Positions 1 through 64,000 are shown, numbered from the stretch's first letter. The stretch: DNA of 64,000 nt from an uncultured Clostridia bacterium (GCA_944384425.1 CALWTI010000002.1:448-64447); one strand, 5' to 3'. Program-made: numbers and translations. Notes: generated by a model from the sequence alone, not told the origin.

Positions 1-1053
1 GATGTAAAGATTATCGTCTGTTGTGTTTTTAAATCTAAGGTCACTATACCCTTCACTAACCATCGCATCAAAGGCAAGCCAAACATACGACGAAGGTAGT
101 GTGTGCTTATGCACTTCCAAAATTTCAACATCTGCAAGAAGAAGCGCGTTATAAAGCGTTGTTGAAGATTGGCAAACTCCGCCACCCGTTCCTTCAACAT
201 ACACACCGTTTAATATGACATTTGCTTTTTTGTAGCCATTTTCTGCCGTTCTATGACCTGTCGTTTGATTAAAAGAAACTTCTTGCATAGGCACAATCGT
301 CATACCGTTAAACGCCTCTAAGGCGTGGCGAACATTGTGCTTTCTATCATCTGACGAAGTGGCATAACTGGTTGAAAAACTCCCACGAAGGGCAACGCTT
401 TGCATAACTTCGGTTTTTGTCACAGTTGGCATCACTTCATATGTTGGAACGATAAGGTCAACAGTCGTGTCTGATTTTAATGCGTTATCTATGTTTTGTT
501 TGAGTGCTTCCCTGTCCACCATAACGCCAACTTTTTCGTCAGTAAAGGCAAGCGGATTTTTCTTGTTTGCGTCAAAAACAACTTTTGCGTCTTCTGCTGG
601 CGTATCTATTTGGTCAGCGATTTCATCTATTTTTGAATTTAATCCAGTAAACACTTCGGTGTATGCTATCTCAAAATTTTTGTCACCGTTTAGTTTGTCA
701 AGCTTACTCTTTTTTTGAAAAAGATTGCCAGAATTAAAATATTCAAATACATTTTCCACATATGGCACAATGTGATTATCTATTTCAAAATCATCGCCGC
801 TAAGCTTCCAAGATTTATCTAAATAGTTCAAAGTTATTTTTATGTCATTTCTTCTACTATCAAGATGTGTTTGAACAACATTGGTCGCCTGCTGTTCGTC
901 AAGCCCCGAAACGTCTATGCCGTTTATGGTCGTCCCGTCCATAAACTTGTTGCCGACAAAAAGGACATCTTTAAAGACAAAAAAGCCATAACTAAGCACA
1001 CCGACGGCAACAACAAAAATTATACTAACAACAATAAAAATTTTACTTTTCAT
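1..1053 (-). CDS. VanW/YoaR-family protein; the N-terminal 351 codons are in the window and the C-terminus runs off it
   Basis: This ORF is absent from the track because it has no in-window stop. My translation from the ATG at 1053..1051 gives MKSKIFIVVSIIFVVAVGVLSYGFF, a signal anchor. It continues to ...GTGGGVCQSSTTLYNALLLADVEILEVHKH..., a VanW-domain signature. The frame stays open to base 1. The + ORFs 467..718 and 865..1074 are antisense shadows of it. Confidence 0.75.
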   Translation of the reverse strand, partial: MKSKIFIVVSIIFVVAVGVLSYGFFVFKDVLFVGNKFMDGTTINGIDVSGLDEQQATNVVQTHLDSRRNDIKITLNYLDKSWKLSGDDFEIDNHIVPYVENVFEYFNSGNLFQKKSKLDKLNGDKNFEIAYTEVFTGLNSKIDEIADQIDTPAEDAKVVFDANKKNPLAFTDEKVGVMVDREALKQNIDNALKSDTTVDLIVPTYEVMPTVTKTEVMQSVALRGSFSTSYATSSDDRKHNVRHALEAFNGMTIVPMQEVSFNQTTGHRTAENGYKKANVILNGVYVEGTGGGVCQSSTTLYNALLLADVEILEVHKHTLPSSYVWLAFDAMVSEGYSDLRFKNTTDDNLYI

Positions 1054-1139
1054 ATTTTTCCCTTTACTAACTAGTATTGTTAAAAAGCAAAAATATATTC
1101 ACTCACAAACGCTTGCTAAAAAACATACAATGAGTTAGA

Positions 1140-1265
1140 ATAAGTCATAACCATAGAGAGTGTGCGAGGGACAGCCCCGGCGACCACACAGCAACCTAAA
1201 ACATTGTTTCAAGGTGCTAAAAGCTGAACGATGGTTTTGCGCCATCATTAAGATGGCTTTTTTAT
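1140..1265 (+). promoter_or_regulatory. SAM-I (S-box) riboswitch with terminator, leader of metK
   Basis: The P1 helix pairs AACCAT (1149..1154) with ATGGTT (1231..1236). The conserved core reads AGAGAGTGTGCGAGGGACAGCCCCGGCGACCACACAGCAACC ... AAGGTGCTAAAAGCTGAACG. The hairpin CCATC-ATTAA-GATGG is followed by a T-run at 1242..1263, directly upstream of the metK ATG at 1280. Confidence 0.8.
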
Positions 1266-1279
1266 AACAGGAGAAAATA

Positions 1280-2371
1280 ATGGAACAAATTTTAACAAGC
1301 GAAAGCGTAAACATCGGACATCCCGACAAAACTTGCGACTATATTGCAGATTGTTTTTTGGACGAAGCACTATCAAAAGATAGCCAAAGCCAAATGGCAG
1401 TTGAGTGCGCAATAAAAAATAACCACCTTTTTATTTATGGCGAAGCATCAACAAAGGCAAAAATAAACTACAATAAAATTGCAAGAACGGCATTAAAACA
1501 AATTGGATACAAAAATAAATTCAAAATAACAAAAGTGATATCAAGGCAAAGTCCCGACATAGCAGGAGCAGTCAAAAAGAAAAAACTTTGTGCAAACGAC
1601 CAAGGCGTAGTCTTTGGTTATGCAACAAATGAAAGTGAAAGCTTTTTGCCACTCACCATTGAAATTGCTAATAATATCATGAAGATATATGATAAGTTTA
1701 GAAAAACCACACAAGACTTTTTCCCTGACGCAAAAAGTCAAGTGTGGATAAAGTATGTTGACGGAAAGCCAGACACAATTACAAATATACTAATAAGCGT
1801 TTCTCATAGCGAAGCACTCTCGCTAGAAGATGTAAAAAAAGAAATTGAGAAAAATGTAATCGATTTAATTAGGCAAAAATACGCAAAATATTTTACTTTA
1901 AACACAAAAGTTTTAATCAATCCAAGCGGAAAGTTTACAATCTGGGGAAGCTTTGGCGACAGTGGTTGTGTTGGAAGAAAAATCGTTGTTGACGGATACG
2001 GTTCAATCGCTCATGTCGGCGGGGGCTGTTTCTCTTCAAAAAACGCAACAAAGGTTGACCGCTCAGGTGCTTACTACGCAAGATATGTTGCAAAAAGTTT
2101 GGTCGCAAATGGACTTTGTGACAGATGTGAAATAGGTGTTTCATATGCAATAGGCCTTGAAAATGCAATGTCTATTAACATTGACTGCTTTTCGACAAAC
2201 AAAGTCGATATGAAAGAAATCTATGACATAGTCAAAAAGAATTTTGATTTTTCAGTGCAAAACATAATTGACGAACTGGACTTAAACAAGCCAATATACA
2301 AAAAAACAAGTTGTTTTGGACACTTTTCTAGCCCTGAGTTTAGTTGGGAAAAAATTAAAAAATTAAAATAA
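1280..2371 (+). CDS. metK: S-adenosylmethionine synthetase
   Basis: The N-terminal motif SESVNIGHPDKTCDYIADCFLDEAL is present, and GDSGCVGRKIVVDGYG ... GGGCFSSKNATKVDRSGAY follows later. An RBS GGAG lies upstream. Confidence 0.93.
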   Translation: MEQILTSESVNIGHPDKTCDYIADCFLDEALSKDSQSQMAVECAIKNNHLFIYGEASTKAKINYNKIARTALKQIGYKNKFKITKVISRQSPDIAGAVKKKKLCANDQGVVFGYATNESESFLPLTIEIANNIMKIYDKFRKTTQDFFPDAKSQVWIKYVDGKPDTITNILISVSHSEALSLEDVKKEIEKNVIDLIRQKYAKYFTLNTKVLINPSGKFTIWGSFGDSGCVGRKIVVDGYGSIAHVGGGCFSSKNATKVDRSGAYYARYVAKSLVANGLCDRCEIGVSYAIGLENAMSINIDCFSTNKVDMKEIYDIVKKNFDFSVQNIIDELDLNKPIYKKTSCFGHFSSPEFSWEKIKKLK

Positions 2372-2413
2372 AGAAAACCCCTCTATTCGCCTCTATTTTT
2401 GACCTATAAAAAA

Positions 2414-2446
2414 GGAACTTTACTGTTTTGTAAAGCTCCTTTTATT
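2414..2446. terminator. Bidirectional rho-independent terminator between metK and the convergent membrane-protein gene
   Basis: The hairpin GGAACTTTAC-TGTTTT-GTAAAGCTCC has an A-run before it and a T-run after it. Confidence 0.5.
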
Positions 2447-2501
2447 TGTTTTATTTTTTACTTTCAATACCCTTTTTTAACATTCTTTTATAGCAAGTCT
2501 T

Positions 2502-2990
2502 TTATTTTTCTTCTTCTTGTTGTGATGGTTCTTTCTTTTCTTCGCTTGGCTTTTGTTCAGTTTCTGTTTTTATTGTGACAACCTCGTCAGTTTTTGTTTT
2601 CTTAAGTTCTTCCCTTGCAGTCTTATAATTTTTTGGGCTCATGATTGCAGGAATAAAACAAAGAAGATACAAAGCGCAAAGTACAAACTGTGGAACAAAC
2701 ACCGTTCCAAATGCCACATCAAAGAACATAAACACCGTGCCCATAACAAACTCAATTGCAAGATACAATGATGACAATACCGTTACTGGCATTCCAACAA
2801 CTTGTGATTTTCTCTTTTCGTTTGAAACAAAGAAAAATGATATGACACACATAACTATTGAAAACATAATAAATCCATACGATGTCCAAAACGATGTGTG
2901 AAACGCCCTGGCAAGCAAGAATAGCACAATGTTATAAACCACAACCACTATGGCAAACATTAAGCCTAGTTGAACTTTCTTTCTATCCAT
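2502..2990 (-). CDS. Hypothetical 4-TM membrane protein with an E/K-rich C-terminal tail
   Basis: The 162 aa ORF has four hydrophobic segments and a charged tail (KPSEEKKEPSQQEEEK). No family was recognised. Confidence 0.6.
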   Translation of the reverse strand: MDRKKVQLGLMFAIVVVVYNIVLFLLARAFHTSFWTSYGFIMFSIVMCVISFFFVSNEKRKSQVVGMPVTVLSSLYLAIEFVMGTVFMFFDVAFGTVFVPQFVLCALYLLCFIPAIMSPKNYKTAREELKKTKTDEVVTIKTETEQKPSEEKKEPSQQEEEK

Positions 2991-3142
2991 TTTTCATCTC
3001 CTATTTAATTATATAATAGCAAAAGTGCTTATTTTTTTCAAGCATTTTGAATTATTAAAGTTTTTTTTACGTCATTTTGCGCTAAATCTTGACATAATTG
3101 TATATATTATGATAACTTTTATATGATTTAAAAGGATTTTTT

Positions 3143-4084
3143 ATGAAAAAAGACAAAACTTTTATTAAAGTATTTTCCCTTATCCTGTTTTCTGTGTTTC
3201 TAATTGCCTTTTCTGCAGGATACTCAGTATACAAACTAAACAATGAAGTTCAAACTGTCCTCCCACCTTCTGCTGGTGCAGACGACATAGGGGGACAAAT
3301 TGAAGACGCAGAGCCACCAACTTCATCAGACCCTTCAAATCCACAACCAGAAAAACCACAAACCGTCCCACTTTACAACAACGCTTTCCAATGTCTTGAA
3401 GATGCTTTCGCTCTCATTGACAATTGCAAGGGCTACAAAATAACATCAACCATGACTGCAATTACTGACATATTTGGCATGGGAAGTGCGACGCAGTCAG
3501 TTAGAGAAATGGCAATGCTTTCAGGAGATTTCTATTTTAAAGAAACACAAGCAAGTTGTTCAACAAGTCTTGGCGAAAATTTTTATAGATATTTTTATAG
3601 CGAAGACGGTGGAGAAAATGTTGAATACAGAAAAACATCATCATACAATGACAATATTCCAAATTGGGACAAAACGACAGAAAGCACAACAACTTCAAAA
3701 GATGAAATTATAGCAAAATATGACGGCAACGCATATGACCTATTTCCATTTCGCTCAAATAAAGAAAATTCTCGACTTGTGAAATTTGACAGAGCATCTG
3801 ATGACACATACTATATCATCTCAACAATATACACCCCTTCAATGATTCCTGAAAAATATATAGAAAACGCAAAAAGAGAAGGCGGACTAAGTAACATAAA
3901 ATATACAAGTCTAACCATAACTTATTATATTGAAAAAGCAACGCTTTATATGCGTAAAGTCGAAAGAGTTGAAGAATATTCAATAACAAAAGGTGTCACA
4001 CTAGATGTCTCTGCAAGCTACAATCTATTCGTGAATATAATCGATCAAGAAATTCCCGCACAAAAACCTAGTTATTGCTACTAA
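3143..4084 (+). CDS. Hypothetical secreted or membrane-anchored protein
   Basis: The 313 aa ORF has the N-terminal anchor FIKVFSLILFSVFLIAFSAG followed by a Pro/Ser-rich linker. No family was recognised. Confidence 0.6.
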   Translation: MKKDKTFIKVFSLILFSVFLIAFSAGYSVYKLNNEVQTVLPPSAGADDIGGQIEDAEPPTSSDPSNPQPEKPQTVPLYNNAFQCLEDAFALIDNCKGYKITSTMTAITDIFGMGSATQSVREMAMLSGDFYFKETQASCSTSLGENFYRYFYSEDGGENVEYRKTSSYNDNIPNWDKTTESTTTSKDEIIAKYDGNAYDLFPFRSNKENSRLVKFDRASDDTYYIISTIYTPSMIPEKYIENAKREGGLSNIKYTSLTITYYIEKATLYMRKVERVEEYSITKGVTLDVSASYNLFVNIIDQEIPAQKPSYCY

Positions 4085-4757
4085 TTCTTGACAAAACTTC
4101 ATTAAGCACTTCTTTATGTATATCTTCAATTGACCTAACACCTTGTTCATTAACACAACTTACTTTAATGTAGTTGTGTCTATAACACAAGTTCAAATAT
4201 GTCTTTTCACTTCTTTCAAGATACTGCTCGTCCGACTCATGTTGGTCGGGTTTTTCTTTTCTTGACTGTTGAAGAACTTTCGCAACTTTTGCTGGCATAT
4301 GTAAAAATATTGTGATATCTGGCTTTGGAAGTTGCAAAAGGTCATATTCAAGAACGTCCAGAAAGTGAAAAATTTTCTCGCGCTCAAAATCGTCGGCAGC
4401 CTTTGCTCCTTGATGGGCAAAGTTCGAATCAACATATCTATCAACCACAACATTGACACCACTGTCAAGCTTATCGGTTATGTGTTTAATATTGTATTTT
4501 CTATCTGCTGCATAGTAAAGACTTGCAACACGTGGATCAACATTTGATGCCCCTTCTGGAAAAAGTGGCGCACCATACCCCTCTTTCCCAAGATATGGCC
4601 CTGCAATTATCTTTCCTGTTGGACTGTCATAATTTGGAAAACAATATTTTTCAACCGGTATATTTCTTTGCTTTAGTGCCTCAATAAGCAAATCACTTTG
4701 TGTCTGTTTTCCAGAACAGTCTGTACCCTCAATTACAATCAATTTTCCTTTTTCCAT
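4068..4757 (-). CDS. tmk: Thymidylate (dTMP) kinase family protein
   Basis: The P-loop reads LIVIEGTDCSGKQTQ. VVDRY and a lid-like region are also present. The 229 aa length is longer than a typical Tmk. Confidence 0.75.
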   Translation of the reverse strand: MEKGKLIVIEGTDCSGKQTQSDLLIEALKQRNIPVEKYCFPNYDSPTGKIIAGPYLGKEGYGAPLFPEGASNVDPRVASLYYAADRKYNIKHITDKLDSGVNVVVDRYVDSNFAHQGAKAADDFEREKIFHFLDVLEYDLLQLPKPDITIFLHMPAKVAKVLQQSRKEKPDQHESDEQYLERSEKTYLNLCYRHNYIKVSCVNEQGVRSIEDIHKEVLNEVLSRISSNN

Positions 4758-4804
4758 TTTTTACCTCTTGGAGATAATTGTAACCATAAAAACAAAAATG
4801 TCAA

Positions 4805-5134
4805 CTAGCTATTTGACACAGCAAGGTACATTATATCATTGACCTTTTTCTCGTTTAACGAATAAACTATGATTTTCCCTTCCCTTACACTTGACACAAT
4901 GCCCTGCGTTTTTAAAAACTTTAGTTGATGCGAAATTGTTGTTTGATTGATTTGCAAGACATTAGATAAATCACTCACACACATATCACACATAGCAAGA
5001 GCTGACATTATTTTAAGCCGTGTTGCATCACAAAAATTTTGAAAGTAAAGGGCAAGCTTTTCAATGTCCTTATTAGTGGGTAAATACTTCAATATTTTCG
5101 CTTTTGACTTTTGTGATAAAATTAAATACTCCAT
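4805..5134 (-). CDS. ArsR/SmtB-family metalloregulator
   Basis: The wHTH region reads ATRLKIMSALAMCDMCVSDLSNVLQINQTTISHQLKFLKTQGIV. I moved the start to the ATG at 5134 (MEYLIL...), which has a GGAGG RBS. The track start at 5185 has none. Confidence 0.85.
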   Translation of the reverse strand: MEYLILSQKSKAKILKYLPTNKDIEKLALYFQNFCDATRLKIMSALAMCDMCVSDLSNVLQINQTTISHQLKFLKTQGIVSSVREGKIIVYSLNEKKVNDIMYLAVSNS

Positions 5135-5313
5135 ATCTCCTCCCAAATATGTAACAAATAAAATTGTGACATCATATATATTCACAGAATGTTTTCATAA
5201 AAAAACTTTGCTATATTAGTATAGCAGATTGTGACCTATGAAAAATAAAAAAATTTTTATGTTTTTTGACTGAAAACATCAAAATTAAGCTAATTTTGTT
5301 GAAGGAGGTTCAT

Positions 5314-5490
5314 ATGAATTTTTCACAAGACATATTGCTAGTTCTTCTTATCGGAATTTTGGCGTCGGCAACAGGCACTGATCTTGCAACAAACACAAAC
5401 ATCTTGCTTTTACTTCTTCTCACTCTCGCCGGTTCCTATAATTACGGAAATTCAAGTTGTGGCTGTAACTGTTCAAACAGATTGTTCTAA
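5314..5490 (+). CDS. Small hydrophobic peptide (58 aa) with a Cys-rich C-terminus
   Basis: An RBS GAAGGAGG lies 4 nt before the ATG at 5314. The product is MNFSQDILLVLLIGILASATG...LLLLLLTLAGSYNYGNSSCGCNCSNRLF. The gene is divergent from the ArsR gene. Confidence 0.45.
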   Translation: MNFSQDILLVLLIGILASATGTDLATNTNILLLLLLTLAGSYNYGNSSCGCNCSNRLF

Positions 5491-5670
5491 AATTAGAAAA
5501 AATTACATAAAAATACCATTTTTTAACAAAAAAACACCGTTTTTTTTGATGTTTTTGGGCAAACCATGAAAAAAGAAAAGATATGTTGTCTTTTCTTTTT
5601 TTATAAAGTAATAAAATTTGTTTGGTTTTTTATACAATTTATTGCACAATATAATCAAGGAGGAATGAAA

Positions 5671-6738
5671 ATGAAATTAAAAATAGCACAATATGGCGTT
5701 GGCAAAATGAGTAAATTTACCATGCGCTACTGCCTTGAAAAAGGTTGGGAGATAATCGGAGCTTTTGACAACAACCCACAAAAATATGGCGTGGATATAT
5801 CTGAAATTATGGAGTTAGATAAGCCTTTGGGCGTCAAAATTGACAAAAGCACCGACTTTGAACAGTTTCTACTTAATAAAAAGCCTGACATAGTTATTGT
5901 CACAACTATGAGCTTGTTTAAAGATGTTTATGAATGTTTGCATCTTTGTGCAAAATATGGAGTAAATGCAATAACAACTTGCGAAGAAGCATTTTATCCA
6001 CAAAACTCAAACCCTTCGCTTTTCGAAGAACTTGATGACCTGTGTAAAAAAACAAATTGCACAATCACCGGTAGCGGTTATCAAGATATCTTTTGGGGGA
6101 ATTTAATAGCAAGCATTGCTGGTTCAACACACAAAATAACCAAAATACTAGGAAAAAGTAGTTATAATGTCGAAGATTATGGTATTGCACTCGCAAGGGC
6201 ACACGGAGCAGGATTAACTACTGAGCAATTTGAAAAAGAAATTGCTTCCGCAGACGAAATATCTGACGAGGAGCGTGAAAACATAATCAAATCAGGAGAA
6301 TATGCCCCTAGCTATATGTGGAATGTCAACGGCTGGCTAGCTAGTAAACTAGGCTTACACATCACTCATCAAACTCAAAAATGCATACCGCAAATAGCAA
6401 AACAAGATTTACACTCAACAACTCTTGGTATGGACGTTAAAAAGGGAATGGTAACCGGAATGAGCGCAGTTGTTACTTCAAAGACGGAAGAGGGAGTTGT
6501 TTTGGAAACACAGTGCATAGGAAAAGTATATGCAAGTGATGAATTTGATAGCAATGAGTGGACAATAGTTGGCGAGCCTTCAACAACGATTGTTGTAAAT
6601 GAACCAAACACCGTGGAATTAACTTGCGCAACCACAGTTAACAGAATACCAGATGTAATCGAAGCACCTGCTGGATACATTACAACCGACCACTTCGGTT
6701 TACCACAATACAAAACAAACATCGAAAACCTAAAATAA
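5671..6738 (+). CDS. DapB-like NAD(P)-binding oxidoreductase (amine dehydrogenase / 2,4-diaminopentanoate dehydrogenase-like family)
   Basis: The N-terminus has a Rossmann motif, KIAQYGVGKMSKF. The overall layout resembles the Ord/AmDH family. An RBS AAGGAGG at 5658..5664 favours the ATG at 5671 over the track start at 5566. Confidence 0.6.
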   Translation: MKLKIAQYGVGKMSKFTMRYCLEKGWEIIGAFDNNPQKYGVDISEIMELDKPLGVKIDKSTDFEQFLLNKKPDIVIVTTMSLFKDVYECLHLCAKYGVNAITTCEEAFYPQNSNPSLFEELDDLCKKTNCTITGSGYQDIFWGNLIASIAGSTHKITKILGKSSYNVEDYGIALARAHGAGLTTEQFEKEIASADEISDEERENIIKSGEYAPSYMWNVNGWLASKLGLHITHQTQKCIPQIAKQDLHSTTLGMDVKKGMVTGMSAVVTSKTEEGVVLETQCIGKVYASDEFDSNEWTIVGEPSTTIVVNEPNTVELTCATTVNRIPDVIEAPAGYITTDHFGLPQYKTNIENLK

Positions 6739-6771
6739 GTAAATAAATAAAAGTATTAAAACTTTTAAGGA

Positions 6772-6797
6772 AGTATAGCAACAGCTATACTTTTTTA
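6772..6797 (+). terminator. Rho-independent terminator
   Basis: The hairpin AGTATAGC-AACA-GCTATACT is followed by TTTTTT. Confidence 0.7.
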
Positions 6798-7021
6798 TTG
6801 TAATTAAGTTATGTTTTAATAACTATAATTATCGGTGCAAAGCGAGATGTTCAAAAATAAACACATTTAAAATACATAATATATAAAATTAAAAGCTTTA
6901 ATTTGACTTTAATTATCTTTTTAGCTTGTAACGACAAAATATAAGTAGTTATTAAAAAGTCTTTGAAGTACTATCCTAACTTAATAAAAAGACACTTGAA
7001 TTAAAAACTATCATTAAATAT

Positions 7022-7645
7022 TTACCTAAGCATATTTGAAACTGTGGCGATAAGTTTTTCGGAACCAATTTTAAATGCCGGATATAGACTTGACATGCTT
7101 ATTTGCGTAGTAAAAATAGGAGAAAGAATATCAAAACCATTCAAGCCTTCTATGACAAAACAAATCAACGCAACAAAGATTACGCCTTTTAAAAAACCAA
7201 GTGAAAGTCCACAAAGACGGTCAAAACTACCAATAATAGCCAAGCTTTTAATAAACAAAGATACTTTTCTTGCCATAAATTTTAACAACTTGTTTATTAT
7301 GAAAGATAAAACAATAAACACAACAACATTACAAACAAACTCAACAACTGTACTTAAAAGCATCGACTCATTGATATGCAAAACTTTTTTAATAAATATC
7401 AACAAAATATTGTTACTATTAACCAAATTACTAATAAAAGAATTATTTTGAACAAGCGTAGACTGCAAAGTATCAACTTTTAGTGTTTCTAAGATGAAAG
7501 ATGTGGCTTTAGGTAGCATAAGATATGTTAAATATAGCGATAGAAACATAATAATAATAGATAATAAGGAACTTACCATTCCTTTTTTAAAGCCAAATGC
7601 CGAACACAAACATAAAATAGAAATTATAGCTATATCAATCCACAC
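7022..7645 (-). CDS. cvpA: CvpA-family membrane protein
   Basis: The 207 aa ORF begins MWIDIAIISILCLCSAFGFKKGMVSSLL and has several TM segments, as is typical of CvpA. Confidence 0.7.
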   Translation of the reverse strand: MWIDIAIISILCLCSAFGFKKGMVSSLLSIIIMFLSLYLTYLMLPKATSFILETLKVDTLQSTLVQNNSFISNLVNSNNILLIFIKKVLHINESMLLSTVVEFVCNVVVFIVLSFIINKLLKFMARKVSLFIKSLAIIGSFDRLCGLSLGFLKGVIFVALICFVIEGLNGFDILSPIFTTQISMSSLYPAFKIGSEKLIATVSNMLR

Positions 7646-7849
7646 AATTAAAATTATTGCTTTTCTAATGACAAATATACAAGTACAATAAAATTTTATC
7701 TATTTTTGCTTGAAAAAGGACTATTGAAAATATAAGTTTTAAAGCATTTTTAACAATTTTTACAAGTACTAACTCATACCGTTTTTAGCCTCGCTACAAC
7801 GCATTTTTTGGTTTTAGTTGCAATTTTTACTTAAATGACAAGAATTTAA

Positions 7850-8586
7850 TGTTTCACGTGAAACAATTTATTTTATAACGAAAAAAATTTATAACTCTTT
7901 TGTTTCACGTGAAACAACCAAACTAACAATAAAAAATTAAACATTTCGGTTGTACAGACCGATTTTAGAAAGCTGAATTAAATAATTCCATACATAACAG
8001 ACAAAACATTTCTTTAAATCTATATCAAAATTGTTTCACGTGAAACACTAGCTCAAAATTAAGTCATAAAACCACAAAAGAATAAAGGTGCGCGTGATTT
8101 TTAAAGCAAAAAAACACAATAAAGGCCAAAACAACAAGATATGATTGTTGATTTTTAAATACAAATTATTAAAATTACCGCCAACATCTTCAATTTGTAT
8201 TTCAAATACATTATGTTTTAGACTTATCAAACTTTTGTTTCACGTGAAACAAAATTTAATAATTGCTATTGAAAGTATTAGAGTTGTGCGTTTTGATGTT
8301 TCACGTGAAACAATGAAGAATATAAAGAATTTAAACACATAAGACGGCTTGAAATTATTGTTTTTTAATATATTTGTCTGTTTAAACACTTATATTTATT
8401 ATAAACAACGGTTTATTATTTATTAAAAGATTTTTCTGACACAGTTTTTGGTAATTTAATAATTATACTTATAGCATCACATAAAAAACTTGTGCGTTAC
8501 ATACTAAGTTGATACATTTATGAAATCGTTTCACGTGAAACAATTTTGCTAACCAGTTGATTTAATATAATGTTTCACGTGAAACA
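7850..8586. repeat. parS centromere array with seven 16-bp ParB-binding palindromes
   Basis: TGTTTCACGTGAAACA occurs at 7850..7865, 7901..7916, 8032..8047, 8236..8251, 8297..8312 and 8571..8586. CGTTTCACGTGAAACA occurs at 8527..8542. All lie in a 1.1 kb non-coding tract immediately downstream of parB. Confidence 0.9.
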
Positions 8587-8605
8587 ATTTTGATTTTGCA
8601 CAGAC

Positions 8606-8701
8606 TTATCCACAATTTAGAGTAAAATGTGGACAAATCGACCGATTTTGTGCCAGTAATGATAATTATTTTAACAATTTTGCTTATTTTTGTGTGGATA
8701 A
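8606..8701. promoter_or_regulatory. DnaA-box cluster
   Basis: TTATCCACA lies at 8606..8614 (perfect). TGTGGACAA lies at 8629..8637 (one mismatch). TGTGGATAA lies at 8693..8701 (perfect, opposite orientation). Confidence 0.7.
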
Positions 8702-8710
8702 CTTGCTTTC

Positions 8711-8737
8711 AAAAAAAACCTTCCAAATAGGAAGGTT
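8711..8737 (-). terminator. Rho-independent terminator of the parAB operon
   Basis: On the minus strand the hairpin AACCTTCC-TATTT-GGAAGGTT is followed by T8, 17 nt after the parB stop. Confidence 0.8.
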
Positions 8738-8753
8738 ATGCGTTCTTTTGTGA

Positions 8754-9716
8754 TTATTTTTTATTAAACTCTCTCAAATCTTTTAATGTCAATGTCTTTG
8801 TTTTTAATAATTGTAGCAATTCTGATATTCTATCCAAATCGTCACGAGAATAGTAATCAATATAAATTCTGCCTTTTCTATCACTACCAATAGCTGAAAC
8901 TTTGGTTGCGAACACCCTTTGCATTTCATCAATAAGCTCTTTAAGCTCCATACTTTGTTGTGGTGGTTGATGTTTAGGCTTTGCGTCTGGGTTAAGATAC
9001 TGCTTAACAAGCTTTTCAAGCTCTCTAACAGTGATTTTTCCGTCACATGCCGCCGTTGCAAACTTTAATTGAGCTCTTGAGTCAGTAATGACAACCAAGC
9101 TTCTTGCATGTCCTGCTGAAAGCCTATTTTGTTCAACAAGTTTGATAACGTCAGGGGAGAGTGATAAAAGTCTTAAAGTATTTGCAATATTTGGACGACT
9201 TATACCAATTCTATCAGCAACTGTCTCTTGCGTAAAGTTATATTCGTCCATAAGTTGTTTAATTGCTCTTGCTGCTTCTATTGGGTTTAAGTCTTCTCTT
9301 TGCAAATTCTCTATAATAGAGATTTCCTTGATTTGTCTTTCAGTATAGTTCTTAACAATGCAAGGAACAGTGTCCAGTCCTGCAATTTTAGAAGCTCTCC
9401 ATCTTCTTTCACCAGCAATAATTAAATACCCATCACCGTCAGTATTGACCACGATAGGTTGAATTACTCCATGCGTGCGAATTGATGCAGCAAGTTCATT
9501 CAACGCATCTTCATCAAAATGCTTACGTGGCTGGTTTGGATTTGCGTGAATTTTGTTGATTTCAATTTCATTTACGCCTGAGGTTTGCTTCTTTTCTGTG
9601 GTTTCTGGCTTTACTGCTGTCTGTTCTGCATTGTTTTCCATATCTGCCACTTCTTCATCATATATAGATAAAAGCGCTCCGAGTCCTTTTCCTAACCCCA
9701 TTTTCTTTTGTGACAT
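8754..9716 (-). CDS. parB: Chromosome partitioning protein ParB/Spo0J
   Basis: GLGKGLGALL, the ParB box IIAGERRWRASKIAG and the HTH FTQETVADRIGISRPNIANTLRLL are present. The ATG at 9716 follows the parA stop. The track start at 9725 is a GTG. Confidence 0.93.
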   Translation of the reverse strand: MSQKKMGLGKGLGALLSIYDEEVADMENNAEQTAVKPETTEKKQTSGVNEIEINKIHANPNQPRKHFDEDALNELAASIRTHGVIQPIVVNTDGDGYLIIAGERRWRASKIAGLDTVPCIVKNYTERQIKEISIIENLQREDLNPIEAARAIKQLMDEYNFTQETVADRIGISRPNIANTLRLLSLSPDVIKLVEQNRLSAGHARSLVVITDSRAQLKFATAACDGKITVRELEKLVKQYLNPDAKPKHQPPQQSMELKELIDEMQRVFATKVSAIGSDRKGRIYIDYYSRDDLDRISELLQLLKTKTLTLKDLREFNKK

Positions 9717-9717
9717 A

Positions 9718-10533
9718 TTACACACTCCTTATTTTAATTTTTGTATTTTTAGTTATTTTTTTATAACTAATTTTGTTTCTATCTAATATTTCTTCTGCTA
9801 AACTTAAATATGCATTCGCACCTTTTGATGATGTGTCATACAAAAGTATAGGTAGCCCATGACTTGGTGCTTCTGCCAAACGCACATTTCTTGGTATATA
9901 CGTGTCATACACCTTAGTGCTGAAAAACTTTCTAACTTCTTCACTAACTTGCGCAACAAGGTTAGAACGATTGTCTTTCATTGTAAGGACAACGCCTTCT
10001 ATTTTTAAACTTGGATTTAGGTGATGAATTATAAGTCTTATGGTATTCATAAGTTGAGTTAGCCCTTCAAGTGCGAAAAATTCACATTGAATAGGAATGA
10101 TGACACTATCTGCGGCAGTTAGCGCATTGACAGTCAAAAGTCCTAGCGATGGGGGACAGTCAATCAAGATAAAGTCATATCTATCTTTTATTCTTTCAAG
10201 CGCTTTTTTAACAACGTGTTCTCTTGAAGGCATTTGAACAAGGTCAATCTCTGCGCCAGCAAGGTCGACTGTTGATGGTATCAAGTCAAGACCATCAACA
10301 ATTGTTGGAACAATGACTTCGTCAATCATAACTTCTTTATCTATAACATTATAAAGTGTTTTTAAATCATTGGTTTTTTCAACACCAACGCCACTAGTCG
10401 CATTGCCTTGGGGGTCCATATCAATAATAAGAACTTTAAGTCCCATGGCTGCCATATAGGCTGCAACATTTATACAGGTAGTGGTTTTTCCAACTCCGCC
10501 TTTTTGATTAGCAAATGCTATTGTTTTACCCAT
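9718..10533 (-). CDS. parA: ParA/Soj ATPase
   Basis: The deviant Walker A reads IAFANQKGGVGKTTT. IIDMDPQGNAT and LIDCPPSLG are also present. Confidence 0.93.
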   Translation of the reverse strand: MGKTIAFANQKGGVGKTTTCINVAAYMAAMGLKVLIIDMDPQGNATSGVGVEKTNDLKTLYNVIDKEVMIDEVIVPTIVDGLDLIPSTVDLAGAEIDLVQMPSREHVVKKALERIKDRYDFILIDCPPSLGLLTVNALTAADSVIIPIQCEFFALEGLTQLMNTIRLIIHHLNPSLKIEGVVLTMKDNRSNLVAQVSEEVRKFFSTKVYDTYIPRNVRLAEAPSHGLPILLYDTSSKGANAYLSLAEEILDRNKISYKKITKNTKIKIRSV

Positions 10534-10673
10534 ATTTTCTCCAAAATAAAAAATAAATTTTTACTTGTATTTATTATATCATAAAATGTCAAAAAATCAA
10601 TAAAAAAACACCTTATAAATTATAAGGAACAAGATATATTGACTTTGTGGCAATTAAGTAATATTATATTTAT

Positions 10674-11774
10674 ATGGAAATATTATCAGACAACAAACAT
10701 GAAATTGTAGAAAAATTTGTAAAGATTTTAGATACAAAAAGTTTGATTTTTAAAAGCACAAGAATTGCTCTGTGTTATCTTTTTGCTCAATATTGTTTAA
10801 GCGACCTTAATATTGAACAATGCTTTATGAATTTTGAAAAAAAAATAAAAGGCAATTATGGATCTTTTTTAGGAGACACAATTTCTTTGAATACAATGTA
10901 TCTAAAAAAAGATTTGTCTTTAATGTTGAACACAATTGCGCACGAAATTAGACATAAAAAACAATCGGATAACCCTAAATTAAAAAAAATAAATCAAAAA
11001 AATATAATTACATATCCAATAGAACATTATAATCCTTTAATTTTGTTTTTTTTAAATGACGAAACATCTTGGAATCATTCAATGTATTTTTGTTCTAAAA
11101 GAGAAAAAGACGCCCGCGAATACGCATTAGAAATATTTGAAAAATTTTTAATTGATGTTAAGCTTCAAAATACTGCTTTTTCAACTGCTTGGGCCAATAA
11201 AATGCTGGAAAAAAACGACATATTTAAAAATAGAGAAAAAGAGTCATACAATACTGAGTTAAAAAACATTACTGATTTATCAGAAAAAATAAAAAAAGAT
11301 GCATCAAATTTAATAAACAAATTAATTGATAAGTCTTTGGGAGAAAAGATACCTTTTTCAAACAACATTTTTGAATATTACACAAAAAATACCATGAAAG
11401 AAAAAAATTCTTTTGCAAAAACATATTCAATATTATTAAATTATGTCAATTCAGACGAAATTTGTCAAAAGCTATATGACGCAAGCATAAAAATTAAAGA
11501 CGTTGACACTTTGAGTATGATGGTAAATCACTATTATGTCAATTTGTCAGAGCAACAGATATTAAAATTTCTTTTTCTTGTCCTTGAAAAACGCTCATTA
11601 AATTATTTTGATGCAAAACAATATTTTCTGTTTGGTTTTGATAATGAAAACATTGTTTATTTAACAAAAAAATATAATGAGGAACTGGAAAAATATTCGT
11701 CAAACAACAACCAGAAAAAAGACGAATTTAAGCAAAAAGATGATAAAAACAATGAAAATAATCTAAATTTTTAA
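10674..11774 (+). CDS. Hypothetical protein with an HExxH zinc-protease-like motif
   Basis: The 366 aa ORF is very AT-rich and K/N-rich. It carries NTIAHEIRHKKQ (codons at 10941..10955). It lies on the opposite strand to the surrounding operon. No family was recognised. Confidence 0.55.
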   Translation: MEILSDNKHEIVEKFVKILDTKSLIFKSTRIALCYLFAQYCLSDLNIEQCFMNFEKKIKGNYGSFLGDTISLNTMYLKKDLSLMLNTIAHEIRHKKQSDNPKLKKINQKNIITYPIEHYNPLILFFLNDETSWNHSMYFCSKREKDAREYALEIFEKFLIDVKLQNTAFSTAWANKMLEKNDIFKNREKESYNTELKNITDLSEKIKKDASNLINKLIDKSLGEKIPFSNNIFEYYTKNTMKEKNSFAKTYSILLNYVNSDEICQKLYDASIKIKDVDTLSMMVNHYYVNLSEQQILKFLFLVLEKRSLNYFDAKQYFLFGFDNENIVYLTKKYNEELEKYSSNNNQKKDEFKQKDDKNNENNLNF

Positions 11775-12472
11775 ACAATAGGGTTTGTTTTTGGTAAATT
11801 TTTTGGTCTTGGATATTTTGTCGGCGTGCTTGAAATCTTTGAAATAATTATATTTGTCCTTATACTATTTTCTTCTTTTATTATTACATTTTGTAGTTTT
11901 TCAATTTTGCCACCAAGCATTTTTATTGCATTGCCTGCTTCTTTCATTTCGTCTTCGGCTTTTAAACTCTTGTATGCTATCATTATTCCACCACATCTTA
12001 CAAGTGGCAAACAATATTCGCACAAGGTGTTAAGCTTTGCGACTGCACGCGACACGCAAACATCGTAACTTTCTCTATTTTGTTTTGCCAAGTCCTCGGC
12101 GCGTGAGTGTATACATATTGTATTTTCAAACTTAAATATTTCAACAACTTTCTTTAAGAAGTTTATTCTTTTTTGCAAACTGTCAAGAAGTGTAAGTTTT
12201 ATGTCAGGTCTAAGTATTTTTAAAGGAATGCCAGGAAGCCCAGCACCAGTGCCTACATCAACAACACGTGCATTTTGGGGTATTATTTTTATTGGCAACA
12301 CGCTGTCAAGAATATTCTTTATTGCAAAATCTTTTTTGTCGACTATGCGCGTTAAATTAAGTGTCTTGTTTTGCTCAATAACAATATTATAATATTTGTT
12401 TAATTTAATAAGTGCTTCATCGGTGTAGGGAATTTCATATTTGTCAAAAAGTTGTTTTAATGTTTCAATCAT
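11771..12472 (-). CDS. rsmG: 16S rRNA (guanine527-N7)-methyltransferase
   Basis: VVDVGTGAGLPGIPLKI is present and the 233 aa length fits. The gene sits in the conserved position after mnmG. Confidence 0.9.
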   Translation of the reverse strand: MIETLKQLFDKYEIPYTDEALIKLNKYYNIVIEQNKTLNLTRIVDKKDFAIKNILDSVLPIKIIPQNARVVDVGTGAGLPGIPLKILRPDIKLTLLDSLQKRINFLKKVVEIFKFENTICIHSRAEDLAKQNRESYDVCVSRAVAKLNTLCEYCLPLVRCGGIMIAYKSLKAEDEMKEAGNAIKMLGGKIEKLQNVIIKEENSIRTNIIISKISSTPTKYPRPKNLPKTNPIV

Positions 12473-12474
12473 AT

Positions 12475-14343
12475 TTACCTCAAAGATTTTATATACATCA
12501 TAAGTATTGTCACATCAGCAGGGGACACGCCAGAAATTCTTGACGCCTGTCCTATTGATGACGGTCTTATGTTGGTTAATTTTTGTCTAGCCTCTATTCT
12601 TAGTCCTTTTAATGAGTTATAATCTATATTTTCAGGAATTAGCATATTCTCTTGCTTTTTGAAGTTCTCAATGTCCTCTTGTTCTTGTTTTAAATATCCT
12701 TCAAACTTTACTTCTGTATTTACATATTCAAGTGCACGCTTTGATATTCCGTCAAAAAGGTGAAAGTATTTATCTACATCAAATATGTCTATATTTGACC
12801 TTTTTATCATCTTTTTTACTGTTTGAGAAGTGTCAGGCAAACTTTCATTTTGTTTTTCATAAAGTCCTTTAAATTGCTCAACTTTGTATTTTTGCTCTAA
12901 AATTTCGTAAATTTTCGCTATTTCTTGCTGTTTTTTCTCAAATTTTTCCCATCTTGTGTCACTAACTAGCCCAATTTCTCTACCTATCGGTGTCAATCTT
13001 TTGTCTGCATTGTCTTGACGAAGGTGAAGTCTATACTCAGCACGTGAAGTCATCATTCTATATGGCTCATTTGTTCCTTTCGTTACAAGGTCGTCAATAA
13101 GAACGCCAATATACGCCTCATTTCGTTTCAAAACAAGTGGGGCTTTGTCATCTATGAATCTACTTGCATTTATCCCTGCAATAATGCCCTGAGCTGCCGC
13201 CTCTTCATAGCCACTTGTGCCGTTTATTTGTCCTGCGAAAAACAAACCTTTTATGTTTTTGTGCATAAGTGATGGATATAGCTCTGTGCTGTCTATTAGG
13301 TCATATTCAATAGCATAGGCGTCGCGCATAATTTGTGCATGTTCAAGACCTTCAATGGTTTTGTACATCTCTTTTTGAACGTCGACAGGGAGCGAAGTCG
13401 ACACGCCTTGAATATATACTTCATTTGTGTAAAGGCCCTCAGGCTCCAAAAATATTTGGTGACGAGTTTTGTCGGCAAACCTTACGATTTTGTCTTCAAT
13501 TGAAGGGCAGTATCTTGGGCCAACACCTTTTATTATTCCACTATACATTGGCGCACGAGAAAGGTTATTTCTTATTATCTCGTGAGTTTTTTCATTGGTG
13601 TAGGTGAGATAGCAGTCACGAATGTTTTTAGGTGGCGTTTCTGTTATGAAACTAAAAGTTTGAATACCTTCTTCACCATGCTGAACGCTGAGTTTTGAAT
13701 AGTCTATTGTTCTGCCGTTCATTCTTGCGGGTGTGCCTGTTTTAAATCTTTTTATTGTTATTCCAAGATTTTTCAAACTGTCGCTTAACGTCTCAGAACG
13801 CAAAAAGCCGTTTGGACCGCTTTGTTTACTGTATTCGCCAATGATTATTTTACTTTTAAGATAAACCCCACTGCAAATAACAACTGCACTTGCAAAATAT
13901 GTTTCGCCCTGTGCCGTTTTTACTCCTTTGATGACATTATCTTCGCAAATAAGTTTTTCAACTTCGGCTTGCTTTATTGTTATATTCTCATTGTTTTCAA
14001 GCGTCTGTTTCATATTGTTATGATAAAGTTGTTTGTCGACCTGTGCACGAAGCGAGTAAACGGCTGGACCTTTGCCACGATTTAACATTCTTATTTGAAT
14101 TGCACTTTTGTCTGCGCAAACGCCCATTTCTCCACCAAGTGCATCAATTTCACACACAAGGTGACCTTTTGCCGTTCCACCAATACTTGGATTGCATGGC
14201 AAAAAACCGACAGCATCGAGGCTTATCGTAAGTAATAATGTTTTTTTTCCAAGTCTTGCTAAGGCTAGGGCACTTTCACAACCTGCGTGTCCACCACCTA
14301 TAACTATTGCATCAAAATTATCCATAATTATTTTCCTAAGCAA
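12475..14343 (-). CDS. mnmG: tRNA uridine-5-carboxymethylaminomethyl synthesis enzyme MnmG (GidA)
   Basis: The FAD motif reads FDAIVIGGGHAGCESALALAR. The conserved GPRYCPSIEDK and FFAGQINGTSGYEEAAAQG are also present. Confidence 0.95.
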   Translation of the reverse strand: MLRKIIMDNFDAIVIGGGHAGCESALALARLGKKTLLLTISLDAVGFLPCNPSIGGTAKGHLVCEIDALGGEMGVCADKSAIQIRMLNRGKGPAVYSLRAQVDKQLYHNNMKQTLENNENITIKQAEVEKLICEDNVIKGVKTAQGETYFASAVVICSGVYLKSKIIIGEYSKQSGPNGFLRSETLSDSLKNLGITIKRFKTGTPARMNGRTIDYSKLSVQHGEEGIQTFSFITETPPKNIRDCYLTYTNEKTHEIIRNNLSRAPMYSGIIKGVGPRYCPSIEDKIVRFADKTRHQIFLEPEGLYTNEVYIQGVSTSLPVDVQKEMYKTIEGLEHAQIMRDAYAIEYDLIDSTELYPSLMHKNIKGLFFAGQINGTSGYEEAAAQGIIAGINASRFIDDKAPLVLKRNEAYIGVLIDDLVTKGTNEPYRMMTSRAEYRLHLRQDNADKRLTPIGREIGLVSDTRWEKFEKKQQEIAKIYEILEQKYKVEQFKGLYEKQNESLPDTSQTVKKMIKRSNIDIFDVDKYFHLFDGISKRALEYVNTEVKFEGYLKQEQEDIENFKKQENMLIPENIDYNSLKGLRIEARQKLTNIRPSSIGQASRISGVSPADVTILMMYIKSLR

Positions 14344-15656
14344 AATTTGCTAAAAATTTCATCAATTATCGCTTCATTTGCTGTTTCTCCTGTAATTTCT
14401 CCCAATTTTTGCCAAATTTTTTTGATTTGCATATCAAGTATGTCTAGTGTGACGCTATTTTCACTTGTCACTTTTTCAATCATCTCTATTGCTTCTTTAA
14501 GCGCTTCATAGTGCCGTTTATTTGTTATTTGAAGTTGACTATAATCAATTTTATCAAGTTTTGTTTTTCTTAAAATCTCGTCAAATATAGTGTCAATATT
14601 TATATTTTGTTTTGCACTGACAACTATTGCATTATCTATATCAACTTTTTTAGGCATATCACTTTTGTTTATTACATAAATCACTTTTGACTTGTCAAGA
14701 TTTTTTTCAAGTTCTTTATCTTAATTATCAAGATTTTCGCTTCCTTCAATAACAAACAATATTATGTCACTTTGCTCTATTGTCTTTTTGCTTTTTTCAA
14801 CACCTATTTTTTCAACAATGTCATCACTTTCTCGTATTCCTGCGGTGTCAATAAAGTTTATTTTTAGACCTTTATAATTTACTGTCTCTTTGAGTGTGTC
14901 GCGCGTTGTTCCTTTGACATCTGTGACGATGGCTCTGTCTTCTTTGAGTAGTGCATTAAGAAGACTACTTTTACCAACATTTGGCTTACCAACAATAGCA
15001 ACATCAATACCAAACTTTATTTTTTCGCCATTTTTGTATGTTTTTTCCAAATTTTTTAATGTTTCAAGTGAGTTTTTCAAAATTTCGACAACTGCTTGTT
15101 CCGACATAGCCTCGTCGTCATGCTCTGGGTAGTCGAGCGCAACTTCCAAATTAGCAACGCCGTTTTTTAAGTCATCTTGAATTTTCTTGACTTGTTTAAA
15201 AAGAGAGCCTTCGGCTAGTTTACTTGACGCCTTTATTTCGGCGTCACTTGTGGCATTTATCATATCGATTGTTGCTTCGGCTTCATCAAGTGACATCTTT
15301 CCGTTCAAAAATGCACGCTTTGAAAACTCACCATTTTGTGCTAGCGATGCACCTTTTTCAACAATTCTATCCAAAACTTTAGTCGCAAGATATTCTCCGC
15401 CATGAATTTGAAATTCAACAACATCTTCGCCCGTGAAAGAATATGGGGCTTTGAAATAAACCATCATACATCTTTCTTTTGCGTCACCAAGGTCAAAATC
15501 ACCAAGATATAATAGGCGAGGGGTGATATCTGAATTTTGTAATTTTTTTGAATAAAAAAGACTGCGCCCAATTTTGAGTGCATCTTCTCCGCTAATTCTA
15601 ACTATTGCAATTCCACCACTACCAAGCGGTGTTGATATCTGTGCTATTGTACTCAT
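14328..15656 (-). pseudogene. mnmE: mnmE (tRNA modification GTPase) interrupted by one in-frame TAA
   Basis: ORF 14721..15656 encodes the N-domain and the G1-G3 motifs (GKPNVGKSSLLNAL, DTAG). ORF 14328..14684 encodes G4 (NKSD) and the C-terminal FCLGK. Both are in the same frame. Reading through gives ...EGSENLDN-TAA-DKELEKNLDKSKVIYVINKSD, with the TAA at 14721..14723. Confidence 0.85.
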
Positions 15657-15765
15657 ACGGATATTATATCACATACATCAAAAATGACAATACACTTTAA
15701 GGTCAATATTCTATTCTTTCGTATTATATTTTTATTATAATAGTTAGTTGTTTATTTTTGACTTT

Positions 15766-16719
15766 TTATAATTCTATTTCGTTGTTTAAATTTTTGTTTT
15801 GTTTGATACAACTAACAAACTCTTTTCTTATGTATTTATTAAGAGCAATTAAATAGTTTTTATAATTATTTGGTACTTTAATTCCTTTTTTTTGCAATAT
15901 TTGTATTGCTTCTTTCACATCAAAATTTTTTACAGCATTTATCAAAAATTCATAATATTTTTTATGTGTTTTTGCCAACTTGACAATGTCATTTATGTTT
16001 TCTTCATAATTGTGATTATTATTTATACAAAGACTTTTGATTGAACTTTGCATAAAATTCATGTCTTCAACCATATTGTGTACATTTACTTTTAAGTCAC
16101 ATGAAATGAATTTATCGATAGAAATTACTCCAAAAGCCATTTCATTATCTATAATTGGTGAGAGATATCTAAAATTGTTTTTCTTATCATCTATTATGTG
16201 AATATTCAACAAATGTCTATCTTGTTGCATAGACAAATAGTCAAATACTGTTAATTTAAAAAGGTCAAATTCAAAATCGGGGTCTAATACATATCCGTCA
16301 TCTTCTGTCTTTTCTTCAATTTCGTCAATTATTTCTCCCAAAGTAGAAGATTGAATATAGTTAGACACGTCGTATGCTGTCGTTAATTTTTGATGAGTTG
16401 AATTTACTTTGTAACTTACAAGCCCTTTAATTACTTTGCCGTTTTTATTGTCATAAGCAGGCTCATATGTCGCACAAGGAACATTTATCATTTTTGCAAG
16501 TTCATGGCACAAAAGTTCGTTTATATATCTATACTCTTTTATAGCTGGAAATAGGTAATCATCAAAAGTTTTGAATATCGCTTTCCCTTTTGGTAACAAA
16601 AACCATTTAGAACCGAAAGTTTGAGTTGAAATACCAATTGTATTTTTCTTATTTATTGTCTTAAATTTTTCTAAATCAATTGGTTTTAACTTTTCATATT
16701 TTTTTCTATTTTTTAACAT
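15766..16719 (-). CDS. HipA-like kinase-fold protein (HipA_C-type catalytic motifs)
   Basis: FDYLSMQQDRHLLNIHII matches the D-x-H-x-x-N catalytic loop. RYLSPIIDNE matches the L-[AST]-P-x-[YI]-D motif. The 317 aa ORF is very AT-rich and sits between jag and mnmE. No HipB-like partner is adjacent. Confidence 0.55.
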   Translation of the reverse strand: MLKNRKKYEKLKPIDLEKFKTINKKNTIGISTQTFGSKWFLLPKGKAIFKTFDDYLFPAIKEYRYINELLCHELAKMINVPCATYEPAYDNKNGKVIKGLVSYKVNSTHQKLTTAYDVSNYIQSSTLGEIIDEIEEKTEDDGYVLDPDFEFDLFKLTVFDYLSMQQDRHLLNIHIIDDKKNNFRYLSPIIDNEMAFGVISIDKFISCDLKVNVHNMVEDMNFMQSSIKSLCINNNHNYEENINDIVKLAKTHKKYYEFLINAVKNFDVKEAIQILQKKGIKVPNNYKNYLIALNKYIRKEFVSCIKQNKNLNNEIEL

Positions 16720-16785
16720 ACCTTGATTATATCACTAAGTGAATTTTTGCGCAATAGCAAAAAAAAGAACACAAATCGTGTTCTT

Positions 16786-17601
16786 TTAGTTCTTTTCTAT
16801 TTCTCTTATTATTAAATACCTGTGTGGCTCTTCGCCTTTTGAAAATGTTTCAATGTCTTCATAGTCAGCAAGTGCCATATGAATAACTCTTCTTTCTGCT
16901 GGTGTCATTGGTTCAAGTTTGACACTTGAATGAGTTTTTTGCACTTTTCTTGCCATACGCTGTGCAAGGGCAATGAGTGAACCCTCTCTTCTTTTCCTGT
17001 AACCGTCACAGTCAAGTCTTATTGGCTTTGCGTGTCTATCATTTTTTCCAACATAGACTGTACACAAATATTGAAGTGCGTTTAGTCCTTCTCCGCGATA
17101 GCCGATGATGTCACTGTAATTTTTAATGTCACCATATATTGCATCATCTTCTTCTCTAAGTTCAACTTCGGCGGTCAAACTAAGTTTATTTAAAAGTCCG
17201 TTCAAAAAATCTTTTGCTTTTTCTATTTCTGTTCTTGTGTCAGATTTTTTTTGTGCTTCTTTTTTTGTTGTATCTTTTTCTTTGTCTTCCACAAATGTTT
17301 CAGTTTCTTCTTCTATTTGTTGTGTCTCTTCATTCACATCTTCTTGCTTTTCAGCTTCTTCTTTATGCTCGGTTTCTTCGGATTTTTCTTCTTCGATTTT
17401 AATCTCTTCGCGTTTTTTGTCACGATTTTGATATTTTTCAACTTCGTCAGGGGAGATGGACACTCTGACTTTGGCTTTTCTAAAAAATCCACCTTCGTCA
17501 AGTATTTTTATGTCACAATCTTCTCTTGGCGCTTTTAATTCAAACAGTGCATTTTCTATTGCCTGTTCCAAATTTTTACCAGTCGCTTCTACTTCAAGCA
17601 T
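16786..17601 (-). CDS. jag: Jag/KhpB RNA-binding protein (Jag_N, KH and R3H domains) with a long E/K-rich linker
   Basis: The N-terminus reads MLEVEATGKNLEQAIENALFELK. The C-terminal R3H region reads MTPAERRVIHMALADYEDIETFSKGEEPHRYLII. The gene is in the conserved position after yidC. Confidence 0.88.
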   Translation of the reverse strand: MLEVEATGKNLEQAIENALFELKAPREDCDIKILDEGGFFRKAKVRVSISPDEVEKYQNRDKKREEIKIEEEKSEETEHKEEAEKQEDVNEETQQIEEETETFVEDKEKDTTKKEAQKKSDTRTEIEKAKDFLNGLLNKLSLTAEVELREEDDAIYGDIKNYSDIIGYRGEGLNALQYLCTVYVGKNDRHAKPIRLDCDGYRKRREGSLIALAQRMARKVQKTHSSVKLEPMTPAERRVIHMALADYEDIETFSKGEEPHRYLIIREIEKN

Positions 17602-17614
17602 AATTCCCTCCTAA

Positions 17615-18703
17615 TTAAATTCTTTTAAGCCTGTCCTTTGGCTCGTTTTTCTTCTCTTTGTGCTTGTCTATTGCATCGTTAATAGCATCAAATATTGGGG
17701 TCATAACAAGTCCTACAATTTGACCTGTTATCATGTAAAGTGAAAACATTGTGGTATAAAATAGTGTAAAGAACGCCATGAAAACTGTCATAAATATTGC
17801 TGTTCCGTATCCTAATTTTTGCGCGCCGCTTTGCTTGTTTTTTCTAATCACAAGCCATTGGTTCAAAAATGTTACGCCGGCGACAATTATGAGCAAAATA
17901 AAGTATCCATTAGTTCTTCCGTTTGACTCGCGAAGTGGGTCCATTATACTATCATAGACATTTTTAAATTCTTCATTTTCTTTTTCTTCTTTTGTCAGCC
18001 TTGCGACGCTTGCATACTCAGAGTATGAAGGAATTGAATTTTTGAAAGGACTGTCTGCCATCCAAATATTATCTATCCACAAAAAGCTTACTTTTGTCTG
18101 CTTGTACTTTTCAACAACATTTTGGTTCGCCGTCTCAATTATTTGTGTCTTTACTTCACCTTCTTCAAGTCCATTCATTATAGCAACAACAGGTGCACAT
18201 ACATCATAAACGCTTACTCCTTCTTGATTGAAGTTAAGTTCTATGCTGTTGTCTTCTGCGTATTCTTGAACATACGCTACCATAAGTTGTTCATACTGGT
18301 CTTGAATTTTGTAACTTGCCATTGCATTCATACCATTTAATAGGGTGATGAATATTGCAAGCGTTAAACCTAAATTTAAAACCATAATCCAACATGAGCC
18401 CATAGGGTTTATTTTTTCACGCTTGTATAGCTCTGCTAGTTTTTGATTTTTAAGGTTTGGATCATTTGCATACTTTTTGTTTATTGCGTCCATTTGTGGC
18501 TGAATTTTTGCTTGCATTTTCGCCATGTTTCTCGACGTTCTTCGGTTGAAAAAATCTATTGGCGACATAACAACTTTTATTATGAGCGTCAATAGAATAA
18601 TTGATATTGCAAAATTACCAATACCACTTTCAAAAAATGTTATTATTTTTTCCCACATTCCGTTTGGTTGAGTTGCCAACAGAGTTGAAATTAAATTAGC
18701 CAT
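17615..18703 (-). CDS. yidC: Membrane protein insertase YidC/Oxa1 family
   Basis: The 362 aa ORF is multi-TM. KMQAKIQPQMDAINKKY and NPMGSCW motifs are present. The gene is in the conserved position after rnpA-yidD. Confidence 0.88.
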   Translation of the reverse strand: MANLISTLLATQPNGMWEKIITFFESGIGNFAISIILLTLIIKVVMSPIDFFNRRTSRNMAKMQAKIQPQMDAINKKYANDPNLKNQKLAELYKREKINPMGSCWIMVLNLGLTLAIFITLLNGMNAMASYKIQDQYEQLMVAYVQEYAEDNSIELNFNQEGVSVYDVCAPVVAIMNGLEEGEVKTQIIETANQNVVEKYKQTKVSFLWIDNIWMADSPFKNSIPSYSEYASVARLTKEEKENEEFKNVYDSIMDPLRESNGRTNGYFILLIIVAGVTFLNQWLVIRKNKQSGAQKLGYGTAIFMTVFMAFFTLFYTTMFSLYMITGQIVGLVMTPIFDAINDAIDKHKEKKNEPKDRLKRI

Positions 18704-18975
18704 TTACTATCTCCCTTGATGTTTTGAGGTAAAAAGTCATATCCGCCGTCATGCTTTGGCCCGCACCTAATTATTCTTTTAAAAGAAAGATATATTCCTT
18801 TAAAAACTCCAAACTCTTTTATTGCAAGGTATGAATATTTGGAGCATGAGGGGATATATCTGCAAGTGTGGGGAAGAAGTGGAGAGATGCACCACCTGTA
18901 TATGTTTACAAAAAACATACACAAAAGTTTAATTGGATATGACAAAACTTTAATCACTTTCGACATAAAGCCCAT
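18691..18975 (-). CDS. yidD: Membrane protein insertion efficiency factor YidD
   Basis: The motif ISPLLPHTCRYIPSCSKYSYLAIKEFG...RCGPKHDGGYDFLP is present. The true start may be the ATG at 18966 (MSKVIK). Confidence 0.85.
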   Translation of the reverse strand: MGFMSKVIKVLSYPIKLLCMFFVNIYRWCISPLLPHTCRYIPSCSKYSYLAIKEFGVFKGIYLSFKRIIRCGPKHDGGYDFLPQNIKGDSKWLI

Positions 18976-19297
18976 TTCTTTTTAAAATTTCCAACATATT
19001 TTGCCTTATCTCAAAATATGATTTTTCTTCAATACCTTTTTTAGCTGTGAAAACATAGTTGTATGATTTGTTGATATTTTTTAAAAGAGAAACAAAGCTC
19101 TCTCTAAGTCTTCTTTTAACTTTGTTTCTTACAACACTTTTCCCAATCTTTTTAGATACAGAAAAACCAACTTTAACTGTCCTTAGTTTTGTTTTCACGT
19201 ATGTCAAGGTTAGTAATTCATAACTCTTTGTTTCACCATGCTTATAAACATATATGAAATGTTTGTTTTTTCTAAGTCTGTTTTCACTTTTAATCAT
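18950..19297 (-). CDS. rnpA: Ribonuclease P protein component
   Basis: The 115 aa ORF is basic. KIGKSVVRNKVKRRLRE is present. It lies directly downstream of rpmH. Confidence 0.9.
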   Translation of the reverse strand: MIKSENRLRKNKHFIYVYKHGETKSYELLTLTYVKTKLRTVKVGFSVSKKIGKSVVRNKVKRRLRESFVSLLKNINKSYNYVFTAKKGIEEKSYFEIRQNMLEILKRNGLYVESD

Positions 19298-19301
19298 CTA
19301 G

Positions 19302-19442
19302 TTATGCCGCCAAAACTTTTCTGCCTCTGTTTCTTCTTCTCTTGAGAACGTTTCTACCACCTTGGGTACGCATTCTTTGCCTAAAACCGTGGACTTTTTG
19401 TCTTCTTCTCTTTTTAGGTTGATATGTTCTCTTCATAGCCAT
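19302..19442 (-). CDS. rpmH: 50S ribosomal protein L34
   Basis: This ORF is too short for the track. My translation is [46 protein letters not shown]. An RBS GGAGGA lies 9 nt upstream. Confidence 0.93.
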
Positions 19443-19527
19443 AATAAAAAATCCTCCTATTCTTTTTTGGTTTCACAAGTAGACCTAAGCGATAAAAAAC
19501 AAGAATAGTCTTTTGCAAAACTATTCT

Positions 19528-19556
19528 AGTATAAATTACAAATCTTTGTTTGTCAA
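19528..19556 (-). promoter_or_regulatory. Putative sigma-A promoter of rpmH-rnpA
   Basis: On the minus strand TTGACA (19556..19551), a 17 nt spacer and TATACT (19533..19528) are present. Confidence 0.55.
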
Positions 19557-19617
19557 TCAATTTCATTTGCACAAACAAAAACAAGCTTTCTTAAATAATA
19601 TACAAACAACAAAAAAA

Positions 19618-19736
19618 CAAGTGAGGCGAGGCTCGACATGTCGTGACACGCACGAGTTTAGTTTCCTAAACGACCGTGTGGCACGGCATGGCAGTAAACG
19701 AAGCAAGAAAAAATTTTTAATTTTTTCGGTCACGCA
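19618..19736 (-). repeat. Structured intergenic element, copy a (type I arms)
   Basis: The minus strand reads ...CTTCGTTTACTGC-CATGCCGTGCCACAC-GGTCGTTTAGGAAACTAAACTC-GTGCGTGTCACGACATG-TCGAGCCTCGCC. It lies between the dnaN stop and the rpmH promoter. Confidence 0.8.
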
Positions 19737-19749
19737 GTTTTTTTGTCTG

Positions 19750-20862
19750 TTAGTTTATCATTCTGACTGGCAATATAAGATATAGATATTGGTCATTATC
19801 ACTATCAACTGGCGTTATTGTGCAAGGGTTTGTTGGACCTTGGAAGTTGATTTTAACAAACTCGTCTGTTGTTACTCTGAAAACTTCCAAGAAGTATCTT
19901 GCGTTAAATGCAATGAGTAAGTCTTTTCCTTCCAAAACAACGCTTATCTTTTCTTTGATATTTCCTATGTCTGAGTTTGATGTCAAAAGCATTGTGTCTT
20001 CTTTTATATCGAACTTGACTAAGTTGTTTTGACCAATCTTTGAAAGTAGTGAAGCTCTTTCAAGTGCATCAACAAGCTGTGCCTTGTTTACTGTGATGAC
20101 TGTGTCTTTTGCCGATGCCATTATTATTTGTTTGTAGTTCAAAAATTCGCCTTCCAAAAGTCTTGTTATTATCTTTGTGTCACCTTGGTCAACCATAAGA
20201 AAGTTTTTGTTCACATACACATTCACTTGTTCGTCTGAGTCGTCCAAAAGTTTAGATATCTCTCTCAAAGATTTATCTGGCACTATGCAAGATGTTTCAA
20301 TGTTTGAATAGGTGAGTGGCTTTTTCGCAAGACTTAGTCTATATCCATCACTTGTGACTGCCTTTATGGTGTCGTGATTTATTTCAAGCAAACATCCACG
20401 AAGTATTGGACGAGAGTCGTCTATTGCAACTGAGAATATGACGCTGTTTATCAAGTCTTTAAGATTTATGTTGCTTATTCCAAAATACTCTTTTGAGTCC
20501 ATAAGGTTGATATCTGGATATTCTCTTTCAACAAAGCATTGAATGTATCCTTCACTGTCAAGATATTTTATTTTTAGTCCGTTGTTTTGTTCGAGTGTGA
20601 GTTCAATTTTGTCATTTGTCAATTTTTTGACATACTCAGAGAAGAATTTTCCTGGAACAACACAACTTCCTTCTTCTTTGACTTCGGCTTTTATCTTTTT
20701 TTCAATAGACAGTTCAAGGTCTGTTGAAAATAGCGTTAGTGTGTCATCTTCTGCAACAAGCTTTATTCCTTCTAAGATAGGGTTTGTTGTTTTTACCGCT
20801 ATCGCTTTGCTTACTTTAAGTACTGCATCAGCAAGGTCCAATCCTTCACAAATAATTTGCAT
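19750..20862 (-). CDS. dnaN: DNA polymerase III beta sliding clamp
   Basis: The 370 aa ORF begins MQIICEGLDLADAVLKVSKAIAVKTTNPILEGIKL and ends with LILPVRM. It lies downstream of dnaA. Confidence 0.93.
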   Translation of the reverse strand: MQIICEGLDLADAVLKVSKAIAVKTTNPILEGIKLVAEDDTLTLFSTDLELSIEKKIKAEVKEEGSCVVPGKFFSEYVKKLTNDKIELTLEQNNGLKIKYLDSEGYIQCFVEREYPDINLMDSKEYFGISNINLKDLINSVIFSVAIDDSRPILRGCLLEINHDTIKAVTSDGYRLSLAKKPLTYSNIETSCIVPDKSLREISKLLDDSDEQVNVYVNKNFLMVDQGDTKIITRLLEGEFLNYKQIIMASAKDTVITVNKAQLVDALERASLLSKIGQNNLVKFDIKEDTMLLTSNSDIGNIKEKISVVLEGKDLLIAFNARYFLEVFRVTTDEFVKINFQGPTNPCTITPVDSDNDQYLYLILPVRMIN

Positions 20863-20880
20863 TTTTTTACTTCCTTTTAA

Positions 20881-20932
20881 TTTTTTATTTTTTTATTTAA
20901 ATTGTTGTAGTATTAGTAATAGATGTGGATAT
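20881..20932. promoter_or_regulatory. Candidate oriC unwinding module: AT-rich tract, DnaA-trio-like repeats and a DnaA box
   Basis: The tract TTTTTTATTTTTTTATTTAAATTGTTG is followed by TAG TAT TAG TAA TAG (20908..20922). The box TGTGGATAT follows at 20924..20932. Further imperfect boxes are TGTGAATAC at 21003..21011 and TGTGCATAA at 21016..21024. Confidence 0.55.
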
Positions 20933-21056
20933 GTTAACTAAATTTTTGTCACACAATAAATTGTATTTATGGTATGCATTATCTCAAAAACTTTCCATAT
21001 GTTGTGAATACAAAATGTGCATAACTTGTTGATAAAAAATTATTTTTGTAAACATA

Positions 21057-22415
21057 TCAACATTTTTCACTTAATTGACTCTTTAAGTCGTTGACAATGG
21101 TCTTTGTTTTGTGGTCTTTTTTTATAAGTTCTGTTATCTTATCGCGGGAGTGAATGATTGTTGTGTGGTCTCTTCCACCGAACAATTTACCTATTGTCAC
21201 AAGTGGAATATCTAGCATTTCACTAATAAGGTAAATTGCCATCATTCTTGGTTCAACAATTTCTTTTGACTTTTTCTTGCCTGTTATTTCATTATAGCCA
21301 ATTGAGTAGTAGTCACAAACTGTTTGAATAATCATCTCAGGCGTAAGCTTTTCTTTTTTGACATCTATTTGTTCTTTTAAAGCCTCTTTTGCTTCTTCAA
21401 TTGTCGCACTCTTTTTGCCAAGTAATGTCGCAAAGAAGTACACTTTACTCAAAAGTCCTTCCATTTCACGAATGTTGGTGTCAACTTTCTCTGCAATAAA
21501 TTCAATCACATCGTCATCTATAAAGTATCTTTCAAGTTGTGCCTTTTTTCTAAGAATAGCAACCCTTGTTTCAAAGTCTGGCATTTGAATGTCTTGAATA
21601 AGTCCGCTTGTTAGTCTGCTGACAAGTCTGTCGGCAAGTGTTTCAATTTCTTTTGGTGGTCTATCTGATGAAATGATTATTTGCTTGTTTTGTTGATAAA
21701 GGTCGTTAAAGGTGTGGAAAAACTCTTCCTGTGTGCTTGTTCGTCCTGCAATGAATTGAATATCATCAACCATAAGAACGTCAAGGTTACGATATTTCTC
21801 TCTAAATTGTGCCGTGCCTTTGACTGAGCCTTTTTCTTTGTTTGTGCCAAGTGATTCAATGTAGTCATTTGTGAACTGGTCACAAGTGACATATTCAATT
21901 TTTAGTTTTGGGTTAGATTGCTTCAAATAGTTGCCAATTGCGTGAAGAAGGTGAGTTTTTCCAAGTCCAACGCCACCATATATAAATAGTGGGTTAAATT
22001 TATGCCCTGGGTTTTCTGCAACTGCACGTGCTGCCGCATAGCAAAATTGATTACTTTTTCCAACAATAAAGTTATCAAATGTGTATTTTGGGTTAAACAT
22101 CATCTTTTGTGATTCGTCGGGTTCAATAACTTTTTCTTGTGGTTTATTTTTTTTGAGATATTCTTCTTTTTCGTCTGGGTCAAGTACTTCAAAGCCTGTT
22201 CCTTCGCCAAACACACTTTCAATTGCCTCGGTCAATTCTTTTGAGTGGTTTTTGAGCAGTTGTCTTTTAGCAGAAGGTGAGTTTGCAACAAGCACAAGTT
22301 TGTCTTTATAGTCCAAAACTTCAAGCGTTTCAATCCATAATTCATATGAAACAAAACTAACCATGCTTTCAAGTTTTGAAAGAACGTTGTCCCACATTTG
22401 TTTTAAGTCTTGCAT
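21057..22415 (-). CDS. dnaA: Chromosomal replication initiator DnaA
   Basis: The Walker A region reads NPLFIYGGVGLGKTHLLHAIGN. The domain IV motif reads GGRDHTTIIHSRDKI. Confidence 0.96.
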   Translation of the reverse strand: MQDLKQMWDNVLSKLESMVSFVSYELWIETLEVLDYKDKLVLVANSPSAKRQLLKNHSKELTEAIESVFGEGTGFEVLDPDEKEEYLKKNKPQEKVIEPDESQKMMFNPKYTFDNFIVGKSNQFCYAAARAVAENPGHKFNPLFIYGGVGLGKTHLLHAIGNYLKQSNPKLKIEYVTCDQFTNDYIESLGTNKEKGSVKGTAQFREKYRNLDVLMVDDIQFIAGRTSTQEEFFHTFNDLYQQNKQIIISSDRPPKEIETLADRLVSRLTSGLIQDIQMPDFETRVAILRKKAQLERYFIDDDVIEFIAEKVDTNIREMEGLLSKVYFFATLLGKKSATIEEAKEALKEQIDVKKEKLTPEMIIQTVCDYYSIGYNEITGKKKSKEIVEPRMMAIYLISEMLDIPLVTIGKLFGGRDHTTIIHSRDKITELIKKDHKTKTIVNDLKSQLSEKC

Positions 22416-22456
22416 TTATTTCTCCATGTTAATTATATATTAAACACCATAAGTTG

Positions 22457-23494
22457 TCAAACTTCGGTGTTTTGTTTTTTGGTCTTATCTTTTTTTTGCT
22501 TTTTTTCTTTATCTTTCTCTTTGTGTTTTTCTTTTTTCTCTTTTCTTTTTTGTTTATATGTTTTTACAAACTTTTCAAAAGCGTCAGGCTGATGTTCTTC
22601 AAGGGGTTTAACAGCCACTTTTTCATCTCTGACATCGAGAGGTTTTTCATTGAATGGCAAAACGACTTGGTCGTTTCTAAGTCTAACTTCAAGTTGGTTA
22701 TATGGCATTTGAATATTATCACGCTTGAACTCGTTAAAAACATTTTCCATAACATAGTAATATACATCCCAATAGTCTTCACCATAGCACCAGCAGTTTG
22801 AATATATGGATATACTGCTGTCACCAAGTTTTTCAAGCGCACAAAATGGTGCAGGGGTCAAAAGCACTTTGTTGCAACTTGTCATAACACTGAGAATTAC
22901 TTGCTTTGCTTTTTCAACATCGCTTGCATAGTCAATGCTAAAACTAAAAACAACTTTTCTTGTCTTGTTGTGACTGTAATTGATAAGTTCACTTCCAACA
23001 ACAGTGCTGTTTGGTATGCTTATTGTCTTGTTGTCAGTAGTTGTGATTATTGTGTGGAGCATATTTATTTCTTTGACTGTGCCTTCAACGTCGTCAATCT
23101 TTATGTAGTCGCCTTCATTAAAAGGACGAGTTGTTATTATCACCACGCCGTTTGCAAGGTTTGAAAGACTGTCTTGCATTGCAAGAGAAAGAGCAAGTCC
23201 AGCCGCAGAGATAACTGCAATAAAGCCAGTGATTGGTATCCCGATGATTTGACAAATTGCAATCAAAAGTAGCATATATAGCGAAAATTTGATAACTGTC
23301 AACAAAAATTTTGCCGTGACAGATGGCATTTTGGTTTTTGAGAATATTTTTCTCAATAGTTTAACAACTAGTTTGATGACGATAAATCCCAGTATAAAAA
23401 CGCCTATGCATTGAAGTATGTTAAGTCCAACAGTTTTTATTATATTAACAGCTTCATCTTTTAGTGCGTTCCAGTCTATTAAAAGTAAACTCAT
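22457..23494 (-). CDS. MscS-family mechanosensitive channel with a K/E-rich C-terminal tail
   Basis: TM segments are followed by ITTRPFNEGDYIKIDDVEGTVKEINMLHTIITTTDNKTISIPNS, the MscS beta domain. The tail reads KQKRKEKKEKHKEKDKEKKQKKDK. Confidence 0.85.
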   Translation of the reverse strand: MSLLLIDWNALKDEAVNIIKTVGLNILQCIGVFILGFIVIKLVVKLLRKIFSKTKMPSVTAKFLLTVIKFSLYMLLLIAICQIIGIPITGFIAVISAAGLALSLAMQDSLSNLANGVVIITTRPFNEGDYIKIDDVEGTVKEINMLHTIITTTDNKTISIPNSTVVGSELINYSHNKTRKVVFSFSIDYASDVEKAKQVILSVMTSCNKVLLTPAPFCALEKLGDSSISIYSNCWCYGEDYWDVYYYVMENVFNEFKRDNIQMPYNQLEVRLRNDQVVLPFNEKPLDVRDEKVAVKPLEEHQPDAFEKFVKTYKQKRKEKKEKHKEKDKEKKQKKDKTKKQNTEV

Positions 23495-23675
23495 AATTTC
23501 TCCTTTGTATCACCATTATTGTATTATTATGTGCATAATTTGTCAAAAAAAAGTCACAGTGATGGCGAAAAACTTGATTTGTGATATGGTAAAGACTTTA
23601 AGAGTGTTATTTGATTGACATGACAATAAAAAACATTTATAGTAAAAATACAACAAATGATAAGGAAGGATAATT

Positions 23676-23942
23676 ATGGACGAAGATGAAGAGTTAAATT
23701 ACAGATATGACACACAACTTTTGATTGACGGAAAAGACTTGGACGAAGACAAGATAAAAGACTACTTCAACAAAAACTTTGTTGGAGATTGTTTGCTTGT
23801 CGTCGGCGACAGTGAACTTATAAAAATTCACTATCACACAAACGAGCCATGGAAAGTACTTGAATATTGTTCAACACTTGGCGAGATATACGACATAGTG
23901 GTGGAGGATATGTTTCGTCAAGCTAAAGGTCTCCAAGGCTAA
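23676..23942 (+). pseudogene. Isolated fragment of a DAK2/YloV-family gene (88 codons)
   Basis: GDCLLVVGDSELIKIHYHTNEPWKVLEYCSTLGEIYDIVVEDMFRQ matches the segment at the end of the Dak2 domain in YloV-like proteins, which are about 550 aa. Neither the N-terminal Dak2 part nor the C-terminal half is present. Confidence 0.55.
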
Positions 23943-23946
23943 AAAA

Positions 23947-24070
23947 ACACAAAATTGTGGGCGAATACTTTGTTTCTGGTGGGCAACCCTCACACAGTCA
24001 CGTACGAAGTACGCTCGTGCGTGAGGGTACCCACCGAGCCTCGTCTTCTCCTCACAATTTTGTGTTTTTT
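23947..24070 (+). repeat. Structured intergenic element, copy b (type III arms, swapped mini-hairpin)
   Basis: The outer stem pairs ACACAAAATTGTG with CACAATTTTGTGT and is followed by a T-run. The core reads GCGAATACTTTGTTTCTG-GTGGGCAACCCTCACAC-AGTCA-CGTAC-GAA-GTACG-CTC-GTGCGTGAGGGTACCCAC-CGAGCCTCGTC. Confidence 0.8.
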
Positions 24071-24182
24071 ACTTAATATTTACATATCTACGAAAAATCT
24101 ATGCAAAATTGTGCCGAAAGTGCAGTTTTTGACCCAAGACTAGTCTTACTTGTTTTTCGGCTTTTTTTATGTATAAATAAAA

Positions 24183-24296
24183 CTTCGTAATACGTCGTTT
24201 ACTGCCATGCCGTGCCACACAGTCGTTTAGGAAGTTAAACTCGTGCGTGTCACGACATGTCGAGCTTCGTCTTCTCCTCACAATTTTGTGTTTTTT
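24183..24296 (+). repeat. Structured intergenic element, copy c (type I arms)
   Basis: The sequence reads CTTCGTAATACGTCGTTTACTGC-CATGCCGTGCCACAC-AGTCGTTTAGGAAGTTAAACTC-GTGCGTGTCACGACATG-TCGAGCTTCGTC. Confidence 0.8.
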
Positions 24297-24410
24297 ACTT
24301 AATATTTACATATCTACGAAAAACATATGAAAAGTGTGCCGAAAGTGCAGTTTTTGACCCAAGATTAGTCTTACTTGTTTTTTGACAGTTTGTTTTTTTT
24401 GTTTCAAAAC

Positions 24411-24504
24411 GGCGCGATACTTTGTTTACTGCAAAACGCCCCAAAACAGTCATTTAGGTAAAACTAAACTCCTGCTTTGGGGCATTTTGCGAGCCTCGTC
24501 TTCT
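24411..24504 (+). repeat. Structured intergenic element, copy d (type II arms)
   Basis: The sequence reads GGCGCGATACTTTGTTTACT-GCAAAACGCCCCAAAACAG-TCATTTAGGTAAAACTAAACTC-CTGCTTTGGGGCATTTTGC-GAGCCTCGTC. Confidence 0.8.
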
Positions 24505-24586
24505 AACAAACAAAAAACTTCGTAATATGGTATTTGTTTATTCTTTTAGAATGTAGAATGTTTTTTATTGTAATAAAAGCATTTTT

Positions 24587-26572
24587 TTATTTTATAAAAT
24601 TTGTAAGAGTATCGCTGTATGTTACATAAAGTCCGTGAAGAGCACGGGTGCAGGCGACATACAAATTTTGTTTATCTAGTTTTGTATTGTAATTTGATTG
24701 GCTTGCATCTTTAATAATAACACGGTCATATTCAAGACCTTTACTTAAAAATGTTGTTGTTATTATTTTATTAGATGTCAAAAGACAATCATTTTTTTCG
24801 TCTTCAATCAAAGCAAAATCACTAAACAATTTTTTTGTTTGTTTTGCTTGGCTTAGAGTTTTTGTTATTATTGCAATCTTGTCATTTTTATACTTTTCGC
24901 ATAAATTATTTACAAAGCTTACAAACTCCTCATCGGTTTTTAAGTTCAATACTTGTGGTTTTTCGCCATGCCTTACAAGGTGAGAAGAGTGTGGACTTTC
25001 AATAATTTTTTGAGAAAATTCAATTATTTCTTGTGTGGAGCGATAGCTTATGTCTAACTTATCAACTTTTGTTGTTGGAAATATTCGTGAAAGCATTTCA
25101 AGGTTACATTGGCATGACAAAAGATTTTGGTTAAAGTCGCCTGCAAGTGTCATCACTGAGTTAGGATATATTTCTCTTAATAGGAATATAGAAAAGCAAT
25201 CATAATCTTGCATTTCATCAACAAATATGTGTTTTATGTAATAATTTTTCTTAATGCCGTTAAGCTTGTAGTTTAAATAACAATAAATAGAAACATCTTC
25301 ATATGCTGGCATTTTTTCATCATAGTGAAAACCTTTTTGTTCGTAAAGCTTAGACATAAGAGTGTTTGTATCAAGACTTTTTAAATAGCCTAGCGCTTTG
25401 TTTTGAATTTTTTGAAGGTCTTTATCTAAAATTTTTGGGAAGTTTTTAACAAGTGCCATATGCAGAGTGTTTTCAATTCTTGTCTTTATGTCAGACGAAG
25501 GCTTTAAGTTCAAACTTGAAAAAATTTCTTTTGGTATTGAGATATTACACTTTTCAAGAGCCATAGTTATGTAAGGGGTAATATCAAACTTCTCCAAAAA
25601 ATCATTTACTTCATCAAAAAATTTTATTGAATATTTGATGTCAATTTCTTTTCTTCTTTTTTCGCTTAAAAATTGCTGTTCAATCATATCAAGTTTGCTA
25701 GCAAACTCTTTTGGAGTTAATCCAATCTCTCCAAAAACCCAAGTGATTGGACAAGCCAAAACATTTTCTTCGCCAAGTTCTGGCAAAAGTTCGCCTATGT
25801 ATTTAGAAAAAAGTCTATTTGGAGAAATAACCATTATGTTTTGACTGGTTATTTCACCGCGGTTGCTAAACAATATATATGAAATTCTGTGCATTGCAAT
25901 AGAAGTTTTGCCAGAGCCTGCGATACCGTCAATAATGACGCTTTCTGACGGCGGTTTTCTTATGATTGCATTTTGTTCGCTTTGAATAGTTTGAACAATG
26001 TTGTGCATATATGATGATGTGTTTTGACTCAACATCTCTTGCAAAAAGTTGTCATCTATTTTTGTATCAGTGTCGACATAGTAAACAATTTGGTTTGGCT
26101 TTAATCTAAATTGTCTTTTAAGTGTCAAATCAACAAATATTTCACCCATTGGAGCAAGGTAACTTGTCTTGCCAAGGGACGAGAAGTAAAGAAGTGAAGC
26201 GACGGGAGTACGCCAGTCAATGACATAGGGAAAGTTGTCCTTTTTGACGCCTTTAAGTCCAACATAAAAATCGCGGTTAATAGAGTCTTGAGAAAAACAA
26301 ATTCGTGCAAAAAATGGCTTTGGCAATACTTTTTGGAAAAAAGATTTTTCCTTTTCTAATTCCGAAGCCGAATTGTCGTTTTTGTTTATGTAGCTATATG
26401 CTTGTTTAAGTTCTCCGGCATCGAGGTTGTTTGAACTTATATATTCAAGCATACTTTTAATATCATCTCTTCTTTTTTGAATAGACGAAGTTAAAGTAGT
26501 AATATCATTATTTATTAAACCTTGCACAAAAACAAGATTTTTTTGTTCATTTGACAAAACGCTTTCATCCAT
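24587..26572 (-). CDS. helD: UvrD-like SF1 helicase, HelD (helicase IV) type
   Basis: The N-terminal HelD-type segment reads FFARICF...YVGLKGV...VIDWRTPVASLLY. The Walker A reads IIDGIAGSGKTSIAMHR. The C-terminal motif reads NLYVACTRALHGLYV. Confidence 0.75.
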   Translation of the reverse strand: MDESVLSNEQKNLVFVQGLINNDITTLTSSIQKRRDDIKSMLEYISSNNLDAGELKQAYSYINKNDNSASELEKEKSFFQKVLPKPFFARICFSQDSINRDFYVGLKGVKKDNFPYVIDWRTPVASLLYFSSLGKTSYLAPMGEIFVDLTLKRQFRLKPNQIVYYVDTDTKIDDNFLQEMLSQNTSSYMHNIVQTIQSEQNAIIRKPPSESVIIDGIAGSGKTSIAMHRISYILFSNRGEITSQNIMVISPNRLFSKYIGELLPELGEENVLACPITWVFGEIGLTPKEFASKLDMIEQQFLSEKRRKEIDIKYSIKFFDEVNDFLEKFDITPYITMALEKCNISIPKEIFSSLNLKPSSDIKTRIENTLHMALVKNFPKILDKDLQKIQNKALGYLKSLDTNTLMSKLYEQKGFHYDEKMPAYEDVSIYCYLNYKLNGIKKNYYIKHIFVDEMQDYDCFSIFLLREIYPNSVMTLAGDFNQNLLSCQCNLEMLSRIFPTTKVDKLDISYRSTQEIIEFSQKIIESPHSSHLVRHGEKPQVLNLKTDEEFVSFVNNLCEKYKNDKIAIITKTLSQAKQTKKLFSDFALIEDEKNDCLLTSNKIITTTFLSKGLEYDRVIIKDASQSNYNTKLDKQNLYVACTRALHGLYVTYSDTLTNFIK

Positions 26573-26735
26573 ATCTTGATAATATCAAAAAATAGTGTTC
26601 TTGACAACAATGATTTTTGGCATATGTAAAAATATTATTAAAAATTATAAAAAAAATAGGGCGCTACAATAAGTGCCTATTTTTAATTATATATATGATA
26701 ATTATATTTATTTATATATATCTTATTAAATATGT

Positions 26736-27224
26736 CTATTGATGCAAGACAATTTTGCCAGACTTTAAAGTATTTGGCACATCAATAACTCTTTGGTTTG
26801 TTGAGCCAACCCAGTGAGCCTGAGTGTCACGCTTTTCAAGGACAAATTCGCCGTCACACAATACATCGACATACTTTAATATTTCCAAGTCTTTTATGTC
26901 TTCATAGTCATAGCCTGTGTAAAGCCAAATTGTCTTTTTTGGATATTTCTCACGAATCTCTTTCGCAAGGGCGGTGACAGAGTCTATATTTCCTGCAAAA
27001 AGAGGGTCGCCACCAGAAAAAGTTATTCCGCTGACATAGTCTTTGTCCAGCTCGGCAAATATCTCTTTTTTTGCGTCTTCATCAAATGGTATTCCACTTT
27101 TTTCGTCCCAAGTTTGAGGGTTATGGCAACCTTTGCAGTGGTGAGAACAACCAGCCACCCACAAAACTACTCTTAGGCCGTCGCCGTTTAACATATCATC
27201 TTTTGTAATGTTGTGATAGTTCAT
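26736..27224 (-). CDS. nrdG: Anaerobic ribonucleoside-triphosphate reductase activating protein
   Basis: The radical-SAM cluster reads GCSHHCKGCHNPQTW. The gene is directly downstream of nrdD. Confidence 0.92.
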   Translation of the reverse strand: MNYHNITKDDMLNGDGLRVVLWVAGCSHHCKGCHNPQTWDEKSGIPFDEDAKKEIFAELDKDYVSGITFSGGDPLFAGNIDSVTALAKEIREKYPKKTIWLYTGYDYEDIKDLEILKYVDVLCDGEFVLEKRDTQAHWVGSTNQRVIDVPNTLKSGKIVLHQ

Positions 27225-29345
27225 TTACATACTCCGTCTATCTTTAATCTCTGCCATTTTTGCGTCGTTAAGTCTTGAATCTCCTTTGACGCGTGAGTAG
27301 GCGAGATATCCATTCATTCTATCAATTTTGGTTAAGTTCCTGCTTCCGCACTTTGGACAAACATCCATATCAAGTTCTGAGTGTCCACAGTCATCGCAGT
27401 ATGAAAGAGATAGGTTTACTCCTTCATAAAATCCCATGTCCATAGCCCTTTCAACAAGGGTGACAAAAGCCTGTTTGTTGTAGTCGATTGGATATCTTAC
27501 ATATTGAATTTTTCCACCATTAAACAAATTCCAAAATCTGTTTTCTTTGTCCTGCTTTTCAATAGGGGATATATCTTCTGTGACATGACAGTGGAAACTG
27601 TTTGAAACATATGGTCTATCTGAAACGCCTTCAACAACTCCATAAAGTCTTCTGAATTGTTTGACTTGAAGTCCGCACAAGTTTTCTGCTGGCGTTCCAT
27701 AAATTGCGTACAAATATCCGTCTTCTTTTTTGTACTGTGCGATTTTGTCGTTTATGTATTTCATAACTTCAAGTGCAAAAGCTCCATCTTCTTTTAGTGA
27801 CTTGTGGTTGTATAGCATTTGAAGCTCATTAAGTGCTGTTATTCCAAACGAAGCAGTTGCAGTTTTTAAAAGTGGCTTAATTTTTTCGTTGTATTTAAGG
27901 TGTCCGCCATAGAAACCGCCTTCGCAATAGGCAAGTGGGTTGACTGATGCACGCATTTCACCAAGATAGTCATATGTACGCTTGTGGAGATTTCTTATCA
28001 TTTCAAGATAGTAGTCCAAAACTTCATAGAAGTCTTTGTTCTCCTTGCGTGCTTTTGCAAGAATCATAGGAAGGTGCAAACTAACTGCGCCAACGTTGAA
28101 TCTTCCAACATACACTGGCTTGTCGTTTTCGTCTGCTGGTTCCATTCCGCCACGCTCATACCAAGGTGACAAAAAGGCACGGCAACCCATAGGGCTAATC
28201 ACACGGCCATACTTTTTGTATATGCTTGCGACATATCCTTCGCCAGTTAAACTGAGCCAGTCAGGATACATAGTCTTTGATGAACATTCAATTCCTGCAA
28301 GGAAGACATCGTGACAAGGTTTTCCTTCTGCGTGCAAGTTTTTGTCGTAAAGGAAAATGATTTTAGGGAACAAAACTGGCTTTTTGCACTCTTTTTTTCC
28401 TTGTCCATTTTTTCTTACTTCAAGAAGTGTTTTTGCAGCCATTTTACCAAACTCGTCCGTTGCAAGTCCGCAAGTTGTTGCTATGAAAGGATAATCTCCT
28501 CTTGAAGATGCAACTGTGTTGAATTTGTACTCCCAGCCCTGAAAACCTTGTTTCATTTCATACTGAACATCTTTCATTGCTTGGTCATGACTGACTTTTT
28601 CGCTTAGTCCCAAAGAAAGATATTTGTTATACCACTTGTCATATGACTTTTTTGCGTATTTGACCAAAAGCTTGTCGCACTCTGGAATTGTGAAACCGCC
28701 GTATTGTTGACTTGCAGCTGAAAGGACAATATCTCCAATCACGTCGAAGGCAACGTCCAAAGTCTTTGGCTCGTTATACCAAACATTGCCCATTTCAAAA
28801 CCGCCTGACAAAACTTCTTCAACATTGAACAAACAACAGTTCATTGTGTCACGGCGTGCCGACATATCGTGAATATATATGTAACCATCGTTGATTGCTT
28901 GAATTTCGTCTTTGTTCAAAAAGAACTTTTTGTATAGCTCTTTGTTTAACTGATTGAATATAAGACTACGCTTTGTTGAAACAAGAGTTGAATCGCAGTT
29001 TGCGTTCTCCTTGTCTCCAATATACATGATGGCTTGACTTTTTTGGTACACGTCATCAAGCATTGCAACAAAATCTTGTTTGTAGTCACGATAGTCTTTA
29101 TAGCTTTTTGCAACTTTTGGAAAATATGTTTCAAGTGCCTCTTCAACTATGCTGTGCATAGTGAGAATTGGAACTTCGCTTAGTCCCAGTGCCTTGACAT
29201 TTCCGTTCACTCTGTCGCAAATTTTTTTGAGGTCCTCATCGCTAAATTTAACAAGCACTCTGTCTGCCGACTTTGAAATCGCTTTTATGACTTTTTGTAT
29301 GTCATAATCTTCTTTGCTTCCATCTTTTTTAATGACTTGTACCAT
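27225..29345 (-). CDS. nrdD: Anaerobic ribonucleoside-triphosphate reductase
   Basis: The ATP-cone start reads MVQVIKKDGSKEDYD. The C-terminal Zn and glycyl-radical region reads CDDCGH...CPKCGS...RMNGYLAYSR. An RBS AGGAG favours the ATG at 29345 over the track start at 29405. Confidence 0.93.
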   Translation of the reverse strand: MVQVIKKDGSKEDYDIQKVIKAISKSADRVLVKFSDEDLKKICDRVNGNVKALGLSEVPILTMHSIVEEALETYFPKVAKSYKDYRDYKQDFVAMLDDVYQKSQAIMYIGDKENANCDSTLVSTKRSLIFNQLNKELYKKFFLNKDEIQAINDGYIYIHDMSARRDTMNCCLFNVEEVLSGGFEMGNVWYNEPKTLDVAFDVIGDIVLSAASQQYGGFTIPECDKLLVKYAKKSYDKWYNKYLSLGLSEKVSHDQAMKDVQYEMKQGFQGWEYKFNTVASSRGDYPFIATTCGLATDEFGKMAAKTLLEVRKNGQGKKECKKPVLFPKIIFLYDKNLHAEGKPCHDVFLAGIECSSKTMYPDWLSLTGEGYVASIYKKYGRVISPMGCRAFLSPWYERGGMEPADENDKPVYVGRFNVGAVSLHLPMILAKARKENKDFYEVLDYYLEMIRNLHKRTYDYLGEMRASVNPLAYCEGGFYGGHLKYNEKIKPLLKTATASFGITALNELQMLYNHKSLKEDGAFALEVMKYINDKIAQYKKEDGYLYAIYGTPAENLCGLQVKQFRRLYGVVEGVSDRPYVSNSFHCHVTEDISPIEKQDKENRFWNLFNGGKIQYVRYPIDYNKQAFVTLVERAMDMGFYEGVNLSLSYCDDCGHSELDMDVCPKCGSRNLTKIDRMNGYLAYSRVKGDSRLNDAKMAEIKDRRSM

Positions 29346-29368
29346 ATGTAGACTCCTTTTTAATATTT

Positions 29369-29413
29369 CACAATATATTGTGTTTTTGCGATTTTTGTGT
29401 ACCATATATTGAA
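29369..29413. promoter_or_regulatory. Tandem NrdR boxes upstream of nrdD
   Basis: Box 1 is CACAATATATTGTG (29369..29382, a perfect palindrome). Box 2 is TACCATATATTGAA (29400..29413). The centres are 31 bp apart, which is the usual NrdR-box phasing. Confidence 0.65.
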
Positions 29414-29630
29414 AATATAACCCGATAATACCACATAAAAACCGTTACTTGCAAACGTTTTTGTGAAAAATATTTATGAGTTTTTTTGCTTATTTATGCA
29501 AGGTAAAATAACATAAAACAATGATGTTATTAAAGCAAAACAAAAAAAGAAAATTATTTAAAAATAGTTTTCAATCGCAAAATATTTTGGTATTTTTATT
29601 ATAGAGAAAAATCAAGAAAGAGAGGGAATA

Positions 29631-29945
29631 ATGACAAAAGAAGAAAGATTAAAACTATACGACGAGGCGACAGAGCAGTGGGGACTTGTTGCACAATATG
29701 ACCAATGTATTGAAGAAATGGCAGAACTTATTGTCGCAATAAACAAGTACAAACGAAAAGTGTTGTATGGCGAGTATAAAGATAAAGACATTGAAGCAAG
29801 TGTTGCCGAAGAACTTGCAGACGTGAGTATGTGTATCGAGCAGTTGACAACTTTTTTCAAAAGTTATGATATAGACCAAATATTAGACAAAAAACTTGAA
29901 AAATTAAAATGCGAAATTGAATATATGAAAAATAAAGCAAAATAA
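29631..29945 (+). CDS. MazG-like all-alpha nucleotide pyrophosphohydrolase (small form)
   Basis: The 104 aa ORF carries the E-x-x-E...E-x-x-D pattern (CIEEMAELI ... VAEELADV). Confidence 0.6.
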   Translation: MTKEERLKLYDEATEQWGLVAQYDQCIEEMAELIVAINKYKRKVLYGEYKDKDIEASVAEELADVSMCIEQLTTFFKSYDIDQILDKKLEKLKCEIEYMKNKAK

Positions 29946-30025
29946 AAAAGCGTTATACAATATAGTGTAAAACGCAAAAAAGAAAAAGTTTAGTTTCTAT
30001 GTAAAAATTTTTGAGAAAAATGTTT

Positions 30026-30601
30026 TTAAATTATATTTTCAGTTTTTAAAATTTCATATAGTTTGTGAGTAGGAAGTCCAATTATTGTGGACAGATTGCC
30101 ACAAACTTTTTTTATAAACACATTGCTTATACCTTGAACGGCGTATGAACCTGCTTTGTCTTTGTATTCGTCAAAACTAAGATACCAATCAATGTCTTTT
30201 TGACTAAGTTTTGCAAACTTGACCTTGCTGACATCGTGCGTAACATACTTTTTAATTTGTCCATTTTTTTGAACGATGACACAAAGACCGGTGTAAACTT
30301 TGTGCCAGTGAGAAGAAAGAAGTTTTAGCATTTTTTCAGCTTCACTAGGGCTATGAGGCTTACCAAGTCTTTTGCCTTTTAGTGTCACCATACAGTCACT
30401 GCCAATAACCAATCTGTCTCCACTTGTTTTATCAAAAACTTCTTGCGCTTTTTGAAGAGAAAGGCTTTCGCAAAGTTTGGACATACTCATCTTTTGAGTC
30501 ATGTCCTCTTCTTTTGTTGGAACAATAACTTCAAACTCCTTGACCATTTGAGAAACAAGAGTTTGTCTCCTTGGTGACGATGAAGCAAGAATAACTTTCA
30601 T
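30026..30601 (-). CDS. maf: Maf-like nucleoside triphosphate pyrophosphatase
   Basis: MKVILASSSPRRQTL, IGSDCMV and AGSYAVQG are present. Confidence 0.9.
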   Translation of the reverse strand: MKVILASSSPRRQTLVSQMVKEFEVIVPTKEEDMTQKMSMSKLCESLSLQKAQEVFDKTSGDRLVIGSDCMVTLKGKRLGKPHSPSEAEKMLKLLSSHWHKVYTGLCVIVQKNGQIKKYVTHDVSKVKFAKLSQKDIDWYLSFDEYKDKAGSYAVQGISNVFIKKVCGNLSTIIGLPTHKLYEILKTENII

Positions 30602-30657
30602 ATTTTCTCCTTTGAATAAAGATATATTAAATGTTTTTATGGCTTTTGTAAATAGTT

Positions 30658-31107
30658 TTAATTTTCTATATCAAATAAGTTGATAACATTTAGTCCTTTT
30701 TTCTCGGCGTATTTCATTATGCTTTTTGCTCCACTGTTTGACAAATTGTTGTCAACATAGCAAATAAGGGTATCACATTCGTCAATCATTTTTTTATTGC
30801 TGTATGTTATTCTTCGTTTAAAAAATATATCTTCTATTTCATACATTAAAGTTTTCACATCGCTATACGGCACATACTCATGAAATTTTTTTATTTTTCC
30901 AAGGCTGGTAATAACAACTTCAATTTGAATTTGTTTATAAATTGTTTTAAGTTTTCTTAAAACTTTCAAAACAAGTTCGTCAAATTGTCCATGAGAACCG
31001 ACAATAAAAGAAAGACAACCACATTTGATTTGTTTTTCTATTGCCTTTTCTAAACATTCGTCAATATTTTTTAAAAGTATCCTATGTCCTATAAAAGTTG
31101 TTTTCAT
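30658..31107 (-). CDS. SLOG-fold DUF1273/YpsA-like protein (cassette A)
   Basis: The sequence reads MKTTFIGHRIL...CLSFIVGSHGQFDELVLKVLRKLK...IEVVITS...CDTLICYVDNNLSNSGAKSIMKYAEKKG. I placed the start at the ATG at 31107 so that both operator-like repeats fall in the intergenic region. The start is uncertain. Confidence 0.6.
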   Translation of the reverse strand: MKTTFIGHRILLKNIDECLEKAIEKQIKCGCLSFIVGSHGQFDELVLKVLRKLKTIYKQIQIEVVITSLGKIKKFHEYVPYSDVKTLMYEIEDIFFKRRITYSNKKMIDECDTLICYVDNNLSNSGAKSIMKYAEKKGLNVINLFDIEN

Positions 31108-31111
31108 AATT

Positions 31112-31229
31112 TTTACGGTTGTAATTAAACCCATAATATCAGTTTTTTCAAAATAAAGCAACTTTACGGTTGTAATTATGTCCTTATGTCAAAAATTTTC
31201 TTTGTTAGTATGTAGTTGTATTTACAACC
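31112..31229. promoter_or_regulatory. Operator-like repeats in the divergent SLOG/XRE intergenic region
   Basis: TTTACGGTTGTAATTA occurs at 31112..31127 and again at 31163..31178. An inverted GGTTGTAA core (TTACAACC) lies at 31222..31229. Confidence 0.45.
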
Positions 31230-31242
31230 ATAAGGAGATTTT

Positions 31243-31485
31243 ATGAAAATAAGTTCGGCAGTCGCTAAAAGGTTAAGCGACATATTACGACAAAGGAATA
31301 TGTCATTTTATAGGTTAGAAAAGATTACCTTAATACCTCACAATACAATGAAGACACTAATGAGAGAATCAAATAAAGGTGTGAACTTAAAAACGGTTAT
31401 GCAAATTTCGAGAGGACTAAATATGTCTTTAAAAGATTTTTTTGATGACCCAATTTTTGAAAGTGACGACCTAGAAATTGAGTAA
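31243..31485 (+). CDS. XRE-family HTH transcriptional regulator
   Basis: The 80 aa ORF reads VAKRLSDILRQRNMSFYRLEKITLIPHNTMKTLM. An RBS AAGGAG is present. Confidence 0.8.
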   Translation: MKISSAVAKRLSDILRQRNMSFYRLEKITLIPHNTMKTLMRESNKGVNLKTVMQISRGLNMSLKDFFDDPIFESDDLEIE

Positions 31486-31502
31486 AAGAGATGGGAAAAT
31501 AA

Positions 31503-31835
31503 ATGAAAGATATTAAACAAAATAGGCAATTTTTGATAAACAGACTTGGACAACTGAGAAACAGAGCGGGGCTTTCGGCACGAGAACTATCTGGACAAAT
31601 GGGAAAATCTGACGCATATATTGCAAAATTTGAAAATGGAGATTTTTCAATTCCTGTTGAAGTTCTTTTTGATGCAGTAGAGATTTGTAATAGTAGCATG
31701 GAAGAATTTTTTTGGAGTGACATTGAAAAGTACTCAGAACAAAAACAATTATTGTCAATATACGAAAGCTTGTCAGATGAAAGTAAAAAGGTTTTATGGA
31801 ATTTAATTAAAAATTTAAAACAATTCAAAAATTAG
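31503..31835 (+). CDS. XRE-family HTH transcriptional regulator, paralog of 51882..52199
   Basis: NRLGQLRNRAGLSARELSGQMGKSDAYIAKFENG is present. The C-terminal region ...LSIYESLSDESKKVLWNLIKNLK aligns with ...LELYHSLSSENKQIVLDLMKKLK of the other copy. Confidence 0.8.
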   Translation: MKDIKQNRQFLINRLGQLRNRAGLSARELSGQMGKSDAYIAKFENGDFSIPVEVLFDAVEICNSSMEEFFWSDIEKYSEQKQLLSIYESLSDESKKVLWNLIKNLKQFKN

Positions 31836-31868
31836 CACTCTAAGGCTTAAAAAGTTAGCACTAAACAC

Positions 31869-31897
31869 TTGACATTGCTAATACAATGTGATATAAC
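31869..31897 (+). promoter_or_regulatory. Putative sigma-A promoter of clpB
   Basis: TTGACA (31869..31874), a 17 nt spacer and TATAAC (31892..31897) are present. An extended -10 TG lies at 31889..31890. Confidence 0.6.
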
Positions 31898-31955
31898 GCA
31901 CCTGTAATTTGTATAATTGGATATAATAACATTGTACAAATAAAAGGAGAATGAT

Positions 31956-34523
31956 ATGAATTTAAATAACTACACACAAAGCAGTGTCAATATACTTAAC
32001 TCTGCGCAAAGTTTAGCGCAACAGTTACAAAATTCACAACTTGAGCCAGAGCATATCGTTTACGAAATGCTTGCTCAGCGTACACTTATTTATGACATAT
32101 TAAAAAAGATGGATGTTGATGTCACTCGTCTTCAAAGCGATGTCAAAAACATACTTGACGGAATGTCAAAAGTGAGTGGACAAGGTGAAGTCTATGCATC
32201 AAGCACTCTTGTCAAAGTGCTTAATTTTGCCGAGCAAACTGCAAAAAATATGAAAGATGAATATGTTTCGCTTGAACATATATTTTTGGGAGTGCTAGAA
32301 AATTTGACTGGAAAACTCAAAGATGTTTTCAAAGCGCACAACATAAACAAAAATAATTTTATCAAGCAGTTGTCACAAGTTCGTGGCAATCAGCGTGTCA
32401 CAACCGACAATCCAGAAGACACATACAGTGTTCTTGAAAAATACGGAACAGAACTTGTCGCCCTTGCAAAAGAGCAAAAAATTGACCCAGTCATTGGCAG
32501 GGACAACGAGATAAGGAATACCATTCGTATTCTTTCAAGAAAGACCAAAAACAATCCAGTGCTTATTGGTGAGGCAGGTGTCGGAAAAACTGCAATTGTT
32601 GAAGGGCTTGCAATAAGAATTGCTAACGGCGATGTTCCAAACTCATTGAGAAACAGAAAAATATTCTCACTAGATATGGGCTCACTTGTTGCTGGTGCAA
32701 AGTATAGAGGTGAGTTTGAAGAAAGACTAAAAGCAGTTTTAAACGAAATAAAGAAGTCGGAAGGCGAGATAATAATGTTCATAGATGAACTTCACACCAT
32801 TGTTGGCGCTGGTAAGACCGAGGGCGCAATGGACGCAGGCAACCTTTTAAAGCCAATGCTTGCGCGTGGTGAACTTCACTGTATAGGAGCAACAACTCTT
32901 GACGAATACCATAAATACATTGAAAAAGACCCAGCACTTGAGCGTCGTTTTCAACCTGTTATGGTAGACGAGCCAAGTGTTGAAGATACCATTGCAATAC
33001 TTCGTGGACTCAAAGAGAGATACGAGGTGTTCCATGGCGTCAAAATAAGCGACGGTGCGTTAATTTCTGCTGCAACTCTTTCAAACAGGTACATCACCGA
33101 CAGATTTTTGCCAGATAAGGCTATTGACCTTGTCGATGAAGCTTGTGCAATGGTTAAGAGCGAAATAGACAGTATGCCAACAGAGATGGACGACATTCGA
33201 CACAAACTAATCAAGCTTGAAATTGAGCGTGAAGCACTTAAAAAAGAAACAGACAAACTTTCAAAAGAACATCTTGAAACAATAAACAAACAACACGCAG
33301 AACTCAAAAGCCAGTTTGATGCACTTTCTGCAAAGTGGCAAAATGAGAAAAAGAACATTGACGAGATAAACAGCGTCAAGGCAGACATTGAAAAAACCAA
33401 TGGAGAAATAGAGCGTGCAGAAAGAGAGTATGATTTAAACAAAGCGGCAATGCTTAAATATGACAAACTTCCAAAACTTCAACAAAAGTTATCTGAACTT
33501 GAAAAAAATGAAGATAACAGTATGTTAAAAAGTAAAGTCACTGAAGAAGAGATTGCACAAATTGTCAGCCGTTGGACACAAATCCCACTAACAAAACTTC
33601 TTCAAAGCGACAAAGACAAACTTTTGAATATGGAAAGCGAACTTCATAAACGCATAATCGGACAAGACGAAGCAGTCAAAAAAGTTTGCGACGCAATACT
33701 TAGGTCAAGGGCAGGAATTAGTGATCCAAACAGACCAATCGGTTCGTTTATGTTCCTTGGGCCAACAGGTGTTGGTAAGACTGAGTTATGCAAAGCACTT
33801 TGCGAAAATCTTTTTGATACCGAAAAGAACTTAATTAGAATAGATATGTCGGAATACATGGAAAAGTATTCTGTATCTCGTCTTCTTGGTGCGCCACCAG
33901 GATATGTTGGTTATGAAGAAGGCGGACAACTCACTGAGCAGGTGAGAAGAAAACCATACAGCGTCATACTTTTTGATGAGATTGAAAAGGCACACAAAGA
34001 TGTGTTTAATGTTCTGCTCCAAATTCTTGATGACGGAAGAGTCACAGACGGACAAGGAAGAACAGTTGACTTCAAAAACACAATAATCATTTTGACGTCA
34101 AACCTTGGTGCTGACGAAATTATGCAAGGAATTCAAAGGGATGGCACGCTTAGTGAGAAGTGTATTGAAAATGTCAACACACTTTTAAAGGGATATTTTA
34201 GACCTGAATTTTTGAACAGACTTGATGAAATAATATTCTTTAAACCACTCACAAAAGACCAGATAGGTAAAATCGTTGACCTTCAACTTGACAAACTTGC
34301 ACAGCGTCTTATGGATAGACAACTTAAACTTGTTGTGACAAATAAGGCAAAAGACTTTATTATCGACCAAGGCTATGACATTAGCTATGGAGCAAGACCA
34401 CTAAAAAGATATATTCAAAACAACATTGAAACGCTTGTTGCAAAATATATGCTCTCTAGCGACCTTGCACCAGAAAGCACTGTTACAGTTGATGCTGATG
34501 ATGACGGAATTAAGGTATATTAA
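31956..34523 (+). CDS. clpB: ATP-dependent chaperone ClpB
   Basis: The 855 aa ORF has two AAA+ modules (GEAGVGKTAIVEGLA and GPTGVGKTELCKAL) separated by a coiled-coil middle domain. Confidence 0.96.
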   Translation: MNLNNYTQSSVNILNSAQSLAQQLQNSQLEPEHIVYEMLAQRTLIYDILKKMDVDVTRLQSDVKNILDGMSKVSGQGEVYASSTLVKVLNFAEQTAKNMKDEYVSLEHIFLGVLENLTGKLKDVFKAHNINKNNFIKQLSQVRGNQRVTTDNPEDTYSVLEKYGTELVALAKEQKIDPVIGRDNEIRNTIRILSRKTKNNPVLIGEAGVGKTAIVEGLAIRIANGDVPNSLRNRKIFSLDMGSLVAGAKYRGEFEERLKAVLNEIKKSEGEIIMFIDELHTIVGAGKTEGAMDAGNLLKPMLARGELHCIGATTLDEYHKYIEKDPALERRFQPVMVDEPSVEDTIAILRGLKERYEVFHGVKISDGALISAATLSNRYITDRFLPDKAIDLVDEACAMVKSEIDSMPTEMDDIRHKLIKLEIEREALKKETDKLSKEHLETINKQHAELKSQFDALSAKWQNEKKNIDEINSVKADIEKTNGEIERAEREYDLNKAAMLKYDKLPKLQQKLSELEKNEDNSMLKSKVTEEEIAQIVSRWTQIPLTKLLQSDKDKLLNMESELHKRIIGQDEAVKKVCDAILRSRAGISDPNRPIGSFMFLGPTGVGKTELCKALCENLFDTEKNLIRIDMSEYMEKYSVSRLLGAPPGYVGYEEGGQLTEQVRRKPYSVILFDEIEKAHKDVFNVLLQILDDGRVTDGQGRTVDFKNTIIILTSNLGADEIMQGIQRDGTLSEKCIENVNTLLKGYFRPEFLNRLDEIIFFKPLTKDQIGKIVDLQLDKLAQRLMDRQLKLVVTNKAKDFIIDQGYDISYGARPLKRYIQNNIETLVAKYMLSSDLAPESTVTVDADDDGIKVY

Positions 34524-34558
34524 AGAAAATATTGACGCTCACGCAAACGATGTTTGCA

Positions 34559-34595
34559 ATATGCGAAAGCGAAATGCTTTCGCATATTTTTTTTG
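34559..34595 (+). terminator. Rho-independent terminator of clpB
   Basis: The hairpin ATATGCGAAAGC-GAAAT-GCTTTCGCATAT is followed by T8. Confidence 0.75.
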
Positions 34596-34707
34596 CTTTC
34601 GGCAAAAAAGCGAGCGTCAGCGCTTTACCATATACAACAGCTATTAAATATAGTTGACAATATTATTAAATTGAAATAATCTAAAAATGATAAAAAAGGG
34701 GAAAATT

Positions 34708-36450
34708 ATGAGAGTAAAAAAAATAAGTTTTTTAATGGCGTTTTTTCTATGCTTTACATTTATGTTTTCAGGGTGTGGATACAACGCACAAGAGAAACTG
34801 GACGGTATGATACAAACAAGTTACACTGAGATTGATGATGTACTATGTCCAATTTACGACAGTATTGTTACAGATGTTCTTGGAAAAGTCTATGACCAAG
34901 GCAAAGATTATGTAGCTTATCATATGTGGGACCTTGGAGAGATACAAAATGACGGAATAAAAGACTTAAAGCTTGCAATGTTTTATCAAAAAGACGGAGC
35001 TCAATACTATATTGTTTACGATGTTACATTAAACAAAACTATTAAAATAAAAAAACTTTTATCAACATCAATACAAAGTGACGACTATGTTTTTGAACCA
35101 ATATATGTCTACAATTTTCAACAAGACAATTATTCAAAAGAAGGCACAGAGAGAATAGAAAAATCTTCTTTTCTTTCTCAAACATTAAACGCAAAAACAA
35201 ATACAGGGTTTGGTAACCTTCCAGAAAGTTTAAATGGTGGAAAACTTGAATTTGGCGAAACGCTCACACTTCCAATTCCAGAGCTTCCAGAAGGAGATTA
35301 TGGTTATAGCGTTGACTATCGAGGTCCAGTCGGAGGTTTAATCACAAAAGAGATATTCCAGCCAAAGAGAGAGGGAACATACACAATAGTTTATTCTCTC
35401 TATCAAACTTCAAACCCAACCGAAGTTGTTGACCAAAAAGAGTTCACTCTTGAAGTCAAGGACACAACAAACCCAACAGTTCGTGTTGAATGGGACCTTG
35501 ACGCTTCATATAAAAAAGGTGAAAGTGTTATCATACCAATATTTACAGCAGAGGATTATTCTGGTATCAATCTTGATGACTCATCAATCGTCATTTTTTC
35601 AGAAAGTTCAAGAAGAACAATAAATGGCTACGAAATGGCGACTGAATTTGAAAAAGGAGAAAACGGTGCTTTGTATGTTCCACTAAACTATAACGAAGTT
35701 TACACAGTAACATACACAGTTTATGACAATTCAATAGCTCAAAATTCAACAATAATTACAAAGACAATAAATGTTGGTGACCTTGTCGACCCAACCATCA
35801 CACTTTTAGACAACTTTATCCCATCAAATGTAAAGATTGACACAACATTGACGCTTAACATCGCTGGAACGAAAGTGACAGACATAAACGGCGATGGTGA
35901 GTTCGTTGAGTTTACAGAAGACCAAAAAAAAGATAGAATTAGTATCAAAGTCGTTGGTCCAAACAATGAAACACTTAAAAACTTGAATGTCGACGAGAAT
36001 AATGTTGTCATTAAAAATGGCGTATTTAAGTATAATATTGATGCTTTTGGAACATATACAGTTACAATCAGCTTCCAAGATGACGCAGGAAGAACAGGGG
36101 AAGTAACAAGGACATTTATAGTAGCAGAGAATACGCCAAGTGGCATAAACTCATATGCAGAGCAAATCATAGACTATATTGATGACGGCACAAGACTTGC
36201 AAAAATTGATGTTAAAAATGTAATTGCATTAAATATAGTCGAAGATTTGGGTACAATATCAATAGAAAACGAAGAGAGAAGGTGTTTAAGAGTTGTTTCG
36301 TTTTCAACAAAGGGAATTCGTGATTATGTTGTTCATATTCCAAATGTTTCAGATTCTCAAATATCAGACTGTATAGAACAAAATAATGTGGTCTTGTACC
36401 ATATTTACAAAGAGTATAATTTTTCAAAAAATGTCATAGGCTGGTTGTAA
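34708..36450 (+). CDS. Hypothetical lipoprotein, probably with Ig-like repeats
   Basis: The lipobox is in MRVKKISFLMAFFLCFTFMFSGCG. An RBS AAGGGGA precedes the ATG at 34708. The large beta-rich extracellular part was not assigned to a family. Confidence 0.65.
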   Translation: MRVKKISFLMAFFLCFTFMFSGCGYNAQEKLDGMIQTSYTEIDDVLCPIYDSIVTDVLGKVYDQGKDYVAYHMWDLGEIQNDGIKDLKLAMFYQKDGAQYYIVYDVTLNKTIKIKKLLSTSIQSDDYVFEPIYVYNFQQDNYSKEGTERIEKSSFLSQTLNAKTNTGFGNLPESLNGGKLEFGETLTLPIPELPEGDYGYSVDYRGPVGGLITKEIFQPKREGTYTIVYSLYQTSNPTEVVDQKEFTLEVKDTTNPTVRVEWDLDASYKKGESVIIPIFTAEDYSGINLDDSSIVIFSESSRRTINGYEMATEFEKGENGALYVPLNYNEVYTVTYTVYDNSIAQNSTIITKTINVGDLVDPTITLLDNFIPSNVKIDTTLTLNIAGTKVTDINGDGEFVEFTEDQKKDRISIKVVGPNNETLKNLNVDENNVVIKNGVFKYNIDAFGTYTVTISFQDDAGRTGEVTRTFIVAENTPSGINSYAEQIIDYIDDGTRLAKIDVKNVIALNIVEDLGTISIENEERRCLRVVSFSTKGIRDYVVHIPNVSDSQISDCIEQNNVVLYHIYKEYNFSKNVIGWL

Positions 36451-36558
36451 AAAAAAATTGAAAAATTAGGAGAACATAAAAGTTGTCCTAATTTTTTATT
36501 TTTATAATGCTTGAAAAAAAGTCTTGCGTAATATATACTTAAAATAAGTAGGATAAAA

Positions 36559-39500
36559 ATGAAGAGTATATATACATATTACAAAGAAAGACTTATTGAA
36601 ATAAGTGGTAAAAACAGAAGTTTGTATTTAAAGTCTTTCAACAAAAAGAACGGCTATGATATTGGTAGAATTTTGACTTTTGACCAAGACAAGATTGCAA
36701 GACTTGTTGATATTTTTTGGAACGGCAAAAACGTCGTTTACACTCTTGTAGGCAAAGACACAAAAGACGACATAGTCAAAGCGTCAAACATTCAACTTAG
36801 ATTTCCAGACAAAACTTTTGAAAACGACAAAGAAAAAGCAAAGTATGAGCGTCAAAAAAGAGAGTACTCAAGGCGCGTTGTTCAAAGTGAAGTGACATCA
36901 CTCAAAGCACTCAAACGCGAAATAGACGAAATTGAAAAAGAAACGGGAAGATATGAATTGTTTTTATGCTATCCTTTTGTTTACGGAACGCTAAAAAATT
37001 ATACCTTTAAAGCACCACTTATCATGTTTCCAGTTGTCATTGATGTCGTTGACGAAAATACAGTCAACATTTATCCAAAAGCTGGTGAAAATGTTCAGTT
37101 AAACAAAGCGCTTTTACTTGCATTTAGTGATGCTCTTCACCTTAACTTAGAAGATTTGGAAATGGAGTATGATTGTCTTGGCTCACACTTCAAAGACATC
37201 TCAGCACTCATTGCATACTTAAAAGACTTTGGAATTAAAATCGAATATTCAGCAAGGAAGAAGGTTTTTGATTTTAACCACTATGGTGAACCTGGCAACC
37301 TAGACGCACCAGAAGTCAAACACACTTGTCTTCTTGCTCGTTGCAGTCTTGCAAACTCAATATACTCCGACTATTCAAGTTTGGAGAAAAAACATCTTGC
37401 AAACGACAGTATAAACGAACTTTTAAACACAAAAAAGATAAAGCACAAACAACAAAAATGTGAAAACTTGTATTTAATAAACAATGTTGACTATGCCCAA
37501 GAACAGGTTGTAAGAAAAGTCAATGAGCAGGGCAACATGGTTATATATGGCCCACCAGGTACAGGAAAAAGCCAGACCATTGTAAATGTCATTTCTGACG
37601 CAATATGCAAAGGCAAAAAAGTGCTTGTTGTTTCTCAGAAAAAGGCAGCAATGGAAGTTGTGTTCAACAGGCTTGGCAATTTGAATCAGAAAGCTATGTT
37701 TTTGATTGACGCAGAAAAAGAGAAGAGAAACTTCTACGAAAGATGTTTCAAAACGCACACCATAGCCGAAGGCATGACATATGACGAAAATTTGTTTAAA
37801 GAGTATGACGACATTACTCAAAAATTAAATAGCGAGATTAACAACTTAAACATCATATCCGATGTTTTGACACAAAAGACAGATTTTGGCATTTCTCTTC
37901 AAACAATGTACTATAACTCTTTCAAAATTGGCAAAAAGAGCGGGGAGTATTCAATATACAAAGCTATGCTCAAAGACAAGGCGCTCATGAAGCTAGACTA
38001 CGAAAAACTTTCCTCAGCACTTGAAATTGTAAATGAAAAGAACAAGGCGGAGATATATTATAACTTTGTTGAAGAAAAGAAGAAAAACCCATTCATCGAC
38101 CACCTAAAAAGTGACCTAAGCGTCCACGATGTTGCACTTGCTCAGTCCAAGCTAAGAGAACTTTGCTCAGAGCGTATGGCACTTTTTGACCTTGCAAACC
38201 ACAAATATTCACGAGAGATTTTGACATATTACTCCCGTGCAAAAAATTATCAGGACATGAAGCCACTTGCAAAGATGATTGCACGCTTTGAACAGCCAAA
38301 GACATACAGTATGTTAAAAACAAGTTATGTTGTTCTTCCTATGTACCCATTTGCAAAAGCAAAGATGAACGAAGTTGAAAACAAAATTTACGCCACCTTT
38401 AAAGACACTTTGTCGGCAATAGATGAATACATATCGGGCTATGAATTTTTGAAAAACATATTGTCAGACAGTGGCTATGTTATGGCGATAGACGGCATTT
38501 TGAACGGCAACAGTCAAATACTTAAACTTCTTTTAAACGCCGTCGAAAACTATATTGAACAAAGAGATGTTTTGACACTACTTGAAGGCCTTTCAAAAGA
38601 CCAAAAAGTTGTTTTGGACTTTGCCTATAAAAATTCAAGCAACTATGCAAAATACAAATACACGCTTGAAAAGTTGTTGCCAATAAGGATATATCACGAA
38701 GTGGTGAAATATGAGGACAGCGAAAAACAAACGCTTTCACATATTGTTGACTTTGAAAATATTCGTGCAAGAATTGTCACACTAAAACAAAAGCAAAACG
38801 AATTAAGCAAAAAGATAGCACTTCAAAGTTTTTGTCCAGAGTACCAAAAACTTATGGACGGTTCGCCAAAGAGCAAGGACTTTTTGTATCAAATCTCAAA
38901 AAAGCAAAACTTTTGGCCAATCAGAAAGACAATGGAAGTTTATGGCGACTATCTTTTCAAGCTGTTCCCATGCTGGCTACTTTCACCAGAAAATGTTTCA
39001 ACAATTTTGCCACTAAAAAAAGATATGTTTGATATTGTTTTGTTTGATGAAGCAAGTCAGGTGTTTATTGAAAACACTATACCAACAATATATCGTGGCA
39101 AAACAATAGTTGTTGCAGGTGACGCAAAGCAATTAAGGCCAACAACGACATTTATGAAAAGGTATATGGGCAGTACTGTTGACGATGATGTTGACTATTC
39201 TGTTCAGGCGGCACTTGAAGTTGAAAGTCTTTTGGATCTTGCCGTATCAAGATTTTCAAGCACGAATATTACATATCACTATCGTAGTCAAAACGAAGAG
39301 CTTATTGACTTTTCAAACAAAGCATTTTATAACAGCACACTTCAAATTGCTCCAAACATTTCTAAGAACATCAAACACAAACCAATTGAGCGTATTTTGG
39401 TAGAAGGTACATGGCGTGATAGAAAAAATGTTGTGGAAGCACAAAAAGTTGTTGACCTTGTTAAAAACATCTTAAAGACAAGAAAGAACGGCGAAACAAT

Positions 39501-40314
39501 AGGAATAATAACATTCAATGTTGAGCAGGAAAGTGCGATTGAAGATCTTATTGATAAGCAGTGCTACATAGACGAAGAGTTTAGAAGTTTGTACTTAAAA
39601 GAAACTTCAAGAATTGAAAATGGCGAAGATGTTAGTTTGTTTATCAAAAACCTTGAAAATGTGCAAGGTGATGAGCGTGACATAATCATATTCTCAATAG
39701 CATATGCAAAAAATGAGTTTGGAAAAGTCAACGCAATATTTGGTTCACTTTCAGCAGAGGGTGGAGAAAATAGACTAAATGTTGCAATAACCCGTGCAAA
39801 AAAGAAGATATATGTTGTGACAAGTATTGAGCCTGAGGAGCTTAAAGTAGACAACAGTAAGTTCATGGGGCCAAAGCTCTTAAGAAGTTATTTGGCATAT
39901 GTTCGTGCAGTGTCAAGTGGAAGTGGTGATGAAGTTAAAGTCATTTTGGACAGTGTCGGCGGTGGAACACATATTGAAAGCAAAAAGCCACTTGGACTTT
40001 TGCCAATGGAAAATCAGATTGCAGAAAAATTGAATAAACTCGGCTACAAGACAGAAATAGATATTGGAAATTCAAACAGCAAAATATCAGTTGCAGTCTA
40101 TGACCGCAAAAAAGATAGATATATTCTTGGAATTGAAACCGACCAATCTGCAATTGCGTCATCAAAATCGACGCTTGAAAGAGATGTCTTTAAAAATCAG
40201 TTTTTGACACAAAAAGGTTGGAATATGCTTCGAGTATGGTCAAGAGATTGGTGGCATAACGCTCATCAAGTTATGACAACAATTACAAAAACACTAGAAA
40301 AATTGCAAAAATAG
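36559..40314 (+). CDS. Upf1/DNA2-like SF1 helicase fused to a DUF4011-like N-terminus and a C-terminal Vsr/DUF559-like endonuclease fold
   Basis: The 1251 aa ORF has the N-terminal segment LIEISGKNRSLYLKSF. Its motifs are Walker A MVIYGPPGTGKSQTIVNVI, motif II VLFDEASQV, motif III VVAGDAKQLRPT and motif VI RLNVAITRAKKKIYVV. The C-terminus reads ...ILGIETD...FLTQKGWNMLRVWSRDWW. Confidence 0.75.
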   Translation: MKSIYTYYKERLIEISGKNRSLYLKSFNKKNGYDIGRILTFDQDKIARLVDIFWNGKNVVYTLVGKDTKDDIVKASNIQLRFPDKTFENDKEKAKYERQKREYSRRVVQSEVTSLKALKREIDEIEKETGRYELFLCYPFVYGTLKNYTFKAPLIMFPVVIDVVDENTVNIYPKAGENVQLNKALLLAFSDALHLNLEDLEMEYDCLGSHFKDISALIAYLKDFGIKIEYSARKKVFDFNHYGEPGNLDAPEVKHTCLLARCSLANSIYSDYSSLEKKHLANDSINELLNTKKIKHKQQKCENLYLINNVDYAQEQVVRKVNEQGNMVIYGPPGTGKSQTIVNVISDAICKGKKVLVVSQKKAAMEVVFNRLGNLNQKAMFLIDAEKEKRNFYERCFKTHTIAEGMTYDENLFKEYDDITQKLNSEINNLNIISDVLTQKTDFGISLQTMYYNSFKIGKKSGEYSIYKAMLKDKALMKLDYEKLSSALEIVNEKNKAEIYYNFVEEKKKNPFIDHLKSDLSVHDVALAQSKLRELCSERMALFDLANHKYSREILTYYSRAKNYQDMKPLAKMIARFEQPKTYSMLKTSYVVLPMYPFAKAKMNEVENKIYATFKDTLSAIDEYISGYEFLKNILSDSGYVMAIDGILNGNSQILKLLLNAVENYIEQRDVLTLLEGLSKDQKVVLDFAYKNSSNYAKYKYTLEKLLPIRIYHEVVKYEDSEKQTLSHIVDFENIRARIVTLKQKQNELSKKIALQSFCPEYQKLMDGSPKSKDFLYQISKKQNFWPIRKTMEVYGDYLFKLFPCWLLSPENVSTILPLKKDMFDIVLFDEASQVFIENTIPTIYRGKTIVVAGDAKQLRPTTTFMKRYMGSTVDDDVDYSVQAALEVESLLDLAVSRFSSTNITYHYRSQNEELIDFSNKAFYNSTLQIAPNISKNIKHKPIERILVEGTWRDRKNVVEAQKVVDLVKNILKTRKNGETIGIITFNVEQESAIEDLIDKQCYIDEEFRSLYLKETSRIENGEDVSLFIKNLENVQGDERDIIIFSIAYAKNEFGKVNAIFGSLSAEGGENRLNVAITRAKKKIYVVTSIEPEELKVDNSKFMGPKLLRSYLAYVRAVSSGSGDEVKVILDSVGGGTHIESKKPLGLLPMENQIAEKLNKLGYKTEIDIGNSNSKISVAVYDRKKDRYILGIETDQSAIASSKSTLERDVFKNQFLTQKGWNMLRVWSRDWWHNAHQVMTTITKTLEKLQK

Positions 40315-40502
40315 TAATAATTTTTAATATTTATTGTTGAAAAACAAATATTAAAAAAAATAATTTAAAATAATAAAAAATAAATATTATTTCGACAAAA
40401 TAAAATTATTAAAAATTGGTATTGACAAAAAAATATAATTATTTTATTATTTTAATGTCGATTGAAATAATTTAAATTAAAAAAAAGGAGAGCCATTTAA
40501 AA

Positions 40503-40580
40503 ATGGAGAAAAAACAAACAAATAAAAAAAATACAAACAAAAAAATAAGTCATGCGAATGGCACTTCTTTTAAGATATAA
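40503..40580 (+). CDS. Candidate 25-aa lysine-rich peptide upstream of an ABC exporter
   Basis: An RBS AAGGAGAG lies 9 nt before the ATG. The product is MEKKQTNKKNTNKKISHANGTSFKI. A TTGACA/TATTAT-like promoter sits in the AT-rich tract upstream. There is no homology support. Confidence 0.3.
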   Translation: MEKKQTNKKNTNKKISHANGTSFKI

Positions 40581-40639
40581 TTTATAATACAAAATCTTAA
40601 AAAATACCTTCGTATGTAAAATTGATATGGAGGTTTTTT

Positions 40640-42454
40640 ATGAGAAAAAATATAATTGAAAAGAAAAATAATATTAGTATTTGGAAATATTTAAAAAATT
40701 ATAAATTTGGTATTTCCATGTATTTAATTGTTTACGCTTTAGCAGCAACTGCGAATATTTTTATTACAATTTTTTTTGCAAAATCTGTTGAACAAATAAC
40801 ATTCAAGTTGTACCAAAAAGGGATAGTGACTCTTTTAATTGCAATTGGAATTTATGTTGTCCGTCGAATTTCATGGTATACGTCAGGATTAATTTATAAC
40901 AAATACGCATATCAAATTATGTCAGATCTTAACATTGACTTATCAAAGCGTGCTTTTAAACTGACTTCAAAAACATATTCCGACAATGACACAGGCACTT
41001 TTGTTCAAAGAATTGTTAATGATCCAGAAAGAATAGTGTCCACGCTTTCAGATGTCGTTGACCTCTTGTCCAACACTATTTCATCGTTTATTATGGTTGT
41101 GTATATTTCGTTTCTTAACGTTTATATTGGTTTGGCTTTATTGACTATTATTCTTTTCTGTTTTGTTATTGAGTATTTTCGAAGCAAGGCACTTAGGAAA
41201 AATCAACGAGTTGCAAGGAAAAAGGGAGATAAAATAAATTCACTAACTACAGAGATAGTTCGAAGTGAAAAAGATATAAAAGCACTTGGTCTTGAAATTT
41301 CATTAAGTAAGGTGTCAAGTCAATACTATATTGATTACAAAAAAGCCAACGCAAAAAGAGATGTTGTGAATATGAATTTCTATTCCACGCGAAATCTCAT
41401 TATAGAAGTTTTTGGTGGACTACTACTTGTTCTGGGTATATATTTTATTGATATTGGAACAATTACACTTGCGACATATATGATTGTATATTCAAATAAC
41501 GGAAATTTATATTCGCTTATTTGGGGTTTTGGTGAAATATTTACGACTATTGTTGAAATCAGAGTTTGCTCTGAACGAATGTTCTCAATTTTTGATGACG
41601 AAATATTTGAGTGCGAAAAGTTCGGAAAAGTCAGTGCTTCAAAATTAAAAGGTGAAATTGAATTTAGAAATGTTGGATATTCATATGTTGAATATGACAA
41701 TCCATACAACGACGAAAATACTTTCAAATTAAAGAAAAAAGACAGGGTAAAGTTAAAGAAAAAAGTTGTTTCTGTCAACAAGATTTTCGACAATTTATCA
41801 TTTAAAATAAAGCCTAATACAACTGTGGCTTTTGTCGGCAAGTCAGGCTCTGGCAAGTCCACCATTTTAAATTTGATGAGCAAAATGTATGTTGTTGATG
41901 AGGGCGAGATACTCATTGACGGAATAAACATCAACGACCTTGACAAACAATCGCTAAGGAGTAACATTTCACTTGTAAATCAATTTCCATACATATTCGA
42001 TATGACAATAAAAGAAAACTTGCTTCTTGCCAAAAACAATGCAACTGACGAAGAAATTTATCAAGCATTAGACAAAGCGTCGCTAAAAGAGTTTGTCGAC
42101 TCGCTTCCTAATAAAATCAATACAAAGGTTGGCGAGAGCGGAATAAAACTTTCAGGCGGACAAAAACAGCGTTTAGCAATTGCAAGGGCACTTCTTAGAA
42201 ATTCCAGCATAATCATTTTTGATGAAAGCACAAGCTCGCTTGACAACATAGCACAAAACGACATAAAAAAGAGCATTGACGGACTAAAAGGGAAGAGTAC
42301 AGTTGTGATTGTTGCGCACAGGCTTTCAACAATAAAAGATGCCGACAAAATTTTCTTCTTGGACGAAGGCAAGATTATCGACACTGGCACATTTGACGAA
42401 CTTTTTAGCAATAACGAAAAGTTTAGGACAATGTTTTTGGCAGAAAATATTTAA
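40640..42454 (+). CDS. ABC transporter, fused permease and ATP-binding protein (exporter type)
   Basis: The N-terminal 6-TM domain is followed by Walker A GKSGSGKST, the signature LSGGQKQRLAIARAL and Walker B IIIFDESTSSLD. An RBS GGAGG favours the ATG at 40640. Confidence 0.9.
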   Translation: MRKNIIEKKNNISIWKYLKNYKFGISMYLIVYALAATANIFITIFFAKSVEQITFKLYQKGIVTLLIAIGIYVVRRISWYTSGLIYNKYAYQIMSDLNIDLSKRAFKLTSKTYSDNDTGTFVQRIVNDPERIVSTLSDVVDLLSNTISSFIMVVYISFLNVYIGLALLTIILFCFVIEYFRSKALRKNQRVARKKGDKINSLTTEIVRSEKDIKALGLEISLSKVSSQYYIDYKKANAKRDVVNMNFYSTRNLIIEVFGGLLLVLGIYFIDIGTITLATYMIVYSNNGNLYSLIWGFGEIFTTIVEIRVCSERMFSIFDDEIFECEKFGKVSASKLKGEIEFRNVGYSYVEYDNPYNDENTFKLKKKDRVKLKKKVVSVNKIFDNLSFKIKPNTTVAFVGKSGSGKSTILNLMSKMYVVDEGEILIDGININDLDKQSLRSNISLVNQFPYIFDMTIKENLLLAKNNATDEEIYQALDKASLKEFVDSLPNKINTKVGESGIKLSGGQKQRLAIARALLRNSSIIIFDESTSSLDNIAQNDIKKSIDGLKGKSTVVIVAHRLSTIKDADKIFFLDEGKIIDTGTFDELFSNNEKFRTMFLAENI

Positions 42455-42506
42455 CTACAAAAAAAGATAGAGTAAACAACACTATCTCGGCGTGTAGACA
42501 AACAAT

Positions 42507-42656
42507 CAGACTGCCGAAAAACAAGTGAGGCGAGGCTCGCAAAATGCCCAAAAGCAGGAGTTTAGTTACCTAAATGACTGTTTTTGGGCGTTTTGCAGTA
42601 AACAAAGCAAGAAAAAATTTTAAATTTTTTCGGTCACGAAGGTTTTCGACAGTCTG
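42507..42656 (-). repeat. Structured intergenic element, copy e (type II arms, most complete copy)
   Basis: The outer stem pairs CAGACTGCCGAAAA with GTTTTCGACAGTCTG. The plus strand reads GAGGCTC-GCAAAATGCCCAAAAGCAG-GAGTTTAGTTACCTAAATGA-CTGTTTTTGGGCGTTTTGC-AGTAAACAAAGCAAG. Confidence 0.8.
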
Positions 42657-42682
42657 AGATAGCGTAAATAACGCTATCTTTT

Positions 42683-44041
42683 TCACATTCCAAAAAATGC
42701 TTTGTAGCATAAATAACTTTCATAAATATCTACCTTTGCCGTTATTTCCCAAGGTGCGTGCATACTAAGGACAGGCACTCCTGCATCAATAACTTCCATA
42801 CCATATCCTGCCATAATATAGGCGATTGTACCACCGCCACCGGCGTCAACTTTGCCCATCTCTGTGGCTTGGTAGCCAACGCCATTTTTGTCAAGGACAT
42901 TTCTAAGGCTTGCAATGAATTCAGGATTTGCGTCATTTGCACCGCTTTTGCCTTTGCTTCCCGTGTATTTATTGAATGAAATACCTCTGCCAAGGTGTGC
43001 TTCGGTTGCTTCATTCATAGGTGTTGGATAGTTTGGGTCATAACCCGCCGTCACATCGCTTGAAAGCATACGAGATTTGTTCAACGCTCTTCTCATACTC
43101 AGTTCGCTGTATTGTCCACAAAGGTTCATCACTTCTGCTATGCTGTTCTCAAAAAACTTACTGCTCATTCCAGTTGCGCCAACACTGCCAATTTCTTCTT
43201 TGTCAACAAAAAGGCATACGCTTGTGTGCATAGGGTTTTCAATCTCCATCATTGCTCTAAGTGAAGCATATGCACAAGATCTGTCGTCTTGACCATATGC
43301 CATAATCATACTTTTATCAAGACCAAAGTCACGCGCCTTGCCACTTGGCACTACTTCAATCTCGGCACTGAATAAGTCTTCTTCGTCAATGTCGTACGAT
43401 TTTAATATTTTCAATATGTTCGCCTTAACTTTGTCTTCTTTTTGTGACATATCTGGCGTTGAGCCAACAAGGATATTTAGGTCTTCGCCCTGAATTTCAA
43501 TTTTCTTTGTCTTTTCAAGGTGAGGGAGAAGGTCAGAAATTCCAACCACGCCGTCATTTTCATCTTCGCCATACACAAAAGTGATTTTTTTGCCGTCTTT
43601 TTTAACAACTGTGCCGTGAATGGCAAGGGGAAGAGTTGTCCATTGATACTTCTTTATTCCGCCATAGTAGTGCGTGTCGAGTAGACATAGCCCGTTGTTC
43701 TCATAGACAGGGTTTGCTTTAAGGTCAAGACGGGGACTGTCAATGTGCGAGCCAACAAAGTTAAGACCGTGCATCATTTCGTGCTTTCCTATTACCATGA
43801 GCATCATTGCCTTGCCCATGTTTACGGCGTACACTTTGTCACCGCTTTTGAGTTTTGTGTTGTTTTTTAGCGCTTCGTTAAGACTGATATACCCGTGGTC
43901 AACTGCCATCTTTGTTATATAGTCTATGCACTCACGCTCTGTTTTGCAAGTTGACAAAAAGTTTTTGTAGTCATTGCAAAAACTTTCCATATCTCTTTTT
44001 TTGTCGTCGCTATACTTTGAAATAACATTTTCTTTGTTCAT
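42683..44041 (-). CDS. M18-family aminopeptidase
   Basis: The 452 aa ORF has GSHIDSPRLDLK, a conserved Asp/Glu metal-ligand pattern (DKEEIGS) and C-terminal MHAPWE. Confidence 0.8.
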   Translation of the reverse strand: MNKENVISKYSDDKKRDMESFCNDYKNFLSTCKTERECIDYITKMAVDHGYISLNEALKNNTKLKSGDKVYAVNMGKAMMLMVIGKHEMMHGLNFVGSHIDSPRLDLKANPVYENNGLCLLDTHYYGGIKKYQWTTLPLAIHGTVVKKDGKKITFVYGEDENDGVVGISDLLPHLEKTKKIEIQGEDLNILVGSTPDMSQKEDKVKANILKILKSYDIDEEDLFSAEIEVVPSGKARDFGLDKSMIMAYGQDDRSCAYASLRAMMEIENPMHTSVCLFVDKEEIGSVGATGMSSKFFENSIAEVMNLCGQYSELSMRRALNKSRMLSSDVTAGYDPNYPTPMNEATEAHLGRGISFNKYTGSKGKSGANDANPEFIASLRNVLDKNGVGYQATEMGKVDAGGGGTIAYIMAGYGMEVIDAGVPVLSMHAPWEITAKVDIYESYLCYKAFFGM

Positions 44042-44082
44042 TTTTTCTCCTTATAAACAAATTTAGTATTGCCAAATATTTA

Positions 44083-44823
44083 CTAATTATCTCTCGACCT
44101 TAAAAGGAAGAATAGGACAAATCTCAAAAGTTCCAAAATTGACACAACAAGTCCGGCAACATATGTCATTGCGGCAGAAGAAAGCACTTTTTTGCAACCT
44201 TTGACTTCCATCTCGTCAACACAACCCGTTGACACCAAAAGTTTCAAAGCCCTGTTTGACGCATTAAATTCGACGGGCAAGGTGACCAAACTAAATAGTG
44301 TACTGACGCCAAAGAATGCGACACCTATCCACAAAAAAGACTTTCCAACAACTCCGCCAACATATGCAACGTCTAGTATTATGCCGATAAATATGAGTGG
44401 CCAAACAAAAAAGCTCATAAAGTTGCTAACATATGCGAGCGCCGTTCTTATCTTCATAGGGGCATAGCCTTTTGCATACTGCACTGCATGCCCTGTTTCG
44501 TGTGCTGCGACGCCGATTGAAGATATGCTTGTTCCGTCATATACCTTGTTTGAAAGCGTTATTATTTTTGTTTTTGGGTTGAAGTTGTCCACAAGTTCGT
44601 TTGTGTGACCTTTTTGAATTTGTACATCAAAAATACCTTCTGCCTCCAAAATCTTTTGTGCAACCTGTGCACCTGTTAAACCCTTCGACGAAAGCACTTG
44701 CTCGTATTTACTAAAAGTTGTTTTAACGCGTGCACTTGCAATCATTGCAAATATGAGCCCAGGGATTAAAATTATGCCCATGAGCGTGTATTCCAAATAT
44801 TCTGGTGAAAATAAAATCCACAT
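44083..44823 (-). CDS. YugP-type putative neutral zinc metallopeptidase
   Basis: The motif VAAHETGHAVQY is present and TM segments flank it. Confidence 0.8.
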   Translation of the reverse strand: MWILFSPEYLEYTLMGIILIPGLIFAMIASARVKTTFSKYEQVLSSKGLTGAQVAQKILEAEGIFDVQIQKGHTNELVDNFNPKTKIITLSNKVYDGTSISSIGVAAHETGHAVQYAKGYAPMKIRTALAYVSNFMSFFVWPLIFIGIILDVAYVGGVVGKSFLWIGVAFFGVSTLFSLVTLPVEFNASNRALKLLVSTGCVDEMEVKGCKKVLSSAAMTYVAGLVVSILELLRFVLFFLLRSRDN

Positions 44824-44832
44824 ATTAACCTC

Positions 44833-45540
44833 CTAATAAAAATCATATTTATTGACAAGCATTGTCCATTTGAGCATACTTTTCAAAAACGATGCAATAT
44901 ATGTCAATTTTGCCGCATTAAGCACTTTTCTTGCATATTTTACTTGATTTTCATCAAAATTTGCGTATTTTTGTAAAAGTTTGATGCCATTTTCTGATGC
45001 TTCTTTTTCAATTTTGATTGTGCTAAGCTTTGTCATAAGTCCAATTAAAAACATTATTACGCTAAGTGAAAGCACTGAAATTGCTACTATTATATTAAAG
45101 AATATACATATTATTCCGATAACAAAAAGTGGTAAAGTAAATTTTGAAATGGTGTTCGAAAGCATAACTTTCTTGCCAAACTTTTTCATTTTTTGTGGTT
45201 CGTCACGGTACTGCATTGCATGTCCAAGTTCGTGAGCACAAACTGAAAAGGCAGATATGTTGCTTGCACTTGCAACGCGCGGGGAAAGGTGAATTGTTCC
45301 GCGATAGTAATAGTCGCTTAAAAACCCGTTAGCTGTGCCAACTTTGATTGATCCCATAAACTCGCCATAAGATATATTTTTTGCAAGCGTCATGGTGTCA
45401 AAAAAGTCAGCGTTATACTTTTCGTACTTTTCAAAAACCGTCACCAAATTACTGCCGGCATAATTGGCTATTGCAAGACAAACTACAATAACCAAAACCA
45501 AAACGCCAATAAGCGAATACAAAACAATGTTTAGAATCAT
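44833..45540 (-). CDS. YugP-type putative zinc metallopeptidase, tandem paralog
   Basis: The motif CAHELGHAMQY is present. I moved the start to the ATG at 45540 (MILNIVLYSLIG...). The track extension to 45720 runs antisense through the tRNA-Leu gene. Confidence 0.75.
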   Translation of the reverse strand: MILNIVLYSLIGVLVLVIVVCLAIANYAGSNLVTVFEKYEKYNADFFDTMTLAKNISYGEFMGSIKVGTANGFLSDYYYRGTIHLSPRVASASNISAFSVCAHELGHAMQYRDEPQKMKKFGKKVMLSNTISKFTLPLFVIGIICIFFNIIVAISVLSLSVIMFLIGLMTKLSTIKIEKEASENGIKLLQKYANFDENQVKYARKVLNAAKLTYIASFLKSMLKWTMLVNKYDFY

Positions 45541-45637
45541 ATTTATATTATTGTGCAAAACACAAAAAATTGTCAAATATTTTGATATGACCGCTTGACA
45601 ATGGTGTAAAAAAGATGTTATTATACTGTTGCATTTT

Positions 45638-45719
45638 GCGAGTGTGGCGGAATGGCAGACGCGCTTGTTTAAGGGGCAAGTGGGAAACCGTATGGGTTCA
45701 AGTCCCGTCACTCGCACCA
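45638..45719 (+). tRNA. tRNA-Leu with anticodon AAG (class II, encoded CCA)
   Basis: I folded it by hand. The acceptor pairs GCGAGTG with CACTCGC. The anticodon stem pairs CTTGT with GCAAG and the loop is TT-AAG-GG. The short variable arm is GG-GAAA-CC. The T-arm is ATGGG-TTCAAGT-CCCGT. Confidence 0.8.
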
Positions 45720-45727
45720 AAAGAAAA

Positions 45728-45747
45728 AGACCGAAAGGTCTTTTTTT
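45728..45747 (+). terminator. Terminator after tRNA-Leu
   Basis: The hairpin AGACC-GAAA-GGTCT is followed by T7. Confidence 0.65.
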
Positions 45748-45899
45748 ATTGGTGCTGGGCTAGGTACAATGTACGCGTCTGCCATTTTTCGGGGTCCCCA
45801 AAAAGTACCCACGGAAACTTTTTAGGGGAGAGGAGAAACTGAGCGAAAAGCGAAAATTTGCGAAAAGCAAATTGAAGAGATAAGCGAGAGTTTCGACGA

Positions 45900-45962
45900 A
45901 GACGCGCTTGTTTAAGGGGCAAGTTCGAAAGAGTATGGGTTCAAGTCCCGTCACTCGCACCA
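45900..45962 (+). pseudogene. Duplicated 3' fragment of tRNA-Leu(AAG), from the D-arm 3' side to the CCA
   Basis: AGACGCGCTTGTTTAAGGGGCAAGT and TATGGGTTCAAGTCCCGTCACTCGCACCA are identical to the intact gene. The variable arm is changed in a compensatory way (TC-GAAA-GA). The 5' acceptor strand and D-arm are missing. Confidence 0.8.
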
Positions 45963-45978
45963 AAAAACGCACCAAAAA

Positions 45979-46075
45979 GCTGCGAAATACTTTGTTTCTG
46001 GTGTGCCAAGCCACACAGTCATTTAGGGAACTAAACTCCTGCGTGGACTTGACACGCCGAGCCTTGTCTTTCTGG
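45979..46075 (+). repeat. Structured intergenic element, copy f (type IV arms)
   Basis: The sequence reads GCTGCGAAATACTTTGTTTCTG-GTGTGCCAAGCCACAC-AGTCATTTAGGGAACTAAACTC-CTGCGTGGACTTGACACGC-CGAGCCTTGTC. Confidence 0.75.
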
Positions 46076-46107
46076 TTTTTTGGTGGTTTTTTATTATACA
46101 TTATAAT

Positions 46108-46175
46108 ACTGCGTTTACTGCAATGCTAGGCTAGACAGTCATTTAGGTAATTAAACTCTTGAGCATTAGTATGAA
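46108..46175 (+). repeat. Degenerate copy g of the structured element
   Basis: The sequence reads ACTGCGTTTACTGC-AATGCTAGGCTAGAC-AGTCATTTAGGTAATTAAACTC-TTGAGCATT. Arm pairing is mostly lost. Confidence 0.55.
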
Positions 46176-46298
46176 GTTCCAAAAACTTATGCTTATTTTT
46201 TCGTTAAAGTATTTAAATGTTACTTTAGAAATAAAATCTTTTTGAATCTTAATGAATGCAACAAATAAATTTACTTAATCAAAATTAAATGTTATATT

Positions 46299-46742
46299 AT
46301 GTTTATGGTAAAAGTTATTAAAGCAAAGAAAGAACATTTAGATATCTTATGCGCTTTCGCAAATAAATTATGGCAAGCTGATGAAACTCAACATAAAAGT
46401 GAACTTGGCAAAATTTTGAATAGTGATTTTGCTGTGTTTTTTATTGTTTATGAAAAAAATTTGCCCGTTGGTTTTGCTCAGTGCCAACTTAGAAATGATT
46501 ATGTTGAGGGTTCAAGTAGTTCACCTGTTGGATACCTTGAGGGAATTTTTGTTGAGAAAGAGTTTCGACATAAAGGCTATGCACATAAACTTTTAGAATA
46601 TTGTGAATTTTGGGCGAAAGAAAATGGAGCAAAGGAATTTGCAAGTGATTGTGAACTTGAGAATAAAGATAGTATAAGATTTCATACTGCAGAAAATTTC
46701 AAAATAGCAAATAGAATTATGTGTTTTATTAAAAAATTATAG
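46299..46742 (+). CDS. GNAT acetyltransferase of the aminoglycoside 6'-N-acetyltransferase type I (AAC(6')-I) kind
   Basis: The 147 aa ORF reads LRNDYVEGSSSSPVGYLEGIFVEKEFRHKGYAHKLLEYCEFWAKENGAKEFASDCELENKDSIRFH. This follows the pattern conserved in AAC(6')-I enzymes. Confidence 0.7.
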   Translation: MFMVKVIKAKKEHLDILCAFANKLWQADETQHKSELGKILNSDFAVFFIVYEKNLPVGFAQCQLRNDYVEGSSSSPVGYLEGIFVEKEFRHKGYAHKLLEYCEFWAKENGAKEFASDCELENKDSIRFHTAENFKIANRIMCFIKKL

Positions 46743-46750
46743 GAGAATTT

Positions 46751-47823
46751 ATGGAAATAAATTTTAATAAAATAAAAAACGAAATAAAAAATATATTTAG
46801 TGATAATATTTTAAAAATTGTAATAAGTAATTCCAAAAATTTTGCACCTTATAAAAAAATCGACATAAAAAAAATAAATGACTATTTTTTCGTAAGTACA
46901 TACACACAAAAACAAGTATTTAATAAAAATATAAAAAATAATGAAATTGTAGATTTTATAATAGATAAATTAACAAATTATAAACAATTTAATTTCTATT
47001 CTCCAATCGCTGAATACGCTATAAGAATTACCAAAAAAAATAAAATATTTTTCACTAAAAATACAAAAGAAAATAAAATAAATGAGCAAAAAACTCAAAA
47101 TAGACAAAAAAAATATATATTCAGCGAAGGCGAAAATATTCTGCCACTTGTAGATATGGGTATTTTTACTGCTGACGGCAAAATAATAAAATCAATGTAC
47201 AACAAGTTTAAACAAATCAACAGATTTATAGAAATTATAGGTGATGCTGTTGGAAAAAGATAGACGCAAATATTGTTGGTCTTGATTTAAAACAAGATGT
47301 CATAGATAAATGCAATCAAACAGCACAAAAATATGGTTATGAAAACCTAAAATTTTATGTAGGTGACATTAAGGACTATCTTCCAAACTTTGATGTGGAT
47401 ATGGTCATCTCACTTCATGCTTGTGATACCGCCACAGACTATGCACTTTACAATGCAATAAAATGGAATGCCAAACTCATTTTCTCAGTGCCTTGTTGTC
47501 AGCACGAGGTCAACAAACAGATACAAAGTGAGAAACTCCCAATTCTTACAAGATACGGAGTAGTAAAAGAAAGACTTAGTGCACTTTTTACCGATATAAT
47601 TAGGTGCAATTTGCTAAGAAGCAAAAGTTATCATGTTGACCTTGTGGAGTTTGTAAACTTTGACATCACTCCAAAAAATTTGATAATACGCGCATACAAA
47701 ACTGATATTCCACAAAGTGTAAAAAATGAAATGTTTGATGAGGCAAAAGATTTGATGAATGAATTTAATTTCAAACAAACACTTTTTACGCTACTTAGCG
47801 AAAGTAAACCCAAAGTAGAGTAA
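46751..47823 (+). pseudogene. Class I SAM-dependent methyltransferase (Methyltransf_32-like) with an internal deletion and frameshift
   Basis: ORF 46751..47263 ends at ...[19 protein letters not shown]-stop. The next frame continues [31 protein letters not shown]...[17 protein letters not shown]...PCCQHE. The segment that normally lies between them, with the GCGK SAM-binding loop (about 40 aa), is absent. Confidence 0.65.
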
Positions 47824-47887
47824 ATTCTACACTTCTTCGGTTTAGTTTTGATGTTTTGTATAGTATAATTTTGAGTGGAGAGTAAAA

Positions 47888-48292
47888 ATGAATTTAGGTG
47901 AAACAATTTCAAAACTAAGAAAACAAAAAAATATGACGCAAAGCGAACTTGCTCAAAAACTGAATGTAACAGATAAAGCGGTGTCAAAGTGGGAAAGAAA
48001 CGTTTCTTGTCCCGATGTGTACACCATAACCAAAATTGCCGAAATTTTTAATGTTTCTGTAGACGAACTTATGTCGGCTCAAAAGTCAAGTCAAAAAAAG
48101 TTGGAGTCAAAACAAAAAGTATTAGATATTTTTCATTTGGTGTTAAAAGCGGTCGCACTTGCAATGGGTATTGCGGTGGTGGTTTTAAGCATACTTGATG
48201 ATGCAGTGGATATTAAAACTTTGATAATGTTTCTCGGCATCGGTCTTTTTGCTTTGGCACTAGCGGGATTTGATGAGAAAGGAAATAAATAG
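47888..48292 (+). CDS. XRE-family HTH protein with C-terminal transmembrane segments
   Basis: The HTH reads ISKLRKQKNMTQSELAQKLNVTDKAVSKWE. Two hydrophobic helices lie at the C-terminus. Confidence 0.8.
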   Translation: MNLGETISKLRKQKNMTQSELAQKLNVTDKAVSKWERNVSCPDVYTITKIAEIFNVSVDELMSAQKSSQKKLESKQKVLDIFHLVLKAVALAMGIAVVVLSILDDAVDIKTLIMFLGIGLFALALAGFDEKGNK

Positions 48293-48341
48293 CGCTGTCA
48301 TTACAGTTGACAAAAAGCAAAAAACAATTTAATATAAAGTT

Positions 48342-49175
48342 ATGGAAAATGAGTTTTTAGTTGATGACCTTGAAGTTCAAAAAGATGCACTCCCACAAGG
48401 AAAGAGTGTTGATGTTTTTAACGCACTTTCTATTGCAGATGAAAGTTTGGGGAAGTTGTATATTGAACAGGGATATAATCCATATGGTGAAAATTTTGTT
48501 TTGACAGAAGACTATGCCAGTGAAATTTTGCACAACAAGGTCGATGCTAGTGAACAAAGTCAAAGTTTTTTGGAGCAGTCAAATAGTGAAATTTCAAAAA
48601 ACTTCACCACAGCACTTGAAAATGGCACTAGTTTAGTTACGGCACTTGAAAATGAACAGTTTGTGACAAGCGATGCAAAACTCAAAGAACAAATAGGCAA
48701 GACAATAGTTTCGCTTAAAAACAGGAGCGAACTTTTGAAACTTGACATAACAAAACTTAAACAAAAAGACGCCAATGCAATAAAGATGTATATTGAACTT
48801 TATGGAATGGACGGCGAACTTGGTGAACTTTTGAAAGACACCTTCACCGAAAAGGCAAACATGCAGGCACTTATTTTGCAGTTTATGGCACTCATTCAAA
48901 AGCGTGCGGGTACTGTTTATGCCAAGGCGCAAAGTTTGAAAAATAAAGTTATGGACAACGCAACATTGAAGAGAGAGATTGACAAGGCGGTTGAGCAGTC
49001 CAAGGCAGAAGATATGCGTAGACAAGCCGAGATACAAGAAAATCTAAGAAAAGAAAGAGAAGAGCAAGAATTGCAAGAGAAGCAAGAGCAGGAAGAAAGG
49101 CAAAGAGAGGAAGAACAACAAAAACAAAATCAGCAAGACACACAAAAGTCAAACGACGAAGAATTTAGTAGATAA
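48342..49175 (+). CDS. Hypothetical coiled-coil protein with an E/Q-rich tail
   Basis: The 277 aa ORF was not assigned to a family. The tail reads REEQELQEKQEQEERQREEEQQKQNQQ. Confidence 0.55.
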   Translation: MENEFLVDDLEVQKDALPQGKSVDVFNALSIADESLGKLYIEQGYNPYGENFVLTEDYASEILHNKVDASEQSQSFLEQSNSEISKNFTTALENGTSLVTALENEQFVTSDAKLKEQIGKTIVSLKNRSELLKLDITKLKQKDANAIKMYIELYGMDGELGELLKDTFTEKANMQALILQFMALIQKRAGTVYAKAQSLKNKVMDNATLKREIDKAVEQSKAEDMRRQAEIQENLRKEREEQELQEKQEQEERQREEEQQKQNQQDTQKSNDEEFSR

Positions 49176-49188
49176 TACAAAAAAATAA

Positions 49189-49217
49189 TTGACAAACATA
49201 TATGTTTATGATAATAT
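49189..49217 (+). promoter_or_regulatory. Putative sigma-A promoter of rpmG-secE-nusG
   Basis: TTGACA (49189..49194), a 17 nt spacer and TAATAT (49212..49217) are present, with an extended -10 TG. Confidence 0.55.
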
Positions 49218-49281
49218 AGCCCTGCACCATAAAAAGCGGGTGCTATTTTTTAAGTAATAACTTATTTTAAGGAGAAATATT

Positions 49282-49443
49282 ATGGCAAATCCAAAGAGAG
49301 CATTAGTAACACTTGCCTGCACAGAGTGCAAAGAGCGTAACTATTCAACAAGCAAAAACAAGAAAAATCAAGCTGAGAGAATAGAGATGCAAAAATATTG
49401 CCCAAGGTGTAACAAACACACACTTCACAAAGAAACCAAGTAA
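49282..49443 (+). CDS. rpmG: 50S ribosomal protein L33
   Basis: This ORF is too short for the track. My translation is [53 protein letters not shown]. An RBS AAGGAG is present. Confidence 0.92.
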
Positions 49444-49454
49444 GGAGATGTTTC

Positions 49455-49844
49455 ATGGCAAAGAAAAACAAAAAAGTCCAACAAAATGTAGAGGAAAAGG
49501 TAGATGGCGAAGTTGTTGAATCTTCCTTGGCAGAAACACAAGAGCCAAAAGACGAGCAAAAAAACGAGCAAGTCGCAAAGTCCAAAGACGACAAAAAAGT
49601 CGACAGCAAAAAAGACAAGCAAAAAAGCAAAAAGCAAAAAGTAAAGAAACAATCAAAAACTGCTAAAAGAATAAAAGAAACAACAAGCGAACTCAAAAAA
49701 GTCACTTGGCCAACTTTTGGCACAGTTGTCAAAAAGACAGGTGTTGTTTTGGCAGTAGTTATCATTTTTGCAGTTATACTTTTTGGTATTGATAGGCTAC
49801 TTGCGTGGTTGTTTGAACTTTTGACAACATCTATGGCAGGTTGA
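49455..49844 (+). CDS. secE: Preprotein translocase subunit SecE with a charged N-terminal extension of about 70 aa
   Basis: The C-terminal region TSELKKVTWPTFGTVVKKTGVVLAVVIIFAVILFGIDRL is SecE-like. The position between rpmG and nusG is conserved. Confidence 0.88.
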   Translation: MAKKNKKVQQNVEEKVDGEVVESSLAETQEPKDEQKNEQVAKSKDDKKVDSKKDKQKSKKQKVKKQSKTAKRIKETTSELKKVTWPTFGTVVKKTGVVLAVVIIFAVILFGIDRLLAWLFELLTTSMAG

Positions 49845-49857
49845 TAAGGAGAAAGTT

Positions 49858-50406
49858 ATGGAAAATGTTGATGTTGATAAAATAGAACCAAAGTGGTATG
49901 TCATTCACACCTACACAGGTTATGAAAATGTCGCAAAAGAAAACCTTGAAACCATGGCTACAAAATACGGACTTGAAGATAGGATTATGGACATTGTCAT
50001 TCCTATGGAAAATGTAATTCAAGAAAAAAATGGCAAGAAAAAACTTGTTCAAAGAAAGACAATGCCAGGATATCTCCTTGTCAAAATGCGTTACGCTGAT
50101 GACATTTGGCACAATGTGACGCTTACTCACGGAGTAACAGGCTTCACAGGACCAAAAGGTAGACCACTTTCGCTCACAGACGATGAAGTCAAGCGTATGC
50201 ACCTTGAGCGTGTAACCGTTGAAGTTGACCTTGAAGTTGGCGACAAAGTTGAAGTCATTGATGGGCCACTTTCAAGCATGGTGGGAACTGTTGTTGAGAT
50301 TGATAAAGAAACATCAAGATGCAAAGTCAGTGTTGAGATGTTTGGTCGTGACACAGTTGTTGACCTTGATTACACACAGATAATAAAAATTAAAGATAAT
50401 AATTAA
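49858..50406 (+). CDS. nusG: Transcription termination/antitermination factor NusG
   Basis: WYVIHTYTGYENVAKENL is present. The KOW motif reads GDKVEVIDGPLSSMVGTVVEID. Confidence 0.95.
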   Translation: MENVDVDKIEPKWYVIHTYTGYENVAKENLETMATKYGLEDRIMDIVIPMENVIQEKNGKKKLVQRKTMPGYLLVKMRYADDIWHNVTLTHGVTGFTGPKGRPLSLTDDEVKRMHLERVTVEVDLEVGDKVEVIDGPLSSMVGTVVEIDKETSRCKVSVEMFGRDTVVDLDYTQIIKIKDNN

Positions 50407-50506
50407 TAATTTAGGTTTTTTCAAGGCAATGCCTTGTTAAAATAAATAACGTGGGAGAGATGTAAATTTTGCATGCATCTCAATATTCACCACATAGGAG
50501 GAAATT

Positions 50507-50935
50507 ATGCCAGCAAAAAAATTAACGGCAGTTGTAAAACTTCAATTGCCAGCCGGAAAAGCAACAGCCGGTCCACCAGTTGGTTCTTCTCTTGGACCAC
50601 ACGGTGTAAACAGTGTGCAGTTTGTTAAGGAGTTTAATGAAAAAACTGCAAGCCAAGCGGGACTTATTATCCCAGTGGTTATTTCAATTTATCAAGATAG
50701 GTCATATGACTTTGTTTTGAAAACACCACCAGCAGCAGTGCTTATTAAAAAGGCACTCGGAATCGAGTCAGGCTCAGGCAAGCCAAACAAACAAAAAGTC
50801 GGAAAACTCACCCTTGACCAAGTTCGTGAAATTGCAACAACAAAGATGCCAGACCTTAACGCATCAAGTGTTGAACAAGCAATGGAAATGATAAAGGGAA
50901 CAGCACGCAGTATGGGCGTGACAGTTGAAGAGTAG
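50507..50935 (+). CDS. rplK: 50S ribosomal protein L11
   Basis: The sequence begins [35 protein letters not shown]. Confidence 0.97.
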
Positions 50936-50946
50936 AGGAGGCGCAA

Positions 50947-51627
50947 ATGAAAGGTAAGAGATATTCACAAGCAAAAAGCCAAATCGAAAACAGACTTTAT
51001 GATGTTGAAGAAGGCTTCGCTCTCTTAGAGAGTTTGCCAAAGGCAAAGTTTGACGAAACAGTTGAACTTCATGTTCGCCTTGGCGTTGATGGTAGAAATG
51101 CCGACCAACAAGTTCGTGGAGTTGTTGTTCTTCCAAATGGAACAGGTAAGAGCGTTAAAGTTTTGGTCATCGCCAAAGGTGAAAAAGCTAAAGAAGCTGA
51201 AGAAGCAGGCGCAGATTATGTTGGAGCAGAAGAAATTGTTCAAAAAATCCAAACACAAAACTGGCTTGACTTTGATGTCTGCATAACAACACCAGATATG
51301 ATGGGCGTTGTTGGTAGAATAGCAAGAATTTTGGGACCAAAAGGACTTATGCCAAACCCAAAGAGTGGAACAGTTACAATGGATGTCAAAAAAGCAATTC
51401 ATGATGTCAAAGCAGGTAAAGTTGAATACCGTTTGGACAAAGGTAACAATGTCCATGTTGTAATTGGAAAAGTTAGCTTTGGAAAAGACAAACTCGTTGA
51501 AAACTACAACACACTTATGTCAGCACTCATAAAAGCAAAGCCAGCATCAGCAAAAGGACAATATATCCGTAATGTTGTTGTTGCAACTACTATGGGCGCT
51601 GGGGTTAAACTCTCAACAAGAGCCTAA
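50947..51627 (+). CDS. rplA: 50S ribosomal protein L1
   Basis: [24 protein letters not shown] is present, and [16 protein letters not shown] follows later. Confidence 0.97.
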
Positions 51628-51631
51628 TTAT

Positions 51632-51765
51632 TAGACTGCCGAAAGACTTCGCAATACGTCGTTTACTGCCATGCCGTGCCACACAGTCGTTTAGGGAACT
51701 AAACTCGTGCGTGTCACGACATGTCGAGCCTCGTCTTGCTAGGTTTTTGTCAGTCTATTTTTTTT
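51632..51765 (+). repeat. Structured intergenic element, copy h (type I arms)
   Basis: The outer stem pairs TAGACTGCCGAAA with TTTTTGTCAGTCTA and is followed by T8. The core reads CTTCGCAATACGTCGTTTACTGC-CATGCCGTGCCACAC-AGTCGTTTAGGGAACTAAACTC-GTGCGTGTCACGACATG-TCGAGCCTCGTC. Confidence 0.8.
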
Positions 51766-51772
51766 AGTGCTT

Positions 51773-51840
51773 GCCGAAAACCGTCGCAATACTTTGTTTC
51801 TGCTACAAAGCAAAATATAAGAACATTGCTTTGCAGTTTG
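51773..51840 (+). repeat. Short variant (copy i) of the structured element
   Basis: The sequence reads GCCGAAAACCGTCGCAATACTTTGTTTCTGC, then the simple hairpin TACAAAGCAA-loop-TTGCTTTGCA. The conserved loop and the CGAGCCTCG tail are absent. Confidence 0.55.
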
Positions 51841-51881
51841 AAAAAATACCGTGAGAAATTCACGATATTTTTTTATTTTCT

Positions 51882-52199
51882 TTATTTCAACTTCTTCATA
51901 AGGTCCAAAACTATTTGCTTGTTTTCACTTGATAGAGAATGATAAAGTTCTAACACGTTTTTGTCATCTTTGTTGAAGTCTTTGCCTAAGTAGAAAAAAT
52001 CTAAAATTGATATGTCAACAAGGTCACAAAACTCCAAAAGAGTTCTCACTTTAAGTTCAACACTTTTGTTTTCTATTCGTTTCATAAACTGTTCGCTGTA
52101 TCCAAGTCGCAAACTTGTTTCTCTCGCTGACAAATTTGCGTTATTTCTAAAAAACCCAATTCTGTTTATTATGTCGTCATATGTAATTTTTTTACTCAT
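51882..52199 (-). CDS. XRE-family HTH transcriptional regulator (cassette B)
   Basis: NRIGFFRNNANLSARETSLRLGYSEQFMKRIENK is present. It is a paralog of 31503..31835. An RBS AGGTGA lies 5 nt before the ATG at 52199. The track start at 52208 is a GTG. Confidence 0.8.
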   Translation of the reverse strand: MSKKITYDDIINRIGFFRNNANLSARETSLRLGYSEQFMKRIENKSVELKVRTLLEFCDLVDISILDFFYLGKDFNKDDKNVLELYHSLSSENKQIVLDLMKKLK

Positions 52200-52372
52200 A
52201 ATGGTCACCTATTTTCTATTTTTAGTTTAACCTATTATGGTATTTTTATTGCGACACCTAGCGACCAAAACAATACAAAAATGTATCATAGTCAATCATA
52301 CAATGTCTGATTTTGTATTTTTTTTGTTTAAAAATGGTTGATTGATTATCTCAAAGGTGCTATTATCATACT

Positions 52373-52831
52373 ATGAGTGAAGAAAAAGTATGCTTATTTT
52401 ACGGGAGCAAAAGCGTTAAATACAAAGACAAGACAAAGAGCGCTTTACAAAAATTTGTTAAACAATTGATTGATGAGGGCTATAACACTTTTTGTTTTTT
52501 TCTTAATGACAATTTCACTAAAATTGCCGATGAAGTGGTCAAACAGTTTGCTAAGGACAACGCAAAGATAAAAATGGAACATTATTATAATATAATAAAA
52601 AATTACTCAAAAATAAATTTGATTGATGATATAACCAAAAAATCAAATATTTTGAAGACGCTAGTTGAATGTATTGGTGAGGTAGTAATAAATAATTGTC
52701 AATGTGTCGTTTTTTATATTTTCAACGAGAAAAATTTTGATGTCCTAAATGTTTACAATTACGCAAAAAAGCAGGGCATAAAGAGCTACAACATTTGCAA
52801 CTTTATGTATGAAGAGCATTATTTTGATTAA
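52373..52831 (+). CDS. SLOG/DUF1273-like protein, a divergent relative of 30658..31107 (cassette B)
   Basis: The 152 aa ORF reads CLFYGSKSV...LQKFVKQLIDEGYNTFCFFLNDNFTKIADEVVKQF...CQCVVFYIFNE...YNYAKKQGIKSYNI. It has the same layout as cassette A and the same divergent pairing with an XRE gene. The assignment is weak. Confidence 0.45.
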   Translation: MSEEKVCLFYGSKSVKYKDKTKSALQKFVKQLIDEGYNTFCFFLNDNFTKIADEVVKQFAKDNAKIKMEHYYNIIKNYSKINLIDDITKKSNILKTLVECIGEVVINNCQCVVFYIFNEKNFDVLNVYNYAKKQGIKSYNICNFMYEEHYFD

Positions 52832-52833
52832 AA

Positions 52834-54174
52834 TTAAAATTCAATGCGACCAATCATATTTGCGCCAAGGTCTTTATTATATAGTGAGTTGTTGGCAAAA
52901 GCGATTTCATAATATTTATTGTCGTTTACTTTGTTACAAAGCGAGATATAAACGGTGTAATTTTGTTTTTGAGGCAACTGTGTCAAACTAAGGTGCAACT
53001 TTTTTTCGCCGTTATATTTTCCGCAAACATATTCATACTCATTGCCACTTTCGTCAACAAAAATTATTACAATATCTTTTTCACGGACATAGTTTGAAAA
53101 GCCGTCATTTTGAATTGTCAAATCAATTTCAAGTTTTTTAAACTCTGAGTTGTAGCGAAAGACGGAGTTTGAAAGTGTCAATCTATATCCAAGGTGTGAT
53201 GCGATGTAGTCGTATGCCGTTGTGTCTTCATAGTTTGTGTTTTGCCATAAAGATATGACTTTTTCGTCATATTCATAATTTAAATATGACAAATTAAGCG
53301 CATACATCTCGTCAAGACAGTCAGGGAAGTCGTTTAGTCCAATTTCAGAAGATAAAGCTTCACCACCATATGCAGATGATTTTATGTTGTTTTGTATCCA
53401 CTCAATTTCACTTTGCCTATTTGTGTATGTACCCATGTCACTATCTGTCGACAAAAAGGCGTCGTTAAACAAGCCAAGTCTTGAAGTTTTTTCATCTGCA
53501 ACAAAATCATATGTTGTTATATCTTCATAACTTATGCCAAGATAGTCATAAATCATTTTTGGAGTGCGAACAAGGATGTTGGTATTTGGTGCATATTCAA
53601 GCCATGCGTCAATGACTGCATTTATGTTACTAGGCGTTGCAATGTCACTTGAATGCATTTCTCCCCATGGACCAATCATGCCCGCTTCTACGGCTGTCAC
53701 CACCAAATAGTTGTCGTTTATTATTTCAGCAAGTTGTTTTATATGTGAAATTATTGTGTCCATTTGTGGTTCGGCGTTAATGTTACCTTCAAAGTAACTG
53801 TCATAACTAAATCTAAGTATGACATTTTTTTGATTGTCAAAATAAAACTTTAAGGCACTGTCAAGCGTTCTTTGTGCTTGCGAAGAAATTTGTGGCGATA
53901 ACTGTGATATGTCAATTCTCAAATGGTACATTTGAAAGTCGTCGTAAAGAGCAGGGGTGAATGTTCCACCGTCATCTTCAAGTCTTATAAACACAGTCCT
54001 ATAAAATCCTTGGTCTGGGTTCTGAACAAAGCTGTTTGTTTGTGTGTAGTCAATATCTTGATAATAGTTTTCAAGGTTTTTAGGCCAAAACATCAAAAGA
54101 AGAGCTATTATAAATATAAATAGAATAAAAAGAGAAAAAGCAGTTATTAGAAAAAATTTTTTCAATGTCTTCAT
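52834..54174 (-). CDS. Membrane-anchored extracellular protein, possibly glycoside-hydrolase-like (DUF4874/DUF4832-type)
   Basis: The signal anchor reads MKTLKKFFLITAFSLFILFIFIIALLLMF and starts at the ATG at 54174. The domain call comes only from the general resemblance of GFYRTVFIRL...GPWGEMH... and is weak. Confidence 0.45.
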   Translation of the reverse strand: MKTLKKFFLITAFSLFILFIFIIALLLMFWPKNLENYYQDIDYTQTNSFVQNPDQGFYRTVFIRLEDDGGTFTPALYDDFQMYHLRIDISQLSPQISSQAQRTLDSALKFYFDNQKNVILRFSYDSYFEGNINAEPQMDTIISHIKQLAEIINDNYLVVTAVEAGMIGPWGEMHSSDIATPSNINAVIDAWLEYAPNTNILVRTPKMIYDYLGISYEDITTYDFVADEKTSRLGLFNDAFLSTDSDMGTYTNRQSEIEWIQNNIKSSAYGGEALSSEIGLNDFPDCLDEMYALNLSYLNYEYDEKVISLWQNTNYEDTTAYDYIASHLGYRLTLSNSVFRYNSEFKKLEIDLTIQNDGFSNYVREKDIVIIFVDESGNEYEYVCGKYNGEKKLHLSLTQLPQKQNYTVYISLCNKVNDNKYYEIAFANNSLYNKDLGANMIGRIEF

Positions 54175-54356
54175 AGTTATAAGTATATTAAAAATATATA
54201 ATGTTGGCAAATATTGAAAAATATATTTTATAAAAGATTTTAACAATAAAGGTTAAAAATACATAAATTCAAGGGAGAGTGCCTCAAAAAAAAACATATA
54301 AAATAGCTTTACTTAAATGTTTATATTATGGTATTCTAAACTTGGAGGGAAAGATT

Positions 54357-55181
54357 ATGGAAAAAGTAAAAACAAAAAGTCGCATTATGACAGCACTTTT
54401 CGCAACACTTGTTTTGGTGTTTGCTCTTATTCTTAGTGCTTGTGGCGGTGAGCCTATTGAAAGGCAAAAAGCACTTGATGCAATAAATGCGGCTATTAGC
54501 ACGGAAGTTGTTGAGTCGGTGGGAGACTATGAAGTGTCAATGACAATGACCATGAAACAAAAACAAGATGCCATGACAACAACAATGAAGCAAACTGCAA
54601 CGCTTAGATATGACGCAGATAACAGTGTTGCATACCAGACAATGAAAGCAGATGTACTGATGAAGTCAACGGGAGCAACAAAAATTGATTCCACAACCAA
54701 AGCTAGCACAGAGTACTATGTGGGCAATATTGAAGGAAGTACATACCAGGTAAACGAAAAAAATAAAGCATATGCACAAAGCTCGACGAGTATTGCATAT
54801 TTGGCTTATGAGTCTACAATCATCACCGTTAGCGCCCCAACGCAAGATGAACTTGAAGTTGAGGGAGATGGTGTAAAAATGAATCTCACTCAAAATGGCG
54901 AGGGTTCATATGACCTAAGATTTGAATTTACCATTGTCACACAACAAGCAACAGAGACACAAAAAGAAGAAAAAACAGTCACTGTTAAAGAATACAAAAT
55001 TCGTGACAACAAAATCAGTGAATATACTGCGAGCGACACCAAATATGTTGACGGCGAACTTGAATCACTACAAGAATTGCACTTTGAGTTTAAATACAAA
55101 GATGTTGAACTTCAAATGCCAGTGACAACACTAACAGAACTTGAAGGATACACAGAACAAGATTTTGATATCAATCTTTAA
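54357..55181 (+). CDS. Hypothetical lipoprotein
   Basis: An RBS GGAGGGA precedes the start. The lipobox is in MEKVKTKSRIMTALFATLVLVFALILSACGG. Confidence 0.7.
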   Translation: MEKVKTKSRIMTALFATLVLVFALILSACGGEPIERQKALDAINAAISTEVVESVGDYEVSMTMTMKQKQDAMTTTMKQTATLRYDADNSVAYQTMKADVLMKSTGATKIDSTTKASTEYYVGNIEGSTYQVNEKNKAYAQSSTSIAYLAYESTIITVSAPTQDELEVEGDGVKMNLTQNGEGSYDLRFEFTIVTQQATETQKEEKTVTVKEYKIRDNKISEYTASDTKYVDGELESLQELHFEFKYKDVELQMPVTTLTELEGYTEQDFDINL

Positions 55182-55193
55182 AAAATAAAAACA

Positions 55194-55221
55194 AAAACCA
55201 CCAAACTTTTGGTGGTTTTTT
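55194..55221. terminator. Bidirectional terminator between the lipoprotein gene and tRNA-Glu
   Basis: The hairpin pairs AAAACCACCAAA with TTTGGTGGTTTT. A/T runs lie on both sides. Confidence 0.7.
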
Positions 55222-55229
55222 AATTTTTT

Positions 55230-55304
55230 TGGTAGCCTTAACGAGATTCGAACTCGTGATTCCACCTTGAGAGGGTGGCGTCTTAACCCCTTGACCATAA
55301 GGCC
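55230..55304 (-). tRNA. tRNA-Glu with anticodon CUC (encoded CCA)
   Basis: The minus strand reads GGCCTTA-TG-GTC-AAGGGGTTAA-GAC-G-CCACC-CTCTCAA-GGTGG-AATC-ACGAG-TTCGAAT-CTCGT-TAAGGCT-ACCA. It aligns position by position with the Firmicute tRNA-Glu layout. Confidence 0.85.
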
Positions 55305-55453
55305 ATGCTATGTAAGAGTACCAAACTATTAGCGTTTTGTCAACAAAAAAGTTCACAAGAAGCGCGTTTTTGTCATATATACTCATGTTTAATGTGCCTT
55401 TTTTTTATTGGTAAATAAAAAATAATGTTGTATAATAAAAATGGAGTTGTTAT

Positions 55454-56008
55454 ATGAAATCTTTAAAACAAAAATTGCCTTTTGTTGTTGCACTTACTGT
55501 TTCGATTATTTCGGTTTTGTGTATGTTTTTTGCATACCTTGTTGTGCCAAACATATCGGGCGTTAACGGTTTTGCTCTTGCAGATGTGAGAGGAATGGGC
55601 GCATGGGGAGTGCTTGCACAAATTTTTCATGTGATTGTGTTTATTCTTGTTGTGTTTATTTTGGCGGTATCACTTCTTGAAATTTTGAGTGCGTTTAAAC
55701 TTGTGAAGTTTGAGGTAACTTTTAGAAAGGTGACATCATACATTTTGATTAAACTTGCAACTATTGTCACAATTTTGTGCTTAACTATTGAAATGCTATT
55801 TTTGTGGTTCACAATTTTGGCAAACAAAGGTCTTGTTTTTGGCGCAGGGGTATTTGTCGAACTAGCGCTATATATTTTGGGCTTTGTGCTTATGTTTTAT
55901 TTTGAGCGCACGGGCGAGTTTGGGGATAAAGAAAAAGTGACGGCAGTGGAGCCTGATGTGATAATTGAAACAGAAGATGACGGCGAAGATGTTGACGAAA
56001 ATGAGTAA
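55454..56008 (+). CDS. Hypothetical multi-TM membrane protein with an acidic tail
   Basis: The 184 aa ORF has five hydrophobic segments. The tail reads EPDVIIETEDDGEDVDENE. Confidence 0.6.
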   Translation: MKSLKQKLPFVVALTVSIISVLCMFFAYLVVPNISGVNGFALADVRGMGAWGVLAQIFHVIVFILVVFILAVSLLEILSAFKLVKFEVTFRKVTSYILIKLATIVTILCLTIEMLFLWFTILANKGLVFGAGVFVELALYILGFVLMFYFERTGEFGDKEKVTAVEPDVIIETEDDGEDVDENE

Positions 56009-56042
56009 AAAGATTTGACAAAACATATTTTTGTTGTATAAT

Positions 56043-56275
56043 TTGTGTGTAATTTATCTATAAGAAAGACACGCAATTTAAACTACTTTTCGTAGAGAAT
56101 GGCGAACGTGGCTGAAATTCGCCTGAAAAGATTTAATATTGTACCACTTTTTTGGATAAGGGATTGTGGCACCAACGCCACAAAACAAGTTGACAAACTT
56201 TTGTTTGTAACTAAGGTGGAACCGCGCGAAAGGTTTTTGCGTCCTTAGAGTTTAACTCTAATGGACTTTTTTTAT
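56043..56275 (+). promoter_or_regulatory. T-box leader (Thr specifier ACC) of thrS, with terminator
   Basis: A TTGACA/TATAAT promoter lies at 56015..56042. Stem I carries the AGAGA...GGCGAACGTGGCTGAAA elements. The candidate specifier ACC followed by A lies at 56153..56156. The T-box sequence AAGGTGGAACCGCG lies at 56213..56226. The terminator TCCTTAGAG-TTTAA-CTCTAATGGA is followed by T7 at 56242..56273. Confidence 0.8.
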
Positions 56276-56290
56276 TTAAAAGGAGAATTT

Positions 56291-58027
56291 ATGGAAAACG
56301 AAGAAAGAAAAGATTTAGAGTACAGGTCAAGACACACGATGTCGCATGTTCTTGCGGCTGCTGTCAAGAGCATTTTTGGTGACGGTGTCAAGTTTGGTAT
56401 TGGACCTGCTATTGACAATGGTTTTTATTATGACTTTGATATGGAGCACAATCTCACACCAGAAGATTTTGACAAGATAGAGGAGAAGATGCACGAAATT
56501 ATCTCGCAAAATCTTGATATGACCAAAAAGGTTATTTCAAAAGACGAAGCACTTGCAATGTTTAAGGACCAACCATACAAAGTTGAACTTATTAACGATT
56601 TGCCACAAGGCAGTGAAATTTCTATTTACAGCCTTGGAGATTTGTTTGTTGACCTATGCAAAGGGCCTCATGTTGAAAACACAAAAGTTTTGAGAAGTTT
56701 TGCTTTCAAGATAAACAGAGTTTCAGGGGCATATTGGCGTGGAAGCGAAAAGAACAAGATGATGCAACGCATCTATGTCTATGGCTTTTTAGACAAGCAA
56801 GAACTAAAAGATTATATTAAAATGCTTGAAGAAGCAGAAAAGCGTGACCACAGAAAACTCGGCAAAGAACTAGGACTATTCTTTTTGTCTGACTATGCAC
56901 CAGGTATGCCATTTTATATGCCAAAAGGCGTGATAATCAAAAACGAACTCATAAAGTATTGGCGTGAAGTCCATCAAAGGGCAGGTTATCTCGAAATTGA
57001 AACTCCTATGGCAATGAACAGAAAACTTTGGGAGATTTCGGGACACTGGGACCACTACCAAAACAATATGTACACTTTCAAAGTTGAAGATGACGACTTT
57101 GCAATAAAGCCAATGAACTGCCCAGGAGGACTTGTATATTACAAAGAAAACTTGCACTCATACAAAGATTTTCCTCTTCGTGTTGCAGAGCTTGGAAAAG
57201 TTCATCGTCAAGAGGCGAGTGGCACGCTTCACGGGCTTTTCCGTGTTAGATGCTTCACACAAGATGATGCACACATATTCTTAAAAGCCGACCAACTTGA
57301 ACAAGAAGTCAAAAACATATTGTCTATTGTTGACGAGATGTATGCAACTTTTGGACTTACCTATCACCTTGAACTTTCAACAATGCCAGAAAGTCATATC
57401 GGCGACATAAAAGATTGGGAGTTTGCAGAGAGCAGTTTGAAGAGTGCGTTAGAGCACATCGGCAAAAGCTATGTCATCAATGAAGGTGACGGTGCGTTCT
57501 ATGGTCCAAAGATAGATATTCACATCAAAGACGCCATAGGCAGAACATGGCAATGCGGAACTATCCAACTTGATATGCAACTTCCAAAGCGTTTTGGTAT
57601 TGACTATGTTGACGAAGACGGCGAAAGAAAAGAACCACTTATGCTTCACCGTGTTATTTATGGTTCAATAGATAGATTTTTGGGTATCATAACTGAAAAC
57701 TATGCAGGGGCTTTTCCAACATGGCTAAGTCCTGTTCAAGTTGAAATTGTGCCAGTAAGCGAAAAGTTCTTAGCGCAATGCGAAGAAATTGAAAAGACAT
57801 TGAAAGACTGTGGTGTCAGAGCAGAACTAGACAGACGCAACGAAAAACTTGGCTACAAACTAAGAAGTGCTATTTCTCAAAAAGTACCATATGTTATTAT
57901 AATGGGTGAAAACGAGATACAAAAAAATGTTGTGTCAGTAAGAAAACGTGGGCAAGCTAACACTGTTGAGTTTGTGCTTAATGACTTTGTTTCACTACTA
58001 AAAAATGAAATTGAAAAAAGGAGATAA
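56291..58027 (+). CDS. thrS: Threonyl-tRNA synthetase, short form starting at the editing domain
   Basis: RSRHTMSHVLAAAVKSIFG is the editing-site His pattern. The class II motifs FRVRCFTQDDAHIF and GAFYGPKID are present, as is an anticodon-binding domain. An RBS AGGAGA favours the ATG at 56291. Confidence 0.92.
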   Translation: MENEERKDLEYRSRHTMSHVLAAAVKSIFGDGVKFGIGPAIDNGFYYDFDMEHNLTPEDFDKIEEKMHEIISQNLDMTKKVISKDEALAMFKDQPYKVELINDLPQGSEISIYSLGDLFVDLCKGPHVENTKVLRSFAFKINRVSGAYWRGSEKNKMMQRIYVYGFLDKQELKDYIKMLEEAEKRDHRKLGKELGLFFLSDYAPGMPFYMPKGVIIKNELIKYWREVHQRAGYLEIETPMAMNRKLWEISGHWDHYQNNMYTFKVEDDDFAIKPMNCPGGLVYYKENLHSYKDFPLRVAELGKVHRQEASGTLHGLFRVRCFTQDDAHIFLKADQLEQEVKNILSIVDEMYATFGLTYHLELSTMPESHIGDIKDWEFAESSLKSALEHIGKSYVINEGDGAFYGPKIDIHIKDAIGRTWQCGTIQLDMQLPKRFGIDYVDEDGERKEPLMLHRVIYGSIDRFLGIITENYAGAFPTWLSPVQVEIVPVSEKFLAQCEEIEKTLKDCGVRAELDRRNEKLGYKLRSAISQKVPYVIIMGENEIQKNVVSVRKRGQANTVEFVLNDFVSLLKNEIEKRR

Positions 58028-58029
58028 CT

Positions 58030-58893
58030 ATGCGCGGAGTAATTGCGTGTGCGGGCAAGAGCACAAGACTTTTCCCATCAACAAAAGTATTGTCAAAACA
58101 ACTTTTGCCACTTTATGACAAACCGCTTATTTACTATCCAATTTCTATGCTTATGAAGGCGGGCATCAAAGAAATTGCAATTATAACAAATGAAGACAAC
58201 TTTGAGCTTTATCAAAAGCAACTTGGCGACGGCAGTGACTTTGGCATAAGTATTCAGTATTTTGTCGACCATAATCCTATGGGTACGATTGGCTCGTTTA
58301 AGGTGACATCAGATTTTGTGCATGGGCAAAAAGTCTGCTTTGTGCTTGGTGACAACTTCTTTTATGGCGACCAGTTTGACGAAGAACTGAAAAAAGCAGT
58401 AGAAGATGGTATGGGTGCGTATGTGTTTGGTTATCCTGTCAAAAATCCTCAGGCATTTGGCGTGGCAGAGTTTGACAAAGAAGGCAAGGTTACAAATCTT
58501 ATTGAAAAGCCAAAAGTCCCACCAAGCAATATGGCAGTTACGGGAATATATGTCTATGACGAAAATTGTCTTGACTATGCCTATAAATGTCCACTCTCAA
58601 AAAGGGGTGAATATGAAGTGACCGACCTTAACAATATGTACTTAAAGCAAGGAAATCTTAAACTTGTCAAACTTAGCAAAAAGAACTATTGGCTTGACGC
58701 AGGCAACAGCGAATCGCTGTTTGTTGCAAGTAAGTATGTTAGAAAGATGATAAAAAAGACCAAGCACCAAATCGGACACTTGGACGAAATTGCATACAAG
58801 TGCGGATACATCTCAAAGCAAAAATTACAGCAAAACTATGAAACGCTGAAAAAGACAGAGTACGGAAAGTATTTAGAAAAGTACTTAAAATAG
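58030..58893 (+). CDS. Glucose-1-phosphate thymidylyltransferase-like sugar nucleotidyltransferase
   Basis: MRGVIACAGKSTRLFPSTKVLSKQLLPLYDKPLIYYPISMLM is present. The overall length is RmlA-like. No rmlBCD genes are nearby. Confidence 0.8.
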   Translation: MRGVIACAGKSTRLFPSTKVLSKQLLPLYDKPLIYYPISMLMKAGIKEIAIITNEDNFELYQKQLGDGSDFGISIQYFVDHNPMGTIGSFKVTSDFVHGQKVCFVLGDNFFYGDQFDEELKKAVEDGMGAYVFGYPVKNPQAFGVAEFDKEGKVTNLIEKPKVPPSNMAVTGIYVYDENCLDYAYKCPLSKRGEYEVTDLNNMYLKQGNLKLVKLSKKNYWLDAGNSESLFVASKYVRKMIKKTKHQIGHLDEIAYKCGYISKQKLQQNYETLKKTEYGKYLEKYLK

Positions 58894-58901
58894 GTGAAAA
58901 T

Positions 58902-59366
58902 ATGTTTGATGAACTAACAAAACAAGATATCGAAAATATGCAAAAAGAAATCGACTATCGAAAAACAGTGGTAAGAGCTGACCTTCATGAAAAAATAATG
59001 GCGGCGAAAGAACTCGGCGACTTTTCTGAAAATTCAGAGCTCCACGAAACCAAGCGTGCAAAGGGCAGAAATGAATCTAGAATTGCCTATCTTGAAAATA
59101 TGATAAAAACTGCAAAGATTGTTGAGCACAGCACAAGAAGTGATATTGTCGGACTTGGAAGCACGGTCACAGTTCGTCTTGACGGAGGGAAAGAGATGAC
59201 ATACCAAATTGTGACAACAATTTCGCAAGACGCACAAAATGGAAAGGTGAGCGTTAAATCTCCTTTTGCAAAAGCAATTTTTGGTAAAAAGGTGGGCGAC
59301 AGGGCAAAAGTTGTCGTAAGCCCCGAATTTAGTTACTTTGTGGAAATTGTGAACATCAAGGCGTAA
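58902..59366 (+). CDS. greA: Transcription elongation factor GreA
   Basis: AAKELGDFSENSELHETKRAKGRNESRIAYLENMI is present. The length is 154 aa. Confidence 0.92.
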   Translation: MFDELTKQDIENMQKEIDYRKTVVRADLHEKIMAAKELGDFSENSELHETKRAKGRNESRIAYLENMIKTAKIVEHSTRSDIVGLGSTVTVRLDGGKEMTYQIVTTISQDAQNGKVSVKSPFAKAIFGKKVGDRAKVVVSPEFSYFVEIVNIKA

Positions 59367-59398
59367 TAAAAAAATATTAAAAAACATACACTAGGCAT

Positions 59399-60166
59399 AT
59401 GGAACTAGTGTATTTTATTTTTCTTGGCATTGTGCAAGGCTTAACCGAATTTTTGCCTGTTTCGTCAAGTGGGCATCTTGTGCTTTTAGATAAAATATTT
59501 GGAGTTGAAACGGGCAACTTCATTTTTGTGTCAATTATGCTACATATTGCAACACTTTTTTCTGTTGTTATATTATATAGAAAAGAAATTTTTGACCTTA
59601 TTCGTCACCCACTTCAAAAAAAAGTCAGATTTTTAGTTGTTTCGACATTTTTCACTGGCGTCGTGTTCCTAACTTTTAAAAGTTTTTTCTTAAACGCTTT
59701 CGGTGGTGGTTTTTTGCCAATTTGTTTTATGGTCACTGCAATACTTTTAATGCTCACATATTTCAAAACGCAAAAACCAAAAATGTACTATGAAATGACA
59801 TATTTAAAGGCGACAGGCATAGGGCTTATGCAGGGCGTGGCAGTACTTCCGGGGATATCAAGAAGTGGCTCAACAATTTTTGCTGGGACAATGCTTGGTC
59901 TTAGTAGTGACGAGGCGACATCTTATTCTTTTATACTAAGCATACCAATTATACTTTTGTCACTTGTGTATGAAGTCTATGAATGTGTGAAAAATAGCAC
60001 TGTAATTTTCACTGGCTCTGTGCCAAGTTTAATCATCTCCATTGTTTTGGCTTTTTTGTGCGGTATTTTTGCAATCAAAATTATGAAAAGATTTGCAAAG
60101 ACAAAAAAGTATTACATCTTTTCAATCTATCTTGCGATAATTTCTATTGTTAGTTGCTTTTTGTAA
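59399..60166 (+). CDS. uppP: Undecaprenyl-diphosphate phosphatase
   Basis: QGLTEFLPVSSSGHLVL and PGISRSGSTI are present. Confidence 0.93.
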   Translation: MELVYFIFLGIVQGLTEFLPVSSSGHLVLLDKIFGVETGNFIFVSIMLHIATLFSVVILYRKEIFDLIRHPLQKKVRFLVVSTFFTGVVFLTFKSFFLNAFGGGFLPICFMVTAILLMLTYFKTQKPKMYYEMTYLKATGIGLMQGVAVLPGISRSGSTIFAGTMLGLSSDEATSYSFILSIPIILLSLVYEVYECVKNSTVIFTGSVPSLIISIVLAFLCGIFAIKIMKRFAKTKKYYIFSIYLAIISIVSCFL

Positions 60167-60241
60167 AGTTATGTAGACTAAAACGCCTATAAAAAATTTG
60201 ATTTTATGGGTGTTTTTGTATATAATACTAAACAAGGGAAT

Positions 60242-62341
60242 ATGGCAGGATATATAATAAATAAAAAAAATAACTCGATTTTGTTTGCCATTATATATAT
60301 GGCATTCTGTTTTTTGTGTATCATATATTCAGAAGTCTTGTTTGCAAATTACTTTTCTCAACCAAAAACATGGCAAGATGTGGCAAGTTACCAATTTGAA
60401 CTTGTTGAACAAAATTTGGAAGATGGAGTTTTGACAAACACATACGGCATTTCAACTCCTGAGCAACTTGCTGGATTGTTTATTATGGACAATAATACAA
60501 ATCAAAGTTCTAATGACAAAAACGTTGTATTCGCGGACAGTATAACAAGCATGGACAATCCTAATGAAGTTTCAAAAATAAATAATGAATATATACTTAT
60601 AAATGATGTTGATATGTCGGGAAGGAATTGGACTCCAACAGAAAATTTCACAAGCATATTCAATGGCAATTATCATGTGATTAGTAATTTGACAATCACA
60701 AGCAGTTCGCTTAACTATGTTGGCATGGTGCAAAAGCTTACAGGAACAATAAAAAATATTTTCCTAAAAAACATTACGGTTACAAACAACAACACTTCAG
60801 ACATATCACAAGGCGGGGCAGGTAGTGTTGCTGGCGAATGTTTTGGCGATATATATAATGTGACGGTTTTAAGTGGCTCAATAACAGGGCCTGCTTATCA
60901 AAACGGTTGTGACCGAAAAACTGGTGGAATTGCAGGGGCATTAACCAATAATGGAGTTATACAAAATTGTATCAATTATGCAACGGTTAGCCGTTCAAAA
61001 GCATCGGGTGGCATAGTTGGCAGGCAATATAACGGCGAAGTCAGTTTTTGTTATAACTATGGTGTAATTTCAAACGATACCGATGCAAAAAATTGCGATC
61101 CAAGTCCACGAGTTGGAGGAATATGCGGAGACAACACATCAAGTGGTGGAAAAATTGTCTTGTGTGTTAACTATGCAGATATTACAATTGGGGTTTTGCC
61201 TGAATCTTGCAATGGCATCATGGTGGGAGGAATTGTTGGAGCCACAGAGCAAACAATTTCAAAGTGTGCAAATTATGGAGATGTCGAGGCGGGGTACCAA
61301 AGAACTGTAGGTGTATTTTCACCACTTACCTATGCTGGTGGCATTGCGGGTTACGCCAATGGATGTAATATATCAAATTGTTATAATATTGCAGATATAA
61401 CAACTTGGGTAGATGAGGCTAATGGAACTGGAATCAAAGTCACTGACAAAAACATATTAAATAAATTTGATTGCACAACTTATAATGATGTTTTGGTTTA
61501 TGAAAATAGCGGTGCGGCATGGTCTTACAAGCAAGAGATGTACTATACGAGAGAAGAGCCAGAAGTAACCGAGTTTAATTTTGCATCATATGGGGGAGGA
61601 ATTGCTGGGTACTGTTCAAATTCTGTTATTGGCTGTTATACGGTTGGTTTGGTAATGGGAGGTGGAGTGCATGGCTACGAAATTTATATATCACAAAGAA
61701 TAAAAACATTTCACTCAGGGCTTTTTGGGGCTGCGGCAGAAACCAAATATAGCGAATGGATGAGTTTTTCGGCAGAATTTGCTGACCAATTATACACACA
61801 GCCAATTGCCAATTGTCCAAATATAGTTTCTTCTTACTATCAATACTCGTCAGATAACGAGTATGGTATCAAGATGTATATAAGAACTGGTAATAATTTT
61901 TTTAATTCTTTAGATTATATTGATAACGCCGCTAATGGTGGGATCGGTGCGGGAATATCTGCTTTTGGTCCTGGAAAAAGTTATTACTTGTACGTTGATA
62001 AATATAGTGGCGTAGGCAGAGTGTCAGGATTTAATTACACAGAAATAAGCGGTGCAGATGAGGGAAATTACAACCCTTCTATGCTAGTGCGTTTTAAAGA
62101 AAAAGATGGAATATTGACTGCGACATCTACCATTGAAGGCTCAAACAAAGATTTATCTAATTCTATCAATTCGGCAACAAACAGTGTAATATTCAGTATG
62201 GAAATTGGAGGGCCAAACCTTGACACTTCTTGCAAAAAACTTGAAAGTGAATTAAAGTCAACACACTTTACCGAAGCATATTGGGCAACAAATGCAGATA
62301 TAAACAATGGCTATCCTTATTTAAAAGAATTGTTTTGGTAA
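60242..62341 (+). CDS. Cell-surface protein with repeated GLUG-type motifs
   Basis: The signal anchor reads ILFAIIYMAFCFLCIIY. At least seven GG(I/V)(A/V/C)G repeats are present (GGIAGAL, GGIVGRQ, GGICGDN, GGIVGAT, GGIAGYA, GGGIAGYC). A terminator-like hairpin at 60183..60220 argues for the ATG at 60242. Confidence 0.65.
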   Translation: MAGYIINKKNNSILFAIIYMAFCFLCIIYSEVLFANYFSQPKTWQDVASYQFELVEQNLEDGVLTNTYGISTPEQLAGLFIMDNNTNQSSNDKNVVFADSITSMDNPNEVSKINNEYILINDVDMSGRNWTPTENFTSIFNGNYHVISNLTITSSSLNYVGMVQKLTGTIKNIFLKNITVTNNNTSDISQGGAGSVAGECFGDIYNVTVLSGSITGPAYQNGCDRKTGGIAGALTNNGVIQNCINYATVSRSKASGGIVGRQYNGEVSFCYNYGVISNDTDAKNCDPSPRVGGICGDNTSSGGKIVLCVNYADITIGVLPESCNGIMVGGIVGATEQTISKCANYGDVEAGYQRTVGVFSPLTYAGGIAGYANGCNISNCYNIADITTWVDEANGTGIKVTDKNILNKFDCTTYNDVLVYENSGAAWSYKQEMYYTREEPEVTEFNFASYGGGIAGYCSNSVIGCYTVGLVMGGGVHGYEIYISQRIKTFHSGLFGAAAETKYSEWMSFSAEFADQLYTQPIANCPNIVSSYYQYSSDNEYGIKMYIRTGNNFFNSLDYIDNAANGGIGAGISAFGPGKSYYLYVDKYSGVGRVSGFNYTEISGADEGNYNPSMLVRFKEKDGILTATSTIEGSNKDLSNSINSATNSVIFSMEIGGPNLDTSCKKLESELKSTHFTEAYWATNADINNGYPYLKELFW

Positions 62342-62427
62342 GAGTTAATGATATGTTGCTTATTGCAAAGTAATTGACTAGAACCTTGGGCGCAATGTAT
62401 AGATAACAAAGTGTGATATTTAAAAAG

Positions 62428-62460
62428 ACGCAAGCAAAAAAGTTTGCGTTTTTTATTTTT
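62428..62460 (+). terminator. Possible terminator after the GLUG-protein gene
   Basis: The hairpin ACGCAA-loop-TTGCGT is followed by a T-run. Confidence 0.45.
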
Positions 62461-62620
62461 TTGGCCTAAAAACAGAAAAATTTTTAGATTTTAGAAAAAA
62501 TTTTTAACCAAAAAAGTATCAAAAACAGCACAAAATACCATACTACGCACCGGGTGTTCACAAAAAGTCAAAAAAAGTGCAAAAAAAGCAAAAAATATTG
62601 AATTTTTTTTGAAAAAGATG

Positions 62621-62650
62621 TTGACATGCCTTTTTTAATTGTGTTAATAT
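62621..62650 (+). promoter_or_regulatory. Putative rRNA promoter driving the 23S gene
   Basis: TTGACA (62621..62626), an 18 nt spacer and TAATAT (62645..62650) are present. An extended -10 TG lies at 62642..62643. An A/T-rich UP-like tract lies upstream. Confidence 0.6.
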
Positions 62651-62852
62651 TGCGGTGTTGCAACTCAGAAAGGAGATGCAATGTGGAGAGTTTGTTCTCC
62701 ACTCAGTACCTTGACAACTGCATAATTTTAGATCAAATATCAGTAATTAATAATTACGAGTAAAATGTAATATGCATAAAACAATTACAATTTGCGTTGA
62801 GTAGATTTAACAAAGCAAAAATGCTGAGAATCAATCGTATATACCTTGATTA

Positions 62853-64000
<1,148 letters not shown>

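Follow-up and report, generated by a model that had tools for sequence, protein, structure and literature searches.

The window, by which we mean the whole 64-kb stretch of DNA analysed (G+C content 34.6%), contains several features of familiar kind. A SAM-I riboswitch (1148-1237; 53.7 bits) lies upstream of an ORF at 1280-2371, and the start of a 23S rRNA gene occupies the right edge (62853-64000). The replication origin region spans 17615-23942 and carries dnaA-dnaN-rpmH-rnpA-yidC co-directionally on the - strand, an unusual order; cumulative GC skew is lowest at about 20-30 kb. Scattered among the genes is a short hairpin element, copies of which flank dnaA-dnaN, with copy a just after dnaN and copies b-d about 1.5 kb past dnaA. 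Strands are given below for F, the orientation of the original prediction, in which a mini-hairpin (TTTAG-loop-CTAAA) is followed by CTC.

19598..19749, - strand: copy a, built as copy e (model match 19612-19717, 95.9 bits)
19750-20862, - strand: dnaN
21057-22415, - strand: dnaA
23947..24070, + strand: copy b (model match 23954-24058, 58.3 bits)
24183..24296, + strand: copy c, unit 2 of a tandem array (model match 24179-24284, 74.3 bits)
24411..24504, + strand: copy d, unit 3 of the array (model match 24406-24513, 97 bits)
42465..42487: first copy of a flanking duplication, AGATAGAGTAAACAACACTATCT on the + strand, abutting copy e and matching the second copy at 19 of 23 bases
42488..42656, - strand: copy e, full-length, 169 nt, ends taken from an alignment of 37 full-length copies (model match 42516-42621, 116.6 bits, E 3e-27)
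42657..42679: second copy of the flanking duplication, AGATAGCGTAAATAACGCTATCT, adjoining copy e
45976..46081, + strand: copy f, short form (model match, 96 bits)
46095..46201, + strand: copy g, degenerate (model match, 39.6 bits)
51632..51765, + strand: copy h (model match 51643-51748, 90.7 bits)
51773..51840, + strand: copy i, remnant (missed by the model)

Nine copies had been predicted, and all nine stretches are present where they were placed, though one of them, copy i, is a decayed remnant. A covariance model built from 111 copies was run unfiltered over the whole window and matched the other eight (a-h) at 39.6-116.6 bits (E-values 3e-27 to 2e-7) and no further copies. The pattern AGTCRTTTAGG-N2-7-YTAAACTC occurs six times in the window and never in 100 shuffles, and CGAGCCTCG, allowing at most one mismatch, is confined to the copies, with 12 strand matches in the window against 1.7 expected. 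The element is about 95-190 bp long and non-coding, and is present as eight model-matched copies in the 64 kb of the window.

Copy e, originally delimited as 42507-42656, in reality occupies 42488-42656 and includes a second, degenerate terminal repeat. Its parts follow one another as a left terminal repeat (CAGACTGTCGAAAAC), an A/T mini-hairpin module, GTTTACTG and a 19-bp arm; then CAG-TCA-[TTTAG/CTAAA]-CTC-CTG, the return arm and CGAGCCTCG; and finally an inner right repeat (GTTTTTCGGCAGTCTG) and the degenerate outer right repeat (ATTGTTTGTCTACACGCCG). Copy a begins immediately after the dnaN stop codon and has small deletions that match between both halves of its outer stem. Copy b stands directly 3' of the stop of an 88-aa gene, with a mini-hairpin of CGTAC-GAA-GTACG and an outer stem of CACAAAATTGTG / CACAATTTTGTG followed by T6; its subtype also occurs in L095 and L115-L122 (L numbers denote element loci collected from other contigs). 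Copy h starts 5 nt past the rplA stop codon and has terminal repeats TAGACTGCCGAAAG / TTTTTGTCAGTCTA followed by T8. Copies a, b and h thus all begin 0-8 nt past a stop codon. Copy f is located after a duplicated tRNA-Leu 3' end and has an ortholog with identical arms in L095. Decay is evident in copies g and i and in the spacers of the array at 23.9-24.5 kb: copy g, rightly described at the outset as degenerate, has lost its 3' arm, and its 5' arm occurs in L076 as part of an intact copy, while copy i consists of the conserved 5' flank fused to an unrelated small hairpin. Because conspecific strains with an identical L1 protein (L118, L120 and L121) have fuller elements at the same site, copy i is taken as a deletion remnant.

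A second small repeat, unrelated to the hairpin element and about 130-150 nt long (GGGGNNCCCC ... TTTTTGGGGAGAGGAGAAA ... GAGTTTCGACGAAG), lies at 45720-45962, between the tRNA-Leu(aag) gene (45638-45719) and a partial tRNA-Leu copy (45884-45962) with the same 3' end (GGTTCAAGTCCCGTCACTCGCACCA). It recurs at L095 1560-1700 and is nested in L001, L015, L047, L058, L072, L073 and L104; outside the window it interrupts the long arm of hairpin elements, pointing either way.

Alignment of 111 distinct copies, with a structure derived from RNAalifold and completed by hand, indicates that the whole element folds as one long imperfect hairpin. Paired cells amount to 85.1% (69.1% in shuffles), changes on both sides occur in 16 of the 25 pairs, and double-change cells number 418 (126 in shuffles). 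The covariation score is 0.353 against 0.096 in shuffles, none of 500 reaching the observed value, and scores fall to 0.06-0.12 in a control where pairing partners are slid by one to three columns. Covariation extends over the long arm, the 5-bp mini-hairpin and the outer stems, and the fixed parts are GTTT(A)CTG, CAG-TCA/CTC-CTG and CGAGCCTYG. The pattern used for collection demanded the apical motif and CGAGC, so the invariance of these two follows in part from the selection itself; GTTT(A)CTG on the 5' side, CCTYG and the CAG/CTG pairs lie outside the pattern and are nevertheless at least 90% conserved. The mini-hairpin exists in at least eight compensated versions, including those of copies matched by the model but not by the exact pattern (TTTAG/CTAAA, CGTAC/GTACG, TGTAC/GTACA, TTTGG/CCAAA, TGAAC/GTTCA, TTGAC/GTCAA, CTTAC/GTAAG, TTTGC/GCAAA and CTTGC/GCAAG), and across them neither the 3x3 internal loop TCA/CTC nor the CAG/CTG pairs change. 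The next stem outward covaries in turn (GCAATAC/GTCTTGC, GTGATAC/GTCTCAC, GAAATAC/GTCTTTC and GCCATGC/GCCTGGC).

Two observations of the original prediction are borne out here: the compensatory swap to CGTAC/GTACG in copy b is real, being one of the versions also met in other genomes, and the general picture of changing but always paired helices next to conserved unpaired segments survives both the covariation tests and the survey of mini-hairpins. The four versions of the long arm, by contrast, had been called unrelated, but they can be aligned and differ by compensated substitutions, and have therefore diverged from one another. Since helices change yet still pair and unpaired segments are conserved, the comparison of sequences supports selection on a folded single strand, be it RNA or DNA.

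The two strands are not equivalent in this fold. At two fixed positions of the arm, the F strand has C.A in 78 and A.C in 83 of the 111 copies, mismatches that become G.U wobbles on the opposite strand. Among 88 distinct arm pairs, A.C and C.A together total 180 against 29 for G.T and T.G, and 59 against 28 when the two fixed positions are left out. The internal loop reads TCA/CTC on F and GAG/UGA on the opposite strand, where tandem G.A pairs could form. RNA parameters favour the fold of the strand opposite F in 110 of 111 copies (by 11.1 kcal/mol), and DNA parameters favour it in 108 of 111 (by 4.4 kcal/mol). The apical loop on F starts with G and ends with A.

Full-length copies, including that at 42488-42656, end in imperfect terminal inverted repeats (CAGACTGYCGAAAAAC). 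The 37 aligned copies have in common the ends CAGACTGTYGAAAAAC on the left and GTTTTTGAACAGTCTG on the right, the latter followed by a second degenerate copy (ATTTGTCTACANNCTG); outside these ends lies locus-specific sequence that is repeated on both sides of each copy. Boundaries drawn from the fold or by stem extension overshoot these ends, with A-runs pairing with T-runs and the two hairpin duplicates with one another. The outermost stems vary by subtype within one genome (CAGACTG..., CACAAAATTGTG..., CCAAAAAGC...), and the sequence common to all subtypes is internal only. At copy e the duplicated flanks are AGATAGCGTTATTTACGCTATCT and AGATAGTGTTGTTTACTCTATCT: an A-run followed by a small hairpin at 42465..42487, which reads as a terminator on the - strand, and a hairpin followed by TTTTT at 42657..42679, which reads as a terminator on the + strand. 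Unrelated sequences occupy the same position at other loci, for example AGATAACATTTGTGTTATCT on either side of the element in L113 and AGAGCAAGCCAATTTTAGGCTTGCTC in L040.

Most full-length copies carry such duplications. Flank pairs exceed the 99th percentile of mismatched-locus controls in 35 of 53 cases, with a median score of 14.5 compared with a control median of 6 and maximum of 12. When stricter ends are applied, direct repeats abut both ends in 30 of 46 full-ended copies; the other 16 have no clear duplication, and the short forms show none. The 30 duplications measure 13-29 bp (median 21.5) and are unrelated in sequence between loci; 26 fold as a hairpin, and 24 adjoin an A- or T-run (both in nine copies, T only in six, A only in nine). 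Given these hairpin folds and adjoining runs, the duplicated target is a terminator-like hairpin, and the length of the duplication tracks this hairpin, not a fixed stagger. After insertion the A-run stays with the left copy of the hairpin and the T-run with the right, so that a terminator survives for each direction and the element comes to lie within both 3' untranslated regions. Scanning metagenomes for copy e's empty site gave only seven unrelated terminators, and a search among all element loci collected returned no empty site; we therefore infer insertion from the duplications alone.

The element was present in at least 113 contigs in an exact-pattern scan of 185,579 species genomes. Judged by record titles among the matches listed, hosts are nearly all gut metagenome-assembled genomes (MAGs), labelled Clostridia, Christensenella, Catabacter, Christensenellaceae or Christensenellales, or as Candidatus genera from chicken gut; two listed contigs come from a MAG labelled Spirochaetales and one from a MAG labelled Rickettsiales, as recorded. 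Several MAGs each supply many of the listed contigs, indicating many copies per genome, and some of the contigs are 92-96% identical to parts of the window. The core pattern had no match in 2.9 million viral contigs, and copy e had no relative in 72,556 plasmids (blastn).

Comparison of close relatives indicates turnover. Genomes that are 92-96% identical have different subtypes behind the same gene; after the 88-aa gene, L079 (95% identical) carries a different subtype from the window. After rplA, L095 (92.6% identical) shares the outer repeats with the window and differs from it at six compensated positions in the arm and two in the next stem. Among contigs with an identical L1 protein, the number of elements behind rplA ranges from one to four, and the junctions fall within conserved segments; L119 resembles a recombinant whose joint lies in the conserved 5' segment, and in one strain (L118) an IS200 is inserted behind rplA. 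The stretch at 23947-24504 in the window is a three-element tandem array with a period of about 230 bp, present as two or three units depending on the strain; its spacers are decayed 3' halves of further elements, and chimeric arms occur in the array strains L135, L134 and L136.

These features alter the view, taken in the original prediction, of a selected structure rather than a decaying MITE. Terminal inverted repeats bound the full-length copies, with duplications specific to each locus beside them; related strains and species differ in the elements found behind a given gene; and several copies in the window are decaying. The element has several properties of a MITE, being short, non-coding, present in many copies, bounded by terminal inverted repeats and flanked by a target-site duplication, albeit one of unusually variable length. 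It is mobile, and its lineages keep the fold.

The best reading, to which we assign a probability of about 60%, is a non-autonomous MITE-like element with structure-directed insertion at terminator hairpins that requires its own fold to propagate. What is observed comprises the copies with their fold and its covariation, the terminal repeats, flanking duplications the size of hairpins, placement at gene 3' ends and turnover between strains; from these we infer an enzyme, a cruciform target and a need for the fold in movement. A trans-acting enzyme would read DNA by its shape and target intrinsic terminators in hairpin or cruciform form. The element would be joined at the two feet of the target hairpin, and gap repair would then leave one hairpin copy on each side. 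Short forms would instead land inside the terminator hairpin or replace it, and subsequently serve as the terminator stem themselves; those standing between A- and T-runs (copies b and h, and L079) could reflect either this replacement outcome or selection for terminator function. If the element's own fold is needed for movement, only lineages with paired stems and the internal-loop sequences would multiply, and this may be why the stems covary. Inserted copies would recombine through their conserved segments, yielding tandem arrays and decay, and landing in 3' untranslated sequence with a terminator left for each direction would keep the cost to the host low.

The genes around the copies offer no obvious candidate for the enzyme. 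The original prediction had reported no transposase or RAYT gene in the window, and ORF clustering is in agreement, with none evident beside copies: among 732 ORFs clustered for a shared neighbour gene, only housekeeping families and a large serine recombinase in five loci emerged. No autonomous element or transposase with these ends was found in 0.95 Mb of element loci, and the terminal repeat away from the element cores is found only in nested or truncated copies, without an ORF-bearing element. A phmmer search of all six-frame ORFs of the 0.95 Mb with an approximate IS5 transposase sequence, a weak test, detected no IS5/IS1182-like (DUF772-type) ORF. The large serine recombinases (Resolvase + Recombinase + Zn_ribbon_recom) lie about 0.1-1.5 kb from elements in L009, L025, L039, L086 and L098; as mover they were rejected, three of the five loci being one orthologous site and the arrangements inconsistent. 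In L039 and L086 the hairpin duplicate is missing downstream of the element, which would be consistent with integration of another mobile element at that border. A further large serine recombinase occurs at L114 1-96, near the tRNA-Leu/peptidase region of a strain close to that of the window.

Some features count against the preferred reading. It is unusual, if a transposase reads the termini, that the only sequence common to all subtypes is internal; binding of double-stranded ends by a transposase would give, on its own, no reason for the interior to be paired; and varying termini with constant internal loops, together with the strand asymmetry, do not fit a simple terminus-binding transposase. 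A new mechanism is conceivable, though we think it unlikely, in which donor and target would both be recognized as extruded hairpins by a structure-reading enzyme, not by a terminus-binding DDE transposase. The donor would be the rod-like hairpin, with the internal loops as its only family-wide conserved bases, and the target any terminator stem-loop, with strand transfer at the hairpin foot. Such an enzyme would be a protein specific for junctions or hairpins, either new or repurposed, and the fixed C.A and A.C mismatches (G.U on the opposite strand) would mark the strand used.

A comparably improbable explanation is that the element is a host-selected structured RNA of 3' untranslated regions, acting as terminator, mRNA 3'-end stabilizer or protein-binding site, with genomic spread as a secondary matter. 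Gene orientation accords with this: with genes called by a simple long-ORF method, the element lies in the sense strand of the upstream gene (F frame) in 85 of 94 cases, the downstream gene is unbiased (43 vs 45), and elements between tandem genes are co-directional in 29 cases and opposed in eight. Junctions are convergent in 34 cases and divergent in five; this placement, together with the co-directional upstream genes, also speaks for the preferred reading. Between tandem genes, full-ended copies show less bias (12:5) than short forms (24:7). The short forms b and h have T-runs directly after the outer stem, as a U-run criterion for termination would expect. The G...A apical loop, with 41 of 55 tetraloops conforming to GNRA on the sense strand, the covarying stems with conserved unpaired bases, which are the usual signature of functional RNA, and conservation of the family across an order-level group likewise favour an RNA role. 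However, RNA from the sense strand has the poorer fold in 110 of 111 copies, with pyrimidine-pyrimidine loops and A.C mismatches, and the full-length copy e has its T-run inside the outer stem, not directly after the hairpin, and sits between two small terminators. Gain, loss, truncation and shuffling between near-identical strains argue against an essential role at each site. In addition, Rfam 15 has no match to any copy at the gathering threshold, consistent with the earlier statement that no known RNA family fits; relaxing the search to E 10 gave best E-values of 0.29 and 0.85, far below threshold.

It is less likely still that the element resembles REPs or REPINs, moving as a single-stranded DNA hairpin through an HUH (Y1) transposase such as a RAYT or the TnpA of IS200/IS605. 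Its hairpin arms are compensated as described for REPINs, and GTTTAC lies 5' of the hairpin foot. F falls on the locally G-rich (leading) strand in 86 cases and on the other in 22, and at convergent junctions in 17 and seven, which fits strand-specific insertion at the replication fork, but local GC skew tracks gene direction, so that effects of transcription and replication are confounded here; this bias too is weaker for full-ended copies (23:11) than for short forms (53:6). A Y1_Tnp gene adjoins elements in the conspecific strain L118, yet it belongs to an ordinary IS200 with unrelated end hairpins of its own (CCCCCAGATAGTCTGGGGG), and no element-flanked Y1 gene is present in the 0.95 Mb of loci. 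A GTAG or CGTC tag is also missing from the element. Targets are not duplicated in Y1 transposition, and the duplications in 30 of 46 full copies render this mechanism less likely. The L118 insertion itself (3459-4240; IS200 type, 153-aa Y1_Tnp) lies in an element-rich spacer after rplA, in a strain with the same L1 protein as that encoded at 50947-51627 in the window, and has at its left end an 84-bp tandem duplication that includes the hairpin.

Opposite F, the copies show conserved AGGAG, the mini-hairpin and ATGACTG (e.g. 42553-42585 on the + strand of the window), which look like a ribosome-binding site and start codon with a hairpin between, and may be a relic of the start of a parent element's transposase gene or a product of chance. 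That this strand codes for a small protein, beginning ATG ACT G behind the Shine-Dalgarno-like AGGAG, is highly improbable and was dropped, as the frame is not preserved: AGGAG is conserved, ATG occurs in 116 of 121 copies and the median length of its frame is 26 codons (15 and 0 for the others), but stops follow after three or eight codons in several subfamilies, copies of the a, c and h subtype have ACG in place of ATG, the peptides vary freely, and arm variation is compensatory without codon periodicity.

To our knowledge, structure-directed transposition has few known cases, IS1272 being one, and is poorly understood. If the preferred reading, a mobile element inserting at terminator hairpins, is true, the family would supply hundreds of natural insertions in many species, with the target hairpin readable on both sides, and the rules of target choice would become directly analysable. 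A mobile element can evidently bear the full signature of a functional RNA, with conserved loops and covarying stems, which calls for caution in metagenome screens. The hosts are abundant and mostly uncultured gut Christensenellales. Within them, 3' untranslated regions and terminators are shaped by the element, which also fragments assemblies and drives rearrangement between strains beside core genes (dnaN, rplA and tRNA-Leu).

Several known systems have features in common with the element. Like REPs and REPINs, it is an extragenic palindrome at gene 3' ends whose arms are kept complementary and which forms clusters and mosaics; unlike them, it has no GTAG/CGTC tag (its flanks being GTTT(A)CTG and CGAGCCTYG) and no RAYT was found, it has target duplications, and it is one long hairpin as opposed to two short palindromes. 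It resembles the hairpin MITEs Correia/NEMIS, RUP, BOX, ERIC and bcr1 in being short, non-coding, high-copy and intergenic with terminal inverted repeats, and in being co-transcribed with neighbours and subject to modular variation, decay and recombination. Those elements have short fixed duplications (e.g. TA or TTTAT) and are each known from one genus or group of species, whereas the duplications here are 13-29 bp and sized by the target hairpin, the family is common to many species of an order-level group, and compensation runs along nearly the whole stem with conserved internal loops.

Two further systems offer analogies only. Class C group II introns home to intrinsic terminators, but the element has no intron domains or Rfam match. 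Cas1-type integrases attach DNA to each border of a palindromic repeat, which is thereby duplicated at a fixed length; unlike Cas1-Cas2 or casposase systems, the element has no linked Cas1 gene and its duplications vary in length. The statement in the original prediction that there is no attC core also holds, with GTTTACTG and CGAGCCTCG misfitting RYYYAAC ... GTTRRRY and no integrase nearby. The IS1202 family, with duplications of 27-28 bp, was rejected as these are of fixed length and its ends are TGT.

In its target behaviour, the element is most closely likened to IS1272 of the IS1182 family. IS1272 targets stem-loops of any sequence, 21-85 bp in size and often just downstream of genes (PMC5678879). 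In the model proposed for it, the point of attack on an extruded cruciform determines whether the stem-loop is replaced, the stem-loop is duplicated or the loop only is duplicated, and the insert may also come to lie between the two stem-loop arms (PMC5678879). IS1272 is autonomous, about 1.9 kb long and encodes a DDE transposase; it also occurs with a tandem duplicate of one terminal repeat, and in the documented cases the stem-loop is replaced without duplication (PMC5678879). The hairpin element similarly takes stem-loop targets of any sequence and variable size downstream of genes, has a tandem second terminal repeat at one end and, in its full-length copies, fits the duplication outcome of that model. 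Unlike IS1272, it has no transposase gene, duplicates the target hairpin, and has an interior that is itself a conserved, covarying hairpin.
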